Below the pieces are notes generated by a model. That model did not search any database and was not told where the DNA came from. It worked only from the letters and a program-made list of their open reading frames with translations. Shown piece by piece: positions 1 to 64,000 of a stretch of 64,000 nucleotides of DNA. Numbering within the stretch: the stretch's first letter is position 1; each line of letters starts with the position of its first letter. Position numbers and translations under genes: made by a program. Location of the stretch: sequence record DRR723986_1769, one strand, 5' to 3'.

Positions 1-343
1 GCCGGAAGATTACGTGCACCGCATTGGTCGCACGGGGCGCGCCGGCGCCGCCGGGCAAGCCGTTTCACTGGTGAGCGCCGACGAATTTGACCAACTCAGC
101 GACATTGAACGCCTGATCAAACAACTGCTGCGCCGCGAAGAAATTGAAGGCTTTGAGCCAAGCCACGTATTGCCGGAATCGCGCCTGAACGCGCGCCCCG
201 GGCGCAGCCGTAAGCCACAGCAAAACCGCAAACCCCGCCCGGAGCACCGGGACGGACAGCGCCCACCGCAAGCGAGACGGCGTCGACGCCGCCCCGCCGC
301 TGACGGCAACCGCAGTGCGCGGCCAGCAAATGGAAACCGCTAA
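1..343 (+). CDS. DEAD-box RNA helicase, C-terminal part (RhlE-like), truncated by window start
   Basis: [15 protein letters not shown] helicase motif VI followed by a basic, Arg-rich tail; stop at 341-343. Confidence 0.85.
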
Positions 344-1485
344 TCCCGACCGAGCGCGGCGCGGGTAGAGACGCCTGCCGCCGCTCGCTGCTTACTGCGG
401 CGCTTATGTCTGGCGCGGCGTCGTTTGGCGCGTCGCGTCAACCACAGATAGCCGCCGGTGAAAGCCAACAGTAGCGGCGCCAACCCCAGCACACTCCATA
501 TCACGCGACTGGTCAGCCCGGCGAAGTTACCAAAGTGCAGGCGCCGAAAGCTGTCCAATACCTTTGCCCCCACCCCAGCAGTTCGAATGTCGCTCGCCGC
601 TAATGCCTCCCCCGTATCGGCATTGAAACCGGCGCTGCTCGCGTATTCACTCAGCAGAGGATTTGCTGAGCCAACGTCACCCCAGAAACGGATCGCCCGA
701 CCGGGCTCCCAGGGCAGGGACACGTAGCGGGCCGTAAAGCCGGGCAACTGTGCCTGACTCCTGGCAAGCAAGGCATCCAGCGACAGGTCGCGACTGTACA
801 TCGGCCCTTCAACTATCGGATGCTCGTGGCCATCGGCATGCTCTTGGTATTCCTCGATACTGTGCGCGATATTCCAATAGCCTCCGGTAATACCGAGCAC
901 CAACAACACCGGCGATGCCAGCGCACCACTCAATTTGTGCAGGTCGCTGTAGTAGACGATGCGCCGACCGTGGCGACGCAAGGTGAACAGGTTTTTCCAA
1001 AACCTGCGATGCAGAATCAGGCCGCTAATGCCAAGCAGGCACAGCACGACCGCCACCACCGCACTAACGATAATGCCGGCATCGTCTAACAACAGGGTGT
1101 AGTGCAACTCCAGCAACCAGTCACTAAGGTAGTGATCGGTGGCCACCGCTGGCGCCAATATTTCACCGCGATAGGGGTCTACCAGGGTATACAGCCAGTC
1201 TCGGCTGCCGTGCGCAATCACATACACCTGATCGGCACGCTGTGGATCATCAAACAGCGTCCAGCCGACGATTTCATGATTCGGCAAACCTTGGTGCAGC
1301 ACCGTTTGCAATGCATCCAGAGACTGCCGCGGCCCGGCCACCTCAACCCGCACATTTTCGGGCATCAGCAGGCGATCAATTTCGTGCTTGAACACGAGGA
1401 CACTGCCGGTCGCACAGATAATGACCAAGGGTAGGCAAGCGGCCAGCGCCAACCAGCTGTGCCATTTGAACAGCCACTTATTCAT
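340..1485 (-). CDS. PepSY-associated TM helix domain protein (iron-regulated membrane protein)
   Basis: N-terminal WHSWLAL, LHY, DLHK and LHFG His-bearing TM motifs; directly downstream of a TonB receptor. Confidence 0.85.
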
Positions 1486-1486
1486 G

Positions 1487-3571
1487 TCAGTAGTTCCAAC
1501 GCACCGTCAGCGACGCGTTGCGAGGCGCGGCATAGAACGCCTGGTCCCAATAGAGGCTGTTCAGGTATTTTTCATCACCGAGGTTATTGCCATTGATGGC
1601 GATGCTCAGCGTTTCATCATACTGGTAGCTGACAAAGGCATTCACAACGGAATACGCCTCCTGCTCCACACGCATTCCATCTTTGGTATCCCGGCGGGTA
1701 TCATCCTGCCATCGCACGGAACTACCCACCTTCCATTTCGACGCCCAGGGCAATTGATAGCTCAGCGCCGCAGCAAGAATACGCTTAGGCACAAAGCGCC
1801 GGGCAGTATCGCCCTCGTCATCCTCTATACGCAGTTGGGTAAGACTGACATTCGCCGACAGGCCCTCGGTGATCTGGCCGTAGACATCCAGTTCCAGGCC
1901 TTCGCTTTGATAGTCGCGACCAACATAGACGTTACGCCCCAGCGTTGTGTCAAAACCATCCGACTCGGCAACGTGCTGGTGTTTGGCTTGGAATAGCGCC
2001 ACGGCAACGGTTAGGCGCTGGTCAAAGAAGGCCGACTTCAAGCCCAGTTCCGTATTGCTCCCTTCGGCGGGGTCTAAACGGTCATCATTGCGATCCAGGT
2101 CGCGCTGGGGCATGAACGTTTCGGTATAGCTCAGGTAGGCACTGTGATTATCGGCATATTCATACACCACACCGCTGTAGGGCAGTATCTTGCCGCTGGC
2201 CCGCGTCGCCTTCGACTTCCCGTAACTGTCGCCCTTGCTGCGCCAGTCCAACACCCGGGCGCCACCAATAAAGCTTAACTGCTCGCTCAGTCGAATACGG
2301 CTCGCGGCGTAAGCCGCCTGCTGAACATCCTGCCAGTCGCTGCCGGTGCGGCCATCGACAAAATTCGGCGTCGGCGCGCGTCCCCGCCACTGCGAAAAAT
2401 CGCCTATCGCGGGGAAGCCATTGGTGTAGTCATACAGGGAAACATCTTCAATATTACTCTGCGCATAGTTAACGCCGAAAACAGCGTCGTGTTCACGCCC
2501 CCACAGCGTGTAACGCCCTTGCAAGTAGGCATCGAGCTGTTGGCGGCGATCATCCAGCGTGTATTCGCTGGCATACCCGATCATGCCAGACTCAGACGCC
2601 CGGTCCGGCAAGTTATACATATAAAACAGGTGGCTATCGCTATCGGTGTCGTCGTATTGATACACCGCTTTAAACTGCCAGTCTTCAGCAACCGGCACCG
2701 ACCATTCGACAAAGGCACTGCGGTTGCGATTATCCCAATACGCCCAATCTGCCGAGGTACTTGTCGACACTTCGTAGTCTGTCTGGCTGCCATCGCTGTA
2801 GTTCATCGGCAGCGCTCCCCAAAGTGGATTGTCTGCCTGGCGGTCTTCAATGGTGAGCCCAGCGGTTAAGCGACCGGCACTGGCGAGGTCCTGTTCAATC
2901 ACCCCGTAGATAACGCGATTGTAGGTTTCGTAACGATCTAAATGCGACTCGCCTTTTTCAATAGCCGCCACTAAACGGCCGCGGGTGCCTGCGGCGAGCG
3001 TGCCACCAGCATCCACCTCTAAACGCCGTGTGTTCCATGAACCCAGCGTCGCGGCCACCGAGAGCGCGAGGTCATCACTGGGGCGCTTGCGAATTAAGTT
3101 GATCGTTGCCGAAGGATTACCGGCCCCCGACATCAAGCCATTGGCACCGCGCAGCACGTCGATACGTTCGAAGAGCGCCGAGTCGACACTGCCATACACA
3201 CTACCCGAGCTGAGCGGCAAGCCGATGCCGTCGCGCTGAAAATTGGTGATATCGAAGCCGCGAGCCGTGTAGTAGGTACGATCGGTCTCGATACTTTGTA
3301 CCTGAACCGTCGCCTGATTGGCCAGCGCGTCATTGAGGTTGTGCAGAGCGAAATCATCGAGTTGCGAACGGCTGATCGCACTTAGCGATTGGGGGGTTTC
3401 CAATACCGACAACCCCAGGCGGGTAGCCGTTTCGCCATCACTAAGGCCGTACTGCGCGGCATCGCGCTGGCCGTATACCTCGACGGTTTCCAAGTGGTCA
3501 TTGGCAAAAATAGGGGGGCTAAAAATAAGGCTCAGGGCCAGTGGCCCGGTGTAAATCCGCCAAGACGACAT
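1487..3571 (-). CDS. TonB-dependent siderophore receptor (FhuE/FpvA-like)
   Basis: Signal peptide, ETPQS plug motif, RIDVLRGANGL, NNLGDEKY, terminal aromatic residue; Fur box upstream. Confidence 0.9.
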   Translation of the reverse strand: MSSWRIYTGPLALSLIFSPPIFANDHLETVEVYGQRDAAQYGLSDGETATRLGLSVLETPQSLSAISRSQLDDFALHNLNDALANQATVQVQSIETDRTYYTARGFDITNFQRDGIGLPLSSGSVYGSVDSALFERIDVLRGANGLMSGAGNPSATINLIRKRPSDDLALSVAATLGSWNTRRLEVDAGGTLAAGTRGRLVAAIEKGESHLDRYETYNRVIYGVIEQDLASAGRLTAGLTIEDRQADNPLWGALPMNYSDGSQTDYEVSTSTSADWAYWDNRNRSAFVEWSVPVAEDWQFKAVYQYDDTDSDSHLFYMYNLPDRASESGMIGYASEYTLDDRRQQLDAYLQGRYTLWGREHDAVFGVNYAQSNIEDVSLYDYTNGFPAIGDFSQWRGRAPTPNFVDGRTGSDWQDVQQAAYAASRIRLSEQLSFIGGARVLDWRSKGDSYGKSKATRASGKILPYSGVVYEYADNHSAYLSYTETFMPQRDLDRNDDRLDPAEGSNTELGLKSAFFDQRLTVAVALFQAKHQHVAESDGFDTTLGRNVYVGRDYQSEGLELDVYGQITEGLSANVSLTQLRIEDDEGDTARRFVPKRILAAALSYQLPWASKWKVGSSVRWQDDTRRDTKDGMRVEQEAYSVVNAFVSYQYDETLSIAINGNNLGDEKYLNSLYWDQAFYAAPRNASLTVRWNY

Positions 3572-3614
3572 ACTGCACGCTCCATGATCTAACGAAAGAG
3601 CGCAGCATGCTATT

Positions 3615-3633
3615 GCAAATGATATTGATTATC
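3615..3633. promoter_or_regulatory. Fur box
   Basis: GCAAATGATATTGATTATC matches the consensus GATAATGATAATCATTATC at 15/19 positions; lies about 45 bp upstream of the receptor start. Confidence 0.8.
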
Positions 3634-3640
3634 AACTCTA

Positions 3641-4687
3641 TTATTGATTGCGACCGTCTTCCTCCAACCAGCGCTTGCGTCGCACCTGGGCGCGCAGCAG
3701 GCTAACCACCTCATCAAGCGCGGGGCCGAAATCTCGCGGTCTGGCGCGGCGCTCATCGACGAGGTCATCGATAACACTGCGCACCAAGCTCTCCAGTAGT
3801 TCTCCACCCAGTGCCGCGTTGTTGTCGCCGTAGCCAAATAACTCATCAATGGTGTCGCAACTGGCGCTGACCAGAATACTCTCCAGTGCCTCGATAATGG
3901 CATCGCCGACGCCCGGCAACCGATCCAGGCGCTGCGCCGCCGCATTGTGCGCAAGAGTGCGCTGCACAAGTTCGGTAACGTAACGATGAATATCCTGGCG
4001 GCGCTGCCCGTAGACGGTATTTGCCGTTGTACCGATGCGCTCGGCCAGCGCCGATGACAACGGCTCCCGACGCGGCGCAATGACCTTCTGCAAAATTTGG
4101 TCAGGTAGCTCCGACGCACCACTGCGCAGTTCAGACTGAACGCCGGAGAGCACATTGTCGACAATGCGGTCCGAGAGCTCTTCAATCAAAATGCGGTAGT
4201 AACGCATCACGATGCCGTAGGCGGGCCACTGCTGAACATGGATCAGGCCCAAACGCTGCAGGCGGAACAATATCGAAAACACCCGCAAAATTCTCAGCCA
4301 GCGAAAGCCCGCCAGGGGTATGCAACCCAGCACGTCATACCAGTGAACGAAGGGATAAAACCACCAGCGCTCATAGCGGCGCTCCCACGCTGCCAAGCCC
4401 CAGCCCAAAACGACGTCGAAGACAAACACCGCCACAAAAAGTAAGTCGATAGCCTGGAAATTTGCATGCACCTGATCGGTATAGCGCTGATGAAAAGCAG
4501 GCAACACCTCAGCTAAAAACTGGTTAAACGGTGCGAAAATAAACAGGCTATCGAAGACGATAAGCAGCAGGTTGGCCGACACTAACAATATCACCAACAG
4601 ATCCCACAACAGCAGCAACTGCTCTTCCAAGCGGCTACTCTGTTGGCGGCTGTGACGGCTCTTCGCGGATTCTTCTGGCTCACTCAT
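3641..4687 (-). CDS. Ion_trans-like membrane protein with a voltage-sensor-like S1-S4 region and a helical C-terminal domain
   Basis: Four TM segments, the fourth FRWLRILRVFSILFRLQR with Arg at every third position; start taken at MSEPEE. Confidence 0.65.
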   Translation of the reverse strand: MSEPEESAKSRHSRQQSSRLEEQLLLLWDLLVILLVSANLLLIVFDSLFIFAPFNQFLAEVLPAFHQRYTDQVHANFQAIDLLFVAVFVFDVVLGWGLAAWERRYERWWFYPFVHWYDVLGCIPLAGFRWLRILRVFSILFRLQRLGLIHVQQWPAYGIVMRYYRILIEELSDRIVDNVLSGVQSELRSGASELPDQILQKVIAPRREPLSSALAERIGTTANTVYGQRRQDIHRYVTELVQRTLAHNAAAQRLDRLPGVGDAIIEALESILVSASCDTIDELFGYGDNNAALGGELLESLVRSVIDDLVDERRARPRDFGPALDEVVSLLRAQVRRKRWLEEDGRNQ

Positions 4688-4741
4688 CGCGGCATCCTTT
4701 TTGGCGAGATCAATACTGTGACCGACCAAGGCCGCCAGGAT

Positions 4742-5173
4742 TCAACCCGATTTGGCGGCGTGCTCTAGTTGGCTGCGCTGGCGAACCCGCTCAGCAGGAA
4801 TACTGAGCTGGGCGAGCAAATATTCTTTGAACTCCGGCGGGTAGTCCTGCCGATCCAGTGCGCGCTGCATGCACCACAGCCATTGGTCTCGCTCTTCTGA
4901 CCCGATTCGCAAATGCTTGTGGATATCGGGAATACTGATCGCACCGAAGTGCTCACGATACAGGCGCGGCCCGCCCAACCAGCCCGACAGAAAATAACTC
5001 AAGCGCTGGCGCGAAGAGGACAGGTCGTCAGGGTGCATGGCGCGGATTACCGCCGCATGGGGTTCGGTGTCCATAACGGCGTAAAAATCATCGACCAGCG
5101 CAGTAATGCCCGCCAGCTCCCCCGCCGCTCTGTAGGACGCATCGCCCTCGCCAAATGCCAATTTAAGACTCAC
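4742..5173 (-). CDS. Group II truncated hemoglobin
   Basis: LVDDFY, FLSGWLGGPRLY, proximal His (IHKHL), ERDQWLWCM. Confidence 0.85.
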   Translation of the reverse strand: MSLKLAFGEGDASYRAAGELAGITALVDDFYAVMDTEPHAAVIRAMHPDDLSSSRQRLSYFLSGWLGGPRLYREHFGAISIPDIHKHLRIGSEERDQWLWCMQRALDRQDYPPEFKEYLLAQLSIPAERVRQRSQLEHAAKSG

Positions 5174-5221
5174 ACTCGCCCCTCAATATCATCGCCGCCG
5201 CGCGCTCAGTCACCGTTATCG

Positions 5222-6403
5222 TCACAGTCGTTCTATGATGACAGCGGCGCCAATACCCGAGGCGCCGGTTGCAACGACCATCCCCAGGCGGCCATCGCGC
5301 TGTTCCAACGCATCCACCAAACACGACAATAGTACCGCACCGGTGGCGCCCATTGGGTGCCCTTTTGCCAGGTGGCCGCCAGCAATATTCACTTTACTGG
5401 GGTCAACGCGATAACGTTGCTCAAACAGCGCCGGCACAACGGCAAAGGCCTCCATCATCTCGATAACATCGATATCGTCCAGCGATAAACCCGCACGACT
5501 CAGCACCTGCTCCATCGCCGCAAAGCCGCCCGTCAGGGACTCCTCAGGACTGCCGCAGTGCTCTGACAGCGCAATGAAGCGGGCCCGCGGCGCGCTTTGC
5601 AACGGCAAATTCGCAGGGCCGATCAACGCCACCGCAGCACCATCCACCATGGGCGGCATATGCGCAAAACTGTGTCGCGCGTCCAATGCGCGGCCATGCA
5701 GCGTCTCAGCATAGGGCTTGGCAAAGTCGGCAAAGGCCGGTGGCATTGCCGCCAGGCTTTCAGCAGAAAGCTGTGCCTGAATCGCTTCGTCGCGATCTGC
5801 CAGCACACTGCCGTCGGCCGACGTCATCGCCACCAGCGACGCATTGAACGCCGCCTGTTGCTGCGCAGCCGCCGCTCGCTGGTGGGAGCGCAATGCCTGT
5901 GCATTGAGTTGTTCAACCGTCACATCAAACTGACTGGCCAACAGGTCAGCGGCCACCGGAACAGGAATGAATCGTCCCTTGCGCGGCAGACTAGCGTCAC
6001 TGTAATAGCTGGCGCGGTCGGCCATAAAAGGTACCTGGCTTAGATTCTCGACGCCGCCCGCCAGGCTCATATGACTCATGCCAGCCTGTACTGCCAGCAC
6101 CGCCTGGCTAATGGCCGTGAGACCCGATACGCAGTAGTTATTCAGCGTGTAAGCGGCTGCACTGTCGCTAAGCCCTGCGGCCATTTTGCTGACCAGGGCA
6201 ATATTGCCCCCCTGACTGGACACTTGACCGACACAGCCCAGCAGCAGCTGCTGAGCCGACTCTCGCACGCCCGGGTGACGCCCTTCCATGGCCGACAACA
6301 ACTGCCTAACCATCTCGTGCGGCGGCATCGTCGCCAAACTCCCCTGTTCGGCTTTGGCCTTGGCTCGCGGGCTGCGCAAACAGTCGTATAGGTACGCGTC
6401 CAT
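5222..6403 (-). CDS. Thiolase-family protein (atypical active site)
   Basis: NNYCVSG, GGVE, EAFA and GHPMGATG motifs; the C-terminal CxG motif is missing. Confidence 0.85.
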   Translation of the reverse strand: MDAYLYDCLRSPRAKAKAEQGSLATMPPHEMVRQLLSAMEGRHPGVRESAQQLLLGCVGQVSSQGGNIALVSKMAAGLSDSAAAYTLNNYCVSGLTAISQAVLAVQAGMSHMSLAGGVENLSQVPFMADRASYYSDASLPRKGRFIPVPVAADLLASQFDVTVEQLNAQALRSHQRAAAAQQQAAFNASLVAMTSADGSVLADRDEAIQAQLSAESLAAMPPAFADFAKPYAETLHGRALDARHSFAHMPPMVDGAAVALIGPANLPLQSAPRARFIALSEHCGSPEESLTGGFAAMEQVLSRAGLSLDDIDVIEMMEAFAVVPALFEQRYRVDPSKVNIAGGHLAKGHPMGATGAVLLSCLVDALEQRDGRLGMVVATGASGIGAAVIIERL

Positions 6404-6478
6404 TTCTGCTCCTTATTCCTCTCGGTTCACCGCTCACGGGCTGGCAGGAAAAAGGTATCACAATGCAAGTAATAAATC

Positions 6479-7216
6479 TTACGCAGGCAAACGAAGAAAG
6501 AAGACCGCTGCCATCACCAGCCCCACCACCACAATACCGCCACGTAACCACGACGCTGGAATACGATAGGCCAACGCGGCACCCGCATACCCGCCAACAA
6601 TAGCGGCCAGCGCCATCGGCAGGAACGACGCCCACGCCACCATGTCACCCGCCGCATACACCAACACCGCAATAGCAGTTAGCACCGCGGACAACACATT
6701 TTTCACCCCGTTCATGCTGTGCAGATTGCGCTGCCCGAGTAAGCCCAGGGCCGCCAACAAAATAATTCCCAAACCACCATTGAAATAGCCGCCATAGAGA
6801 CACACCACAAACACACTGCTAAGGGCCAGAGGTCGCCTAACCTCGCGGACGGAAGCCAGTAATGAAGGGGCCAGTGCGAACAGCATGGTTGCCAGCAGTA
6901 TCAACCAGGGCGCCAGGCGCGCGAACCACTGCGGGTCGCCGACCGTTAACAGCGCCGCGCCAAGGCTGCCACCCAGTAGGCTAATCCCTAACAGACGTGA
7001 CCAAGACAGGCCTGCAGGCGCATGAATATCGCGACGAAAGCGCCAGGCGCTCATGATATAGCCGGGCAGCAACGCCGCTGTACCCGTGGCATTCGCCATT
7101 ACCGGCGGCAATCCGGCAAACACCAGTGCCGGTAAGGTGACAAAACTGCCGCCGCCCGCCAGTGCATTCATCGCCCCACCAACAAATCCAGCGGTGACAA
7201 TTAGCAGTAGCTCCAC
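6479..7216 (-). CDS. TauE/SafE (TSUP) family membrane protein
   Basis: NALAGGG and YGGYFNGG motifs; about 8 TM helices. Confidence 0.85.
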   Translation of the reverse strand: MELLLIVTAGFVGGAMNALAGGGSFVTLPALVFAGLPPVMANATGTAALLPGYIMSAWRFRRDIHAPAGLSWSRLLGISLLGGSLGAALLTVGDPQWFARLAPWLILLATMLFALAPSLLASVREVRRPLALSSVFVVCLYGGYFNGGLGIILLAALGLLGQRNLHSMNGVKNVLSAVLTAIAVLVYAAGDMVAWASFLPMALAAIVGGYAGAALAYRIPASWLRGGIVVVGLVMAAVFFLRLPA

Positions 7217-7306
7217 GCAAAACCTCCCGTACCGCTCGGTGAAATCTGAAGATGCAAATCAGCCAGCGATCGGCGCCCGGTAATCGCGGCTGTAATACCC
7301 CGGCGG

Positions 7307-7702
7307 TTATTGACGACTCTGCGGCGCCCTACGCGAATAGACCACCAGCCAAGCGCCCAGGGTAAGATCCACCGCTGCGCAAAAGGCTGGCCACCAGATC
7401 GGTACACCGGAGTTGTCGATAAGGCCGTCGTGGAGGATATCGAATACGCCGTGCAACGCGATGCCAATGCCCACCCCCAGCGGCCAGTAAAACGCGGCAA
7501 GCAAGGCCGCTGCGGTAAACACCAGCGCAACAAGCGCCTCCTCAAAAACAGCTTGCCCAGCCATACAGGCAAACAAAAGGTAGTAACTGGCGATCACAAT
7601 TAACACGGTGGGGTAAAAGCTTCTATCCCGGTCAAACTGCATCCAGCGTGCAGATGCCGCAATCACCACCGCAAGCGCGACCCCCAGCATAATGGGCATC
7701 AT
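7307..7702 (-). CDS. Small membrane protein
   Basis: Hydrophobic ORF with HGVFD and WWPAFC motifs; co-oriented with neighbours. Confidence 0.65.
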   Translation of the reverse strand: MMPIMLGVALAVVIAASARWMQFDRDRSFYPTVLIVIASYYLLFACMAGQAVFEEALVALVFTAAALLAAFYWPLGVGIGIALHGVFDILHDGLIDNSGVPIWWPAFCAAVDLTLGAWLVVYSRRAPQSRQ

Positions 7703-7735
7703 GTTTTCTCTCCACAAGCACTAATCGCAGGCTAC

Positions 7736-8881
7736 TCAGTCATTGAAATACGCACTGTGATCAGCCTCGTAAAATAAGCGATCATTGGGACGGGGAATGG
7801 CCGAGGGCAAGCCCGAGCCACGCCGCGTCCGCGCAGCGGTGTACTTAAACCCGGGGCCGGAGGTTTTTTCGTCACACCACAAGCAGGCATTGAGCTTACC
7901 GGTTTTTTCATTCTCCAGCGGGCAGCCATTGGCCTGAAGGATGGCCCGCAAGGCTGGGTCGTCGCTTTCCACATCCGCGGGGCAGGCACTAAATTCGCCT
8001 TTCACCATGGTATTGAAAACGCCGCGCAACAGCGGCGATAACCAGGCATCGCGCCCGTAACTGCGCATACAGTCCAGAGCACATTCTGCGCCTGTATGAA
8101 TACCGTTGTACGCCCAGCTTTCCGCACACATTTCTGTGAAGCCCACTTCCTCGATAATGCACTGCTTAACGTCGTCCAGCTTGCTGAGCTGCCCTCGCCC
8201 CTTCTTGGTACAGGCGCGCACCGGTGTCGTTTGATCGGGAATGCCCATATATGCCGCTAGATCTTGTAGCGTCGAGCACGTGCCGCAGTGGTACTGATGC
8301 GTAATGGTCCAGCCCGCTTGTTTAGCTGCCTCGCCATTGGCGAAGGTTTTCAGCTCATAGCGCTGCTGCGCTGCATCGATAAACTTTACCGCACACACCT
8401 CCTGCGCCACAGCCTTGCCGTGACTCACGTCGCTGAACCACTGGCTGACGCGCTGTTGCTGGAAGTAATTGGGACGGCCATTTTCCAGCTCGTAGCCTTC
8501 CGCACTGTCGGTGTAATTCTCCGGGTTGTGAACCGTTTTGCCGTCGCGAACGACACTGCGCGGTTTGGGCAACGCTATCGAGACCTCCTCCGCGCGAGGA
8601 TAATAGGGATTGGCGCTGGCAAAGCCCTCGCCGCGATTCACATCACTCTGCAGGGCGAGCTGCTCAACGATATCAGCGTGATTCACCGCCCGGGTGTTAT
8701 AAAGGCGGATGACCAGCTCCCGCGTCTCGCTCTGACTTAGTGCCACCCCGGTATTCGGATTGCGGTAGTGAATATCGGCGTCGAGGATATTGTAGCGGCC
8801 AATATGGGTCTGCGGCGCAGGCTCTGCCACCGCAAACTCAGCAGCCACCAGCACGCCAAGGCAGAGAAGAAGGGCTTTCAT
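7736..8881 (-). CDS. Secreted Cys-rich hypothetical protein
   Basis: Signal peptide; CGTCS, CALDC and CLWCDE motifs. Confidence 0.75.
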   Translation of the reverse strand: MKALLLCLGVLVAAEFAVAEPAPQTHIGRYNILDADIHYRNPNTGVALSQSETRELVIRLYNTRAVNHADIVEQLALQSDVNRGEGFASANPYYPRAEEVSIALPKPRSVVRDGKTVHNPENYTDSAEGYELENGRPNYFQQQRVSQWFSDVSHGKAVAQEVCAVKFIDAAQQRYELKTFANGEAAKQAGWTITHQYHCGTCSTLQDLAAYMGIPDQTTPVRACTKKGRGQLSKLDDVKQCIIEEVGFTEMCAESWAYNGIHTGAECALDCMRSYGRDAWLSPLLRGVFNTMVKGEFSACPADVESDDPALRAILQANGCPLENEKTGKLNACLWCDEKTSGPGFKYTAARTRRGSGLPSAIPRPNDRLFYEADHSAYFND

Positions 8882-8911
8882 TCGCACAGTCTCTTGTCGA
8901 TAAAAGCGTGA

Positions 8912-9541
8912 TTAAAGCAGACGCTGCGCGCTGGCGCCCTCGTCTTTTTGGCGCTTGTGAGCGATCACATAGACATGGGATTGCGGGTGCTGATCGCGCT
9001 CGCAGTGGAGGATGGTCAGCCCCTCGCTCATTAGCACGCGGAGATTTTCCGAAATACCGATAGAGCTGTAGTGAAAATCGCGACCGTGCCACTGGTCGAT
9101 GTGGCTGCCCTCGGCGTCGCCGAAGCTGTATATCAGCACGCCGTTGTCATCAAGTAGTCGACACAGCTTTCTCAGTACTGGCTCGTGCTCCTTGAGCGGG
9201 AGGTGAAAAAGGCTGTCCCAGGCCAGAATCAGTGCGAAGCGCCGCTGACTCTGCCATTGGCAAATGTCGGCGCGACAGAACCCCAGCCCCGGGTGCGCCT
9301 GTTGCGCCAGACTCAACATCCCTGCCGAAACATCGATGCCCTCAGGCGTAAAGCCCGCTTGCTGAAGGGCGTCAATCATCCGCCCTCCCACGCCGCAACC
9401 GACATCCAGTGCGTCGCCCACAATCGGGCAATAACGTATCGCGCGTCGCAGGGCACTCAGTCCGTAGTCAGAATGCAGCATATCGCGCTGATAAAGCGGG
9501 GCAATGTAGTCGTAGGTTGCGCCAAGTTCCTGCGGCGTCAT
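8912..9541 (-). CDS. Class I SAM-dependent methyltransferase
   Basis: ALDVGCGVG motif I, GIDVSAGM. Confidence 0.85.
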   Translation of the reverse strand: MTPQELGATYDYIAPLYQRDMLHSDYGLSALRRAIRYCPIVGDALDVGCGVGGRMIDALQQAGFTPEGIDVSAGMLSLAQQAHPGLGFCRADICQWQSQRRFALILAWDSLFHLPLKEHEPVLRKLCRLLDDNGVLIYSFGDAEGSHIDQWHGRDFHYSSIGISENLRVLMSEGLTILHCERDQHPQSHVYVIAHKRQKDEGASAQRLL

Positions 9542-9675
9542 GGATTCGTCCTTGCTGTGGGCCGGTATCAACAGGCAGTGAAGCTCACCTTAACGTAGAG
9601 GCCCAGCATAAAATAAAGTTCCGCTTTAATATCTGCGCCACTTTGCAAAAATCCCATTCAGTCCGCTAACGCGCC

Positions 9676-10758
9676 CTACGCTCTCGGTGTGGGTACATCG
9701 TCAACACCCACATCTTGCTGGGCAATCAAGGCATCGACCTCGCTGTCGGTATCGGCGTCGGCGTCCAAACCGGCATCTGCGCGATGCTGCTCAGCCACCA
9801 ATACCAGCTCGGTGTACAAGGCGAAGTGGTCGGAGCCAAAGGCCGGCAGTCGGTCAATCTCGGCAACAGCAAAGTGGCTGCTGTGAAACACGTGATCCAA
9901 GGGCCAGCGCATGCCCGGATATTTCGCGTGGAAGGTATTGAACATCCCGCGCCCAACCCGGGGGTCCAGCAGGCCGCTTTTCTTGCGGAACAAGCGCGTT
10001 GTTCGCGACCAGGCCACATCATTCAGGTCGCCGCACACCACCACTGGCTCACGGCAGGCATCCAGCTTCTTGGCAACCACCATCAGCTCCGCATCGCGCT
10101 CCGCCGATTCGTCATTTTCTGTCGGGCTCGGTGGTGCAGGGTGCAGGCAGTGTAAGCGCAGCCGCGGTCCGCCTGGCATTTGCAGCAACACATGTATCGA
10201 CGGCACATCCTCTTCGACCAAAAATTCAACGTGGCTATCGAGCAGCGGCCAGCGCGAATACAAGTGCATACCGTATAAATTATCCTGAGGACATTTAACG
10301 CTGTGGGGGTAGTCGACATCCAGCTCCGCCAGGGCGTTTTGCCACCACGCATCACTTTCCAGGGTCACGAGCACATCGGGGCGCGTCTCCCGCACCAGCG
10401 ACAAAAATGCCTCAGCGTTGCGATTGGGGGTAAGCACATTCGCCGTTAACAGGCGCAGCGTGGGTAGCCGTGTTTCAGCCGGTGCATCTGGCACCTCCTT
10501 GGGATAAAACGGCGTGTAGGGAATGATCCACCACCACTGATAGACGGCGCAGGCTGCGGTCACCCCCACCATCGCCTGCACCCACTCCTGATTGCTATCT
10601 AATAGCAGATATTGCGCTGCCACCAAGGCGCTGGCCAGCAGAGCAATTTGCATGCGCGGGAAATCAAACGCGCGTACCCACCACTGCTGCTTGGGCAGGG
10701 CCGGCAATAGCGAGGCCACCACGCAAACCAAGCTCAATACTACAATTACCGCGCCCAT
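9676..10758 (-). CDS. Endonuclease/exonuclease/phosphatase family protein with N-terminal TM helices
   Basis: TANV, GDLND, LDHVF and SDH motifs. Confidence 0.85.
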   Translation of the reverse strand: MGAVIVVLSLVCVVASLLPALPKQQWWVRAFDFPRMQIALLASALVAAQYLLLDSNQEWVQAMVGVTAACAVYQWWWIIPYTPFYPKEVPDAPAETRLPTLRLLTANVLTPNRNAEAFLSLVRETRPDVLVTLESDAWWQNALAELDVDYPHSVKCPQDNLYGMHLYSRWPLLDSHVEFLVEEDVPSIHVLLQMPGGPRLRLHCLHPAPPSPTENDESAERDAELMVVAKKLDACREPVVVCGDLNDVAWSRTTRLFRKKSGLLDPRVGRGMFNTFHAKYPGMRWPLDHVFHSSHFAVAEIDRLPAFGSDHFALYTELVLVAEQHRADAGLDADADTDSEVDALIAQQDVGVDDVPTPRA

Positions 10759-11135
10759 TACGATTCCTCGGCCATGCGAATATCGGCACTGACAATGCGG
10801 CCCTCTCGCAGGCGATAGCGCGCGTGCAACAACAACTCCAGGCTCTCGCCCTCGGCAAATGAGTGACCCATAAAGTCTGCCACCGCCACCTTGACAGTGA
10901 AGCGGTCGCGAATATCAACGACGTATTCGTCGCCCTGGCAGGCAATATGTTCAGGCGTCATGTGGTCGTAGAACTGGGCGATAATGTGTTTGTACACCGC
11001 TAGAATCGCGTCAGGCCCACGCAGTGCCCCATCGGCGGTATGCAACACAATATCAGGGTGATAAAAATCCCTCAGTGCATCGGGGGATTCTGAATTATAA
11101 GTGCGAAAATAGTCTTCAATAATCGCTTTACTCAT
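10758..11135 (-). CDS. SnoaL/NTF2-like protein
   Basis: YFRTYN...FYHPD...G.DAI pattern; YRLREGRI. Confidence 0.7.
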   Translation of the reverse strand: MSKAIIEDYFRTYNSESPDALRDFYHPDIVLHTADGALRGPDAILAVYKHIIAQFYDHMTPEHIACQGDEYVVDIRDRFTVKVAVADFMGHSFAEGESLELLLHARYRLREGRIVSADIRMAEES

Positions 11136-11817
11136 CCCGCGTCGCCTCTGTGCCTATAGGGGTACTCGCCGCACGCAACCGCGTTATACGGTAGGCCAGC
11201 GCCAGCAAAAAACATAGCACAGCGGGTATCGTCAAAGCGAAGAAGCCAAGCCCGGCATAGAGCCAGGCCCCGGCACTGCCGCCGCCGGTAAAACCCAAAA
11301 TGATCAGCATAAACAGGCTGGCTTTGCGGCGGTCAAAGTGCTCGCCCCGCAGCGCGGCGCCGATCATTATCCCGAGGTCAGTGAACAAGCCGGTCACATG
11401 GGTGGTGCGAACCACAGCCCCGCTGTACCGGGTCGCCATGGCATTTTGTAGGCCACAGGCCGCCGACGCAAAGTAGTGCCCGGCGCCCTGCTCACGCTGA
11501 AGAAACGCGATCGCTATCAACAACAGTGCCCCCTCTATCACGAGCAACGTGTCGTAATGGCGCCCCAGGCTCAGGGTTTCGCTGCGGTTCAAATACCCGG
11601 AAATTGCGGCGCCCAATAGAAAGCTCAGCAGAATTGCCAATAAATGCCAGGCCCCGGTATCGCTCAATAGGCCAGCGCCCAGCAGCGTAGCGGTGCCGGA
11701 CAGGTGAGAAACCGACTGGTGGGCAAAGCCTAGCAGGCCCACCGCATTAACGATGCCGGCCAGCAGCGCCAAGGTAAAGGCGCCCAGCTCCAACCAACGC
11801 GGCAGTGAATGAATCAA
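11128..11817 (-). CDS. YoaK/DUF1275 family membrane protein
   Basis: SHLSG, GLQNA and RTTHVTG motifs; TTG start after AGGGAG. Confidence 0.85.
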   Translation of the reverse strand: MIHSLPRWLELGAFTLALLAGIVNAVGLLGFAHQSVSHLSGTATLLGAGLLSDTGAWHLLAILLSFLLGAAISGYLNRSETLSLGRHYDTLLVIEGALLLIAIAFLQREQGAGHYFASAACGLQNAMATRYSGAVVRTTHVTGLFTDLGIMIGAALRGEHFDRRKASLFMLIILGFTGGGSAGAWLYAGLGFFALTIPAVLCFLLALAYRITRLRAASTPIGTEATRDE

Positions 11818-11883
11818 CGCTAGCTCCCTTTGTCTGTCGGGCAAACCCGTGGAACCGTTGCAGGACGGTTTGCGAAATTGACG

Positions 11884-12183
11884 CTACGCCAGTGGAAACG
11901 CGCGTTGCCATTCGCTACCGGCACCCGTGCTATAACTCAGCCCACTGCCACCGGGCGCTCGGCAGGACCTCGCTTGCCAAGCCGCAGCCAGTGCCTCGCA
12001 ACCGGGCGAAAAATACACCAGTACCTCACAGTGCAAGCGCCCCTCTGACTCGTGCCTGGTTATCAAAACCCGCGGCGTGGCAGACGCCGAGTAGCGGCGC
12101 TGAAAGTCAGCGACCAGAGCGGCGTGCTGCGGCTCCGCCAGCAGCGCATCGCCTAAATTCAAGCAGTGCCACCCAGCGGCCAT
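11884..12183 (-). CDS. Hypothetical protein
   Basis: 99-aa ORF whose start overlaps the dbpA stop. Confidence 0.55.
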   Translation of the reverse strand: MAAGWHCLNLGDALLAEPQHAALVADFQRRYSASATPRVLITRHESEGRLHCEVLVYFSPGCEALAAAWQARSCRAPGGSGLSYSTGAGSEWQRAFPLA

Positions 12184-13568
12184 CAGCGAATCTTGCGCAC
12201 CCGTACACTGCGGCCTTTCAGCTTACCGGCCGTCAGCGTGCGCAATGCTTGGTCGGCGACATGTCTGCGCACGGCAACGTAGGCACAGTTATCAAAGATA
12301 TGAATTTTACCCACTTCTTTGCCGGCAACACCGTCTTCACGAGTGAGTGCTCCAAGGATGTCACCCGGGCGAATTTTCTGCTTTTTGCCGGAGTCCAATT
12401 GTAGGCAAACCATCGCCGGTTTGTAGCCCGGGGCACTCAATACGGCGGCACTGGGCAGGGGATCGGGGCGGATCGCGGCCTGACTCTGCGCTTCGAGCCG
12501 CTCAATTTTCTGGCGCTCGCGATCGCCAAACAAGCTACAGGCGCGCCCCTTTGCACCGGCCCGACCTGTTCGACCAATCCGGTGAGTGTGAACTTCGGGA
12601 TCGCGGGCGATGTGGTAATTGATCACCATATCCAGCTCTTCAATATCCAGGCCTCGCGCGGCCACGTCGGTGGCCACCAACACCGACACACTCTTGTTGG
12701 CAAAACACACCAAGGCCTGGTCACGGGCGCGTTGGTCCAACTCGCCGTGCAGTGCAATGACCTTCAGATTGGCCTCGCGCAGTCGCGCCGCCACCTCTTC
12801 GGTATCGCGCCGCGTATTGCAAAACACCACCGCGGAGTCGGGGCGGTGTTCAAGCAGTAAGCGAAGCACTGCCTCTACTCGCTCGGCATTGTCATTGACG
12901 TAATAAAAACTCTGCGCGATTGTCGTTGCGCTGTGCTGCTCTTTAATTTGCAGCAATTCAGGCTGGTTCATCACCCGCTTGGAAATTGCGCGGATCTCAT
13001 CCGGGTATGTTGCACTGAACAACAGGGTCTGACGCTGCTTAGGCATTTTTTCCACGATGGCGTCCAGCGTCGCCTGAAAGCCCATTTCCAACATGCGATC
13101 TGCCTCGTCCAGAACCAGCATGGAGAGCGCGTCGAGCTTAAGATTGCCCTTGCGCAGGTGCTCCTCTACCCTTCCCGGCGTCCCCACAATAATATGCGCG
13201 CCGTGCTCCAGCGAGCCGACCTGCGGCCCAAAGGGCATGCCACCACACAGGGTCAGCACCTTCACATTGTGCACGCCCCGCGCCAACTTGCGCAGCTCTC
13301 TCGCCACCTGATCGGCCAGCTCACGGGTTGGGCACAGCACCAATGACTGCACCGCAAAGCGTTTGACCTCCAGCTTCTGCAACACCCCCAAACCAAAGGC
13401 CACCGTTTTGCCTGAGCCGGTTTTGGCCTGTGCGATCAGGTCCACGCCGTCGAGAATGCGCGGCAGGGCGCCAGCCTGTACCGCAGTCATTTGCTGATAG
13501 CCCAAAGAGGAAAGGTTATTGCGCAGCCCACTTTTGAGCGACAGGCTGGCGAAATCGTAGTGATTCAA
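12183..13568 (-). CDS. dbpA: ATP-dependent RNA helicase DbpA
   Basis: [23 protein letters not shown] and the C-terminal KKQKIRPGDILGAL RNA-binding domain. Confidence 0.93.
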   Translation of the reverse strand: MNHYDFASLSLKSGLRNNLSSLGYQQMTAVQAGALPRILDGVDLIAQAKTGSGKTVAFGLGVLQKLEVKRFAVQSLVLCPTRELADQVARELRKLARGVHNVKVLTLCGGMPFGPQVGSLEHGAHIIVGTPGRVEEHLRKGNLKLDALSMLVLDEADRMLEMGFQATLDAIVEKMPKQRQTLLFSATYPDEIRAISKRVMNQPELLQIKEQHSATTIAQSFYYVNDNAERVEAVLRLLLEHRPDSAVVFCNTRRDTEEVAARLREANLKVIALHGELDQRARDQALVCFANKSVSVLVATDVAARGLDIEELDMVINYHIARDPEVHTHRIGRTGRAGAKGRACSLFGDRERQKIERLEAQSQAAIRPDPLPSAAVLSAPGYKPAMVCLQLDSGKKQKIRPGDILGALTREDGVAGKEVGKIHIFDNCAYVAVRRHVADQALRTLTAGKLKGRSVRVRKIR

Positions 13569-13645
13569 GGTGGTACCTATGTATATTGAGCTGGCGGGTA
13601 TAGGGCTATGATGCCAGTTCAGCCGTGTTTTAAAAGCCCAAAAGC

Positions 13646-13673
13646 AAAAGGGCAGAACCTCGCGGTTCTGCCC
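13646..13673 (-). terminator. Intrinsic terminator after the cold-shock gene
   Basis: GGGCAGAACC-N4-GGTTCTGCCC stem with a U-run on the minus strand. Confidence 0.75.
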
Positions 13674-13729
13674 CTTCTCGTTATTCGGCCGTAGCCGAGT
13701 AATGCTGATCCGACTAGCGGATCACATCA

Positions 13730-13936
13730 TTACAGTACAACGATGTTGTCAGCCTGTGGGCCTTTTTGGCCTTGGCTTACAGAGAATTCTACACGCTGGC
13801 CTTCAACCAGAGTTTTGAAGCCGCTGCCAGAGATAGCGCTGAAGTGTGCGAACACGTCTGGGCCATTTTCTTGCTCGATGAAGCCGAAGCCTTTAGTTTC
13901 GTTGAACCATTTTACTGTGCCAGTAACTGTAGACAT
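13730..13936 (-). CDS. Cold-shock protein (CspA family)
   Basis: GTVKWFN, KGFGFI (RNP1), VFAHFSAI (RNP2). Confidence 0.95.
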
Positions 13937-14156
13937 ATTTCTATCCTGAGTTTTCAAAAATAAGTTTTGCCTCACACGAGGCGGTTGTGCTGGAAGTGTT
14001 TCTATTACTTATGAGATCAGGACGAGAACTAAAGGTAGAACATCGAAATGGCGTGCATAAATATTAGGAGCTACTTTCTAGCTGGTGCCCACTATATAGG
14101 TAAAGTGAATAGAGGTATAGCTTTTTTTAGGCCGTAAAAACCGCAGCCAAACCCGC

Positions 14157-14840
14157 CTATTCACCACGCTGAGCAATAACAGATTGCGCGCGGCAACTGA
14201 CAATCGCCGGCGCCTTGTGCAGCAAACTGTCGTCGCGAAGCGCCGCGACCATAAAGCCAGCAAAATCCACCCGCCGCGTTTTATTGCTGGCCAAAATCGG
14301 GTCGCCGACGTGCTCGCTCCACACTGGCAACCCCTCGCTGGGGCCCTCCTCTAAGTCGGAACCACGCACTACCGTCCAGCGCCGGTCGCTGGCAAAAACC
14401 CGACGACAGGCTTCCACCTGGTCGTCCAGCTCAACCAGGCGCAGCATTTTTGCGATCGCACCCACCAGTTTCAGCAACAGCGTGAAGTGCCAGGGGTAGC
14501 GGTCGCGACCATCCATGGTGATGTGCCAGCCACAGGAAAATACCAAGCGCGCGGCGGGCTCAGCATAATCCAGCACCGCCTGCGCCGTACCAGAGGCATA
14601 CTGCTGGACACCCCAGGGCACCAGCACAACTACGGCACCATCGCAGCCTTGAAGGGCGCGGCGCAGCACTGCCCGGTCATTGGTTTTACCGGGAAAGATC
14701 TCAATGCGGCCGGCAAATTCGTCCAGCTTTTTCACGCTCTCGGGGCGACACACAGCGGCGACCTCGTCACCCGCCTCCAACAACTGCCGAACCATGTATT
14801 GCCCCAACTTGCCCGAAGCGCCCACCACACAAATTCGCAT
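14157..14840 (-). CDS. NAD(P)H-binding protein (BVR-B/flavin reductase-like)
   Basis: VVGASGKLG Rossmann motif, WTVVR, TRRVDFA. Confidence 0.8.
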   Translation of the reverse strand: MRICVVGASGKLGQYMVRQLLEAGDEVAAVCRPESVKKLDEFAGRIEIFPGKTNDRAVLRRALQGCDGAVVVLVPWGVQQYASGTAQAVLDYAEPAARLVFSCGWHITMDGRDRYPWHFTLLLKLVGAIAKMLRLVELDDQVEACRRVFASDRRWTVVRGSDLEEGPSEGLPVWSEHVGDPILASNKTRRVDFAGFMVAALRDDSLLHKAPAIVSCRAQSVIAQRGE

Positions 14841-14868
14841 TTTTTATCCCTCGCCTGTCAGCCTGAGC

Positions 14869-15627
14869 TCAGCCCTGCAAGCCCTCGCGGGCCATAAATT
14901 CTGCAACCCGTTGTCGCGCTTGCGCATCGCGATGTTCGTCGCCGCGCCGACTGTCCATTTGGTCAATATAATGCAGCAGCCCCACCTCGTTAAACGCGTA
15001 CATCGGGGTATCGCTGCAAACATCGGCGGCCTGCTGCGCCGACAGCAGGCTGGTTCGCGCATGGTACAAGCGATTGTGGTGACTATTATCGAGTATCAAT
15101 AAACCCGGCTGACGATTCAGCAGCAGACCACTGCCCTCCTCAAGACTGCGAGCCACCCACTGCTCGTGTAAGGCATCAACAGAAAGCTGTGGCTGCTGGC
15201 CCTGCAACTGGTAAAAGCGCTTAGCCATCGTATGGCCCATCACCCAGGTAGCGAAATAACGGCGCGGTGCAGCCAGCCAAAAGGCCGTCGGATACGGCGG
15301 TGTGTCCTGGTGAGGGCTCTGACAAAAGTCAGTGAGATAGGGATTGCTGCTGTATGCATGCTGCTGAGGCGCGCGTTGCGCCAGGGTGTAATTGGTGGGG
15401 TTCAGCGGCAAACCGGGGAATTCGATAATGCCCCATTCAAAAACTTCCTTGCGCAGCTGCTGCAAGAAATCGTAGGCCGAGGCATTAAAAGGGTGGCAGC
15501 CGTGCAGCGCTTCAGGCACCGCTATGCGAAGCCCTAACAAGCGGCCATCCAGGCGATAGCATCCCGCAGTAACCGTGCATTCTGCAGCGATGTCATCAAA
15601 GCTAAAGGCGGGGCGGGACATACACAC
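14869..15627 (-). CDS. Hypothetical protein, probable TauD/CAS-like Fe(II)/2-oxoglutarate oxygenase fold
   Basis: HQD followed by LLILDN...YHAR, matching an HxD...H...R arrangement. Confidence 0.55.
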   Translation of the reverse strand: MCMSRPAFSFDDIAAECTVTAGCYRLDGRLLGLRIAVPEALHGCHPFNASAYDFLQQLRKEVFEWGIIEFPGLPLNPTNYTLAQRAPQQHAYSSNPYLTDFCQSPHQDTPPYPTAFWLAAPRRYFATWVMGHTMAKRFYQLQGQQPQLSVDALHEQWVARSLEEGSGLLLNRQPGLLILDNSHHNRLYHARTSLLSAQQAADVCSDTPMYAFNEVGLLHYIDQMDSRRGDEHRDAQARQRVAEFMAREGLQG

Positions 15628-15702
15628 TCGGAACTATTCGCGACCGTAGGCCCGCCACATTATAATCAGCCTCCCCTAATTACCAGCCCGGGAATGCCCG
15701 CA

Positions 15703-15981
15703 ATGAACACAGCAATGGCGCGCCACATCCTTGTCGCGACGGAGGCCGAAGCCTTGGATATCAAACGCCGCCTTTCGAAAGGGCAGGCCTTTGATGTGCT
15801 GGCACGCAAGTATTCCACGTGCCCCTCAGCGAAGAAAGGCGGCGATCTCGGCGAAGTTCGCCGCCGACAAATGGTACCCAGTATCGACAAGGTGATTTTC
15901 AATAACGCCCTGCGCCAGACCCACGGCCCGATCAAGAGTAAGTTCGGCTATCACTTGGTGCAGGTGTATTTTCGCGGTTAA
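15703..15981 (+). CDS. ppiC: Parvulin peptidyl-prolyl isomerase
   Basis: ARHILV, YSTCPS..KGGDLG, GPIKSKFGYHLV. Confidence 0.9.
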   Translation: MNTAMARHILVATEAEALDIKRRLSKGQAFDVLARKYSTCPSAKKGGDLGEVRRRQMVPSIDKVIFNNALRQTHGPIKSKFGYHLVQVYFRG

Positions 15982-17456
15982 GAGCGGCGCCTGCTGGGCC
16001 GCGCCTGAAGGCGTTTCGCCGCGATGATTATCGCGGTTATCGAAAAGCCAGCCCCCAAAACCATCATTGTAATCACCAATACATCCCAGAGAGGACGACG
16101 GTTCAACAGCGGCAAAAAGTCCCAGCTATGCAAGCCGTTGTATAGCCAGCGCCGCAATCGCTCGCGCTGATTAAGCCTGCCACGCAGCTCACCCGTGAGC
16201 GGGTCAATGTGGAACCACGTTGCCTGTGGGTCGTCAAAACGCAGCCGCATCACCGGCAGTGGACGATAGCGCTGGTGATGGCTGTAGTAGTACACATCGT
16301 GCCCGGCCAGCACCTCAACCCAGTAGCCGTGGTCGGGCACCAGCTGCGCTGCGGCATCGGCGATCTTCGCCGCCATCACCGGCTCACGCTGCCAGGACAG
16401 CGGCCGCAATAAGTCTGTATGGCGAGGGGAGCGCGAGCCAAGCAGGTAATATTCGCCGCCCAATCGTCGCCAATGTAATTCTCGGTATTCCCCGCTACGG
16501 AGAACCTGTTGAAGCGTGGGCAGTGACGCCACCTCGTCCGCGATTTCCCCTCCGCCGTAATAGCGCTGCGCCTGCCGTGAGTAGGGCTCACCTGACGAAA
16601 AAATTCCCCACGGGCTCATCGACATCAAACCGCTAAACATATAGGTGGCGAAGAATAATACGCAGATCAGCCCCATTACGTGGTGCCATTTCATCACCCC
16701 ACGATAGGGGCTATAACGACGCCCCTTGTAGGGCTTGCGCAAACGCAGACGCCAAATGCCAACAACGGCCCCACTGGCAATAGACAGCAACCCCAATAGC
16801 GATAAAGCAATTACCAACTGCGCCCACAGTTCTGAGTGGCGACGCAGCGCCGCCGGATAGAGCCAATGCAGGTTGGCCCCCAGCCAATTCCAGCTGCGTT
16901 CAAAGCGCGTGGTATCTCGCAGCACCTGGCCCGTTTGCGACGACACATAAAGCTGAAGCCCATCCTCGGTGCCAAGGTCCACCCGAAAGAGCGGGCGATG
17001 CTCGCGCAAGCTCGACGATAAGCTCCACTGGTCGTAGTCGATACTCGCCACCGATACCACCCCAGCGTCACCGGCCGCCAGGCGACCACTGCGCCGGGCA
17101 AAGGCCTGCGCAAACCCGACGGCCTCCTCCGCAGAAATTGCGGCGACGGGCTCGGCCGTATCAGCGTAATACCGCTCTGTTCGGCCATCGCTGAAACCAA
17201 CAACATAGGCAGCGCGATCGCCAATGGCGCGCAGGCTGAGCTGAGTAACGCCCGCCTCGCTCAACAACTGCCGCGGGGAAACGGCAACGGCAGAGGCCCG
17301 CAGCGGCGGCAAGCCCGCCAGTCGTTCCTCCTCGCTCAAGCCAGGATAGGGCACATACATCAGCACAATGCCGCTGATAAACCACATGGCAAACAGCACG
17401 CACATAGCCACACCCAGCCAGCGATGCCCCAGATATAAATACCGCTTTAGTTTCAT
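15978..17456 (-). CDS. PepSY domain membrane protein
   Basis: HRWLG, LHWLY, WHHVMG and GLHSWDF His motifs; follows a TonB receptor. Confidence 0.85.
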   Translation of the reverse strand: MKLKRYLYLGHRWLGVAMCVLFAMWFISGIVLMYVPYPGLSEEERLAGLPPLRASAVAVSPRQLLSEAGVTQLSLRAIGDRAAYVVGFSDGRTERYYADTAEPVAAISAEEAVGFAQAFARRSGRLAAGDAGVVSVASIDYDQWSLSSSLREHRPLFRVDLGTEDGLQLYVSSQTGQVLRDTTRFERSWNWLGANLHWLYPAALRRHSELWAQLVIALSLLGLLSIASGAVVGIWRLRLRKPYKGRRYSPYRGVMKWHHVMGLICVLFFATYMFSGLMSMSPWGIFSSGEPYSRQAQRYYGGGEIADEVASLPTLQQVLRSGEYRELHWRRLGGEYYLLGSRSPRHTDLLRPLSWQREPVMAAKIADAAAQLVPDHGYWVEVLAGHDVYYYSHHQRYRPLPVMRLRFDDPQATWFHIDPLTGELRGRLNQRERLRRWLYNGLHSWDFLPLLNRRPLWDVLVITMMVLGAGFSITAIIIAAKRLQARPSRRRS

Positions 17457-17467
17457 CTCGCCGCGCC

Positions 17468-19573
17468 TCAGAAGCGATAATTCAAACTGAGGTCGGCAGC
17501 GCGCCCATCTGCCAGGATCCATTGATCACCATAGGGTGCCAACACATAGTCGCGGGTGTCCGACAGGTTTTTACCGCGCAAACTTATTTGCAGGGCATCA
17601 CTAACCTGCCAGTGAAGGGCCGCGTCGACAACGCGGTAGGACGGCAATACCGAGGTATTACTGTCGTTGGCATAGCGCTTACCCACATAGCGCAGGCCCG
17701 CACCGAGCTGCCAGTGAGGGTGCCACTGCCAACGCAGCCACAGGTTGGCGGTTTTCTCGGCGACATTGCGCGGGGTGTTCCCGGAGAGATCATCGCTGCC
17801 TTTCACGAACTCCTCGTAACGCGCCCGCGCCAACGCCAGATTAAAATCCAGGCTGACCGACTCGCTTACCTGTGTATACACCTCCCACTCGATACCTCGG
17901 GAAGATTGCTCACCAATTTGCCGCTGCACGCCGCCGGGGTCAGCGCTCAACAGGTCGCGCTTGACGATATCGTATACCGCTAAACTGGTTTGCAAACGCC
18001 CCTGCCAGTACTGCTGTTTTACGCCGAGCTCTACTTGCTCACCCTTGGCCAGCGCCACGTCATCGTTCACCGATGTCAGTACCGATCCAATGGGGTCGAG
18101 TGCACGGCTGTATTGCGCATAGACAGAGGTTTCCTCTGACGGCTGGTAAACCACACCAACACGCCAACTGCCACCACTGGGCGACGAGGTACTGCGCGAC
18201 GCGCTCTGGCCGTTGCTGCGCGCAACGTCGTTGCGCTCGATCTCAAGTCGGTCGTAGCGCAAGCCCAACACGGCACTCCACTGTGGCGTGATTTGCAGAT
18301 GATCGTCGAGAAACAAGGCGACTTGCTGTGTCTCACTGCTGAAGTCATCGCTGGTGGCACTCTGCACACCGTCGCGCCAACGGCCCGGCGCTGGCTGCTC
18401 CAGGTCGACGCTACTGCTGCCTTGGTAAGGGGAGTTGTTGCGGTGGCTGAAGTCGATATCGTTCACTTCCAGACCGATGTTGAATCGGTTGTCACGCCCC
18501 AGTAGGGGTTGCGCTAAGGTGACATCCGCGCGATAGCCCAACTGCTCCTGGTCGTGCAGTATTTCCAGATAGAAACTCCGGTCCACCTCACCAGAGGCCG
18601 AGTTGTAGGCGTAACTCTCAACATTGCGCCAGTGGCGATCGGCACGCATGTAGTAGAGTTCACTGCGCAGTACCGCCGCCTCGCTGATCTGCCAAGTGGC
18701 AGAGAGCCGCGGCCACAAATCCTGATAAGACACGATGGCATCGCTAACATTGTAATTATTGCGACGTGTCGACGGATGCACCCGACCATCGACCAGTGGT
18801 GTTCCCCAGTAGGGCGCGGCATCAGTGTCGGCAATATCGACGGCAAGCTGCCACGACAACTGCGCCGTCTGCTGAAACAAGACACCAACTGCCAGCGCCT
18901 GCCGATGCTCATCGGCGCGGTCCACGTAACCATCGCTGCGGTGATCCACCGCATCAATGCGGTAGGCGAGCTGGTCGGATACCGCATCCCCCAGGCCCAG
19001 CGCAAAACGTCGCAAACCAAAACTGCCTGCACTGATATCAAGCTCATTCGGCGCCTTCTCGAAGGACGGCTTTTTCGGCACGTAATTCACGGTGGCGCCA
19101 ATGGCGCCCACACCATTGATCACCGAACCAGGGCCACGCAGCACCTCAATGCGCGCCATTGTCCAAGTGTCGGCAGGGAAGCTGACCGTGCCACTGCCCA
19201 CATACAAGCGCTTGCCCTCATAGGTGCTAACCACCGAACTGTGCCCAGCAAACCCGCGAACGGACGTGGCACTGCCGCCATTTCCCGGCGAGGCATTGGC
19301 GGCGAAGCCCGCCGCCCGCGTTAGCGCAGACAAGCCCGAGAAGTCGCCCTTTTCAGCAATGTCTTCTCCGGTGATGACCGCCACGCTGGCGGGAGTTTCC
19401 ATAACGGTTAAGCCCAGCCGAGACCCGGCCCGGTGTTGCTCATACAACGATAAGCCCGCCGACGTGTCGGCTTCGGCGGTCACCGCCATTTCTTCAAGTT
19501 GAAGATGCTCCGCAAAATTTGGCGCGCACCACACCAGCCCGCTGCACAGCAGCAAACATCGCGTATTGTTCAT
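17468..19573 (-). CDS. TonB-dependent receptor under a cobalamin riboswitch
   Basis: Signal peptide, ETPAS plug, RIEVLRGPGS, NLSD, terminal YRF. Confidence 0.9.
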   Translation of the reverse strand: MNNTRCLLLCSGLVWCAPNFAEHLQLEEMAVTAEADTSAGLSLYEQHRAGSRLGLTVMETPASVAVITGEDIAEKGDFSGLSALTRAAGFAANASPGNGGSATSVRGFAGHSSVVSTYEGKRLYVGSGTVSFPADTWTMARIEVLRGPGSVINGVGAIGATVNYVPKKPSFEKAPNELDISAGSFGLRRFALGLGDAVSDQLAYRIDAVDHRSDGYVDRADEHRQALAVGVLFQQTAQLSWQLAVDIADTDAAPYWGTPLVDGRVHPSTRRNNYNVSDAIVSYQDLWPRLSATWQISEAAVLRSELYYMRADRHWRNVESYAYNSASGEVDRSFYLEILHDQEQLGYRADVTLAQPLLGRDNRFNIGLEVNDIDFSHRNNSPYQGSSSVDLEQPAPGRWRDGVQSATSDDFSSETQQVALFLDDHLQITPQWSAVLGLRYDRLEIERNDVARSNGQSASRSTSSPSGGSWRVGVVYQPSEETSVYAQYSRALDPIGSVLTSVNDDVALAKGEQVELGVKQQYWQGRLQTSLAVYDIVKRDLLSADPGGVQRQIGEQSSRGIEWEVYTQVSESVSLDFNLALARARYEEFVKGSDDLSGNTPRNVAEKTANLWLRWQWHPHWQLGAGLRYVGKRYANDSNTSVLPSYRVVDAALHWQVSDALQISLRGKNLSDTRDYVLAPYGDQWILADGRAADLSLNYRF

Positions 19574-19694
19574 TGTGAAACCTCAAACGTAAGTTAAAAA
19601 ACGCATGAGGGAGGGGACGAGGGAATTCGACAGCGAGCCGCAAGGGCCAGAAGAAGTCCAACGCATGAAGCCCTCCGCTTCATTGCTGTTAACG

Positions 19695-19835
19695 TCTAAA
19701 GGCCGGTATCGGGCTCTCATCGAAATGATCACCGTTGCGGGGGCAGCGTTGGATTCACCTTGGCGGTTTACCAAACTTCCCGTTTAACCTGCCAGACCGA
19801 TTGCTCGTGTCGACAGGCACCTTCAGAACGCGGGG
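19695..19835 (-). ncRNA. Cobalamin (B12) riboswitch
   Basis: Minus strand reads AAGGTG...AGGTTAAACGGGAA...GGTGAATCC...CTGCCCCCGCAACGGT...AGCCCGATACCGGCC, the conserved B12-element order; in the 5' leader of the receptor; ends approximate. Confidence 0.88.
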
Positions 19836-19869
19836 GAGCATACCACAGCTCGCCCGCTGCACAAGTTTG

Positions 19870-20409
19870 TCAGGCCAATAAGGCAAGAATCAGAAATAGC
19901 GCTGTGCCGGACAAGCTCAGCTGTATGGTGCGTGTTTTCAGCCCTTTTGAGGCAAAGCCCAAATACAAACCACTGAGCATAATCACGACCAGCGCCATCG
20001 AGAACGCAATTTCAAACTGCTTATACAACGTGGGGCCGTGCCCCTTGTGCAGCTCGATTAAAGCGGCAATCAAATCGGGCTTGGCAGCGACAATATGCAG
20101 GCCATCGTCGCGTTGCAACAACTGGTAGAACTGACGGTTGGTCGGACGAGTATCCAGGTTTTCGCCGCGGTGCTTCAAATATTGGAAGTTGCTGTTAAGG
20201 CCCTGCTCTTGGAGTAAGTCGCGCACCTGCTGCTCCAGGTCGGGGCTTTGGGTATCGATCTTTACCGGCACAACGGCTACGGTCTCTTTTTCGACACTGC
20301 CCTTTACACCCAACAGGTAGAGCCCACCTGAGAGCGCCATGATCACCACCATCGGCGCAAAGAACGCGGCTAAATACAGGTGGATATTGATAACTAGCTT
20401 TCTGGACAT
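19870..20409 (-). CDS. Small PepSY-associated TM protein
   Basis: IHLYLA and ELHKGHG motifs, 3 TM helices. Confidence 0.75.
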   Translation of the reverse strand: MSRKLVINIHLYLAAFFAPMVVIMALSGGLYLLGVKGSVEKETVAVVPVKIDTQSPDLEQQVRDLLQEQGLNSNFQYLKHRGENLDTRPTNRQFYQLLQRDDGLHIVAAKPDLIAALIELHKGHGPTLYKQFEIAFSMALVVIMLSGLYLGFASKGLKTRTIQLSLSGTALFLILALLA

Positions 20410-20430
20410 TACTGCACTCCCTTACAACCA

Positions 20431-20459
20431 AAAATGGCATGCCAGAATAGCATGCCATT
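20431..20459 (-). terminator. Hairpin / probable intrinsic terminator
   Basis: AATGGCATGC-N7-GCATGCCATT with a U-run on the minus strand. Confidence 0.55.
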
Positions 20460-20495
20460 GATGTCGGAGTTTGACGCAGCTCTATGACAGGCGCA

Positions 20496-21539
20496 TTAAA
20501 ATGCGTATTGCCAGCCTGCGGTTAGCGTCGAGTCCAGTTCCATTTGCGGGCCGTCCAAGTGCTGGTAAACCGGCTCGCCATATTCCAGCGCCAGCCGGTG
20601 CCCCTTCGCGCCCCCTTTCAGGAACAGGTAATTGAGGCCCAATGAGAGCTCGCTGCGCTCGCCACCCTGCGCATCGGGGTCCGCCGTTGGCACCATCATC
20701 GGATTCAGATCGTCTCGCGCTCCGTCGATATTTCCCCAGGCGCTGTGAGTTACGCGCAGCGAAGCGCTCAACGCCGGAGAGAAGCTGTGCGCCAACCACG
20801 CACTTACTTGGGCGCGATTGCCAAGACGGTAGTCGTTGTCGTTGTAATCACTGCGAATGGTCAACGCCAGCTGGGCGCCCCAGCTTAGTGACGCGTCCTG
20901 ACCGCTGTAGGTCACACCCGGCAGCAGGTCGACGCTGCCACTACCCAGTTGCATGCGGTAGGGCAACTTGGCATTTTTCATTGCTGGCGTGTCATCGCGC
21001 TCGTCAATGCTACCAGTTGGCAAGCTAAGCCCAAGGTTGGCGTGCACTCGATGGGCATTATCGGCAGAGGCATAAAGTGTAACCAACGCCGAGGCCTTCA
21101 CGTCGCCCCAACCACTGCTCTCTGTCGTGAAACGACCACCCATTCGCGTTTGGTGATCCATTTCGTTACTCAGGTAGGGCAGCATAAACATCAGCGTGAC
21201 GTCATCGCTGGGTGCATACATGGCACCAAACATATGCATTTCCATATCCATGCTTAGCGGCGCAACCATATAGGGGCCGGGGTTCATCATCGTGCCGGTA
21301 ATCTCTCGGGCAGAAAGTGAATCACCGCCGTCGAGATTGCCTTCCATCTCCATCGCCATATAGCGGTAGGAGAACATCCACTCACCCGCCTTGTGAGTGT
21401 GGTCACCCATTACCCCAATGGGGCCGTGGGCGGCCGCGCCCATCGACGCCACCGGCACAATGTCGTCGTGCGCAAATACAGGTGTTGAGCTTAAAACTGC
21501 AGCCGACAGTAGCGCCGTGCAAAGAGTAGAGCGGGACAT
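20496..21539 (-). CDS. Outer-membrane beta-barrel 'transporter', His/Met-rich (probable metal uptake)
   Basis: Signal peptide, HGPIGVMGDHTH, MDMEMHM, LSLPTG, terminal YAF. Confidence 0.75.
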   Translation of the reverse strand: MSRSTLCTALLSAAVLSSTPVFAHDDIVPVASMGAAAHGPIGVMGDHTHKAGEWMFSYRYMAMEMEGNLDGGDSLSAREITGTMMNPGPYMVAPLSMDMEMHMFGAMYAPSDDVTLMFMLPYLSNEMDHQTRMGGRFTTESSGWGDVKASALVTLYASADNAHRVHANLGLSLPTGSIDERDDTPAMKNAKLPYRMQLGSGSVDLLPGVTYSGQDASLSWGAQLALTIRSDYNDNDYRLGNRAQVSAWLAHSFSPALSASLRVTHSAWGNIDGARDDLNPMMVPTADPDAQGGERSELSLGLNYLFLKGGAKGHRLALEYGEPVYQHLDGPQMELDSTLTAGWQYAF

Positions 21540-21607
21540 AGAAATTGCCTGTTGTTATGACTAAGCCTAAAGTGGGCTACATGGTAGCAAAATCGCCGCC
21601 ACCCTCT

Positions 21608-21626
21608 CTGCGACAAAATGTCGCAG
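21608..21626. promoter_or_regulatory. RegA/RegR/RoxR-type binding site
   Basis: Perfect inverted repeat CTGCGACA-AAA-TGTCGCAG in the divergent intergenic region; resembles the TGCGRC...GNCGC RegR box. Confidence 0.7.
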
Positions 21627-21681
21627 TCATTCGCCTACATGGCGACAAGCGCTATACTCGCCTCTTTATCTGGAGCGGCCT

Positions 21682-22941
21682 GTGAATTCAGACATCGCCA
21701 ATATGCGCCGACTCTGCGCGATTCGTAGCGTTGTTATCGCCGGGCAGTTCGGTGCCTTGCAGTTCGCCAAATACCAGCTGGGCTGGCTCCTGCCCTACGT
21801 AACACTCGAGCTGCTGCTTGGCGTCATCGCTATTTTTGCCGCCTTTTGCTGGTGGCGCAGCTATCAGCGCTGGCCCGTTACCGACTTAGAATTTTTCGTT
21901 CAGCTGTGCATTGATGTCGCCGGCTTTACCGCCGTTCTGTACCTCTCCGGTGGCAGTAGCAACCCCTTTATCTCTTACCTGTTAGTACCACTATGCATCT
22001 CAGCCACAACACTGCCACTGCGCTACACCTGGGGTCTGGTCATCGTATCGCTACTGGCATATGGGCTACTGCTGTTTTACTTCATCCCGCTGGCGCCCCT
22101 TTCGCCCCACGCCCAGCATATGCACAACGCCCCGGCCATCAATATGCATATGGTCGGCATGTGGATGAACTTCGTGGTCAGCGCCCTGCTTATCAGCTAC
22201 TTCGTATCCGCCATGGCGTCCAGCCTGCGCCAAAAAGAAAACGAGCTCGCCCAGGTGCGTGAACGCCAGCTACAAGACGAACAACTGCTCGCCGTCGCCA
22301 CACTCGCGGCCGGTACGGCGCACGAACTCGGCACGCCGCTAGCCACAATTAAGGTAATTAGCGAAGACTTGCTGGACGAAATAGACGACAACTATGCCGA
22401 CGATGTGGAGGCACTTAGCGAGCAAGTCGACCACTGCAAACAGATTCTCGATAAGTTGGTGAGCACCGCTCGCGACCTGAGTACCCAGCAAGCAGAAGCC
22501 ACAGCAGTGGTTAGCTATATCGACGGCGTTATCGACCGCTGGCAGCTTATGCGCCCCGCCTGCGCTGTCGCCGTGTCCATTGCCGACGACTGCAAGAGCC
22601 TGTCCATCAACTTGGACGGCACCGTCTCGCAGAGTATTCTCAACCTGTTAAACAATGCCGCCGACGCCAGCCCCGACGATGTTGCGCTGGCGGTTCATCG
22701 CGACGACATTCATTTATACATAACGATTTGTGACCGCGGCCCAGGCCTGCCGGGCGCGGAGGGGCGTATTCACCGCGCCTATGTCAGCACCAAAGGAAAG
22801 GGCCTCGGGCTGGGCCTATTGCTCAGCCACGCCACGGCCGAACGCTACGGCGGCCAGCTACAGTGGCAGCGCCGCCCGGAAGGCGGCAGTCGCCTGGAGC
22901 TAAGCCTGCCGCTGGCCGCGATTACTCAGCGAAGCTATTGA
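21682..22941 (+). CDS. RegB/PrrB/RoxS-type sensor histidine kinase
   Basis: GGSSNPF quinone-binding motif, AHELGTPL H-box, conserved Cys (HCKQIL), N/G boxes. Confidence 0.9.
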   Translation: MNSDIANMRRLCAIRSVVIAGQFGALQFAKYQLGWLLPYVTLELLLGVIAIFAAFCWWRSYQRWPVTDLEFFVQLCIDVAGFTAVLYLSGGSSNPFISYLLVPLCISATTLPLRYTWGLVIVSLLAYGLLLFYFIPLAPLSPHAQHMHNAPAINMHMVGMWMNFVVSALLISYFVSAMASSLRQKENELAQVRERQLQDEQLLAVATLAAGTAHELGTPLATIKVISEDLLDEIDDNYADDVEALSEQVDHCKQILDKLVSTARDLSTQQAEATAVVSYIDGVIDRWQLMRPACAVAVSIADDCKSLSINLDGTVSQSILNLLNNAADASPDDVALAVHRDDIHLYITICDRGPGLPGAEGRIHRAYVSTKGKGLGLGLLLSHATAERYGGQLQWQRRPEGGSRLELSLPLAAITQRSY

Positions 22942-22952
22942 GGGGATACGCC

Positions 22953-23492
22953 ATGACCGCTAAACGCTTTTTAGTCATTGATGATGACGACGCCTTTTGC
23001 ACCGCCTTGCAACGTTCGCTAACGCGCAAGGGCTATGAGGTAAAGCTGGCGAATAATCTCGATGAGGCCCGCGAATGCTGTCAGCAGTACGTTCCGAATT
23101 ATGCGGTGGTGGACCTGAAAATTGACCAGGAGTCGGGCCTGAACATTATTCCCTATTTGCGCAACCGCTTCCCCGACATACGCATGCTGATGCTGACCGG
23201 CTATTCCAGCATCGCGACCGCAGTGGATGCCATAAAACTGGGTGCAGATAATTATCTGCAGAAGCCCGCTGGCACCGCCGCGATTCTCGCCGCGCTGGAG
23301 GAGAGCTCAAAGCCTGAGCCGGGGCAAGCCCTTCCCCCCAGTAACGCACCGTCGCTGGAGCGCATGACCTGGGAGCATATTCAACAGGCTCTGAAGGATA
23401 ACGATGGCAATATTTCTGCCACGGCGCGGCAGCTGGGAATGCACCGGCGCACCTTGCAGCGAAAACTACAGAAGCGGCCGGTTAAGTCTTAA
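22953..23492 (+). CDS. RegA/PrrA/RoxR-type response regulator
   Basis: LTGYSSIATAV and WEHIQ..L....GNISATARQLGMHRRTLQRKL. Confidence 0.92.
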   Translation: MTAKRFLVIDDDDAFCTALQRSLTRKGYEVKLANNLDEARECCQQYVPNYAVVDLKIDQESGLNIIPYLRNRFPDIRMLMLTGYSSIATAVDAIKLGADNYLQKPAGTAAILAALEESSKPEPGQALPPSNAPSLERMTWEHIQQALKDNDGNISATARQLGMHRRTLQRKLQKRPVKS

Positions 23493-23563
23493 AAGCGGCT
23501 ATACAACTCAGCAACCCCGGGCAACACCCGGGGCAGAGATGCAAGGCCCCGCAGGGCCCAAAA

Positions 23564-26509
23564 TTAATCGCTAACGCTGTTTCCGGCATCGAGTTCGAAG
23601 ATGCGTACATTGCCGCTCACCTCGTTGCCGACAACAATGTAACCCACGCCCTCTTTCAGGAAGCCGGTCAGCCCTTCTGGGCCTACATCGCCCGTTTCGT
23701 TTTGCAGGTCAGCCGCAAAATTGCGATTGTTCACATACTGCACAAACTGCACGCCGTAGGGCGAGGTCACGTCGTACACCGCAATGCCGCCGGTGCGTTC
23801 CAAACCAATAAAGGCATAGACACGCCCCAGGCTGGCGATCAGCGTCAAGCCTTCAGGCTCGGCGCCTTTGTCGTCGCTGCGGGTGTCGCGGTCGTTGGCA
23901 TTGTTGCCCAGCAAAGCGTGGGTCACGCGCAGCAAATCCGCGCCGGAGTCGAAGACTAAGTTGCCCTCTTCATCCCAGATCGCAAAGGACCGCGCACCAA
24001 AGGCACTGATTTCTTCAATGTCGTTGTCAGCATCAGTGTTGCCCGCCTCGCTGCTCACCTTCAAGCGACCAAGTTGGTTGTCGTCAGCGGCTGCATTTGC
24101 ACTGGGGTTTGCCGGGTCGATATCCGGGCCACTCACACCATCGAGGTCACTGGCGCGCAGCTCCTCGGAAAAACCGCCGTAATCGCGGGCATCACCTTCG
24201 TTGGCGGTAACAAAGAAATTCTTACCTGCAAACTGATAGGCCGCGATCGCATCCGGCTGGTACATACCCACCACGCCCGGCCACAGCCCAAAATTAATGC
24301 TGCCGTCGTCGTTAACATCCAGCTCATTGCCCTTCACACCAAAGTCTTTGGTGCCCAGCGCGAAAATCTCGCTGACGGATTTGCTGTCGAAATCGATCAC
24401 CGCTACGGCGTTGTTTTCCTGCAAGCTGACGAAGGCTTTGCTGTTGTTCAGCGCTACGCCTATGTACTCCGGCTCCAAATCCTGGGCGACGCTGGCACCC
24501 GGCCCGAACACCCGCACACCGGCGGGCAATTCGCTGGCGCGCGCACCGCCCGCATTAAATTCGCTGAAACCAATCTGTGTGACTTCCGCGGCATCAACAC
24601 CGTCAGTCAGGTCGATGAGGGTTACGCTGCCTTCGGGGTCGATGCTGTAGTCATCATTGGGCTCGCCTTCATTGGCAACCAGCAAGCGCTGCGCCAGCAG
24701 GTCAAAGGTCAGCATATCCGGCCCGGCACCCACCTCGAACGTGGCCGCCAGGGTAAGGTCTTCAAGGTTGTATAGCGCGGCAATACCGTTTTGCTGACGG
24801 TCGCTGTTTTCAATAGCAACGGCAACGTGTTGTGTGCCCACAGCCACGCTATTGATTGCACCGAGGGTCACACCGCTATCGGTGGCCGCCGCCGCAATAT
24901 CGAGCTGCCCTAACAGCGTAGGCTGCAGTGGCGTTTCAATATCTAACACTTCGACAATGCCAAGCTGGGCATTGACCACAAACAGCTGGTCATTGGTGGT
25001 ATCCACGGCAACAATCTCTGCCGCGCCAGTATCGGGTTGGGCATCGGCACGTTGATAGCTGGCCGACTCGGCATAATCCAGGCTTGGGCGATAGGGCGGC
25101 GTGCTGCTGATAATGAAGCTACCCAGCGGCAGAATGCTGATACGGCTGCGCGCGCCGGCACTGCTTTGGTCATACACGCCATAGCGGTTATCCGACACCA
25201 CGGCAACAAACGCCGAGCTGAGCAGTGCCAGGCCTTCAATATTTTCGCCGAGCGCATCAATACCCGCCGGCAGCGGCATGCTCAAACTGTCAAAGCCCAA
25301 TTGCTTCACGACAAAGGGCGCGTCGCTAACCAGGAACTGCTCTTCCAGACTGGGCGAGGTACTCTCCTGGTCCCACTGACTGCCCAGAATACTGGTCGCA
25401 TTGGCGAGGTTGATTCGGTAATACTTACTCACGTCGCGAGCCTGCTCAACCACCACCAGGCTGTCCACATCCACGGCGGCCGCTTCGGTTACGCGCACCT
25501 CGCTTTGGCTGACAAACTCACCGTTGTCCAGCGCGCCTTTACCATCGTGTTTGGTCGCAAACTGTGAGGGCGTATCCAGGCGATACAGGTATTCACCATC
25601 AACACTGGCAATGCTGCCGTCGTCATTCAACGCCAGTTTAACGATACGCACCACGCGCGAATCGGCTACCGCTGCCACGCTGGGGTTAGCCAGCGGCGCT
25701 TCCATCACAAAGTATAAGAATTCGTTGTCTGGCGTCACGGCCAAGGCTGAAATCCCGCGGTCGACTTGGCGACGAGCAAGAATACCGGGCAGGAAGCCTT
25801 CACTCACGGTGTACCCGGCAGCAACGTAGTCGACGCCACGCCCCTGAGGAACTTCACGGCGCACAATGCGGCCGTCACTTTCCAACAACACCAGGCTGGG
25901 GCCGTATTCATCGGCCACCCAGAAGCGGCCATTATTCAGGCGCACCAGCGCCTCGGGATCGAAGCCATTGGCGCTGGTGCCCAGCTCATTGCCATTGGGG
26001 TCGTAACCCACTTCGCCTGAGCCTTCATTGGGCAGGCCGTTTACATCCGAACCGTTTTGCGTGGAAATACGAATGGTCTCAAGCTTTTCAATGCTGAGCT
26101 TGGTGCCCACGCCGCTGAGTTTCCACTTTTGAATTTGCGGCGCAAACTGTGGCAGGGCGAATACCGTGCCCGCATTTCCGCCACACAAATTCGCTACACC
26201 GATAATTGCCTGGCTCTCCGAACAGTCAAAAGTCGGACCGCGATCGCTTAAGGTGTAGAAAAAATTATTCCCCTCATCGGTCGAGCGAAATGCGCTACTG
26301 CCGATCGACAGGCTGAGATCCAAGCTGGCGCCACCTTGGAATTGCACGCTGCCGAGTGACTCCTCAACAAAAAACTGTCGCGAATTGAGTTCATAGGACA
26401 AGCTGCGGCTGCTGGAGCTACTGTCGCCACTACAGGCAGCCAGGCCGAGTGCGGCCGCGGCAAGCACCGATAGAGTTTTTGCAAAAGCCTTGGTGGATCC
26501 CATCATCAA
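23564..26509 (-). CDS. Lipoprotein: phytase-like esterase domain fused to a choice-of-anchor I (alkaline-phosphatase-associated) domain
   Basis: Lipobox LAAC; SDRGP, DPEAL and DEYGP in the N-half; ANEGEP, DLEPEY, MYQPD, ANEGD and RSDDKGAEPE in the C-half. Confidence 0.8.
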   Translation of the reverse strand: MMMGSTKAFAKTLSVLAAAALGLAACSGDSSSSSRSLSYELNSRQFFVEESLGSVQFQGGASLDLSLSIGSSAFRSTDEGNNFFYTLSDRGPTFDCSESQAIIGVANLCGGNAGTVFALPQFAPQIQKWKLSGVGTKLSIEKLETIRISTQNGSDVNGLPNEGSGEVGYDPNGNELGTSANGFDPEALVRLNNGRFWVADEYGPSLVLLESDGRIVRREVPQGRGVDYVAAGYTVSEGFLPGILARRQVDRGISALAVTPDNEFLYFVMEAPLANPSVAAVADSRVVRIVKLALNDDGSIASVDGEYLYRLDTPSQFATKHDGKGALDNGEFVSQSEVRVTEAAAVDVDSLVVVEQARDVSKYYRINLANATSILGSQWDQESTSPSLEEQFLVSDAPFVVKQLGFDSLSMPLPAGIDALGENIEGLALLSSAFVAVVSDNRYGVYDQSSAGARSRISILPLGSFIISSTPPYRPSLDYAESASYQRADAQPDTGAAEIVAVDTTNDQLFVVNAQLGIVEVLDIETPLQPTLLGQLDIAAAATDSGVTLGAINSVAVGTQHVAVAIENSDRQQNGIAALYNLEDLTLAATFEVGAGPDMLTFDLLAQRLLVANEGEPNDDYSIDPEGSVTLIDLTDGVDAAEVTQIGFSEFNAGGARASELPAGVRVFGPGASVAQDLEPEYIGVALNNSKAFVSLQENNAVAVIDFDSKSVSEIFALGTKDFGVKGNELDVNDDGSINFGLWPGVVGMYQPDAIAAYQFAGKNFFVTANEGDARDYGGFSEELRASDLDGVSGPDIDPANPSANAAADDNQLGRLKVSSEAGNTDADNDIEEISAFGARSFAIWDEEGNLVFDSGADLLRVTHALLGNNANDRDTRSDDKGAEPEGLTLIASLGRVYAFIGLERTGGIAVYDVTSPYGVQFVQYVNNRNFAADLQNETGDVGPEGLTGFLKEGVGYIVVGNEVSGNVRIFELDAGNSVSD

Positions 26510-26586
26510 TACGCCTTAAATCAGAGGAAGGCGCCGCAGCGCCATTTATTCATTACTATTGTTGTTAAGTCACTGCCACGCACAGC

Positions 26587-26611
26587 AAAAGGGGGCCTGC
26601 GCAGCCCCCTT
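26587..26611 (-). terminator. Intrinsic terminator after argG
   Basis: AAGGGGGC-N7-GCCCCCTT stem with a U-run on the minus strand. Confidence 0.7.
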
Positions 26612-26629
26612 ACTCATCCTCGCCCTGCC

Positions 26630-27850
26630 TTACAGTTGCGAGCGGCCTTTGTTCGCCGCGATGCGCAAGCGCAGTGCATTGAGCTTGATAAAGCCTTCGG
26701 CGTCTTTTTGATCATAGGCGCCGGCATCATCTTCAAAGGTGGCAATCGCTTCGTCGAACAAGGAGTTGTCTGACTTGCGACCTACTACGACCACATTGCC
26801 TTTGTAGAGTTTCAGACGCACGGTGCCATTCACAAAGCCCTGCGACTCATCAATGGCAGTTTGCAGCATCCGGCGCTCGGGGCTAAACCAGTAACCGTTG
26901 TAAACCAGCTTGGCGTAGCGCGGCATCAGCTCATCTTTCAGGTGGGCCGCTTCGCGATCCAGCGTGATTGATTCGATAGCGCGGTGGGCCTTGAGCATGA
27001 TGGTGCCGCCCGGTGTTTCGTAACAGCCGCGCGACTTCATACCCACGTAGCGGTTTTCAACCAAGTCCAGACGACCAATACCGTTGGCGCCGCCAAGCTT
27101 ATTCAGGGTCTCAAGCATGGTCGCGGGGCTCAGTGCTTCGCCGTTCAGCGTAACCGGGTCGCCGTTTTGGTAGCCGATCTCGATATAGGTTGGCGTGTCG
27201 GGCGCCGCCTCTGGGCTAACGCTCCAGCGCCACATGTCTTCTTCAGGCTCCCAGTAAGGGTCTTCCAGCTTGCCGCCTTCGTAGGAGATATGCAGAAGGT
27301 TGGCGTCCATAGAATAGGGCGACTTCTTCTTTTTGTTGGAGAAATCCACCGGGATATTGTGGGTCTCACAGTAGGCCATCAGCGTTTCGCGAGAGGTCAG
27401 ATCCCACTCGCGCCAGGGAGCAATCACCTGAATGCCCGGCTTCAGTGAGTACGCGCCCAGCTCGAAGCGTACCTGGTCATTCCCCTTACCTGTGGCACCG
27501 TGCGAAATGGCATCGGCGCCGGTTTCATTGGCGATCTCGATCAGGCGCTTGGCGATCAGCGGGCGGGCAATGGAGGTGCCCAGCAGGTACTCGCCTTCAT
27601 AAATGGCATTGGCGCGGAACATCGGAAACACAAAGTCGCGCACGTATTCTTCGCGCAGATCATCGATGTAGATTTCTTTCACACCCAGCGCCTCAGCCTT
27701 GGCGCGGGCTGGCTCAACCTCTTCACCCTGACCGATGTCAGCAGTAAAGGTCACCACTTCGCAGTCATAGGTTTCCTGAAGCCATCTAACAATGACCGAG
27801 GTGTCCAGGCCGCCAGAATAGGCCAGTACCACCTTGTTGATATCCGACAT
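26630..27850 (-). CDS. argG: Argininosuccinate synthase
   Basis: [39 protein letters not shown]. Confidence 0.97.
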
Positions 27851-28036
27851 AACACACTCCGAAAAACGCCTGCACGCACTTGGGCCGCAGGGTGGGAAAA
27901 AGGCCGCCATTTTAACGCTCTTTGGCCGCTGGTGCCATGCCGCAAGCCCGCTGGGGCAGGAATCATCGCAATAAATGCCCCCGCCTCAGCGCCGCGAACC
28001 GAAATTTAGCGAAAGCCGCGCCCCCTTATATTGGCG

Positions 28037-28951
28037 TTAGTCTTCCACTGACACCGCGGCCAGGAAGTTTTTGTACGCCGTCAGCACCTCATTGGGGGCC
28101 TCCACCTGCGGGTAGTGGCCGATGCGGGGCAGGCGCGCAAGAAAGTCCAAACGACACTCAAGCTGCTGGTAGCGCTGCACCATGTGGTCGCCTGAAACCG
28201 GATCAACCGAGCCATTAATCAGCGCCAGCGGCAGCTCCGCGCGCTGCAATGGCTCCAGCCAACGCTGCCGGTGTTGCTTTCGGTCTCGCATATAGGTGAT
28301 CAGGTTATGGAAGATATGCTTGCCATCATTTTCGTTGATCAACGACCAAAAGGCGTTTAACTCCGTGTCGCTAGGCTGAGTATCCGGGCCGAATACCCGG
28401 CTGAAATTCTTGCGAAATTGGGCAAAGCCCGACAGGCGATTCAGCAGCGGCCCAATCGGCGACAGCAATAATTTCTGCGTTAACAAGGCGCGGTGGGTTT
28501 CCGGGAACAAGCCGCCGTTTAAAAAACAGCCTGACAACCACTGCCCAACGCCACCCTCCTGCTGACGGGCTAGTAGCTCCTGCGCGACGGTGTCACCGTA
28601 ATCGTGGGCCAGTACGTGATAGCGCTGCACACCCAACTCGCTGAGCACGGCCTCCACCAGATCAGCCTGCAAATGGATACTGTAGTCGCGGCGCTTGGGC
28701 TTATCCGAAAAGCCAAATCCCAGCATATCCAAAGTAATCAGGCGGTAGTCCGGGCGCAGCCCTTCCCATAAACCCTGCCAGTCCCAACTGGATGTGGGAA
28801 AGCCGTGAATCAGAAGTATTGTCGGTTGATCAGCCGCGCCGTCATCGCGCACGAACAGGCGGTGGCCCAGCACTGTCAGCATCCGCCCTTGTTCTCGCCA
28901 AAGCTGTTTGCTGGCCTCATTCCACAGTGTTTTATCGTTAGCGGCAGCCAT
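28037..28951 (-). CDS. Alpha/beta hydrolase (MEST/epoxide hydrolase-like)
   Basis: HGFPTSS, AHDYG (Asp nucleophile), GHYPQ. Confidence 0.88.
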   Translation of the reverse strand: MAAANDKTLWNEASKQLWREQGRMLTVLGHRLFVRDDGAADQPTILLIHGFPTSSWDWQGLWEGLRPDYRLITLDMLGFGFSDKPKRRDYSIHLQADLVEAVLSELGVQRYHVLAHDYGDTVAQELLARQQEGGVGQWLSGCFLNGGLFPETHRALLTQKLLLSPIGPLLNRLSGFAQFRKNFSRVFGPDTQPSDTELNAFWSLINENDGKHIFHNLITYMRDRKQHRQRWLEPLQRAELPLALINGSVDPVSGDHMVQRYQQLECRLDFLARLPRIGHYPQVEAPNEVLTAYKNFLAAVSVED

Positions 28952-28997
28952 TATTTCGCCCCTTGTTATTGTTGTTGCAATCACCGTAGCTAAATCC

Positions 28998-29015
28998 GAA
29001 CTTGACGTCTAGTTC
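28998..29015. promoter_or_regulatory. Candidate TetR operator
   Basis: Near-perfect palindrome GAACTTGAC|GTCTAGTTC between the divergent hydrolase and TetR genes. Confidence 0.6.
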
Positions 29016-29070
29016 AATTTATACTGAACTGCCTTTAGTCACCACAACAACACAAGGCTCACTAACACTC

Positions 29071-29661
29071 ATGAAAGCCCTGCCCACACAACAGCGCGCA
29101 CTCGCCAAACGCAATGCACTGATTAGCGCCGCTGAGCACTGCTTTGCCAAACTGGGTTACGAGGGTTGTACGGCAAAAATTGTTGCTGAGCATGCCGAGG
29201 TTGCGACGGGAACCTTCTATCAGTATTTCGACAACAAAGACGACATGCTTCATACGCTGGCCGAGCAGTGGTTTTTCGAGCTCGAGCACACCCTCGATGA
29301 TCACCAGAGCAGCCCGCCCACGACAGACATCGAGGCGCGCCTGGAAAACAGCCTGCGCTTTATCTACGACTTCCACGAACAGAAGCCCGAGCTCCACCAG
29401 ATCTTCGAACACCGCCGCAACGTCGACGGCACGCTCGCCGACATTCTCAACCGCGGCGAAGCCAAACTGCAGCAGCACGTGGTGCAGTTTGTCCACGCGC
29501 TCAAGCTGCCCAATGCCGACCTCGTGGCCTACAACCTCTTTGCGATGGCCGAAGGCGTGGTTCATCGCCATGTATTTTACAGCGAAACAAAACAGGACAA
29601 AGACGCGGTTATTCAGCAGGCAGCCCGAATGCTCGCCAGCTACTTACATCACCCAAGCTAA
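29071..29661 (+). CDS. TetR/AcrR family regulator
   Basis: VAEHAEVATGTFYQYFDNKD HTH. Confidence 0.9.
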   Translation: MKALPTQQRALAKRNALISAAEHCFAKLGYEGCTAKIVAEHAEVATGTFYQYFDNKDDMLHTLAEQWFFELEHTLDDHQSSPPTTDIEARLENSLRFIYDFHEQKPELHQIFEHRRNVDGTLADILNRGEAKLQQHVVQFVHALKLPNADLVAYNLFAMAEGVVHRHVFYSETKQDKDAVIQQAARMLASYLHHPS

Positions 29662-29682
29662 ACCAAAACGGGAATAACAATA

Positions 29683-31578
29683 ATGACAAACCAACACAGC
29701 AGCATCGCCCCAACCGACATAGATACCCTGATCAAACAGGCCAAGGTGTTTAACCGCGGCCATGACCCGGTTATCGAAGACATTGCCATCGGCAACGGCC
29801 GCATTGTCGCCCGCGGCCCCGCGCTTGAACCCGGGCCAAACACCGAAGTCATCGACGCCAAGGGCCTGTGGGCCATGCCCGGACTCTTTGATATTCACAC
29901 CCACTATGACCTGGAACTGGAGGTCGCACCGGGACTGCCCGAGTCCACCCGCCACGGCACCACTACAGTAGTAATTGCCAACTGCAGTCTGGGGCTGGCT
30001 TTCGGCGCGCAACGCGAAAACGGCGCCGACCCCATCGTTGACTGCTATGCCCGCGTCGAGAATATTCCCAAGGGCGTACTGCGAGACTGCGCCGAGAAAG
30101 TCTCCTGGCAGACCCCGGCCGAATATCTGCACCATCTCGATGGCCTCGCACTCGGCCCGAATGTGGTCACCCTGCTGCCCCACTCCATGCTGCGCATTGA
30201 TGCAATGGGCTTTAATGACAGCATTAGTCGCGACCCCAGCCAGGCCGAGCTCAGTGCCATGCAACGTACACTGAAAGGCGCGCTCGCCGACGGCTACGTC
30301 GGCCTTTCCACCGACGCCCTGCCCTTTCACTATCTGGCGAACCAACCCAACTGCCACAAAACCATCCCCACACAATTTGCCAAATATGGCGAGCTAAAAG
30401 CGCTCACCCAAGTGGTGCGTGACGCCGGCGGCATCTGGCAGGCAACACCGCCTAAAGATAGTGCTCTAGGCACACTGAAAACGTTTCTGCTCACCAGCGG
30501 CCGCTTACACGGCCGCCCTCTCACCACCACCGTGGTCGCCGCACTGGATATCGCCAACAACAAGAAGATCGTTCGCCTGGCCCTGTTTTTGGCTCGAATG
30601 CTCAACAGCCGCTGGCTGAAAGGCAACTTCCACATGCAGGCCCTTGGCGCAGCGTTCAAAACCTGGGCCGACGGCGTCATTACGCCACTATCAGAGGAAA
30701 TCCCCGAACTGCGCGCACTCAATGAAACCGACTTAGAAGACCGCGCTGCGCGCCTCGCCATCCTCAATGACCCGGACTATATTCGCGCCTTTAAGCGCAT
30801 GTGGATGAGCGGTAAACAGGGCTGGGGGCTGGCGCGCCTGAAGCGCAAACTCAAGCTCGAAGACTACGCCTTCAATCGCACCCTTGCCGATATGACCGTC
30901 GAGCGCTGCCCCATCGAAAACTGGCAGGGCAAAGACCTGCAAACCATGTATGAGCGCGTACTGGCAATATTGCAGCAGCGGCCACCGCAAGACCTCGGCG
31001 AAGAAGAGCGGCAGCTCGTCGAACGCGACTTCACCGCAATCAACGACGAAGCCGACTTTATGCTGCAATTGCTGCGCAGCTTTGACACCGCGCTATCGTG
31101 GAGCACGATCACCGCAAATAGGAACCCGCAAAAGGTCCGCGAGCTGATTATGAACCCGCTTCTGTTGCCCGGTTTTAACGACAGCGGCGCCCACCTCACC
31201 AACATGGCCTTTTACGATGTAAACCTGCGCTGTTTAAAGCTGGCGGCCGAAGGCGGCGACAAGGACGTGAGCTACATGGTGAAACGCCTGACCTGCGATG
31301 CCGCCGACGTATTCGGCGTCGACGGTGGCAGCATTGATGTTGGCGATACCGCCGACCTGATTCTGGTTGACCCAAAGCAACTTGCCAATTACGAGGGCCA
31401 AGCCAATGTAGAGCGGCGCTACCGCGAGGAATTCCGGCACGAGCAATTGGTCAATCGCTCCGACGGCGTGGTAACACAGGTGTTTATTGGCGGCCAAAGT
31501 GCATGGCGCGACCAGCAGTTTTCGCCGCAGCTGGGCAAGCAAAAGTTTGGCCGGCTACTGCGTCGCCGGGCGCATTAA
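29683..31578 (+). CDS. Amidohydrolase, N-acyl-D-amino-acid deacylase-like
   Basis: PGLFDIHTHYD, HGTTTV, NDSGAH, ADLILVD. Confidence 0.85.
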   Translation: MTNQHSSIAPTDIDTLIKQAKVFNRGHDPVIEDIAIGNGRIVARGPALEPGPNTEVIDAKGLWAMPGLFDIHTHYDLELEVAPGLPESTRHGTTTVVIANCSLGLAFGAQRENGADPIVDCYARVENIPKGVLRDCAEKVSWQTPAEYLHHLDGLALGPNVVTLLPHSMLRIDAMGFNDSISRDPSQAELSAMQRTLKGALADGYVGLSTDALPFHYLANQPNCHKTIPTQFAKYGELKALTQVVRDAGGIWQATPPKDSALGTLKTFLLTSGRLHGRPLTTTVVAALDIANNKKIVRLALFLARMLNSRWLKGNFHMQALGAAFKTWADGVITPLSEEIPELRALNETDLEDRAARLAILNDPDYIRAFKRMWMSGKQGWGLARLKRKLKLEDYAFNRTLADMTVERCPIENWQGKDLQTMYERVLAILQQRPPQDLGEEERQLVERDFTAINDEADFMLQLLRSFDTALSWSTITANRNPQKVRELIMNPLLLPGFNDSGAHLTNMAFYDVNLRCLKLAAEGGDKDVSYMVKRLTCDAADVFGVDGGSIDVGDTADLILVDPKQLANYEGQANVERRYREEFRHEQLVNRSDGVVTQVFIGGQSAWRDQQFSPQLGKQKFGRLLRRRAH

Positions 31579-31688
31579 GCCCTTCTGGCACAGCATGTTA
31601 GCACCGGGCAAGCGCGCCTAAGATGCTGTGCTACACTCAAATTGTGCATGGACCGCACACCTCTATTTCATCAACAAAAAGGATTTGG

Positions 31689-31988
31689 ATGATGAGCTAT
31701 TCACTGCCGCAACTCGCTACACTTATCAGTATGTTCTTTGTACTGGCGCTGACCTTTTCGGCCCCAGCCAGCGCACTGAATGTCAACACAGCCACGGCTG
31801 CCGAGCTCACGGAGCTAAAGGGCGTGGGCCCAAAACGCGCGCAAGCCATTGTGCGTTACCGGGAAAAACACGGCCCATTCCAAGACCGCGAAGCCCTGCT
31901 GGACGTGCCCGGTGTTGGCAAAAAAGTGTTGAAGGATAACCTCGCAATCATTGAACTGGAGGCGCGAAACACCACCGCAAGCAAGTAA
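31689..31988 (+). CDS. comEA: ComEA family helix-hairpin-helix DNA-binding protein
   Basis: NVNTATAAELTELKGVGPKRAQAIVRYR..HGPF...LLDVPGVG. Confidence 0.85.
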   Translation: MMSYSLPQLATLISMFFVLALTFSAPASALNVNTATAAELTELKGVGPKRAQAIVRYREKHGPFQDREALLDVPGVGKKVLKDNLAIIELEARNTTASK

Positions 31989-31995
31989 GGCCGTT

Positions 31996-32019
31996 GGCAC
32001 TGGCAGCGCTGCCAGTGCC
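31996..32019. terminator. Perfect 24-bp palindrome after comEA
   Basis: GGCACTGGCAGC|GCTGCCAGTGCC; no U-tail. Confidence 0.45.
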
Positions 32020-32162
32020 CTGCTCCCCTGCCCCCCTCTGCAAAGCCATCCCCCTCACCAACTGATCAGAGCCAGTTTGTGAAAAGCGCTTGATCCAGGT
32101 CAGCGCAGCCTCGGCTGCGGCCCCGTAGTGTTAGTTTTTGATTGACTCCAATGGGTAGCACC

Positions 32163-32465
32163 ATGCACTACAAAAAAATGGCTGGCACGGCCGCCGTATT
32201 CGTTCTCGCCGACCAACATGCCAACAAGCCCGTTGAGCGGCAGGGCGAAATATGGAGCGCGCAGGAACTTCACCTCGACACCACCCCCGCTGCCCTCACC
32301 AGCAAACCCAGCATGGCCAGTAGCCTCGCCCTGGAAGGCCTGGAAAGCTACGACCCACCCCGCCACGGCGATGTGCGCGAGGTCAGCGCATTGAATGCGA
32401 GTTTTGTGTACATTGAGGCCATCAAGGGCTGGGTGGAGCTAGCGTTGGATACGGAAAGCCCCTAA
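32163..32465 (+). CDS. Hypothetical protein
   Basis: 100-aa ORF filling an intergenic gap with host-like codon usage. Confidence 0.6.
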   Translation: MHYKKMAGTAAVFVLADQHANKPVERQGEIWSAQELHLDTTPAALTSKPSMASSLALEGLESYDPPRHGDVREVSALNASFVYIEAIKGWVELALDTESP

Positions 32466-32491
32466 AACAGGGCTGCGGCCCTATTCAGGCT

Positions 32492-32956
32492 TTACTTAGC
32501 GCGAGCCTGCGGCTTTTTTCTGATGTAAATCACCTTGCGCACCCGCGACACAAGTTGCTCGGAGGCATCAACAATGTCGACGGTGAAATGGGCAAAGTAC
32601 TTGTCGCCGTTTGCAGTGTTATCGCGAATATTCTGGATATCTTCATCTGAAATGGTCATCACCGCCGTGACTTTGGACTGCCCCGGTTTGATAAATTCGA
32701 TATCTGCAGATTTATCCCATATCAAATAGTCTTTGCCGAAAATTTGCATGAGCAGCAGCATAATGTGGGGGTCAACCATCGAATACAGGCTGCCGCCAAA
32801 ATGCGTACCCACCGCGTTGCGGTTATACCAGCGCAAAGGCATAGAGACCTGCAACTGCTGCCAATCCTGACTGACGTGGTCCACCTTTACACCCGCGCCG
32901 ATGTAGGGCGGATAACAATTAAGCATCAATTTAAATAGCCGCGGGGACAACTTCAT
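32492..32956 (-). CDS. DUF4442 / hotdog-fold thioesterase-like protein
   Basis: YPPYIGAG, NRNAVGTHFGGSLYSMVDP, IWDKSA. Confidence 0.85.
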   Translation of the reverse strand: MKLSPRLFKLMLNCYPPYIGAGVKVDHVSQDWQQLQVSMPLRWYNRNAVGTHFGGSLYSMVDPHIMLLLMQIFGKDYLIWDKSADIEFIKPGQSKVTAVMTISDEDIQNIRDNTANGDKYFAHFTVDIVDASEQLVSRVRKVIYIRKKPQARAK

Positions 32957-33104
32957 ATCGTCTACCTTACTGTCTGTAAAAAACGGCAGAGGCGTGTATT
33001 ACCCGCCAGCCGCGTACCAAGCAACGCACACTAACCGATTTATCAATGCCGTGATAGCGTCGCCGGCCGTTTGCGCATTTAGCGTCAGGGCGGGGAAAAG
33101 GCAT

Positions 33105-33962
33105 TCATCGTATCCAGGGGCGCAGGGCAGTTTCCGACATAAAGTCCATAAAACAGCGTACCCGGCGTGAGTCGCGCAGGTCAGTATGAGTTAGCAACCA
33201 CAGCTCGGTGGTCACCAATGGCTCATCGCAAGCGGGCAGAAGTTCAGGGTAGCGCGCGGCGATGGGCGCCGTCATTAAGCCGAGCACAACACCCTGCCGA
33301 ACCATCGCCACCAACTGGCTGTTGCTATTGGTACGCAAGGTGATTTGCGGGTCGTCGACCATATTGCGGAAGTAGCGATCGCCGTGATTGCTGTCAAAGG
33401 CCGCCTGCCAAATACCCCAAGAGGCCTTATTCAACTCACCGTCGATGCTATCCAGATACTCCCGAGTGCCATAGGCGAACAGGGAAATATCCGTCAGTTT
33501 TCGCCCTACCAACAACTCCGGCGGGTGGTCGGTGATGCGGATAAGAATATCTGCCTGAGACTGGTTCAGGTTGTGTTGCGCAGAAGTGGCAAACACGGTG
33601 AGCTCGATATCCGGGTATCGCCGCATAAAATCAGCTAACGGCGCCGACAGATCAATCAATGTGGTCTCGGGAATCGACAGCGTTAAGGGACCGGCCAGCA
33701 CATCGGACTGGCCGCGCATTTTCCGCTCGAAATTAATACAGCGCTCTTCCACCGCTTCGGCGTCGCTCATCAGGCGTTCGCCGGCAATAGTCAGGCGGTA
33801 GCCACTCTGGCGGCGGTCAAAGAGCTTTACCTTGCGCCGCGTTTCCAAGCGGTCGATGCGGCGAGCCACGGTGACATGGGTCACACCCAGTTTGCGCGCC
33901 GCACTGCTGAGCGAGCCGCTGCGCGCGAGCACGGTGAAGTAGCGAATATCATCCCAGTCCAT
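33105..33962 (-). CDS. LysR family regulator
   Basis: MDWDDIRYF...GSLSSAARKLG...TVARRI. Confidence 0.92.
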   Translation of the reverse strand: MDWDDIRYFTVLARSGSLSSAARKLGVTHVTVARRIDRLETRRKVKLFDRRQSGYRLTIAGERLMSDAEAVEERCINFERKMRGQSDVLAGPLTLSIPETTLIDLSAPLADFMRRYPDIELTVFATSAQHNLNQSQADILIRITDHPPELLVGRKLTDISLFAYGTREYLDSIDGELNKASWGIWQAAFDSNHGDRYFRNMVDDPQITLRTNSNSQLVAMVRQGVVLGLMTAPIAARYPELLPACDEPLVTTELWLLTHTDLRDSRRVRCFMDFMSETALRPWIR

Positions 33963-34062
33963 TTGTACATTTTCTCACAATAATTGTTATTTCATTGAAC
34001 TAACTATAACAGCGCAGTCTTTCGTAGACTGTAGCGATTCCATCAATTCTGGAGGTTGATGT

Positions 34063-34473
34063 ATGCACAGCGTGCAAGATGCCCAGGCCCTGGCGCTTCG
34101 CTATGCGCAGATTGTCGACGATCGAACGTTCGACGCCATGCGCGAGCTACTCGTCGACGACTTTACCCAGCGCGGCCCAGAGTGGCTTTGTGAGAGTGCC
34201 GATGCCTTTGTCGGCATGCTGAATCTACTCGCCGATAACTATAGTGCGACCTTTCATTTGGTTGGCAATCAGCTGGGCGAGTGGCAAGGCGACTGCTACG
34301 AAGGCGAAACCTACTGCATTGCCTCCCATATCTACGAAGAGGCCGGTCAGGGACGAAAACTGGACATGGGGATTCGCTACCAGGAACAGGTGGTCTACGC
34401 CGAAGGGGCTTACCGCTACGCCCGCCGGGACGTGACCGTGGTGTGGACCAGCGACCACCCGCTCGATAGCTAA
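34063..34473 (+). CDS. SnoaL/NTF2-like protein
   Basis: RYAQIVDDR, TFHLVGNQ, ETYCIASH, GIRY. Confidence 0.8.
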   Translation: MHSVQDAQALALRYAQIVDDRTFDAMRELLVDDFTQRGPEWLCESADAFVGMLNLLADNYSATFHLVGNQLGEWQGDCYEGETYCIASHIYEEAGQGRKLDMGIRYQEQVVYAEGAYRYARRDVTVVWTSDHPLDS

Positions 34474-34508
34474 ATTCCATTTACACGCACAATAACGAGA
34501 GCATAACT

Positions 34509-35411
34509 ATGAACGTACTTGTTGTCGGTGGCTCCGGCTTGATTGGCGGCGACGCGGCCCTCTATCTGAAATCACACGGTCACAACGTAACTATTATGGC
34601 GCGCAACAAGCCAACAGCACCGGCGCTGGCGGCCCTGCCTTTTTTGCAGGGGGACTATGTCAACGACGACATGGGCGACGGTCGCCTAAAAGGCTTTGAT
34701 GCCATAGTCTTCGCAGCCGCAGCTGATATCCGACAACTGCCGATGGATGGCAGCGTCACGCCGGACGACTTCTACCGGGAAGTGAACGACAACGCGGTAC
34801 CGCGTTTTTTTGCCGCCGCTCGCGAGGCCGGTGTGCGCCGCGCCGTATACATTGGCACCTTCTACCCGCAGGTGGCGGCGCATCGTATTGGCGAGTGCCC
34901 CTATGTGACGTCGCGCAGCAATACCGATGAGGCGGTGCGCGCAATGAGCAGCGACAGCTTCACCGTATGCAGCCTGAATTTACCCTTTGTTATGGGGCAC
35001 ATACCGGGACTGGATATCCCCCATATTGGCGCGCTGGTGGCCTACGCCAGCGGCGCCTTAGAACTGCCGGTGTTTGCCCCCAAGGGCGGCACAAACCACA
35101 TTAGCTCTCACTCGGTGGCCCAGGCGACGCTGGCAGCATTGGATCACGGCGAATCAGGCCGGGCCTATTTGCTGGGCGATGAGAATTACAGCTGGAAGGA
35201 ATACCTCGAACTCTGGTTCGACGCAGCAGGCAACCCGCAAACGCTCGAGGTCCGGGAGGACGACCACCCGCTTCTGCCAAATGTGATTATGTTTGCCGGC
35301 GCCGGTGCGACGGTTAGCTATGAGCCGGAAGCCGTTGACGAACTGGGCTACGACCGCCATCAGATCAAAGCGACGATCAACACGCTGATAAACGCCTACG
35401 GCGGGAAGTGA
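34509..35411 (+). CDS. NAD-dependent epimerase/dehydratase family protein
   Basis: VVGGSGLIG Rossmann motif. Confidence 0.8.
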   Translation: MNVLVVGGSGLIGGDAALYLKSHGHNVTIMARNKPTAPALAALPFLQGDYVNDDMGDGRLKGFDAIVFAAAADIRQLPMDGSVTPDDFYREVNDNAVPRFFAAAREAGVRRAVYIGTFYPQVAAHRIGECPYVTSRSNTDEAVRAMSSDSFTVCSLNLPFVMGHIPGLDIPHIGALVAYASGALELPVFAPKGGTNHISSHSVAQATLAALDHGESGRAYLLGDENYSWKEYLELWFDAAGNPQTLEVREDDHPLLPNVIMFAGAGATVSYEPEAVDELGYDRHQIKATINTLINAYGGK

Positions 35412-35526
35412 TCGCTTTACGCAACAGGCCGTCGGCCAGCGAGGCTGGCGGCCTGCCTCGTTGCTACCCCCGGCTACCCCGCTACCCCACAATACTGGGC
35501 TGATGACGATCCGTGGCGACAGGCAA

Positions 35527-37233
35527 TCAGCGCTTTTCGACACACTCTGCAAGCTCTGCCAGCAGACGCCAACACTGCTCAGCATGAGTGAGACAAAGCG
35601 TTTGCCCAGCCTCGGGAATTTCCCGCAACTCGATGGCGGAATTAAATTTTTGCAAGCCGCGCACAAAGTCCGGGGGGCTGATCGGATTGCGCCCACCCAC
35701 TAGCCCCAATATGGGCACCTGCACATCACCTGCAAGCGGCCCCCAATCAATCGCCATCGATAGCTCAAGGTCAAATTCATACCCCTTTCCCCCCTGATTC
35801 ATATGGTAGCCATACGCGGCAAGCATGCCCTGTCTGAAGGCGGGCTCTCTCATCACCTCCAGGTCATAAGACAGGTCCTCAAACACCGCCTCCATCCAGT
35901 GCTCCGGACCAAGGTTACGCATTTGAACCATTCCCAAACGTATCAGCAGCCGCACCGCCCAAAATGCATGGGAAGCCGCCCACATAAACATCCGGTGCTG
36001 GCGGGGAAGATAATCCAGCGAAGCGCTATCCTTAAACGGCGCGCTAGGGGAAACGGCAAAAATGCCGCTGACACGGCCGGGATGCTCCTTTGCAAGCTTC
36101 AAGGCAAAGGGGAAACCACCATCGTGGCTGAGCAGATAGGCAACAGGAATATCTAAGGCACGGAGCACCGCCAGGCAATCATCAACCTGCACAGCGAGCA
36201 TATCAGCGCCTTTAGCCGACAGCTGGGTTCGGCCGTAGCCGGGCCTCTCCGGCACAATAACATCAAGGCCACAGCGAGCCGCCCACTCCCGCTCCTGGGC
36301 GTATTCCCCCGCGCCGAAATAGACCCCGTGGAGCAGCAAAACAGGCTTTCCGCCCTTTACACCATAACGCCGCCAGCCCACCCGGCGAGCCCCGCGCCGC
36401 AGTTCGCCGAGTTCGAGGGGGCGGCCACTTAGCGCAGCCTGAGGCGCACCGGAAGACGCTTGATCCGCAAAGTTCTGACTGCCAATTGCCGACGCCAACG
36501 CAACCGCCTGCAGCTGCGACGACGCGCCCATTTTCCCGAGTAAACTCTTAATTTGTTGACGCACGGTACCGATGGCTCGGTCACGCTTTAGGCTGATCTG
36601 TTCACTGTTCATGCCCTGCGCTAAACACGCCAAAATATCGCGCTCGGCATCGGTCAGCTGAAAGATCTCTTCTAACGCTCGATCAATAGAATTCGGCCAC
36701 TGACATTCGATGGCACGCAGTAAAAATATCTGATGCTCGTTGTTATACAGGCCAATAAAGATCACGGGGGGAGGGTTGTCGTTGCCCTCGCGAGCCGTCA
36801 GCGGTGGAAACGTGCGCAGTAGCGTAGGCCCCTCATATTCAAAAATGCGCTGTTGAAAGTCAGCGAAGCATTTTGCCGTTACCCCAAGGCTTGCAATGCC
36901 ATCACCTTTGCGAGTGGCAAACATCGCCGCCATTGCCGGGTTTTGCGCAACCACTGTCCCCTCTTCGGTCAACACCAGCGCCGGTGCACCTTGGTCCTTC
37001 AACAGTGTATGAAGCTGATCGTTCAATTCAGCCTGCTGCTCGACCTCATCCAGCAGTAACGCCAGCGCCAATGCGGTGTCACTTTCCAGCCCCTTGCCAC
37101 CGAGCGTTACCGGTTCCAGCAAGTTAAGCAGCGCCTGGTAGTCCTGCTCACCCTGAATCACAGACAATACCAGCGACTTGAGCTGTTCCAAGTTCGGGGA
37201 ATTCAAGTGCGCAATCCGACTCTCCCTGTGCAT
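35527..37233 (-). CDS. LuxR-type HTH fused to a C-terminal alpha/beta hydrolase fold
   Basis: LTDAERDIL..LAQG.....I...RDRAIGTVRQQIK HTH; LLHG, PERPGYG, EIPEAG hydrolase elements. Confidence 0.8.
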   Translation of the reverse strand: MHRESRIAHLNSPNLEQLKSLVLSVIQGEQDYQALLNLLEPVTLGGKGLESDTALALALLLDEVEQQAELNDQLHTLLKDQGAPALVLTEEGTVVAQNPAMAAMFATRKGDGIASLGVTAKCFADFQQRIFEYEGPTLLRTFPPLTAREGNDNPPPVIFIGLYNNEHQIFLLRAIECQWPNSIDRALEEIFQLTDAERDILACLAQGMNSEQISLKRDRAIGTVRQQIKSLLGKMGASSQLQAVALASAIGSQNFADQASSGAPQAALSGRPLELGELRRGARRVGWRRYGVKGGKPVLLLHGVYFGAGEYAQEREWAARCGLDVIVPERPGYGRTQLSAKGADMLAVQVDDCLAVLRALDIPVAYLLSHDGGFPFALKLAKEHPGRVSGIFAVSPSAPFKDSASLDYLPRQHRMFMWAASHAFWAVRLLIRLGMVQMRNLGPEHWMEAVFEDLSYDLEVMREPAFRQGMLAAYGYHMNQGGKGYEFDLELSMAIDWGPLAGDVQVPILGLVGGRNPISPPDFVRGLQKFNSAIELREIPEAGQTLCLTHAEQCWRLLAELAECVEKR

Positions 37234-37460
37234 TCACTACTCCACTTCAGGCCCCGACCGCCGGCCTCGCTGCCACAACATTCATTCCAAAACCGGTGTA
37301 TCCGATCGTAATTCACCCCACCATCGCAAATAATTTTTTATCGCTTATACCAGATGGGATATGCGCCTTTCCAGGCCGGTTAGTACAGTACGCCGACGCC
37401 CGAAACACCCGCTTAGGCCGGTGAAGATTACAGCATTTTTTCCAAAAGGGAGATACAACC

Positions 37461-39056
37461 GTGCGGCACCTTTCTATTACCCTGGCCACGATCCTGCCGA
37501 TTACCTTACTCACTGCTTGCGGCGGAGGGAGCAGTAATGGAAGCAATGGTCCCGAATCCACGTACAGTATCGGCGGCACCGCAAGCGGCGCGCTCACTCA
37601 GGGTCTAACCCTGGAAAATAACGGCAGCGACAGTCTGCCGGTTGCAGGCGTGAGTTTTGAATTCAACACCCAACTCACCAATGGCGACAACTACGATGTC
37701 ACCGTATCCGCCCACCCCGACCAGCAACTTTGCTCGGTGACCGATGGCAGCGGTGTGGTTGCTGGCGCCGACGTCGACAATATCGAGGTTCTCTGCCGGT
37801 ATTGGCGCGCGGAAACCCTGATAGAAAACCTGAATATCGGCCACTCCCGCTTTCCGCAAGTCGCCACTGACGGCAACGGCAACACCCTGGCCGTATGGCG
37901 CACAAACGATGGCAGTTATGAAAGCCTCTATGCGAACTACTATGACGCCAGTACCGGCAACTGGGGCACCGAAACCCTGATAGAGAGCGGCAACGCCGGA
38001 CATGCGGTTTCTCCCGCCATTGCTTTCGACAATAGCGGCAACGCCACCGTCGTATGGGCCCAGCATGACGGCACAAACTACAACATCTACGCTAACCGCT
38101 ACTCACCGAGTACAGGCTGGGGAACCGAAGCGCTTATCGAAAGCGGCAACGCTGGCGATGCTGCGAGCCCCCAAATTGCGTTCGATGACAACGGTAATGC
38201 CATTGCCATATGGACGCAAAATGACGGTACACACGACAGCGTTTACGCCAACCGCTACACGCCCGCCAATGGCTGGGGGGCAGAAGAGCTGATCGAGACG
38301 GGTAACAGTGGCGATGCGACCCAGCCAAAGATCGCCTTCGACAACGCGGGCAATGCCATAGCCACCTGGAGCCAAGACACTGGCGGCTACAACGACGTGC
38401 TTACCAACCGATACACCCCCGCCAGTGGCTGGGGTAGCGAAACCCTGGTGGCAAACGGCAACCAAGGGGGCGCATTTGACCCACAAATCGCCTTGGATGC
38501 CAACGGCAATGGCACGCTTGTTTGGCGCGAACACGACGGCGCCAAAGACAGCCTTTACGCCAGCCGGTATACCGCCAGCACTGACAGCTGGGGAACGGAA
38601 GTACTGCTTGAAAACGGAAATAACGGACACGCGAGAACACCGCGAGTTGCTGTCGACAACGATGGAAACGCCATCGCCGTATGGGCCCAGGAAGAAATCT
38701 CAATTCGCACCAGCATTTATGCCAACCGCTATACCGCCGCCACAGATAGCTGGGGCGCAGAAACGCTGTTAGAAAGCGGCGAAGACGGGCATGCAAGACA
38801 ACCACAAATCGTGATAAACGAGGATGGCAATGCCCTTGTTGTTTGGATGCAGAGCGACAGCGTTTCTTCCAACCTGCTATATACCAACATCTACATCGCA
38901 CAAACCGGCACCTGGGGTACTGAAACCTTGGTTGAAAACACCACCACTGCGGCAGAACACCCCCAACTGGTCATGGACGATCATGGCAATGCCACTGTTG
39001 TTACCCAGCGGTTCGACGGTAGCAACCTGAATATTCATGCCAACCGATTTGAGTAA
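37461..39056 (+). CDS. Secreted lipoprotein with 8 tandem ~52-aa repeats (probable beta-propeller)
   Basis: Lipobox LTAC, an N-terminal beta domain, then repeats of WG.E.L.E.GN.G.A..PQIA.D..GNA..VW...DG....IYANRY. Confidence 0.8.
   Translation: MRHLSITLATILPITLLTACGGGSSNGSNGPESTYSIGGTASGALTQGLTLENNGSDSLPVAGVSFEFNTQLTNGDNYDVTVSAHPDQQLCSVTDGSGVVAGADVDNIEVLCRYWRAETLIENLNIGHSRFPQVATDGNGNTLAVWRTNDGSYESLYANYYDASTGNWGTETLIESGNAGHAVSPAIAFDNSGNATVVWAQHDGTNYNIYANRYSPSTGWGTEALIESGNAGDAASPQIAFDDNGNAIAIWTQNDGTHDSVYANRYTPANGWGAEELIETGNSGDATQPKIAFDNAGNAIATWSQDTGGYNDVLTNRYTPASGWGSETLVANGNQGGAFDPQIALDANGNGTLVWREHDGAKDSLYASRYTASTDSWGTEVLLENGNNGHARTPRVAVDNDGNAIAVWAQEEISIRTSIYANRYTAATDSWGAETLLESGEDGHARQPQIVINEDGNALVVWMQSDSVSSNLLYTNIYIAQTGTWGTETLVENTTTAAEHPQLVMDDHGNATVVTQRFDGSNLNIHANRFE
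37803..39053 (+). repeat. Degenerate coding tandem repeat, 8 x ~156 bp
   Basis: Recurring GGCAA(C/T)GCC and GCCAACCGCTA(C/T) units in frame. Confidence 0.8.
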
Positions 39057-39070
39057 ATCAGCGAACACCC

Positions 39071-39094
39071 GCGGCCTCAGCACATTGAGGCCGC
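39071..39094 (+). terminator. Hairpin after the repeat lipoprotein
   Basis: GCGGCCTCA-N6-TGAGGCCGC. Confidence 0.55.
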
Positions 39095-39190
39095 TCTTAT
39101 AATAAAAAAATCCAAGCGCTCCTTCTGTGCCCGACCAAGGGCCAGTAACGCCAAGGGGGTTGCGCTGGCAACAATACAGGTTTAGCCGCC

Positions 39191-39853
39191 ATGCGGGCAC
39201 AACGAACACTGATCGCCGCCTTGGTACTCATTGCCGCCGCCGTGTTTAGTTACAGCCAGGGGAAATCCCTGAGTCACGCGCGCGCGAGCCTGGCAGCAGT
39301 CACGCCCAGTGTGATTGATGTGGGTTTCAGCCAGTCCATGCTTCTCCATCATCAGCAAGCCATCGCCATGTCGCAAATCATGCTCGATGGCAAACCAACG
39401 GGGCTACACGCCTTCGCGCGCAATATCGCCAGCACGCAATTAGTGGAATTGGGCGAGATGCGCGGCTGGCTGAAATTATGGGGAGAGGAAGAACATCACC
39501 AGGCTGACATGGTTTGGATGCTGCTCGGCAACGCGCCACTTGACGCGTCGATGCGGAAATACGTCATGGATTGCCGCAATGCAGACCGCGGCATGATCGG
39601 CCTGGCAACCGCCAATGAGCTCAATGAACTCAGACAATCCGAAGGTTTAAAACGCGACCGACAGTTCATTGAATTAATGCTCAAACACCACAGGGGCGGC
39701 GTGCCGATGGCCCAGTTTGCGGCCAGTGAAGCGCAGTTAAACGCGGTGAGGAGAATGGCATCCCTGATCGTGATGGAGCAATCACGGGAAATTCAGCACA
39801 TGCAAAATTTACTCGCAGCACTTCAGACATACCCCGCGCCCCCAAAAGAGTAG
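39191..39853 (+). CDS. DUF305 family protein (ferritin-like)
   Basis: MLLHHQQAIAMS and MLKHHRGGVPMA double-His motifs, Q..EI..M. Confidence 0.85.
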   Translation: MRAQRTLIAALVLIAAAVFSYSQGKSLSHARASLAAVTPSVIDVGFSQSMLLHHQQAIAMSQIMLDGKPTGLHAFARNIASTQLVELGEMRGWLKLWGEEEHHQADMVWMLLGNAPLDASMRKYVMDCRNADRGMIGLATANELNELRQSEGLKRDRQFIELMLKHHRGGVPMAQFAASEAQLNAVRRMASLIVMEQSREIQHMQNLLAALQTYPAPPKE

Positions 39854-39890
39854 CCGCGCAAGGAAGCCCCATATACCGCAGGAGCACAAA

Positions 39891-41327
39891 ATGAAAAATA
39901 TAAACGCTATCAGCGTGCTAACCCTGGTGACGCTCAGCCTTGTTGGCTGCAAATCCGATTCGGCCAACCCCGCCGGCGAGAACAGTATTGGAGAGCCATC
40001 TACCGCAGCCATCCAAAAAGCAGACTGCGGCCCGGGCTCCCGCCCGGAAACCGGCATGCAGGGGCGGGTCACCCAAGAAGACCACGACAATGGGTATGCC
40101 GAGCAAGGCTTTACCTGTAACACCGAACTGGTGGGGTCATACATCGTACCGAATGCCATCGGCACCGTAGGCGGGTTTAAGGTGGAACGCTATGTCGATA
40201 CTGCCGGCCGCGAATGTGCGTACTACGACAGCACACTGATGTTCCCCACAAACTTCCTGGACCTGAATGCAGGGGTCAATGTGCTGGATATGAGTGACCC
40301 GGAACGACCTCTGCTCACCAGCAGGCTTATTTCCCCGGCGATGCTGTCACCTCACGAGTCGCTGGTCGTCTCTCAAGAGGCGGGAATACTTGCCGCTGTT
40401 ATGGGCAACGCGCTTGCCTACCCTGGCATTGTCGACGTTTACGATGTGTCTGAAGACTGCCGGTCGCCAAAACTACTCTCCTCAGCCTTAGTCGGTACGC
40501 TCGGTCACGAGAGCGGTATGACGCCGGATGGAAAAACATTCTACTCCGCGTCACCGAGCACCCCAACACTCACCGCTGTCGACCTCTCAAACCCGCGCCT
40601 GCCCCTGCCGCTTTGGTCGGGCAACTACAGCTCCCACGGCCTGTCCCTGTCCGATGACGGAAACCGGGCCTATCTCGCATCGGGCAACGATAACGGCCTG
40701 ATGATTATGGATGTTTCAGAAATTCAGGCGCGACTGCCCAACCCGCAGGTCTACGAAATCGCCAGCTTGTCTTGGGATAATCAAAGCATTCCACAAAATG
40801 CGATGCCATTTAGTCGCGATGGAAAACCCTTTCTTTTCGAAATTGATGAATTTTCCTCGAACAACGCCGGCCCCCCCTTTGGGGTCGCCTCCAATGGCAA
40901 AACGGTCGGTGCAGCCAGAATCATTGATATTAGCGATGAAACACGCCCCAGGGTGGTATCGAATCTGCGACTGGAGGTTCACCAGCCAGAAAACCGTGAG
41001 ACCATCGCGAACGACCCCGGCGCATCGAATATCATTGGCGGCTATGCCGGGCACTACTGCGCCGTTCCCACGCGCGTAGACCCAGACATTGCCGCATGCA
41101 GCATGATTCTGTCCGGGCTGCGAATTTTCGATATTCGCGACCCGCTGCACCCGCGAGAAATCGCATACTTCAATGCGCCGGTGCAGCCGCGAATATTAAC
41201 CGTTCCCGCACCTGCCAGTAATTGGGCAATGTCCAAACCCGCCTTCGTTCCCGAGCGCAAAGAAATTTGGTACACAGACGGCTTCAGTGGCTTTTATGCC
41301 ATCAGGGTCACCAATGGTGTTTGGTAA
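39891..41327 (+). CDS. LVIVD-repeat-like lipoprotein
   Basis: Lipobox LVGC; repeated VLDMSDP, AVDLSNP, IIDISDE, IFDIRDP strands. Confidence 0.75.
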   Translation: MKNINAISVLTLVTLSLVGCKSDSANPAGENSIGEPSTAAIQKADCGPGSRPETGMQGRVTQEDHDNGYAEQGFTCNTELVGSYIVPNAIGTVGGFKVERYVDTAGRECAYYDSTLMFPTNFLDLNAGVNVLDMSDPERPLLTSRLISPAMLSPHESLVVSQEAGILAAVMGNALAYPGIVDVYDVSEDCRSPKLLSSALVGTLGHESGMTPDGKTFYSASPSTPTLTAVDLSNPRLPLPLWSGNYSSHGLSLSDDGNRAYLASGNDNGLMIMDVSEIQARLPNPQVYEIASLSWDNQSIPQNAMPFSRDGKPFLFEIDEFSSNNAGPPFGVASNGKTVGAARIIDISDETRPRVVSNLRLEVHQPENRETIANDPGASNIIGGYAGHYCAVPTRVDPDIAACSMILSGLRIFDIRDPLHPREIAYFNAPVQPRILTVPAPASNWAMSKPAFVPERKEIWYTDGFSGFYAIRVTNGVW

Positions 41328-41404
41328 GCGCCTTCCGCGCCATGCATCACAACCAGAACCGACCGGCCACCGTAGAAGGAAGACACGTTTACAAGGACCA
41401 CACC

Positions 41405-41590
41405 ATGTTTTCGCTCTTCAAGAAAGACCCCGTCGCCAAGCTCAACAAGGCGTATCTGGCCAAACTGGAAAAAGCGATGCAGGCGCAGCGCAATGGCGAT
41501 ATTAAAGCGTATTCGATGATCACTGCCGAAGCCGAGCAGCTGGCAGACGAGATGCAAAAACTGAAGGAAGCTAAGGAGCCCTCACGCTGA
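41405..41590 (+). CDS. Small conserved protein (DUF6435-like)
   Basis: MFSLFKKDP..KL.K.Y..KLEKAMQAQRNGDI. Confidence 0.75.
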   Translation: MFSLFKKDPVAKLNKAYLAKLEKAMQAQRNGDIKAYSMITAEAEQLADEMQKLKEAKEPSR

Positions 41591-41660
41591 TTGAGGCGCT
41601 CTGCCAGCATCCAATGTCAGGGCGGAGCCCCCACAGTTGAATCGGCTAATTACCCGGCAA

Positions 41661-42884
41661 CTATCGCATCGAAATCGCCTCGTGTATCGGTAGCGGATGA
41701 GAGAGGTGGTAACCTTGCGCCTTGTCCACGCCTAGCGCCCGTAGCACCTCTAAATCTTCAGACGACTCAATACCCTCGGCAATAATTGAGCAACCAACCG
41801 AGCTTGCGAATGCGCAGAGCGCCTTGGCCAAGGCCAGCTTTCTGGGCTTGCAGTGAATATCATGCGTCAGACTGATGTCGAGCTTTATAATATCGGCACC
41901 TAGCTCCAGAACATGCTGAAAACTGGCATACCCTGCTCCCGCGTCGTCGATAGCGACACGAACGCCCATCTCGCGCAATACTTCTGTGGCAGCCGCAAGC
42001 TCCGTGTAGTCGCTGACAGGCGCGTGCTCGGTAACCTCCAAAACAACGCGCCGCGCATCAACCCCCAACAGTGCCTTGCGGACCGCACCGCTCGACACGT
42101 GATCAGGTGATGCATTGATGGAGATATAAATATCTTCTCTGAAACGGCTTAGCGCGCTTACCGCTTTTCGAATCGCCATCATTTCGAGCTCTTCACCCAA
42201 ATCGACCTGCGATGCCTCCGCAAACCAAATATCGGGCGACCGGTACGGCAGCGGCGAAAATCTAGACAGCGACTCGAAACCGACAACGCAATTTTCCTGC
42301 AAATTAATAATCGGCTGATAATAGATATCCAATTGCTCCTCGGCCAACACCGACTGAACCCGTCGCATCACTTCTGTCTTATTATTTTCAGCCGTAATAT
42401 TCCGCTCAATGAGGTCACCGGCAATCTCGGAAATGGCACTTAAAAACCGCAGATCTCGGCGATTCAAAGTCTCATCGGCGACGCTTTTGTAACAGCAGAA
42501 GGTTCCGTAAACATCACCTGTCGACAATACAATCGGCACCCCCATATAGGAGCCAATAGACAGCGCCTCGGTCACGGCCAGCTCTCGGGTCACCCTATTA
42601 CAGGACGTGTCGTGAATGATATTTTCAAGCTTGTTGTCAGCAATTCGTTTGCAATAGGTATCTTCTAAGGGGTCTGAGCCTCCGACAGACAGTGGAGGTT
42701 CACTGCCCTTAGCGTCAACAAACCGGAAAACGCGCTGCTCATCGATAAACTCCGAGACAAAGGCCACATCCATATCGAGGTGCCTCCGGAGGATTGAGAG
42801 TAGTTGTTGCAGCCTGTCGTAAAGCCCCTCATCGCATTGTTCTGTTAGAAGAACTGACTCTAAACCCGCATCTTCTTTGTCCAC
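41661..42884 (-). CDS. GAF + EAL c-di-GMP phosphodiesterase
   Basis: SYMGVPI..GTFC (GAF); YQPI, ESL, EVTE, DDAGAG, KLD, AEGIE, QGY (EAL). Confidence 0.88.
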   Translation of the reverse strand: MDKEDAGLESVLLTEQCDEGLYDRLQQLLSILRRHLDMDVAFVSEFIDEQRVFRFVDAKGSEPPLSVGGSDPLEDTYCKRIADNKLENIIHDTSCNRVTRELAVTEALSIGSYMGVPIVLSTGDVYGTFCCYKSVADETLNRRDLRFLSAISEIAGDLIERNITAENNKTEVMRRVQSVLAEEQLDIYYQPIINLQENCVVGFESLSRFSPLPYRSPDIWFAEASQVDLGEELEMMAIRKAVSALSRFREDIYISINASPDHVSSGAVRKALLGVDARRVVLEVTEHAPVSDYTELAAATEVLREMGVRVAIDDAGAGYASFQHVLELGADIIKLDISLTHDIHCKPRKLALAKALCAFASSVGCSIIAEGIESSEDLEVLRALGVDKAQGYHLSHPLPIHEAISMR

Positions 42885-43206
42885 CTAACGTGCCCTGCGC
42901 GTCGAATACATCAATAAGGTAAAAGAGTAGACGCCCCCATCAAGACTCACAACTCCGGGCAGCAGATAAATTCAAACGCTAACGGACTCCCCTCAGCGGA
43001 AGCACGGCACCTGAAAACACGTTGATCGCCGGCAACCTCGCGGGCTAGCCGAGCCCCATATAGCGCCAATGTCATTCGCAAGAAAATGGACAAGCGAGGC
43101 TGCGCTGCACCCGCTTACACAATATGACCAAAATTCCGGATGTTCGGCCAAATTCACGGCCACCCCCTGCGCCAGGATAAGACCATGTTTCAGGGAGGCC
43201 CCGCCA

Positions 43207-43503
43207 ATGAATACCGACAGTACTCAAACCAGACTTTCGCTCTATCACTACCCGGCATGTCCCTTTTGTGCCTACACCCGCGCGGCGATCAAAAGCTTGA
43301 AGCTGGACGTGGCGCAACGGGACATTGCCGTTAACACAGGTTATCGCCGAGAGCTTCGTCAGGGCGGCGGCAAAACGCAGGTTCCCTGTCTGAAAATCGA
43401 GACGGGTGGCCAAGTGAAATGGCTGTATGAGTCCCAGGACATCGTCAATTTTCTCAGCCGTCACACCACCGCTCACAGAGCAAAGAAAGGGGGAAAACGA
43501 TGA
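43207..43503 (+). CDS. Glutaredoxin
   Basis: CPFC, GGKTQVPCL, WLYESQDI. Confidence 0.85.
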   Translation: MNTDSTQTRLSLYHYPACPFCAYTRAAIKSLKLDVAQRDIAVNTGYRRELRQGGGKTQVPCLKIETGGQVKWLYESQDIVNFLSRHTTAHRAKKGGKR

Positions 43504-44093
43504 GCCTCTCCACCCCGCAAACACAGCACACCCCACACAACTGGCAGCACGACCGGGTCCTTGCCGAGCGCCTTAAGCGCGGCGACAGAAAGGCCTATGC
43601 CAGTGCCTACCGCGACTATCACCCCGCCATGGTCGGCATCGCCCGCCAGTATGTGGAGCACAGCCTTGCCGAGGATGCCGCCCAGAGTGCATGGGTTGCC
43701 GCGCTAGAGCGAATGCATCAGTTCGAGGGTCGCTCAACGCTTAAAACCTGGCTGTGTCGCATCACCATTAACATGGCCCTCACCGCACGCCGAAAACACC
43801 GGAAAGAAATTACCGTGTCGGCGGTCCGCTGGTCAGCCTTGGCCGACGAGAATCATCGCAGTCACCCTGACGATGCGCTGAGTGACCCTGAACTCGCCCT
43901 GGATACCGCCCGCACATTGCACAACGTGGATGAAAAAATGCGGCGCATGAACCGCGCCCAGGCTAACGCGCTTTACCTCCGCGCCACTAGCGCCATCGAC
44001 GGCAAACAAATCTCAGAGAGCCTGGCACTTTCTCACGCCAATATGCGCGTGATGCTTCACCGCGCGCGAAACCAACTCTCGCCATGCCGCTAG
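43500..44093 (+). CDS. ECF RNA polymerase sigma factor
   Basis: AEDAAQ, FEGRSTLKTWL (region 2), RVMLHRAR (region 4). Confidence 0.85.
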   Translation: MSLSTPQTQHTPHNWQHDRVLAERLKRGDRKAYASAYRDYHPAMVGIARQYVEHSLAEDAAQSAWVAALERMHQFEGRSTLKTWLCRITINMALTARRKHRKEITVSAVRWSALADENHRSHPDDALSDPELALDTARTLHNVDEKMRRMNRAQANALYLRATSAIDGKQISESLALSHANMRVMLHRARNQLSPCR

Positions 44094-44162
44094 CGGCGCG
44101 CTCATCACCATGTCGCACAAATCCAGCGACCCAACTTCCACTACCTTCTGGTTCATAACGCT

Positions 44163-44942
44163 ATGAAACACTTGCTCAAGCGCCTATCCATTACCCTTGG
44201 CAGCGCGCTACTGCTCACATCACACATCACCCTTGCTGCGGAGTACCCACAACTCATTCAGCACATACTGAATCGTGGCCTAAGCGTAGTTGCCGACTTC
44301 GACGCCACGCCCGACATGAGGGGCTATATTCTGGAATCGCAAGGCAAGCCGATCACCGTCTATGTGAGCAAAGATAAGCAGCACGCCTTTGTCGGCACCC
44401 ATATCGACCAAGACGGCAACAATCTCTCCGCTGAGACAATCGATGCCGTGTACTACCCCGCCAAGGAGCGTCAAACCTGGGCCGAGCTTGCATCGAGCCA
44501 CTGGGTGGCCAACGGCGAGCATAGCGCAGCAACGATTATCTACGCCTTTTACGACCCAAACTGCCCCTACTGCCAAGCCTTCCGCGAAGCCGCTAGCCCC
44601 TGGATTCAGTCGGGACAGGTTCAGCTCAGGCACATTCTGGTTGGTGTACTAACGCCCAGCAGCTTGCCCAAAGCCGCGACCATATTGGGTGCTGTAAACC
44701 CGCACACCTCGTATATGCAAAACGTGGCGCAACATAAACACGGCGGCATTGCGGTGCAGGAAAGCGCTCGCATACGCGGCGAACCACAGGTGCGGGCCAA
44801 CAACCAACTAATGCAAAAACTTGGCGTGCCAGCCACGCCAGGCATCTACTACAAAGATGCCAAGGGTCGGCTACATAGGCACTTGGGCATGCCGCCAACG
44901 CACACGCTAAACCTGATGATGGAGGGGGCAGCAAAGCCTTGA
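44163..44942 (+). CDS. dsbG: Thiol:disulfide interchange protein DsbG
   Basis: Signal peptide, DPNCPYC, VQLRHILVG, ATP cis-Pro motif. Confidence 0.85.
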   Translation: MKHLLKRLSITLGSALLLTSHITLAAEYPQLIQHILNRGLSVVADFDATPDMRGYILESQGKPITVYVSKDKQHAFVGTHIDQDGNNLSAETIDAVYYPAKERQTWAELASSHWVANGEHSAATIIYAFYDPNCPYCQAFREAASPWIQSGQVQLRHILVGVLTPSSLPKAATILGAVNPHTSYMQNVAQHKHGGIAVQESARIRGEPQVRANNQLMQKLGVPATPGIYYKDAKGRLHRHLGMPPTHTLNLMMEGAAKP

Positions 44943-44998
44943 GGCGGTATGGCTGGCGCGACCAGAAAGCCGGAGATAGCGCACTTCACCGGCGCGGC

Positions 44999-45865
44999 CT
45001 ATCCATTCAACTGCGCGTCCACCCACTCCAAAAAGCGCACGGCGCCGCGCGTTTCAAAGCTGTTTTTATTCGGTACGTAGTAACACAGGCTGGAAGTCAC
45101 CTCCCGCGTGTCAACGCTTTGCAGCAGCTTGGCATCCACTAAGCGCTTAGCGAGCGTTGTTGAACAAAACACCAGCCCGCGCCCGGCCATTGCCTGCTGA
45201 ATCCCAAATAATTCCTGGTCAAAGGGAACACAGTTAAGCTTTGCACCATGCAGCCCATTTTCTTCAAGCCAAGCAGTGAGCGGCGGCTCCGGCAAGGCAG
45301 TATTTTTCCACTGCGTGGTAAACAGGGTAATTCCCTCGCTCCACCCGCCAGGAGCCGCCATTCCGGGAGCGCCAAAGACATTAAATGACTCGTGTCGAAT
45401 GATATCCGAGGGCTCAACTCTCGCCGCATCGCCATAGCGAACAGGCAAAATGTAAGACTGGCTATCCACTGACTCGCCTGTCGATATCTCCAGAGAGATA
45501 CCCGGGTTCGCCTGTTCAAATTCGTGCTGAGCGGGAATCAGCGCCATCGCCGCCAACGACGAGGTCGTTGTCACCCGTATCGCTGTGCCCGCCCTCATCA
45601 CCTCATCCAGGGCATTATCAATTTTACGAAACCCTTCGGAGGTTGCCTTTGCCAGGCGCGCCCCTGTTCCGGTTAACGCAATGCGCCTGCCATGGCGATG
45701 AAATAAACTGACCGACAAGCGCCCCTCCAAATTACTGATGTGGTGGGAGATCGCCGTTGGCGTTAGCGACAGTTCCTCAGCGGCCAACTTAAAACTGCCC
45801 AAACGGGCAGCAGATTCAAACGCTTTAAGTGCCTGCAACGATACTTGCAACGTCCACCTCCCCAA
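44999..45865 (-). CDS. LysR family regulator (GcvA-like)
   Basis: LKAFESAARLGSFKLAAEELSLTPTAISH. Confidence 0.9.
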   Translation of the reverse strand: MGRWTLQVSLQALKAFESAARLGSFKLAAEELSLTPTAISHHISNLEGRLSVSLFHRHGRRIALTGTGARLAKATSEGFRKIDNALDEVMRAGTAIRVTTTSSLAAMALIPAQHEFEQANPGISLEISTGESVDSQSYILPVRYGDAARVEPSDIIRHESFNVFGAPGMAAPGGWSEGITLFTTQWKNTALPEPPLTAWLEENGLHGAKLNCVPFDQELFGIQQAMAGRGLVFCSTTLAKRLVDAKLLQSVDTREVTSSLCYYVPNKNSFETRGAVRFLEWVDAQLNG

Positions 45866-45884
45866 CAGTAAGCACTGAGACTTT

Positions 45885-45903
45885 AGATGAGTTTAGTTCA
45901 TCT
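45885..45903. promoter_or_regulatory. LysR-type T-N11-A binding site
   Basis: AGATGA-N7-TCATCT dyad between the divergent LysR and azoR genes. Confidence 0.6.
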
Positions 45904-45983
45904 GTAAGTATGTTTTTATCGTTTGTTCACCCACCCACAGCGACACAAAATATCCCTGTCACTAACTGGGCGAGAGAACGGCC

Positions 45984-46688
45984 ATGACAGCATTACTCCA
46001 TATAGATTCAAGCGTAAGAGCAGCAAGCAACCCGAACCCCGAGCATGACTCCCTGTCGAAAAATATCGCGCGGCGATTTATCGAAACATGGAAACAACAC
46101 CGACCTCTAGATGAATATATCTACAGAGATGTTGGCATAAACCCACCGGCATTTATCAACCAAGACTGGATTGGCGCGGTATTTACCCCCGAGCACAACC
46201 GCAGCCCGGCACAACAGCAAACACTGGCCCTCTCCGATGAACTGATCGCAGAGGTCGCAGCGGCCGACGTCATCGTTATTTCCTCACCAATGTACAACTA
46301 CGGCATGCCCGCCCAACTTAAAGCCTGGTTCGACCAAATTGTGCGGATCAATAAAACCTTCGACTTTGACCTATCCCGCGGCGACCACCCCTTGCAGCCA
46401 CTGCTATCTGGCAAAACCCTAATCATCGTGACGTCCACGGGGGAATTCGGCTTTGAAAAGGGCGGTATACGCGAGCACTCCGCCCACCTGGTTCCCCACC
46501 TGAAAACGCTCAGCAAATATTTAGGCGTGGAAACCAGCTACGAAATCGCCTCTGAATACCAGGAATTTGGCGACGACAGGCACCGCCGCTCACTCACCAA
46601 GGCAAAGGCCCGTGCCGAGCACCTTGCAGCCGAGCTATGCGGCGCTATGCCGACGCAATCGCCCACAACGGAGGTAAAAAGTGCATAA
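45984..46688 (+). CDS. azoR: FMN-dependent NADH-azoreductase
   Basis: LLHIDSS, PMYNYGMPAQLKAWFD. Confidence 0.85.
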   Translation: MTALLHIDSSVRAASNPNPEHDSLSKNIARRFIETWKQHRPLDEYIYRDVGINPPAFINQDWIGAVFTPEHNRSPAQQQTLALSDELIAEVAAADVIVISSPMYNYGMPAQLKAWFDQIVRINKTFDFDLSRGDHPLQPLLSGKTLIIVTSTGEFGFEKGGIREHSAHLVPHLKTLSKYLGVETSYEIASEYQEFGDDRHRRSLTKAKARAEHLAAELCGAMPTQSPTTEVKSA

Positions 46689-47163
46689 CGCCCTCGAAGG
46701 CCGCCTGCGACAGCATGCAGAAAGCACCATCGAGCTAGCGATTCAGCACGCCAATGCCGGTGGCCTGCCCTTTTCCGCACTGATTATCAATGCACAAGGG
46801 GAAGTCATCGGCGAAGGCGTCAACCAGGTCGCCCAACAGCTCGACTGCACCGCCCACGCCGAAGTGCAGGCAATACGAAACGCCTCACGCAATACGCGCC
46901 GCGTTGCGTTACACGGCGCGACACTCATTGCCTCCGGCGAGCCCTGCGCGCTCTGTTTTATGGCCATCCATATGGCCGGTATCAAAAACGTGATCTGCCT
47001 TTCGAGCCGGCATGATGCCGCCGACCACGGCTTCGACTACCGATGGACCTACCGACACATAAACACCAGCCTACTGAATGCGCTGAACGTGGTGATGTTG
47101 GAGAACGACAGGAAACTGCTGCCATTTCAGGTTGCAAAACAGCAATTACGTAACAGTAATTAA
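46681..47163 (+). CDS. Nucleoside/guanine deaminase family protein
   Basis: PFSA, HAE and EPCxxC zinc motifs. Confidence 0.88.
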   Translation: MHNALEGRLRQHAESTIELAIQHANAGGLPFSALIINAQGEVIGEGVNQVAQQLDCTAHAEVQAIRNASRNTRRVALHGATLIASGEPCALCFMAIHMAGIKNVICLSSRHDAADHGFDYRWTYRHINTSLLNALNVVMLENDRKLLPFQVAKQQLRNSN

Positions 47164-47224
47164 GCCAACAGTACCAAGAGGGAGAAACGACGAAATAAAA
47201 CCGAAAGCTGCAGCGACTGAAACG

Positions 47225-47758
47225 CTACCAAAGCCCAGGGTCATTGAGCGCCTCAACACACCGTGTGGGGCCACTCATCGCCTGAACCGCACCGCCATCG
47301 AGCGACTGCGCCAACCAGCCAATCGGCTGACTCAAGGGACATGGGGCTTTTACTATCGCTTCGGTGATCTGCTCAAAGCCCACTTTGGAATAATAGCCGG
47401 GGTCGCCATAGGTAAACACCAACTCAACTCCAAGCGATTTAAGATGATCCAAACCGTATCGAATAAGCGCCTGGCCGATCCCTTTGCCCTGCACATCCGT
47501 TGATACCGCAACCGGCGACAAAATAAAGGCACGCCGCCCGCTCGGCACAATAAGCTGACTAAAGAAAATACCGCCAACAACAGCATCGCCTTCCCATGCA
47601 GTAAAGCCAATAACCGCAGACGGGGGTGTTGTTGAAATCAGGTCCTTAACGAAATCCGCAATCACCTGCCCTTCTGCCTCTCCTTCAGCATCTGAGAAAA
47701 CCCGCTGAAATAGCGCGACAACGGGCCCTATATTGGATTCATTGAATAGCTTAAACAT
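47225..47758 (-). CDS. GNAT N-acetyltransferase (probable distal cassette 11)
   Basis: LSPVAV...QGKGIGQALI, GDPGYYSKVGF. Confidence 0.85.
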   Translation of the reverse strand: MFKLFNESNIGPVVALFQRVFSDAEGEAEGQVIADFVKDLISTTPPSAVIGFTAWEGDAVVGGIFFSQLIVPSGRRAFILSPVAVSTDVQGKGIGQALIRYGLDHLKSLGVELVFTYGDPGYYSKVGFEQITEAIVKAPCPLSQPIGWLAQSLDGGAVQAMSGPTRCVEALNDPGLW

Positions 47759-47774
47759 CACGGCTTGCACCTCG

Positions 47775-47916
47775 CAGCAACGCAAGTAAAGCGGACATGT
47801 GGCCGGCTCGGTGGTCCCCCCAATCTCTCGTGTAGAGTTACACCCGACGTATGCGTTCCGCACTACTTATTAGAAAGTGCACATCAAATCGGGGGTAATG
47901 TGCCTGCTTGTTATGT
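47775..47916 (-). other. Degenerate attC site
   Basis: R'' ACATAAC overlaps the stop of the 47911-48657 gene; putative R' GTTGCTG before the GNAT gene; long and weakly paired. Confidence 0.45.
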
Positions 47917-48657
47917 GTCTGTTGAAATGTCGTCCCACTCTTGCCCCATGTAGCCGATAAGCCAATTTAAAGTGTAATGCCTTTCCAATACGACACTTGG
48001 ATCAAGCGCTGACGGAGCGGGTTGCCCTTTAATTCGAGCATCTACGACAGCCCAATGATATCGATATATTAAATCCGCCTCATCTAAGATTTCAGAGATG
48101 GACCTTAAATCTGCATCAGCGACGAACTGCTCTTTAGTTCTCTCATGGAGAGCGGCAACAGCAGCCGTTACGTTACAAATCTCGTTAGGATAGGACAGCT
48201 CATCAACATACCCTAACACCCAAAGAAGCACCCAAGCAGCCTCATAACGCCAGATGAACTGAGTTTTATCATGATAGGAAGGAGACTTCTCTGAAATAAA
48301 CTCCATCTCTTTTGGCGATAGAACATTCTTTAAACCATAGTCTTCCACTAATTGATCGACAATTTCCTGTTCTAAGCCTTCCGCTTTTACTGCAACAACA
48401 ATGAGCGCCATTACCCTCTCGGCAATCTCACCTTTACTTCTTACCAAAGCTTCGCTTTCATCTTCAATATATGGAAGGCTCTCATTTATTGGAACGTTGT
48501 TTTTGTGGAGAACAGCTTCTGAACTAGCTTTTCGCTCTGCAGATGCCATAGAAAATTTAGTTTCCACCTTCTTGATGTGGATTCTCCTTTCACTGAGATC
48601 CGATGCACTAACATTAATAACGAAAAATATCGCAATAACCGTTAGTACTATTTTCAT
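47911..48657 (-). CDS. DUF4272-like protein with signal peptide (cassette 10)
   Basis: WRYE...LLWVLG, ILDEADLIYRYHWA, VVLERHYTLNWL. Confidence 0.8.
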   Translation of the reverse strand: MKIVLTVIAIFFVINVSASDLSERRIHIKKVETKFSMASAERKASSEAVLHKNNVPINESLPYIEDESEALVRSKGEIAERVMALIVVAVKAEGLEQEIVDQLVEDYGLKNVLSPKEMEFISEKSPSYHDKTQFIWRYEAAWVLLWVLGYVDELSYPNEICNVTAAVAALHERTKEQFVADADLRSISEILDEADLIYRYHWAVVDARIKGQPAPSALDPSVVLERHYTLNWLIGYMGQEWDDISTDT

Positions 48658-48678
48658 TTTAAATCCCTATTCGCCTTC

Positions 48679-48734
48679 ACATACCACACAGCTACATAGC
48701 ACCGCTTTTCGCCTCTTTAAGCGCTTTTTTACGC
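48679..48734 (-). other. Degenerate attC site
   Basis: R'' reads GCGTAAA (AAC changed to AAA); R' reads GGTATGTG, one change from the GTTATGTG expected from the cassette's CACATAAC. Confidence 0.5.
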
Positions 48735-48736
48735 AT

Positions 48737-49180
48737 TTACTCCTCAACCATTGTAAGCGCTATCTTTACTAATTTAGAAAAATCGGAATCGCATCCCTTG
48801 TGCGAGTATAGAGTTAAAATTGGCCCATCAACCCAAAACCGTCGAACGAACCAAACACCCACCTCCCCAGCACTCCCATCATACTCAGAAGCTCTACAAA
48901 CCCAAAAAACACCCTCTTTTTTTCCGCTAGAAATAAATATCGTGCCATCAGGGTCGTCGAAAAATCCTCTCCTAAAAGATTGGACGAAGTCTTTACCTGA
49001 GTCGTAGCCCCAGGCAGATTTTGAAATGAGCTCGCCGATTTTTTTATCCGACGAATAAATTACAGGACCTTTTATTTCCCAGCCATCAGGAGCAATAAGT
49101 GAAATATTTTTGTACACCAGCTCTCCAGAAGAAACCTCACCAGAAAGCCATAGAAAAATAACGCATATATATTTCTTCAT
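48737..49180 (-). CDS. Secreted hypothetical protein (cassette 9)
   Basis: AT-rich 147-aa ORF with a signal peptide. Confidence 0.7.
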   Translation of the reverse strand: MKKYICVIFLWLSGEVSSGELVYKNISLIAPDGWEIKGPVIYSSDKKIGELISKSAWGYDSGKDFVQSFRRGFFDDPDGTIFISSGKKEGVFWVCRASEYDGSAGEVGVWFVRRFWVDGPILTLYSHKGCDSDFSKLVKIALTMVEE

Positions 49181-49191
49181 AGCCTTTTACC

Positions 49192-49271
49192 CGCAAAGCC
49201 GCCAGCCACCGCGAGATTAAACCAGAACGGCACGTAGACGAAATTGGCCGACTTACCCGCCCATGTTAGAC
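49192..49271 (-). other. Partly degenerate attC site
   Basis: R'' GTCTAAC just after the stop; R' not intact. Confidence 0.5.
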
Positions 49272-49272
49272 C

Positions 49273-49608
49273 TTATGCTATAACCCGCTTTTTATAGCGA
49301 TTTATTGCTATAAACCCCGGCGCGTACAACACCACAACAAACGCTCCCATGATCAAGCTCTCTACCGAATCACCCGTTCCTGCAAGAATGTAAACCCACC
49401 AAAATACGCAAACGTAGAAGATCGCAGCAGCTAATTTCGTTGACACCAAGGCTTTTTCGAAAGCGAAACAGAAAAGCGGGAACGCAAACGCCACAGAAAA
49501 TGTAGCCTTGAGGATACATAGAAGGATACCAGCGCCAGAAAAAGCATCCACCGCAATCTCTGACGAAACCAGAACCACATAAAATACAAAGTAGAGCTTC
49601 CAGCCCAT
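49273..49608 (-). CDS. Small 4-TM membrane protein (cassette 8)
   Basis: Hydrophobic ORF; cassette bounded by GTTAAACC...GGTCTAAC. Confidence 0.7.
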   Translation of the reverse strand: MGWKLYFVFYVVLVSSEIAVDAFSGAGILLCILKATFSVAFAFPLFCFAFEKALVSTKLAAAIFYVCVFWWVYILAGTGDSVESLIMGAFVVVLYAPGFIAINRYKKRVIA

Positions 49609-49645
49609 TTTATTGCCTAATCCCAGCGCCATAACATCACTATAG

Positions 49646-49718
49646 GTTTAACGCCGCAAGCAAAGGCCAGCGTTAGCGAGTCCAGACCTCAGGGCTATTT
49701 TGCCTCGCCTTGTTATAC
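49646..49718 (-). other. attC site
   Basis: Minus strand GTATAAC...GTTAAAC, 73 bp, internal imperfect stem. Confidence 0.8.
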
Positions 49719-49724
49719 GTTTGC

Positions 49725-50021
49725 TCACGGCTGCGCCTGAATTACTTGGCATAAAGCCGTAAGATTATTATGGAAATCTTTTTCAGTACCCTCGGGAACA
49801 ATTGGCTCCAACATTACCCAAGTATTGTTACCTTGCCAGGACTCAACTGAGCCAAAACCTTCCTCAGCGTCCCACGAGATCATAAACTGATTTTCGCCTG
49901 CCGCATAAACACAATGGACAGAACCACAATAGTCAGTCTCTGTATCAGGCTTAACTTCTTCGTAGCCCGCCTTAGAAAGCAGCTCTGCAATGTGATTTTT
50001 TATCTTGTGATATTCGTGCAT
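49725..50021 (-). CDS. Hypothetical protein (cassette 7)
   Basis: Acidic 98-aa ORF bounded by GTTATACGT...ACGTATAAC. Confidence 0.75.
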   Translation of the reverse strand: MHEYHKIKNHIAELLSKAGYEEVKPDTETDYCGSVHCVYAAGENQFMISWDAEEGFGSVESWQGNNTWVMLEPIVPEGTEKDFHNNLTALCQVIQAQP

Positions 50022-50031
50022 TCTGGTCTAC

Positions 50032-50115
50032 GTATAACGCCGCCATAACCGGCCGGAGCACGCGGTGCGGAGGTCCAGCCAGCTTTGCTGGCGATGGTTG
50101 ATGGCCTTGTTAGGC
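50032..50115 (-). other. attC site
   Basis: Minus strand GCCTAAC...GTTATAC, 84 bp; upstream stop codon lies within R''. Confidence 0.85.
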
Positions 50116-50805
50116 ATTTTTAAAATTCGGATATGTGATGACCATTGCAATGATACTAACTGTAGCGACAACGATCATGCCCTCGGGCATTAATGATTGC
50201 ATCATCTCAACCTCTCCATCTCTTACAGGGAGACCTTGAACTTCTCTCCTTGTTAAGACCATCTGCTCTACTACAGGATCCCATAGCTTCCAGCTAAGTG
50301 CGTCTGAAATTACGCTAATTAGTGCTACGCTAATGCCTGCAATAAAACCTCGAATATTGAGCTTTAAAAACCAGTAACCTGCTAGGATAGAAATTGACCC
50401 AAGCGCTAAATGTATAATTATTTGTGTGGTTTCGTTAGGAAAGTAACCAAATGCTGGTTGAGATACGAACATTTGTGTCCATCTTACTAGCTGTTTAGTG
50501 CCTTCAAGAATAAGTAGCACTCCGAGCAATATTGAAAGCCAATTTTCTCTTCTAAATATTTCTTCATTCACGCACATAGTATTCTTATCGATACTTAGGA
50601 AGCTGAACCCAATCGAACCGATAAATTTTGAAGTTATAGCGCGTATTAAGAGAAATGCTAAATAAGGAGCCCAAAATGGTACACTTTCTTCAAGCTTCAT
50701 AAAGTATGACAGTAAGCCCCACAACGTCATGAAGAATAAGAGATCTATGTACCATGACAATAACAGTCGTTTTTTTGTTGCTAAATTAGTATTGCTCTCT
50801 TCCAT
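50110..50805 (-). CDS. Multi-pass membrane protein (cassette 6)
   Basis: ATG after GGAG; about 6 TM helices; bounded by GTTAGGCA...TGCCTAAC. Confidence 0.75.
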   Translation of the reverse strand: MEESNTNLATKKRLLLSWYIDLLFFMTLWGLLSYFMKLEESVPFWAPYLAFLLIRAITSKFIGSIGFSFLSIDKNTMCVNEEIFRRENWLSILLGVLLILEGTKQLVRWTQMFVSQPAFGYFPNETTQIIIHLALGSISILAGYWFLKLNIRGFIAGISVALISVISDALSWKLWDPVVEQMVLTRREVQGLPVRDGEVEMMQSLMPEGMIVVATVSIIAMVITYPNFKNA

Positions 50806-50819
50806 TGTTACTCCATTTT

Positions 50820-50908
50820 GCCTAACGCCCCCAAAGGGGTAGACAAATAAGCGCAGCGATTTGGCTGTCCCGGCGACCAAAGGGAGCGATTACTGCGGCT
50901 TGTTAGCA
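50820..50908 (-). other. attC site
   Basis: Minus strand TGCTAAC...GTTAGGC, 89 bp. Confidence 0.8.
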
Positions 50909-50911
50909 CTT

Positions 50912-51262
50912 TTAAAACACCATTGCATGATCACAATGATACTCACCGTCTTGGTGAACTAAGACCATTTCTGCTACAAATTCACCTTTTGCTTTAGTGA
51001 AAGATTGTTTCCATATAATAGCTACTGAACCAGGGCGCTTGAATACTGCAACTGGCTTTCTAGCTGAAAAGAACCCTTTTTCTTTTTGATATTGCTCACA
51101 CACTTTTTGAAGGTATTCCTCGGTGACGATTTCCTTCATTCGATCAGTAAAATCTCGCGTGTGTGCTTTATGATCAATGCGAGTAGACGCATCCATCAGG
51201 TTATCCATAATTGGATTAGCTATGTGGAAGATTTCATCTTCTGTCATTCCTTCGAAGTTCAT
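50912..51262 (-). CDS. Hypothetical protein (cassette 5)
   Basis: 116-aa ORF with AGGAG RBS. Confidence 0.8.
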   Translation of the reverse strand: MNFEGMTEDEIFHIANPIMDNLMDASTRIDHKAHTRDFTDRMKEIVTEEYLQKVCEQYQKEKGFFSARKPVAVFKRPGSVAIIWKQSFTKAKGEFVAEMVLVHQDGEYHCDHAMVF

Positions 51263-51278
51263 GGCTTCTCCTTGTGAG

Positions 51279-51360
51279 TACTACCGCCGCCAGCTGGCGG
51301 CCATTTGCAGTGGAGCAAAGCGCAACGAAAAATGGGTCGCGCTGCCTGCCCTTGTTAGGT
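51279..51360 (-). other. attC site with a mutated crossover (GTT to GGT)
   Basis: Minus strand ACCTAAC...GGTAGTA, 82 bp. Confidence 0.7.
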
Positions 51361-51378
51361 GATGAATTTCCTGCATGC

Positions 51379-51708
51379 CTAGCTGTGAATTCCGAATATT
51401 GCCAGATAAGCTACCAACCCTACCAAACAAACAGAAGAAAGCATGCGAATGTAATTCGCCATTCGTGCGACATTCTGCCCCCTAATATATGCCTCATGCT
51501 CCTTCAGCCTATCGTCTTCTCTCTTAGCCGCATCGTTAGCGGATTTTTCTAGAGATTTTTGATAGTCCTCACTACTCTTACATTGTTCCTCTAGATAATC
51601 TCTATATTTCGCGTTCTTATTTTTCGTTTGCTCTAGAAGCTCGTTAAGAACAATTAATTGTTGCCTCTGTATCTCGAGAACTTCTTTGAGAGTGTTAGCT
51701 TCATTCAT
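51379..51708 (-). CDS. Coiled-coil protein with a C-terminal TM helix (cassette 4)
   Basis: Charged helical N-terminus and hydrophobic C-terminus; bounded by GTTAGGTGA...TCACCTAAC. Confidence 0.7.
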   Translation of the reverse strand: MNEANTLKEVLEIQRQQLIVLNELLEQTKNKNAKYRDYLEEQCKSSEDYQKSLEKSANDAAKREDDRLKEHEAYIRGQNVARMANYIRMLSSVCLVGLVAYLAIFGIHS

Positions 51709-51727
51709 CTATAAATACTCGCTTTTC

Positions 51728-51811
51728 ACCTAACGCTTGCAGCATGCGCGCCATCGGAGTGGAGCGGAAGGCGCAATGTAGTGGGCGTCGCCGTGCCTGC
51801 ACTGGTTAGTA
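51728..51811 (-). other. attC site
   Basis: Minus strand TACTAAC...GTTAGGT, 84 bp. Confidence 0.85.
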
Positions 51812-52531
51812 CTCATTGGCACGAGTCCAGATATCTTTATATATGCCAATTTTTGAAGTTGCGATTGTTGGCGACAGCGGTATCAAATATGTCGATTTTT
51901 TAGCAGCATCTTTAATCGAGTTACCCACGATCCAACAATCTGACTGATCAATGATTACAAGGCGATCATGAATTTCTTTCGACTTTCGGAGCTCAATTGG
52001 CGTACCAAACTGAGCGGAATATTTTTCGGTGTAGCTTTTTAAGTCGTCGGCATAGCGCTCTGAGAGAATGCGCACTGATGCCTGCTCGGAGATTGAGGAC
52101 AGGTAGGACTCAAAGGCTTCGCCGTTGAAATACGGATCAACGATAAAAACGCTTTTGTGAGCATTCCCGATGATAGCTTTCAGATCCGAAAAGAAGCTAT
52201 AGACTTCTCCAGGCTGATAGACACTTCCCACTTCGGTCTTTCCATTAAGCTCTAAGTCCAGCTTCAACTCTTCAATAGCATCGCCAACTTGGCTAATAAT
52301 ATGATTCAGCGCAAATTCTTTGTGCTGCGACAGCATTCCCATATGTGTGCGATAGTTGACTGAGTGCTGGCCCCCTAAAGCGTTGAATATCGCCCCCAGC
52401 TTTGACAGCCATTCTCGTTGAGGCGTCATGGCTCGGACGGGACCGTCACCAAACTCCGGAGCGTTCTCGTAGGCATCAACCAATTTGAGCAACATGATGT
52501 GTTTCTGCATCGGATCGATACTAAAGATCAT
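51806..52531 (-). CDS. Protein with a C-terminal PLD-like domain (cassette 3)
   Basis: FIVDPY...IHDRLVIID...WIVGNSIKD; bounded by GTTAGTACTC...GAGTACTAAC. Confidence 0.75.
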   Translation of the reverse strand: MIFSIDPMQKHIMLLKLVDAYENAPEFGDGPVRAMTPQREWLSKLGAIFNALGGQHSVNYRTHMGMLSQHKEFALNHIISQVGDAIEELKLDLELNGKTEVGSVYQPGEVYSFFSDLKAIIGNAHKSVFIVDPYFNGEAFESYLSSISEQASVRILSERYADDLKSYTEKYSAQFGTPIELRKSKEIHDRLVIIDQSDCWIVGNSIKDAAKKSTYLIPLSPTIATSKIGIYKDIWTRANEY

Positions 52532-52563
52532 TGCGGTCCTTTTTGCACTTAACTAGATCGGAG

Positions 52564-52639
52564 TACTAACGCCTTTAGCAACGGCAAATTGCGGAGCCGA
52601 AGGCGTAGTAATTTGTCCGCTTGCCTAAATTTGTTAGGG
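52564..52639 (-). other. attC site
   Basis: Minus strand CCCTAAC...GTTAGTA, 76 bp, with TTTAG/CTAAA and CAAATT/AATTTG pairing. Confidence 0.88.
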
Positions 52640-52641
52640 CT

Positions 52642-53124
52642 TTACCCACACCACTTTACCTCAACCTGACGCGGCTTCTCAGTATTGACTGGACCAGCAA
52701 GGCCTTTGCACTCATTACTGCCACACATATAGCCCAATGCACCGGTTACCTCGCCATACTCTGTGATTAAGCCGACTGACTTGCCGTTAACAAAATAGAA
52801 GCGATTTTCATCGTGCCCTGTAGGAACCACTAGGGGTATAGGGAAGAATACAATAAATGCCCCAACACCTGACCAGCTGTAACCATCATGGTATGTGACA
52901 ACCTCGCAACTGCCCACTTGAGTTATGGCGTCAGGCTCTCCCCAGGATGAAATTAGAGCCTCTTTGGTTAGTGCCGTGGCGCTCGCACCATAGTTAAACT
53001 TGTTTCGCTCACTGGTGATATTTACGGACGTTTTCTCATCTTCGAAGGTTCCGTAAGTACCCACAGCCAAACCTACACATCCCTGAAGGAAGAACGTAAG
53101 ACAGAAAATCGATAATTTCTTCAC
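52642..53124 (-). CDS. Putative lipoprotein (cassette 2)
   Basis: Lipobox LQGC, WGEPD motif; bounded by GTTAGGGCT...AGCCCTAAC. Confidence 0.75.
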   Translation of the reverse strand: MKKLSIFCLTFFLQGCVGLAVGTYGTFEDEKTSVNITSERNKFNYGASATALTKEALISSWGEPDAITQVGSCEVVTYHDGYSWSGVGAFIVFFPIPLVVPTGHDENRFYFVNGKSVGLITEYGEVTGALGYMCGSNECKGLAGPVNTEKPRQVEVKWCG

Positions 53125-53137
53125 GCTCTCTCCTGAG

Positions 53138-53201
53138 CCCTAACGCTGTTAATAATAGGCGCTGCGCGTAGCGAGCGTCCTTTTTGATTTGATGGTTATG
53201 T
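53138..53201 (-). other. attC site
   Basis: Minus strand ACATAAC...GTTAGGG, 64 bp; stop codon within R''. Confidence 0.82.
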
Positions 53202-53978
53202 GTCGATTTCCACACTTTTGTACATAACATGTGATTCGACTGCATTTATTATGGCGACCACATATTCTATAGACGCATTCAAATACTCGCTGAAATCGCT
53301 GCTACTGACTCTAATAGAATCACCAATTTCGAATTTGAGTCCAGGACAAAGTGAAACAAATCTCTCATCTGCAATACCAGCTTTATGAACCAAAACATTT
53401 CTTATCGCGGCCATTTCATTTAGAGTTTTCCGAATTGCTGAAGGAACTTTAGGCTTTAGTTTGAGTGGGTTTAGTATGCAATCGAACCTACCAATTCCTG
53501 GCTTAAGCGTTGCGCTAAGTTCTCTTTCAAATTGATCAAGGAGAAAGCGCATCCTATCTAGGGATTCTAGCTTTTCAAACTCAACCAGCCTAATTTTAAG
53601 TTTTTCAAATTCGGGAATATTTCGAGATGTCGGATATCTATATAGCCAACGAACGAGAAAATCCTTAATTGACGTCTCGAGTGCACCCCACAATAGAATA
53701 GTTGTAGACCCTCGGAGCAAAGCGAAATCACTTTCTACTTCGTTCTTGGCTAAAGATTCTATTTCCGCGGCTCTTTCGATTTCTTCCGCGTCTGATTTCA
53801 GCACCTTTCTGAGCTTTTCTAACCCGGTCATATTTTGAACCGAGAATGTTACCAGCTTAGTAAGATTCGTTAATTCTTCGACCCGTGAAAGGAATATATC
53901 TTCGAACGGGACAACTTCGTACTCCGTGTTGGGTCTCTCTGCTTCTTCTTTCTTATTCATGTTGGATATTGGCACCAT
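53196..53978 (-). CDS. HEPN-motif protein (cassette 1)
   Basis: Helical protein with RNVLVH (Rx4H) and an upstream WGALE; bounded by GTTATGTGT...ACACATAAC. Confidence 0.7.
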   Translation of the reverse strand: MVPISNMNKKEEAERPNTEYEVVPFEDIFLSRVEELTNLTKLVTFSVQNMTGLEKLRKVLKSDAEEIERAAEIESLAKNEVESDFALLRGSTTILLWGALETSIKDFLVRWLYRYPTSRNIPEFEKLKIRLVEFEKLESLDRMRFLLDQFERELSATLKPGIGRFDCILNPLKLKPKVPSAIRKTLNEMAAIRNVLVHKAGIADERFVSLCPGLKFEIGDSIRVSSSDFSEYLNASIEYVVAIINAVESHVMYKSVEIDT

Positions 53979-53985
53979 CTAGTAC

Positions 53986-54030
53986 ACATAACATTTGTAT
54001 ATCGCGCACGCTCGGTTTATTCCAGCGTTA
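53986..54030 (-). other. attI-like recombination site
   Basis: The first cassette's G|TTATGTG (G at 53992) is preceded by non-attC sequence ...CGAGCGTGCGCGATATACAAAT. Confidence 0.65.
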
Positions 54031-54372
54031 GCTAGTTCAAAAATCTCGTAACGCTCTGATTTTAAATATACATGGGCGTTAACGCGGGAATCGCTTATCG
54101 GGATAAACGGACATGCGCTTAAATCTTCTTGGTGGGGTCTCATAGATATTGCCCATATTTCCTTATGTGGCTTTTTTGCTGCGCGCTAAACGAATGCTTT
54201 GAACAGCGCGCTTTCCTTGCTGGAGGGCTCAGCATAAAACGTGATCACTAAAAACACTAGCCACGACAGCACGTCAATTAGAATATGCGGCGCTTTCAGA
54301 AGGCTGTATTCGCGGGTCTATATAAGAATCGAAGGGAAAATAGCGGCGCCTGGGCTTTAAGGCGGGGAGGAT

Positions 54373-54396
54373 GCTTGGCGCGAAACAGCGCCAAGC
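54373..54396 (-). terminator. Hairpin downstream of mmsB
   Basis: GCTTGGCGC-N6-GCGCCAAGC. Confidence 0.55.
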
Positions 54397-54409
54397 GGGT
54401 AAGCGTGTG

Positions 54410-55297
54410 CTAGCCCTGCATCATTTCAATAATGGCGGAGAAGTCTCGCTGGGCATTGCCGTCTTTGCCGGCAAAGCTGGCGTAGAGGCTGCGCGCCAAT
54501 GCACCCATGGGCACAGCGCTTTGGGTTTTCAGGCTGTTTTCCATCGCCAGCCCAAGGTCTTTGAGCATCAGCTGGGCCATAAAGCCGGGCTGGTAGTCGT
54601 TGCTGGCTGGGGTGGCCGGCATAACGCCGGGTACCGGGTTGTAGTTTTGCAGTGACCAGTTATCGCCAGAGCTGTTCTTCATAATCTCTGACAATATGCT
54701 GGCATCCAGGCCGTTATTTAAGCCCAGCTGCAGTGCTTCGGCGGTGCCGACCATATGCACGGCCAGCAGCATGTTGTTGCACATTTTGGCGATTTGGCCA
54801 GCGCCGTGGTCACCCGCGTGGAAGATTTTTTTACCCATCCCCGCCAGGATTTTTTCTGCGCGGGCAAAGCCCGCCTCGCTGCCGCCGCACATAAAGGCGA
54901 GTGTGCCCGCCTGCGCGGCTTTTACGCCACCGGATACCGGCGCGTCTAACATATCCAGCCCTGCGGCCTCGGCCGCCGCGCCAACTTCGCGGGCAGTTTC
55001 GGCGTCGATGGTGCTGCAGTCGAGGATGAGCGTGCCTTTTTGCGCCTTGGCAATCAGGCCTGCCTCGCCAAGGTACAAACCGGCCACGTGTTTGCCAGCG
55101 GGGAGCATACTAAGAATCACTTCGGCGCCATCCATGGCCGCTTCAGCAGTGCTGGCACACTGTGCGCCCTGCTCGGCTAGCGCTTGCATGGCGGGCTGAG
55201 ACAGGTCAAAAACGGTCAGGCTGTGGCCTGCCTTGAGTAGATTGGCCGCCATTGGGCCACCCATATTTCCCAAGCCGATAAATGCAATGCTGCTCAT
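54410..55297 (-). CDS. mmsB: 3-hydroxyisobutyrate dehydrogenase
   Basis: FIGLGNMGGPMA, DAPVSGG, AKMCNNMLL, YNPVPG, LMLKDL. Confidence 0.92.
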   Translation of the reverse strand: MSSIAFIGLGNMGGPMAANLLKAGHSLTVFDLSQPAMQALAEQGAQCASTAEAAMDGAEVILSMLPAGKHVAGLYLGEAGLIAKAQKGTLILDCSTIDAETAREVGAAAEAAGLDMLDAPVSGGVKAAQAGTLAFMCGGSEAGFARAEKILAGMGKKIFHAGDHGAGQIAKMCNNMLLAVHMVGTAEALQLGLNNGLDASILSEIMKNSSGDNWSLQNYNPVPGVMPATPASNDYQPGFMAQLMLKDLGLAMENSLKTQSAVPMGALARSLYASFAGKDGNAQRDFSAIIEMMQG

Positions 55298-55340
55298 GGT
55301 GTTCTCCTTATTGCGGCCCCTGGAAGGCGCGGCGGTATGG

Positions 55341-56456
55341 TTATAAATCGTGCAGTGGATGTTCTGACCAAGGGGCTTCGAAGTAAGCGCCTACTTCGGC
55401 GCTGTCTATCGCTTCGTAGCTGCAGTGGCGCCACTGGGGGTTTTTATCTTTGTCGATTAACAAGGCACGCACACCCTCGGCGAAGTCGCTGTTACGCACC
55501 ACATTGGTGGACAGCACCAGCTCAGCGCGAAATACCTCGCGCAGGCTCAGGCCGTCGGCGCGGCGCAATTGCTCCAGGATTAGGCGTGCGCTCAACGGCG
55601 AACCGGCAGACAAAGTTGCCGCCGCTTTTTGCAGCCAGGGGTTGTCGCTGGATAGCTCGGTGATGGCCTTGATGGCGGCTATATCATCGCCATCGCAGAG
55701 CTGATTAATTATTGGCGCCGCAGGCTCGACGTTGGCCTCGGGAAGCGCCGCTTGTGAGGCTTCTATATGGCTGGCCATCAGGCTGTACAGGCGCTCGTGA
55801 TTGTCGCTGACATCGTCGGACCACAGCTCGCTGGCCATCGCTGCCAACACGTCGTCGCGGCGGCTGTTTTCAATAAAGCTCTCGGCCAAACCGAGGTACA
55901 GGGCGTCGCGGCCATTGAAAGACGCGCCGGTTAGCGCCAGGAAGCGCCCACAATAGCCGGGCATGCGATTAAGGAAATAACTGCCGCCCACGTCGGGATA
56001 GAGGCCGATGGTAATTTCCGGCATCGCCAGACGGGATTTTTCGGTGACAACGCGATAACTGCCCGCCGCGAAGATACCCAAGCCACCGCCCATAACAATG
56101 CCGTGCCCCCACACCACAACGGGTTTGGCGAACTGGTGCAGCGCGTAGTCGAGGCGATATTCCTGCTCGAAGAAGCGCTCGGCGTATTCGCAGGGGCCGC
56201 CCGGTGTTTCGGTTGCGGAGCGATACAGAGCCTGCACGTCGCCACCTGCACAGAAGGCTTTTTCACCGGCAGCGGTAATAAACAAGCAGGCGATATCGCG
56301 ACGGTCTCGCCACTCGGCCAGCTGCGTTAGCATGGCCTCGACCATGCCTAGGTTAAGGGAGTTCAGCGTTTTTTCTACATTGAGGGTGACAATGCCCAGC
56401 TTCTGACCGCTGGCGGTGTCGCGCTCTTCAAATAGTACGTCCTGGCTTGTGCTCAT
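55341..56456 (-). CDS. 3-hydroxyisobutyryl-CoA hydrolase (crotonase family)
   Basis: AFCAGGD, GIVMGGG, MPEITIGLYPDVG, DFAEGVRALLIDKD. Confidence 0.88.
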   Translation of the reverse strand: MSTSQDVLFEERDTASGQKLGIVTLNVEKTLNSLNLGMVEAMLTQLAEWRDRRDIACLFITAAGEKAFCAGGDVQALYRSATETPGGPCEYAERFFEQEYRLDYALHQFAKPVVVWGHGIVMGGGLGIFAAGSYRVVTEKSRLAMPEITIGLYPDVGGSYFLNRMPGYCGRFLALTGASFNGRDALYLGLAESFIENSRRDDVLAAMASELWSDDVSDNHERLYSLMASHIEASQAALPEANVEPAAPIINQLCDGDDIAAIKAITELSSDNPWLQKAAATLSAGSPLSARLILEQLRRADGLSLREVFRAELVLSTNVVRNSDFAEGVRALLIDKDKNPQWRHCSYEAIDSAEVGAYFEAPWSEHPLHDL

Positions 56457-57244
56457 TAGGCGTTTTTCCACTCCGGTTGCCGTTTTTCCAAGAAGGCATT
56501 CACGCCTTCTTTTTGGTCGACGGTATCAAACAGTTGCACAAAACGCTCGCGCTCCAGAATCAGCCCTTTTGGCATGACGGCATCGCGCGCTTCATGGATT
56601 AACTGTTTGCAGAAGCTGACGGCCACTGGGCTTTGCTGGGCAACAGCGCTTGCCATATTCAGCGCCGCCTGCAACGACTCGCCTCGGGGCACTAGCTCTT
56701 CAACCAAGCCGATGCGATGCGCCGTTTCGGCATTCACTCGCTCGCCACACAGAATCATGCGTTTGGCCCAGCCCGCACCCACCAGCGCGGTAAGGCGCTG
56801 AGTGCCACCCGCGCAGGGCAACAGGCCAACCTTGGCTTCGGGCAGTGCCATTTGCGCCTGCTCTTCGGCAATACGGATATCGCAAGCCAGCGCACATTCC
56901 AAACCACCGCCCATCGCAAAGCCATTAATGGCTGCAATGCTCACGCCGCGAAAATCGGCTAAGGCTTCAAACGCCTGACCAAACTTCAGGCCGATATCTT
57001 GCGCCACGGCTTTGTCGCCGCTGGCAAACATTTTCAGGTCGGCCCCGGCGGAGAAGAATTTTTCGCCGCTGCCGGTGATCACCAAGGCGTAGATATTTTT
57101 GTCGGCGTTCAGCGCGGCGATCAGCGTTTTCAGGCCACTCAGAGATTCAGCGTCCCAGGTGTTGGCGGCGGGGTTATTGATGGTTACCACGGCTGTGTGG
57201 CCCTGCACGTCAAGCTGTAATTTTTCAGTTGGACTCATGCTCAT
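56456..57244 (-). CDS. Enoyl-CoA hydratase
   Basis: FFSAGADL, GFAMGGGLE, LPEAKVG. Confidence 0.9.
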   Translation of the reverse strand: MSMSPTEKLQLDVQGHTAVVTINNPAANTWDAESLSGLKTLIAALNADKNIYALVITGSGEKFFSAGADLKMFASGDKAVAQDIGLKFGQAFEALADFRGVSIAAINGFAMGGGLECALACDIRIAEEQAQMALPEAKVGLLPCAGGTQRLTALVGAGWAKRMILCGERVNAETAHRIGLVEELVPRGESLQAALNMASAVAQQSPVAVSFCKQLIHEARDAVMPKGLILERERFVQLFDTVDQKEGVNAFLEKRQPEWKNA

Positions 57245-58401
57245 TTAATCACCTCCAGTGCGCCTTCCATTAAGATTCGGCGGGCGATAATCACCCGCAT
57301 AATTTCGTTGGTACCCTCCAGAATTTGATGCACGCGGCTGTCGCGCAGGTGCCGCTCCAAGGGGTACTCACGTATATAGCCATAGCCGCCGTGCAGCTGC
57401 AGCGCGGTATTACACACGTCAAAGCCCACGTCGGTGGCAAAGCGCTTGGCCATGGCGCAGTAGCTGCTGGCCTCTGGGTGGCCGGTGTCGAGTTTAAACG
57501 CCGCCAGCCTGACCATTTGTCGCGCGGCAACAAGCTGTGTGGCCATATCGGCCAGGGTAAATTGGGTGTTTTGAAAATCGGCTATGGCCTGGCCAAATTG
57601 CTCACGTTCTTTCACGTAGGCGGTTGCCGTTTCCAGTGCGGCTTGCGCGGTGCCAATAGAGCAGGTGGCGATATTAATGCGGCCGCCGTCCAGGCCTTGC
57701 ATTGCAATGCGAAAGCCCTGCCCCTCGTCGCCGAGGCGGTTGGCAGCGGGCACCCGCACATTGTCGAAGGTAACCGTGGCGGTCGGCTGACTGTTCCAGC
57801 CCATTTTTTCTTCCGGCTTACCGTAGCTGATGCCTTCACTATCGGCGGGAATAGCGAAGGCGCTAATGCCTTTGGGGCCAGGCTCTCCGGTGCGCAGCAT
57901 GGCAACCAACACGTCGGTGGCGCCAGCGCCAGAGATGAACATTTTGCTGCCATTCACAATGTAGTGCTCACCGTCGCGGCGAGCGGTGCTTCGCAGGTTG
58001 CCCGCATCGGAGCCGGCACCGGGCTCGGTAAGGCAGTACGAGGCCAGCGCCTCGCCAGTCACCAAAGCTGGGCACAGCGCTTCAACCAACTCAGGCTGGC
58101 CGTAGTGGCCGATCATGCTGGTGGCCATATTATGGATGGTTAAAAACGCCGCCGTAGAGGTGCAGCCGCGGGCCAGCTCTTCAACGATCAGGCTGGTATC
58201 CAAACGGCTCATGCCCAAGCCCCCTGCAGATTCCGGGGTATACATGCCCATGAACCCCAGCTCTCCGGCTTGACGCAGTGCGTCTTTAGGGAAGATGTGT
58301 TCGGCGTCCCACTTTGCGGCATTGGGCATGAACACGCCCTCGGCAAACTGGCGCGCGCTCAGGACATAGGCCTGCTGGTCGTCGTTTAATTCAAAATCCA
58401 T
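57241..58401 (-). CDS. Acyl-CoA dehydrogenase (isobutyryl-CoA type)
   Basis: YCLTEPGAGSD, GSKMFISG, HQILEGTNEIM. Confidence 0.9.
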   Translation of the reverse strand: MDFELNDDQQAYVLSARQFAEGVFMPNAAKWDAEHIFPKDALRQAGELGFMGMYTPESAGGLGMSRLDTSLIVEELARGCTSTAAFLTIHNMATSMIGHYGQPELVEALCPALVTGEALASYCLTEPGAGSDAGNLRSTARRDGEHYIVNGSKMFISGAGATDVLVAMLRTGEPGPKGISAFAIPADSEGISYGKPEEKMGWNSQPTATVTFDNVRVPAANRLGDEGQGFRIAMQGLDGGRINIATCSIGTAQAALETATAYVKEREQFGQAIADFQNTQFTLADMATQLVAARQMVRLAAFKLDTGHPEASSYCAMAKRFATDVGFDVCNTALQLHGGYGYIREYPLERHLRDSRVHQILEGTNEIMRVIIARRILMEGALEVIK

Positions 58402-58431
58402 AACTGCGTTACCTTAACCACAACAACTCAC

Positions 58432-59871
58432 TTATGCACCAGGCGCCAAACCCCCGGCATGCTCGGCAGCGATCGCTGAGGCAAATAGCTGCTCGTCGGC
58501 GGGAAGCTGTTTGGTTTGAGCCAACGGCCGCGACACCCAGGTAATGTTTACCAAGTCTTGCCAGCTAATATTATTGTTGGTGCCATTGCCGCCCCAACTG
58601 CCACAACCAAGCGAAAAGGTCTGGCGCATACCATTCCAAACATTACCACTATTCGACGGCGCTTGCGGCTGATTTACCATCACCCGCGAGGTAAACGTTT
58701 GCTCGGCATAGCGCTGGATATTGTCATCGCTGCGCGAGTAAATGCCGCAGCTATGCCCCTGCCCCTGATACGCCTGAATGGCATTGGTGGTGGCAATGGC
58801 CTCGTCCAGGTCGGCCACTCGATAGAAGGCCATTACCACCGACATTTTTTCCCCTGAGAAAGGATGCTCCGGGCCCGCGCCGGTTTCCGGCACGATGAAA
58901 AACTGCTTGCCCTCAGGCAGATCGATACCTGCCATTGCTGCCAATACCGATGCCGGCTGGGCGACAATTTTGCTGTTGATGTGGCCATCTTCCCAGATCA
59001 ACGCCTGTAAGCGCTGCTTTTCTTCCCTGTTGCAAATATAGCCGCCCTCGGCCTGAAGCTTGTCGAGCAGGCTGTCGGCGATAGCCTCGAACGCCACCAC
59101 CGAGTTATCGGAGGAACACGACGCTGCCAGATCCAGGGTTTTTGAAATACGAATTTTCTCCGCCGCCATCTCCAGGTCGGCGGTGTCATCAACCACAATC
59201 ACCGCATTGCCCGCACCAACGCCCAGTGCAGGCGTGCCGCTGGCATAGGCCGACTTCACCATTGCCGCGCCACCGGTGGCCAGAATGCGGTCGCACTGCT
59301 TCATTAATTCGTTGGTGCTTTCCAGTGAAGGCTGCTCAATCGCGATGACCAAATCCTCGGGAGCGCCCAGCGCGGCGATGGCGGCACGCATGCGATCGCA
59401 GATCATTTTATTGGTGAGCTTGGAGCGCGGGTGCGGCGCAATAATGATGGCATTGCGCCCTTTTACGGCAAAAATAGACTTAATCACCGGCGTCGCTTCG
59501 GGGTTAGTGCAGGGTGCCAAGGCGCCGATCACGCCGACGGGCTTGGCGATTTTAACAATATTGCGCTCGCGGTCCTCTTCGATCACACCCACGGATTTGT
59601 CGTGCAAAATATCGAACAGGGTTGCCCGCGTTTTCTTGGCGATTTTTAAATACTTGCCCTCGTAGTTACCCAACTGGGTTTCCTCTACGGTAAAGCGCGC
59701 CACGTCTTCGGCAACACCGGGTTTGGCAACCGCCCACACCATGGCGGTGATCAATTCATCAACCTGCTGCTGGCTGTAGTGCGCAATTTGCTGCTGAGCA
59801 GCGCGCGACCGCGCCATCAAACCTGCAATATAGTCGGCGGCGTTGGCCTCTGCCTGTTGGGTATTTTCCAT
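58432..59871 (-). CDS. CoA-acylating aldehyde dehydrogenase (AdhE-N/EutE/SauS-like family)
   Basis: PCTNP, APHP, ATGG, GVGAGN, SCSSDNS, EKMS, SLGCGSWGGN. Confidence 0.85.
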   Translation of the reverse strand: MENTQQAEANAADYIAGLMARSRAAQQQIAHYSQQQVDELITAMVWAVAKPGVAEDVARFTVEETQLGNYEGKYLKIAKKTRATLFDILHDKSVGVIEEDRERNIVKIAKPVGVIGALAPCTNPEATPVIKSIFAVKGRNAIIIAPHPRSKLTNKMICDRMRAAIAALGAPEDLVIAIEQPSLESTNELMKQCDRILATGGAAMVKSAYASGTPALGVGAGNAVIVVDDTADLEMAAEKIRISKTLDLAASCSSDNSVVAFEAIADSLLDKLQAEGGYICNREEKQRLQALIWEDGHINSKIVAQPASVLAAMAGIDLPEGKQFFIVPETGAGPEHPFSGEKMSVVMAFYRVADLDEAIATTNAIQAYQGQGHSCGIYSRSDDNIQRYAEQTFTSRVMVNQPQAPSNSGNVWNGMRQTFSLGCGSWGGNGTNNNISWQDLVNITWVSRPLAQTKQLPADEQLFASAIAAEHAGGLAPGA

Positions 59872-59964
59872 GGTGTTTACCTGCTGATCTCTGTGCCCCA
59901 GCAACCGTGCATAGGACGAAATTGTTAACAGGTCGCTATAAAACCACAGCCAAGCTGGCTTCTG

Positions 59965-59999
59965 GATTGACTATATTGGGCTATTGATGGACTATATTG
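59965..59999. promoter_or_regulatory. AraC-type direct-repeat operator
   Basis: GAT(T/G)GACTATATTG at 59965 and 59986 (13/14 identical, 21-bp period) between the operon and the divergent AraC gene. Confidence 0.7.
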
Positions 60000-60034
60000 C
60001 TACGCCAAAGAACCACTCCGGCTAGGCAATAATT

Positions 60035-60925
60035 ATGAGCATCACCTCTGACTGGCCCCTTCCCCCCAATGGCGTGCGCTTCCTCACACCCCAGCGCGTC
60101 GCCCAACAATTGGCCGCCCACCCACTGAGCGAGGCCCTGTATCCACTGGCCATGGGCTACTACCCTTATGCCCACGGCCACCGTATGGAGCGGGACCAGC
60201 ACGACAGTTTTCTGCTGATCTACTGCATTGATGGCAGTGGTGTTCTGCGCAGTGGCGAGCGCCAGTTCAGCATTGCCAGCGGGGATTTAATTTTGTTGCC
60301 CAAGGGCATGGCGCATCAGTACGCTGCGGACGACGACACGCCGTGGACCATTTACTGGCTACACTTTGACGGCCGATTGGCCGACGACTTTTATCGCCAC
60401 AGTCAGCTACACACTCCGCATATCCATATTGGCGTTCAACCCCGCGTGGTACGCATATTTGACGGCCTGTCAGAGTTGCGACGCAGCGCCTATCAACTCG
60501 CCGAGTTTATTCAGGGCTGCCACCAGTTGCAGGCCCTGTTGAGCTACATCGCCCTGCTGGTTCGCCAGCAACCCTCACGTGGCGGCAAGCGCCTGGATTG
60601 GGAACATATTCGTGCGGTAATGCAGGAGCATATTCACGGCCAGCTGAACTTAGAGACACTCGCAGCCAGCGCCAATATGTCGAAGTATCACTTTATTAAA
60701 AAGTTTAAGGCCTGGAGCGGGCAGTCGCCGATTCAGTACTTTATTCACATGAAAATACAGCGGGCTTGTTACCTGCTGGACAGCACGGCAATGTCGGTGA
60801 AGGAAGTGGCGGCCACGCTGGGCTATGACGATATGTATTATTTTTCACGGATTTTTAAAAAAGTGCTGGGCATTGCGCCCAGCGACTACCGACGCCATCG
60901 AGGCGCTATTCCACCACGCCCTTAA
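60035..60925 (+). CDS. AraC family regulator (MmsR-like)
   Basis: Cupin domain PWTIYWLHF; double HTH ending LGYDDMYYFSRIFKK. Confidence 0.9.
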   Translation: MSITSDWPLPPNGVRFLTPQRVAQQLAAHPLSEALYPLAMGYYPYAHGHRMERDQHDSFLLIYCIDGSGVLRSGERQFSIASGDLILLPKGMAHQYAADDDTPWTIYWLHFDGRLADDFYRHSQLHTPHIHIGVQPRVVRIFDGLSELRRSAYQLAEFIQGCHQLQALLSYIALLVRQQPSRGGKRLDWEHIRAVMQEHIHGQLNLETLAASANMSKYHFIKKFKAWSGQSPIQYFIHMKIQRACYLLDSTAMSVKEVAATLGYDDMYYFSRIFKKVLGIAPSDYRRHRGAIPPRP

Positions 60926-61704
60926 ACCAGCAGCTCCCCGGCCAATACGGTGCGGGCACTGCCCGATAACACGACCCGCTCGCTGTGTATGGCAATACCG
61001 ACGTTGCCACCGCGCGCGGAAATTTGCCGCGCCTGGAACGTATCGCGACCGAGCTTTTGCTGCCAGTAATGCGCCAACGCGCAGTGCGCCGAACCTGTTA
61101 CTGGATCCTCTTCAATACCGACAGCCGGTGCGAAGAAGCGCGATACGAAGTCATGCTGTTCGCCGCGAGCGGTAACGATTAAGCCCCTTACATTCAGGGC
61201 GGAGATAGCTGCGCTGTCAGCAGCAAAATTCTCCACCGCGCGCTGATCCGTCAGCTCCAGCAACAGGTCTTCCCCTGCCGTTGCCGCCGCTACGGCGCCA
61301 GCGGTGAGGCTGGCCGGCCAGCGGTCATAGCTACAGCTTTGCGTCACACACAGGGGAAAGTCCATCGACATACCATCGCCACGACGCTGCACGCGCAACT
61401 CGCCGCTCAGAGTGTCAAAGCGCAAGGTTTCGGCGCCGATCTGACACTGCTCCCACAGGGCGTGCGCACAAGCCAGCGTTGCATGACCGCAGAGGGACAC
61501 CTCCGCTTTCGGGGTAAACCAGCGCAGACTCCAGCATTCCCCTTGGCTGTCCAGTGGCTGAAGAAATGCGGTTTCAGAGAGGTTAAATTCCGCAGCGATC
61601 TTTTGCAGACTTTCGTCATCGAGCTGACGGTTTTGTAAAACGACCGCGGCCGGGTTACCGGAGAACGGCTGATCACTGAAGGCATCGACAATAAAACTTT
61701 TCAT
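60922..61704 (-). CDS. PhzF family protein
   Basis: VDAF...GNPAAV, LSETAF, LCGHATLA, EDPVTGSA. Confidence 0.9.
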   Translation of the reverse strand: MKSFIVDAFSDQPFSGNPAAVVLQNRQLDDESLQKIAAEFNLSETAFLQPLDSQGECWSLRWFTPKAEVSLCGHATLACAHALWEQCQIGAETLRFDTLSGELRVQRRGDGMSMDFPLCVTQSCSYDRWPASLTAGAVAAATAGEDLLLELTDQRAVENFAADSAAISALNVRGLIVTARGEQHDFVSRFFAPAVGIEEDPVTGSAHCALAHYWQQKLGRDTFQARQISARGGNVGIAIHSERVVLSGSARTVLAGELLV

Positions 61705-61726
61705 GTGTTGTTTTCCTTGTAGCGCA

Positions 61727-62430
61727 TTAGCCGTAAGCGCCATTGAGTATGTCTTCACAGAGTTGTGGCAACACTACACTGGCAGGGCCCTGGCGATGCT
61801 CGGCAAATTCGCTGGCGGGGCTCGCCGGCTCGATATTAACCTCAATACTGTGCGCACCGGCACGGCGCGCCTCATGAACGAAGCCAGCGGCGGGATACAC
61901 CTGCCCGGAGGTGCCTATGGCAATAAATAACTGGCACTGAGACAACGCCTGCTGAATATCGTCCATATACAGCGGCATCTCGCCAAACCATACCACGTGG
62001 GGACGCAGTGTCTGCGGCAAATTACAGCATTCACAATGCTGTGATGGCAGCAGATCCTGCCGGATCTCAAAACACTGGCCGCTATTGGCGCAGCGCATCT
62101 TCAGCAGCTCACCGTGCATATGCAGCAGCTTATTCGAACCGGCCCGCTCGTGAAGGTTGTCGATATTTTGGGTAACCAGTAGCAGGTCACCGGCAAAGTG
62201 TTTCTCCAACTCCGCCAGCGCAATATGAGCGGGATTGGGCGCAATATCAGCAGACAACAGCTGCTGGCGGCGACGGTTGTAAAAGTCATGGACTCGCTCG
62301 GGGTTGCCACCTCTTCAATGCGGTGCTCTTCCCAGAGGCCATCGGCCGCGCGAAAGGTCTGTATGCCCGACTCGGCGGAAATACCCGCGCCCGTTAACAC
62401 AACAATGCGTGACAGGGTTTGGCTACTCAT
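61727..62430 (-). pseudogene. cobB: NAD-dependent protein deacylase CobB, frameshifted near 62300
   Basis: [14 protein letters not shown] in one frame and [26 protein letters not shown] in another; about 7 codons missing at the junction. Confidence 0.85.
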
Positions 62431-62926
62431 ATACGACGCCCTCCAAAGGCTTCTCCATAAAGCGCGCGCTACCGTACTCCGGCCGCAGTTGGTAGTCGAC
62501 GAAGCCAAAGCGTTGATAGCTGTGCCGGGCAGCGGTATTGCCCTCTAATACCTCCAGCGTCAGCTTGCAGTAACCGCGCCTCTGCGCCAGTGTTTGAATA
62601 TGCGCCAGCATGGCCGAACACACGCCGCGCTGGCGCCAGGCGGGGTGCACGATAATGTCGTGGATATTTAACAGCGGCTTGGCTTTGAAGGTGGAAAACC
62701 CCACAAAGGCGTTGATCAGGCCAATGGCTTGCCCGCTGTCCCACGCAATGACACTGATCGCCCCCGGCTGCTCGGCCAGCGCATCACACAAACCCGACAC
62801 CACTTCTGGAGCCAGCGCTTCTGCACCACCCATTGGGTCTTTGGCGTAGCATTCCATCAGCGACGCGATCGCCTCACAATCACTCTCACAGGCATAGTCC
62901 GCCAGGCGACACTGCCAGTCTTTCAT
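62423..62926 (-). CDS. GNAT N-acetyltransferase
   Basis: [30 protein letters not shown]...Y..FGF. Confidence 0.88.
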
Positions 62927-63059
62927 TTGTTTCTCCCAACTTGCCAAACGCGCTTACGGCCCGCGGCGCACCACTTACCTGGCGCGTCATATTCACACTT
63001 CTAGCGGCCGCGCGCGTTACGTATACTCTGTGTCATAAACACCAATAAAGAGAACCGTT

Positions 63060-64000
63060 ATGTCCCAGAAACTCTTGCCTGTACTCGGCATCAGCGCCGC
63101 GCTAATGCTTAGCGGCTGCGGTAGCAGTTCATCCTCGTCAACGACCAATAACGGCTCGCCAAGTGGGAACGGTGGTGTTGCTGAGGCAAAAACCTTCAGC
63201 GACCAGGCCATTACCGCCGATGACGGCGAAACCATCGCCTTCACCGCCTACACACCGGAGAACCCGAGCGGCAAAGCCGTACCGCTGATTCTGCACGGTC
63301 ACGGCTTTGGTCTTTCCCGCGCAAAAAATCTGGAAAACCCCAATCCACTGGAAGCGTTTACAACCAAAGATGTTTCCGGTGATGTGGCTCGCCAAGCGTG
63401 GCTGGACAAGGGCTACTATGTGATCAGCTTCGACCAGCGCGGCTTCGGTGACAGCACCGGGAAAATTAGTGTGATGGACCCCGATGTGGATTGCAAAAGC
63501 ATTTCCTCCATCATCGACTGGGCCGAAATCAATCTACCGAATTTAAAGCGCGACAATGGCGACCCGCTGATTGGTTCGGTGGGACTCTCTTACGGCGGCG
63601 GCTTCCAGACCGTGTGCTCGAGCGTCGACAAACGCTTCGACGCTATTGTACCGCTGGCAACCTGGAGCCACCTGCCCTATAGCCTGTACGCCGACAGCAG
63701 CCCCAAAACCAGCTGGCTGGACGTGCTGGGCATCGCCTCGATGGGCAATCTGGAAGACTACCTGTGGCCGGCGTTTCTGCAGGCCAACTCCACCGGCAAC
63801 ATCGACCAGTCGGTCATCGATAAACTCGCCGGGCACGGCCCGCTGTCCTACTGCCTGGGTGAGCGCAGCGACGGCGGCACCTTATCCAAAGCAGACGCAC
63901 TGTTTATTCAGGGCGCTAACGATATCTTATTCAATGCCAACGAGGCTGTTGAGAATTACGAATGCTGGACCGGCCAAGGCCGGGACACCCACTTGTTTGT
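63060..64000 (+). CDS. CocE/NonD (S15-like) hydrolase lipoprotein, truncated by window end
   Basis: Translated by hand because it is absent from the ORF track: MSQKLL...LSGC lipobox, HGHGFG, FDQRGFGDS, GLSYGG nucleophile. Confidence 0.82.
   Translation, partial: MSQKLLPVLGISAALMLSGCGSSSSSSTTNNGSPSGNGGVAEAKTFSDQAITADDGETIAFTAYTPENPSGKAVPLILHGHGFGLSRAKNLENPNPLEAFTTKDVSGDVARQAWLDKGYYVISFDQRGFGDSTGKISVMDPDVDCKSISSIIDWAEINLPNLKRDNGDPLIGSVGLSYGGGFQTVCSSVDKRFDAIVPLATWSHLPYSLYADSSPKTSWLDVLGIASMGNLEDYLWPAFLQANSTGNIDQSVIDKLAGHGPLSYCLGERSDGGTLSKADALFIQGANDILFNANEAVENYECWTGQGRDTHLF

Follow-up and report, generated by a model that had tools for sequence, protein, structure and literature searches.

Integron integrases prefer their own attI. 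Chromosomal integrons reportedly lose or degrade the integrase gene (intI) over evolutionary time, as in the integron remnants of Treponema and Xanthomonas (PMC3607928; bioRxiv 10.1101/2025.06.18.660453). Type A, a kind of complete chromosomal integron found in marine Gammaproteobacteria, is represented by G009, G004 and G008 and by 14 named loci (L131, L136, L114 and others). In the Vibrio cholerae superintegron, the intI-attI spacer carries the integrase and cassette promoters back to back (Krin et al. 2014, PMC3948777). CALINs consist of two or more neighbouring attC sites that have no integrase in their vicinity, and 95% of those described by Cury et al. (2016, PMC4889954) lacked an intI pseudogene nearby. 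They are not known to carry attI, because the searches described there used only exact class 1-3 attI sequences. Insertion at secondary sites has been proposed as one of their origins (Loot et al., 10.1101/2022.09.11.507474). How CALINs arise, and whether they are alive, are acknowledged open questions.

Here we analyse a cassette array in a 64-kb stretch of DNA (the window) from a marine genus. The region is very likely a chromosomal integron from which the integrase gene was cleanly deleted, that is, a CALIN that keeps its own attI, with a docking site inferred to be in use. Taken by itself, the continued use of this site is fairly probable.

The attI region and its cassettes

The array consists of about ten single-gene cassettes, all with their genes on the minus strand, running from 53992 down to about 47900. 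In the list below, G001 and G015 are the two nearest genomes and G009 is a sister genome.

54410..55297, minus strand: mmsB, 3-hydroxyisobutyrate dehydrogenase, conserved upstream flank (TIGR01692 HIBADH, 406 bits, cut-off 291.6)
54260..54409, minus strand: filler of about 150 nt in place of the G009 intI, common to G001 and G015
54396-54373, minus strand: 9-bp stem-loop inside the filler
54364-54347, minus strand: terminator-like site inside the filler
53989..54259, minus strand: attI region, remnant of the intI-attI spacer as judged by nhmmer profile and alignment of 16 genus copies
53989..54018, minus strand: attI core AAACCGAGCGTGCGCGATATACAAATGTTA, crossover between G53992 and T53991
53979..54143, minus strand: 54-codon ORF with a conserved ATG, running through the attI crossover; possible leader ORF
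53144..53991, minus strand: cassette 1 (ORF 53978-53196, 260 aa; attC 53201-53138, model E 0.02); weak HEPN_RiboL-PSP match of the protein (27.6 bits, below the cut-off of 28.4)
52570..53143, minus strand: cassette 2 (ORF 53124-52642, 160 aa; attC 52639-52564, model E 6.8e-7); by eye, the N-terminus of the product resembles a lipoprotein signal
51734..52569, minus strand: cassette 3, 836 bp (ORF 52531-51806, 241 aa; attC 51811-51728, model E 3.1e-8); PLD-like protein matching the PADLOC candidate defence family PDC-S05 (E 1e-19)
51285..51733, minus strand: cassette 4 (ORF 51708-51379, 109 aa; attC 51360-51279, model E 2.1e-5)
50826..51284, minus strand: cassette 5 (ORF 51262-50912, 116 aa; attC 50908-50820, model E 6.5e-4); 70% identical DNA in G010
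50038..50825, minus strand: cassette 6 (ORF 50805-50110, 231 aa; attC 50115-50032, model E 4.3e-7); membrane protein, DUF7144 match below cut-off
49652..50037, minus strand: cassette 7 (ORF 50021-49725, 98 aa; attC 49718-49646, model E 1.2e-7)
49185..49651, minus strand: cassette 8 (ORF 49632-49273, 119 aa, membrane protein; degenerate attC 49271-49185); 81-83% identical DNA in G005 and G006
48690..49184, minus strand: cassette-like gene 9, limits approximate (ORF 49180-48737, 147 aa), without recognisable attC
47910..48689, minus strand: cassette-like gene 10 (ORF 48657-47911, 248 aa, DUF4272, 252.7 bits), ending in an R''-like box ACACATAAC (47918-47910) without a full attC after it
47872..47895, minus strand: putative array-end motif CCCCCGATTTGATGTGCACTTTCT, read from the sequence; it also ends the array in G001 and G015, and a similar form occurs at a second orphan locus (G001 C7)
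47225..47758, minus strand: GNAT acetyltransferase, conserved downstream flank (Pfam PF00583)

The initial annotation had pointed to an attI-like site ahead of the first cassette. By homology, the 270 bp upstream of the cassettes (54259-53989) are a true attI region. Their homologues are intI-attI spacers of related genomes, with divergence immediately past GTTA, and the window can be aligned from -269 to 0 with a profile made from the intI-linked copies (nhmmer, E 8e-22). The 16 copies in the genus share a common core and all diverge directly after (G/T)TTA. Three of them adjoin intI (G009, G004 and G008) and two adjoin intI fragments; 14 more intI-adjacent homologues occur in other genera. 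The spacer remnant terminates in the core ...ATATACAAATG|TTA. Synteny with G001 stops at 53981, and a contig from run X3 departs from the window at 53989. Homology and the divergence after GTTA thus argue for an attI at the head of the array, as in complete integrons. The 54-codon ORF, for which a Pfam search gave no match, is open up to the GTT core in 6 of the 9 copies scored. No sigma-70 promoter was recognised by consensus in 53900-54450, so expression of the cassettes from the retained spacer is unproven.

The array had been described from its complementary GTT and AAC boxes, and these are present as written. Six pairs of 5' and R'' boxes, read from the sequence, are exact complements of 8-10 nt and tile the array around their own ORFs: GTTATGTGT at 53992 with its complement ACACATAAC at 53203, GTTAGGGCT at 53144 (complement at 52641), GTTAGTACT at 52570 (51813), GTTAGGTGA at 51734 (51362), GTTAGGCA at 50826 (50116) and GTTATACGT at 50038 (49720). 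In cassettes 5 and 8 the match between the two boxes is only approximate. The number of complementary nine-mer pairs on both strands of the window is not above chance (12 versus 7.7 +/- 3.9 in shuffles). What is not random is their placement: five of six nine-mer pairs tile a single 4.3-kb stretch end to end, with one ORF inside each. The cassettes are AT-rich, as had been claimed (G+C 0.36-0.49, versus 0.55-0.64 in the flanks). The count of about 11 cassettes comes down to about ten. The ORF at 47225-47758, which lay in the claimed range, was considered as a cassette and rejected: it encodes the G+C-rich GNAT acetyltransferase common to relatives and belongs to the flank.

Independent evidence comes from an attC covariance model trained on 18 sites, all taken from intI-linked arrays of three other genomes; Rfam has no attC family. 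Searched with filters off over the whole 64 kb and both strands, it gave seven matches, all on the minus strand and all at predicted cassette ends (E 3e-8 to 0.02; next-best matches E >= 8), which confirms the integron array. The matches lie 397-828 bp apart on one strand and thus cluster as in CALINs (at least two sites less than 4 kb apart). In the 12-pair structure, paired cells make up 88.0% in the training sites and 88.9% in the seven window sites, whose alignment was fitted to the model; slid controls gave 26-43%. Eight pairs are changed on both sides in the training set, whose covariation score was attained by none of 500 shuffles, and six (of 8 stem pairs) in the window sites. R'' pairs with R' and L'' with L', with the conserved AAC...GTT, as expected of the attC fold, and unconstrained DNA folding of the bottom strand gave the full hairpin in 3 of 8 sites.

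In length the attC sites range over 64-89 nt, and in sequence they are dissimilar. Several have relatives 80-90% identical in other arrays of the genus, whose other genomes hold DNA 66-90% identical to five attC sites and three cassettes of the window; one such match sits in the intI-linked array of G009. The eighth site (49271-49185) is degenerate and was missed by the model, and the last two cassettes have no recognisable attC. In cassettes 8-10, this points to decay of the distal part of the array.

Loss of the integrase gene at the mmsB locus

The initial annotation had noted that the roughly 420 bp between mmsB and the first cassette cannot hold a tyrosine recombinase gene. The mmsB stop (54410) and the first GTT (53992) are 418 bp apart, and the adjacent divergent intI of a complete integron is absent. 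A tblastn search of the whole window, which extends 10 kb in one direction and 47 kb in the other, with an integron integrase as query gave a best E of 0.26. There is no intI remnant between mmsB and attI, where the filler has no similarity to the intI of G009.

All 28 genomes of the genus that were searched carry the flanking gene mmsB. In G009, the gene of an intact integron integrase (384.6 bits; the family cut-off is 265) occupies this same locus in the same orientation, with the 3' end of mmsB on one side and the homologue of the attI region on the other. At the G009 locus (L054), MmsB is 91.5% identical in amino acids, mmsB and intI converge, and the spacer and array come next on the mmsB strand. 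Since the G009 intI lies exactly between mmsB and the attI region, intI was deleted without remnant in the ancestor that the window has in common with G001 and G015. The same filler, unrelated to intI, adjoins the attI region in these two genomes and in the window. One old deletion, common to all three, took intI, its 5' leader and the LexA box. Of 14 intI-linked copies, 9 have this box at about -290; of 62 intI-less copies, 5 have it at the same place. The window copy has neither intI nor LexA box. An integron that lost intI was the first of two alternatives put forward earlier, and the sister genome bears it out.

Other origins fit these observations poorly. Cassettes might have gone in singly at a secondary site (attG), at a locus that never had an integron. 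This route is documented (Loot et al. preprint, 10.1101/2022.09.11.507474), and single attC matches are scattered across genomes of the genus. Yet, the array abuts a homologue of about 270 nt of the spacer of complete integrons, not a plain GNT site, and G009 has intI at the same locus; we consider this origin extremely improbable. The array might also be the distal piece of a larger integron, parted from intI by inversion, translocation or an insertion sequence. Cury et al. (2016, PMC4889954) name such a split among the ways in which CALINs may arise. In G001, the contig with the array does have an intI, at a distance of 83 kb. But a severed piece would not start with attI and spacer, and this integrase, the sole intact IntI of G001 and the only one to pass the family cut-off, belongs to a different lineage, with 48% identity to the cognate type A enzyme; by eye, its neighbouring DNA is unlike the spacer. 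This makes such a split highly improbable.

Cassette turnover among relatives

The initial annotation had called for comparing the interval across related strains, and it is not identical among them. Between identical flanks (synteny with G001 and G015 resumes at 47748), the array measures 1.5 kb in G001, 1.95 kb in G015 and 6.2 kb in the window. G001 and G015 have a distal toxin-antitoxin-like cassette in common and differ at the attI-proximal end; the first cassettes also differ at two other orphan loci common to both. Public contigs from runs X2-X4, at least 99% identical to the window, either lack exactly cassette 3 or have cassettes 1-4 replaced. In X2 record 11, with 3 differences in 1712 nt, 51729 is joined to 52566, which skips exactly the 836 bp of cassette 3 and leaves seven common letters (GCGTTAG) at the joint. 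The same joint is seen in X4, with only 23 letters on one side. One X2 contig is without cassette 7 (joint 49673/50106, with 34 other letters between). In X3 record 17, the filler and attI region (54323-53989) are followed by 1179 other letters and then by cassette 5 onward (13 differences in 1350 nt). The attI region of this mosaic is 89% identical to the window and cassettes 5-6 are 99% identical, a contrast that points to some mixing by homologous recombination.

The deletion of intI left an array of promoter-less cassettes headed by the spacer remnant and attI. We propose that an integron integrase from elsewhere in the genome, or recently in the lineage, folds the bottom strands of attC sites and recombines them at G|TT. 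Recombination between two attC sites would lead to cassette loss, and between attC and attI to cassette gain at the retained attI. An integrase acting in trans would explain why strains with the same integrase-less head differ by whole cassettes, mostly in attI-proximal positions. Because close strains still differ by whole cassettes, exchange via an integrase encoded elsewhere is probable. The second alternative put forward earlier, an attI served in trans, is supported in this indirect way by the arrays of genomes that share the deletion. The two alternatives are best supported as halves of one story.

Breakpoints exactly at cassette boundaries would also be expected from homologous swaps of whole array alleles via the common flanks. 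The locus could then be a frozen relic, with no integrase action since the loss of intI and with array alleles imported by homologous recombination from strains that still have a complete integron at mmsB. Such integrons exist in the genus (G009), no cognate type A integrase was found in G001 or G015 (the latter has no integrase at E 1e-30 or better), the X3 contig is a mosaic, and beside the decay of the distal attC sites the R' box of the cassette 4 attC is mutated to GGTAGTA. Yet, the members of the close clade seen at the locus (window, G001, G015, X1 and X3) are all integrase-less and their arrays differ. In X2, in a 99.8% identical background, a single internal cassette of 836 bp was lost or gained, as expected of an attC x attC product and unlikely to result from flank-mediated replacement. 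No X2 contig is at least 90% alike over 54190-54403, and since none spans this interval the absence of intI in the X2 strain without cassette 3 cannot be shown. Finally, the model still recognises 7 of the 8 attC sites. We regard a frozen relic as rather unlikely, and favor a decapitated integron whose attI is probably served in trans.

Comparison with other integrons and CALINs

The same attI core is spread across marine Gammaproteobacteria. Among 80 loci fetched, the adjacent intI was full in 14, partial in 8 and missing in 52; the other 6 lay at a contig edge. The intI-less loci retain about 260 nt of recognisable spacer, attC arrays follow 30 of the 42 with enough downstream DNA, and a full integrase is encoded elsewhere in 30 of the 49 genomes that have them. 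We tentatively suggest that integrase-less attI docking sites in this group might be widespread and working, not debris; at the mmsB locus, the exchange of cassettes went on long after the loss of intI. If so, one integrase, possibly of another lineage, would serve several dispersed platforms, and many CALINs would be live gene-capture sites with an origin traceable through attI.

The origin of a CALIN is readable here: attI and spacer are still in place, intI persists in a sister genome, and near-identical variants differ by exact cassettes. As a consequence, the service of an orphan attI in trans can be tested directly in a culturable marine genus. Our results also suggest that decapitated integrons, split arrays and secondary-site insertions could be told apart among CALINs with attI profiles made for each family. 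Cassette 3, which is polymorphic and matches a candidate phage-defence family, agrees with the view that defence genes are stored in chromosomal cassettes (bioRxiv 10.1101/2024.07.02.601686).

The array shares with type A integrons the attI core, the style of attC sites (TAACAAG...GGCGTTA), the spacer (about 320 nt in type A) and cassettes mostly of unknown function, but lacks intI, the leader and the LexA box; in the loss of intI it resembles the remnants of Treponema and Xanthomonas. The LexA box of its intI-linked relatives recalls the Vibrio cholerae superintegron (PMC3948777), but is lost from the window copy, where no cassette promoter was located either. With 7-8 attC sites, at a locus seen occupied in the window, G001 and G015, the array does not qualify as a sedentary chromosomal integron by the definition of Cury et al. 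2016, which asks for more than 19 attC sites or for presence in all genomes of a species. Like the attG-site cassettes and small CALINs of Loot et al. (10.1101/2022.09.11.507474), it lies outside a complete integron and would depend on an integrase in trans, but its cassettes dock at a true attI that goes back to an integron and not at a GNT secondary site. We found no description of attI-bearing CALINs in the literature searched, outside which most subscription journals lay. The array matches the CALINs of Cury et al. (PMC4889954) in its close attC sites, in having no integrase within reach and, as in 95% of them, in showing no intI remnant. It differs from the CALINs described there in retaining about 270 nt of the intI-attI spacer and in an origin by deletion that can be demonstrated from a sister genome.

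Cassette tiling and attC sites

Every gene of the flagged stretch lies on the minus strand, and the array is framed by the following features:

mmsB, 3' end at 54410, minus strand: TIGR01692, 406 bits against a cut-off of 291.6
filler, about 150 nt after mmsB, minus strand: sequence in the place of intI, leading into a 270-nt non-coding region
non-coding attI region, 54259-53989 (270 nt), minus strand: terminates in ...AAACCGAGCGTGCGCGATATACAAATGTTA
gene 10, 3' end, minus strand: R''-like box, attC not recognisable

From G53992 on, ten short ORFs occupy a tract of low G+C (0.36-0.49 across the array versus 0.55-0.64 in the flanks). Each of ORFs 1-7 is followed by an imperfect palindrome of 64-89 nt with the form RYYYAAC...GTTRRRY; no recognisable attC was seen for genes 9 and 10. 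All six complementary GTT/AAC box pairs listed in the initial annotation were found in the sequence. Since the number of such pairs over the whole window does not exceed that of shuffled sequence, the non-random signal is their end-to-end tiling, with one ORF per pair. A first scan found no R''/R' complementarity within single attC sites of the array, as it should be with R' being part of the following cassette.

Rfam holds no attC family, and its scan of the window returned a cobalamin riboswitch as sole match (19684-19839, minus strand, 56.4 bits for a gathering score of 31.5). We therefore rely on an attC model built independently of the window, from arrays of three other genomes where chaining of own boxes gave 7, 6, and 9 cassettes, each array beginning next to an integron integrase or what remains of one. 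The training set comprised the 18 sites with both ends cleanly aligned. Their 12-pair structure (R''/R', then L''/L' with one bulge) had 88.0% of cells paired against 34-40% in slid controls, all eight L-stem pairs varied on both sides, and none of 500 shuffles reached the covariation score. A search of the full 64 kb, on both strands and with filters off, gave seven matches (E 3e-8 to 0.02; next-best E at least 8), all on the minus strand and coinciding with the hand-marked coordinates. In these seven sites 88.9% of cells pair and six of eight stem pairs have changed on both sides, in an alignment fitted to the model. One more site, at 49271-49185, is decayed.

The cassette content is typical of chromosomal integrons. 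One protein strongly matches DUF4272 (252.7 bits), those resembling HEPN_RiboL-PSP, DUF7144, and PLD-like families have matches that are weak or under the cut-off, and the other six have no family matches. Cassette 3, which varies between strains, matches the PADLOC candidate defence family PDC-S05 (E 1e-19). Just past the array, a GNAT gene faces a convergent gene of the cytidine/deoxycytidylate deaminase family (46681-47163, plus strand; PF00383, E 8.3e-20), itself part of the conserved flank. Cassette 5 starts (51285-51276) with GGTAGTACTC, which comes close to the box of cassette 3 (GTTAGTACTC, 52570-52561) and is not complementary to its own R'' (AGTGCTAAC); this mismatch may be the trace of an older rearrangement.

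The attI region and the loss of intI

By sequence comparison, the head of the array is a real attI. In the nearest genome, G001, which has 46% of the window's sampled words in common and flanks about 95% identical, the 240 nt preceding the first GTT also occur at two other loci, both 3' of a housekeeping-type gene and with low-G+C genes next. Across the genus we found 16 copies, all with ...GGCAAACCGAGCGTGC..ATATACAAATGTTA and all unrelated directly past (G/T)TTA, the divergence expected for crossover at G|TT. Three copies (genomes G009, G004, and G008) are accompanied by a full, divergently oriented integron integrase that starts about 325 nt away, two adjoin integrase fragments (G010 and G041), and the other 11 have no adjoining integrase. 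A profile made exclusively from intI-linked copies matched the window from -269 to 0 (E 8e-22).

The spacer between intI and attI has features of its own. A promoter scan of the window's attI region gave no consensus promoter, and among the public runs listed as carrying the locus none was of RNA. A 54-codon ORF (53979-54143, minus strand) has its ATG within the spacer's most conserved block (GCCACATAAGGAAATATGGGCAATATCTATGAGACCCC) and reads across the attI crossover; it is open up to the GTT core in six of the nine copies scored, and in four of these six the stop is the TAA/TAG of GTTAA/GTTAG. It could serve as a leader ORF through which translation is coupled into the first cassette, by analogy with attI1, which contains a short ORF. 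At 54185-54221 (minus strand), GCGCGCT-N17-AGCGCGC makes a 7-bp hairpin, identified by eye and present in the same columns of the genus alignment; the two other G001 spacer copies read GCGCGTT...AACGCGC, with both arms changed. The hairpin may act as a palindromic protein-binding site or as an RNA stem.

The first cassettes of the window, G001, and a second close relative, G015, are unrelated, yet all three start with GTTATGTGT and end with ACACATAAC (sites of first cassettes with this start: window 53992-53984; extracted loci L009 ~5508, L042 ~13396, and L046 ~14056). An orphan attI (a copy with no adjoining intI) at another locus in G014 likewise opens with GTTATGTGT, and gene 10 of the window closes with that same box. 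Among 31 other cassettes tallied by eye, only about five have a CACATAAC-type box. At the other end, the motif CCCC(C)RRTTTGATGYG terminates the mmsB-locus array in the window (47872-47895), in G001 (L009 ~6870), and in G015, and a similar form occurs at an orphan locus on G001 contig C7 (L016 ~9355). It may be the original sequence behind the empty attI.

The initial annotation had proposed, as one of two alternatives, an integron that lost intI, and the mmsB locus of relatives bears this out. mmsB is present in all 28 genus genomes searched, and intI lies next to it solely in G009, where the two genes are convergent, with spacer and array further along on the same strand as mmsB. The mmsB of G009 is also the nearest outside the group of window, G001, and G015 (85% nucleotide identity versus 73-83% for the others). 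These three carry a common filler where intI would lie, with no intI remnant in it and no similarity to the G009 intI (blastn, word size 7). As also annotated initially, no tyrosine recombinase is detectable in the 64 kb. Hence a single deletion, predating the split of the three lineages, took out intI, its leader, and the LexA box.

Cassette change at a locus devoid of integrase

The observations say that cassettes at this integrase-less locus changed after the deletion of intI. Comparison of the mmsB-deaminase interval between related strains, suggested initially as a check, revealed identical flanks around different arrays in the window, G001, and G015. Collinearity of G001 with the window breaks off at 53981 and resumes at 47748; the G001 DNA in between is 1.5 kb of different cassettes. 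G001 and G015 have in common a distal cassette that looks toxin-antitoxin-like by eye, while their attI-proximal cassettes (one versus two) are unrelated; the window array has none of the cassettes of either genome. First cassettes also differ at two further orphan loci common to G001 and G015. The distal two-gene cassette (L009 6260-6840; L042, minus strand, ~1200-1790 nt into the array) resembles, by eye, an antitoxin-toxin pair, Phd/YefM-like then ParE/RelE-like.

Public sequencing runs with contigs aligning to the window provide a view at shorter distances. The entire array is present in run X1, about 99.5% identical, and the integrase-less junction there is the same as in the window. In run X3, record 17 covers the filler and attI region (54323-53989), then 1179 other letters, and then the array from cassette 5 on (13 differences in 1350 nt), so that cassettes 1-4 are replaced, with breakpoints at the attI GTTA (53989) and at the cassette 4/5 boundary (51287); contigs of this run do not span most of cassettes 1-4. 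In run X2, record 11 joins 51729 to 52566 within a shared GCGTTAG, skipping exactly cassette 3 (836 bp; 3 differences in 1712 nt), in a run whose contigs do not span 54190-54403, so that its strain may still have intI. The coverage gaps in X2 and X3 carry no weight as evidence. Run X4 has the same joint, with 23 letters only on one side, beside contigs containing cassette 3. attC x attC recombination produces just such an exact one-cassette difference between sequences otherwise 99.8% identical. Another X2 contig lacks cassette 7 (49673 and 50106, junction inside the attC sites, 34 divergent letters between). This junction lies on the R'' side of the sites, not R', and could reflect another crossover point or another attC allele. 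Five attC sites and three cassettes of the window have DNA 66-90% identical elsewhere in the genus, one match being in the intI-linked array of G009.

Such changes might be caused by an integrase acting in trans, or the array could be a frozen relic. The genus has at least four integron-integrase lineages, mutually 44-49% identical, with up to three integrase genes per genome (G001, G007, G009, G010, G014; loci L018, L212-L215). The window's attI type accompanies one of them, type A (G009, G004, and G008; 75-79% identical to one another), and spacers adjoining the others look unrelated to it. In favor of a relic, the nearest relatives lack type A: G015 has no integrase at E 1e-30 or better, and the only intact one in G001, 83 kb away, was rejected as the cognate trans integrase because, at 48% identity to type A, it belongs to a different lineage. 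Integron integrases generally use non-cognate attI sites poorly. These comparisons concern G001 and other relatives of the window's genome. Furthermore, exchange of array alleles by homologous recombination would likewise give exact cassette boundaries, and the mosaic identity of X3 (attI region 89%, cassettes 99%) hints that such exchange also occurs. With these limits, we regard service of this attI and array in trans as moderately probable and a frozen relic as rather unlikely.

In G001, the end of contig C5 (L018 13100-13224, just beyond the intI start) and the start of C10 (L216 1-120) contain the same ~45-nt segment in opposite orientation. It holds a LexA-box-like palindrome, and C10 runs on into an array with four attC matches; it is probably an assembly break of this genome's own integron.

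Orphan attI copies and known CALINs

A core pattern of attI, designed from the window's genus, matched at least 120 times when a single genome of each species was scanned. Those listed come from Shewanella, Pseudidiomarina, Aliidiomarina, Rheinheimera, Cellvibrio, Zhongshania, Neomelitea, Porticoccus, Hahella, Marinimicrobium, Enterovibrio, and many uncultured Gammaproteobacteria. We took the flanks of 80 of these loci and looked for intI in the 3 kb upstream: 14 have a full intI (58.9-75.2% identical to that of G009), 8 have fragments, 6 meet a contig edge, and 52 have no intI at E 1e-5 or better. Among these 80 loci, 42 of those lacking intI have 1 kb or more of downstream sequence, and at 30 of the 42 this sequence holds one or more model-supported attC in the same orientation; out of 106 attC-model hits at E 0.01 or better, just one lies elsewhere. 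An integrase above the family cut-off, of any lineage, occurs elsewhere in 30 of the 49 orphan-bearing genomes among these matches. At one locus, L116 of Neomelitea salexigens, MmsB has 98% amino acid identity and the attI region is 82% identical, with a short array and the GNAT gene, which places the window in a close relative within the Neomelitea salexigens group.

Pairwise blastn between orphan and linked copies of other genera reached the 30-nt core alone for many, and a profile search was used instead. Among copies matched past the core, left ends of orphan spacers lie mostly between -235 and -347, with one at -418 and others shorter; three extend into the 5' end of intI. A mobile or site-specific unit with one precise left end was rejected, as these ends are scattered. 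We also rejected retention of the LexA box by orphans, since it is at its usual place in 5 of 62, versus 9 of 14 intI-linked copies. Variable left ends and mostly lost LexA boxes therefore argue for deletions of varying extent, plus erosion, rather than for a mobile unit.

Operationally, the element qualifies as a CALIN, a cluster of attC sites without integron integrase. Cury et al. 2016 (PMC4889954) named integrase loss as one origin of CALINs, reported that 95% of them have no nearby intI pseudogene, and sought attI solely as exact class 1-3 sequences. In Loot et al. (10.1101/2022.09.11.507474), insertion at secondary sites is another origin, and a Shewanella survey counts CALINs with no mention, in its available part, of attI in them. 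Neither a CALIN with a retained attI nor cassette turnover at one was described in the literature that we searched. Hence, the window's array is an element of a known kind with new parts: the retained attI, a clean loss of intI that can be traced, evidence from populations that cassettes went on changing, and how often orphan copies occur.
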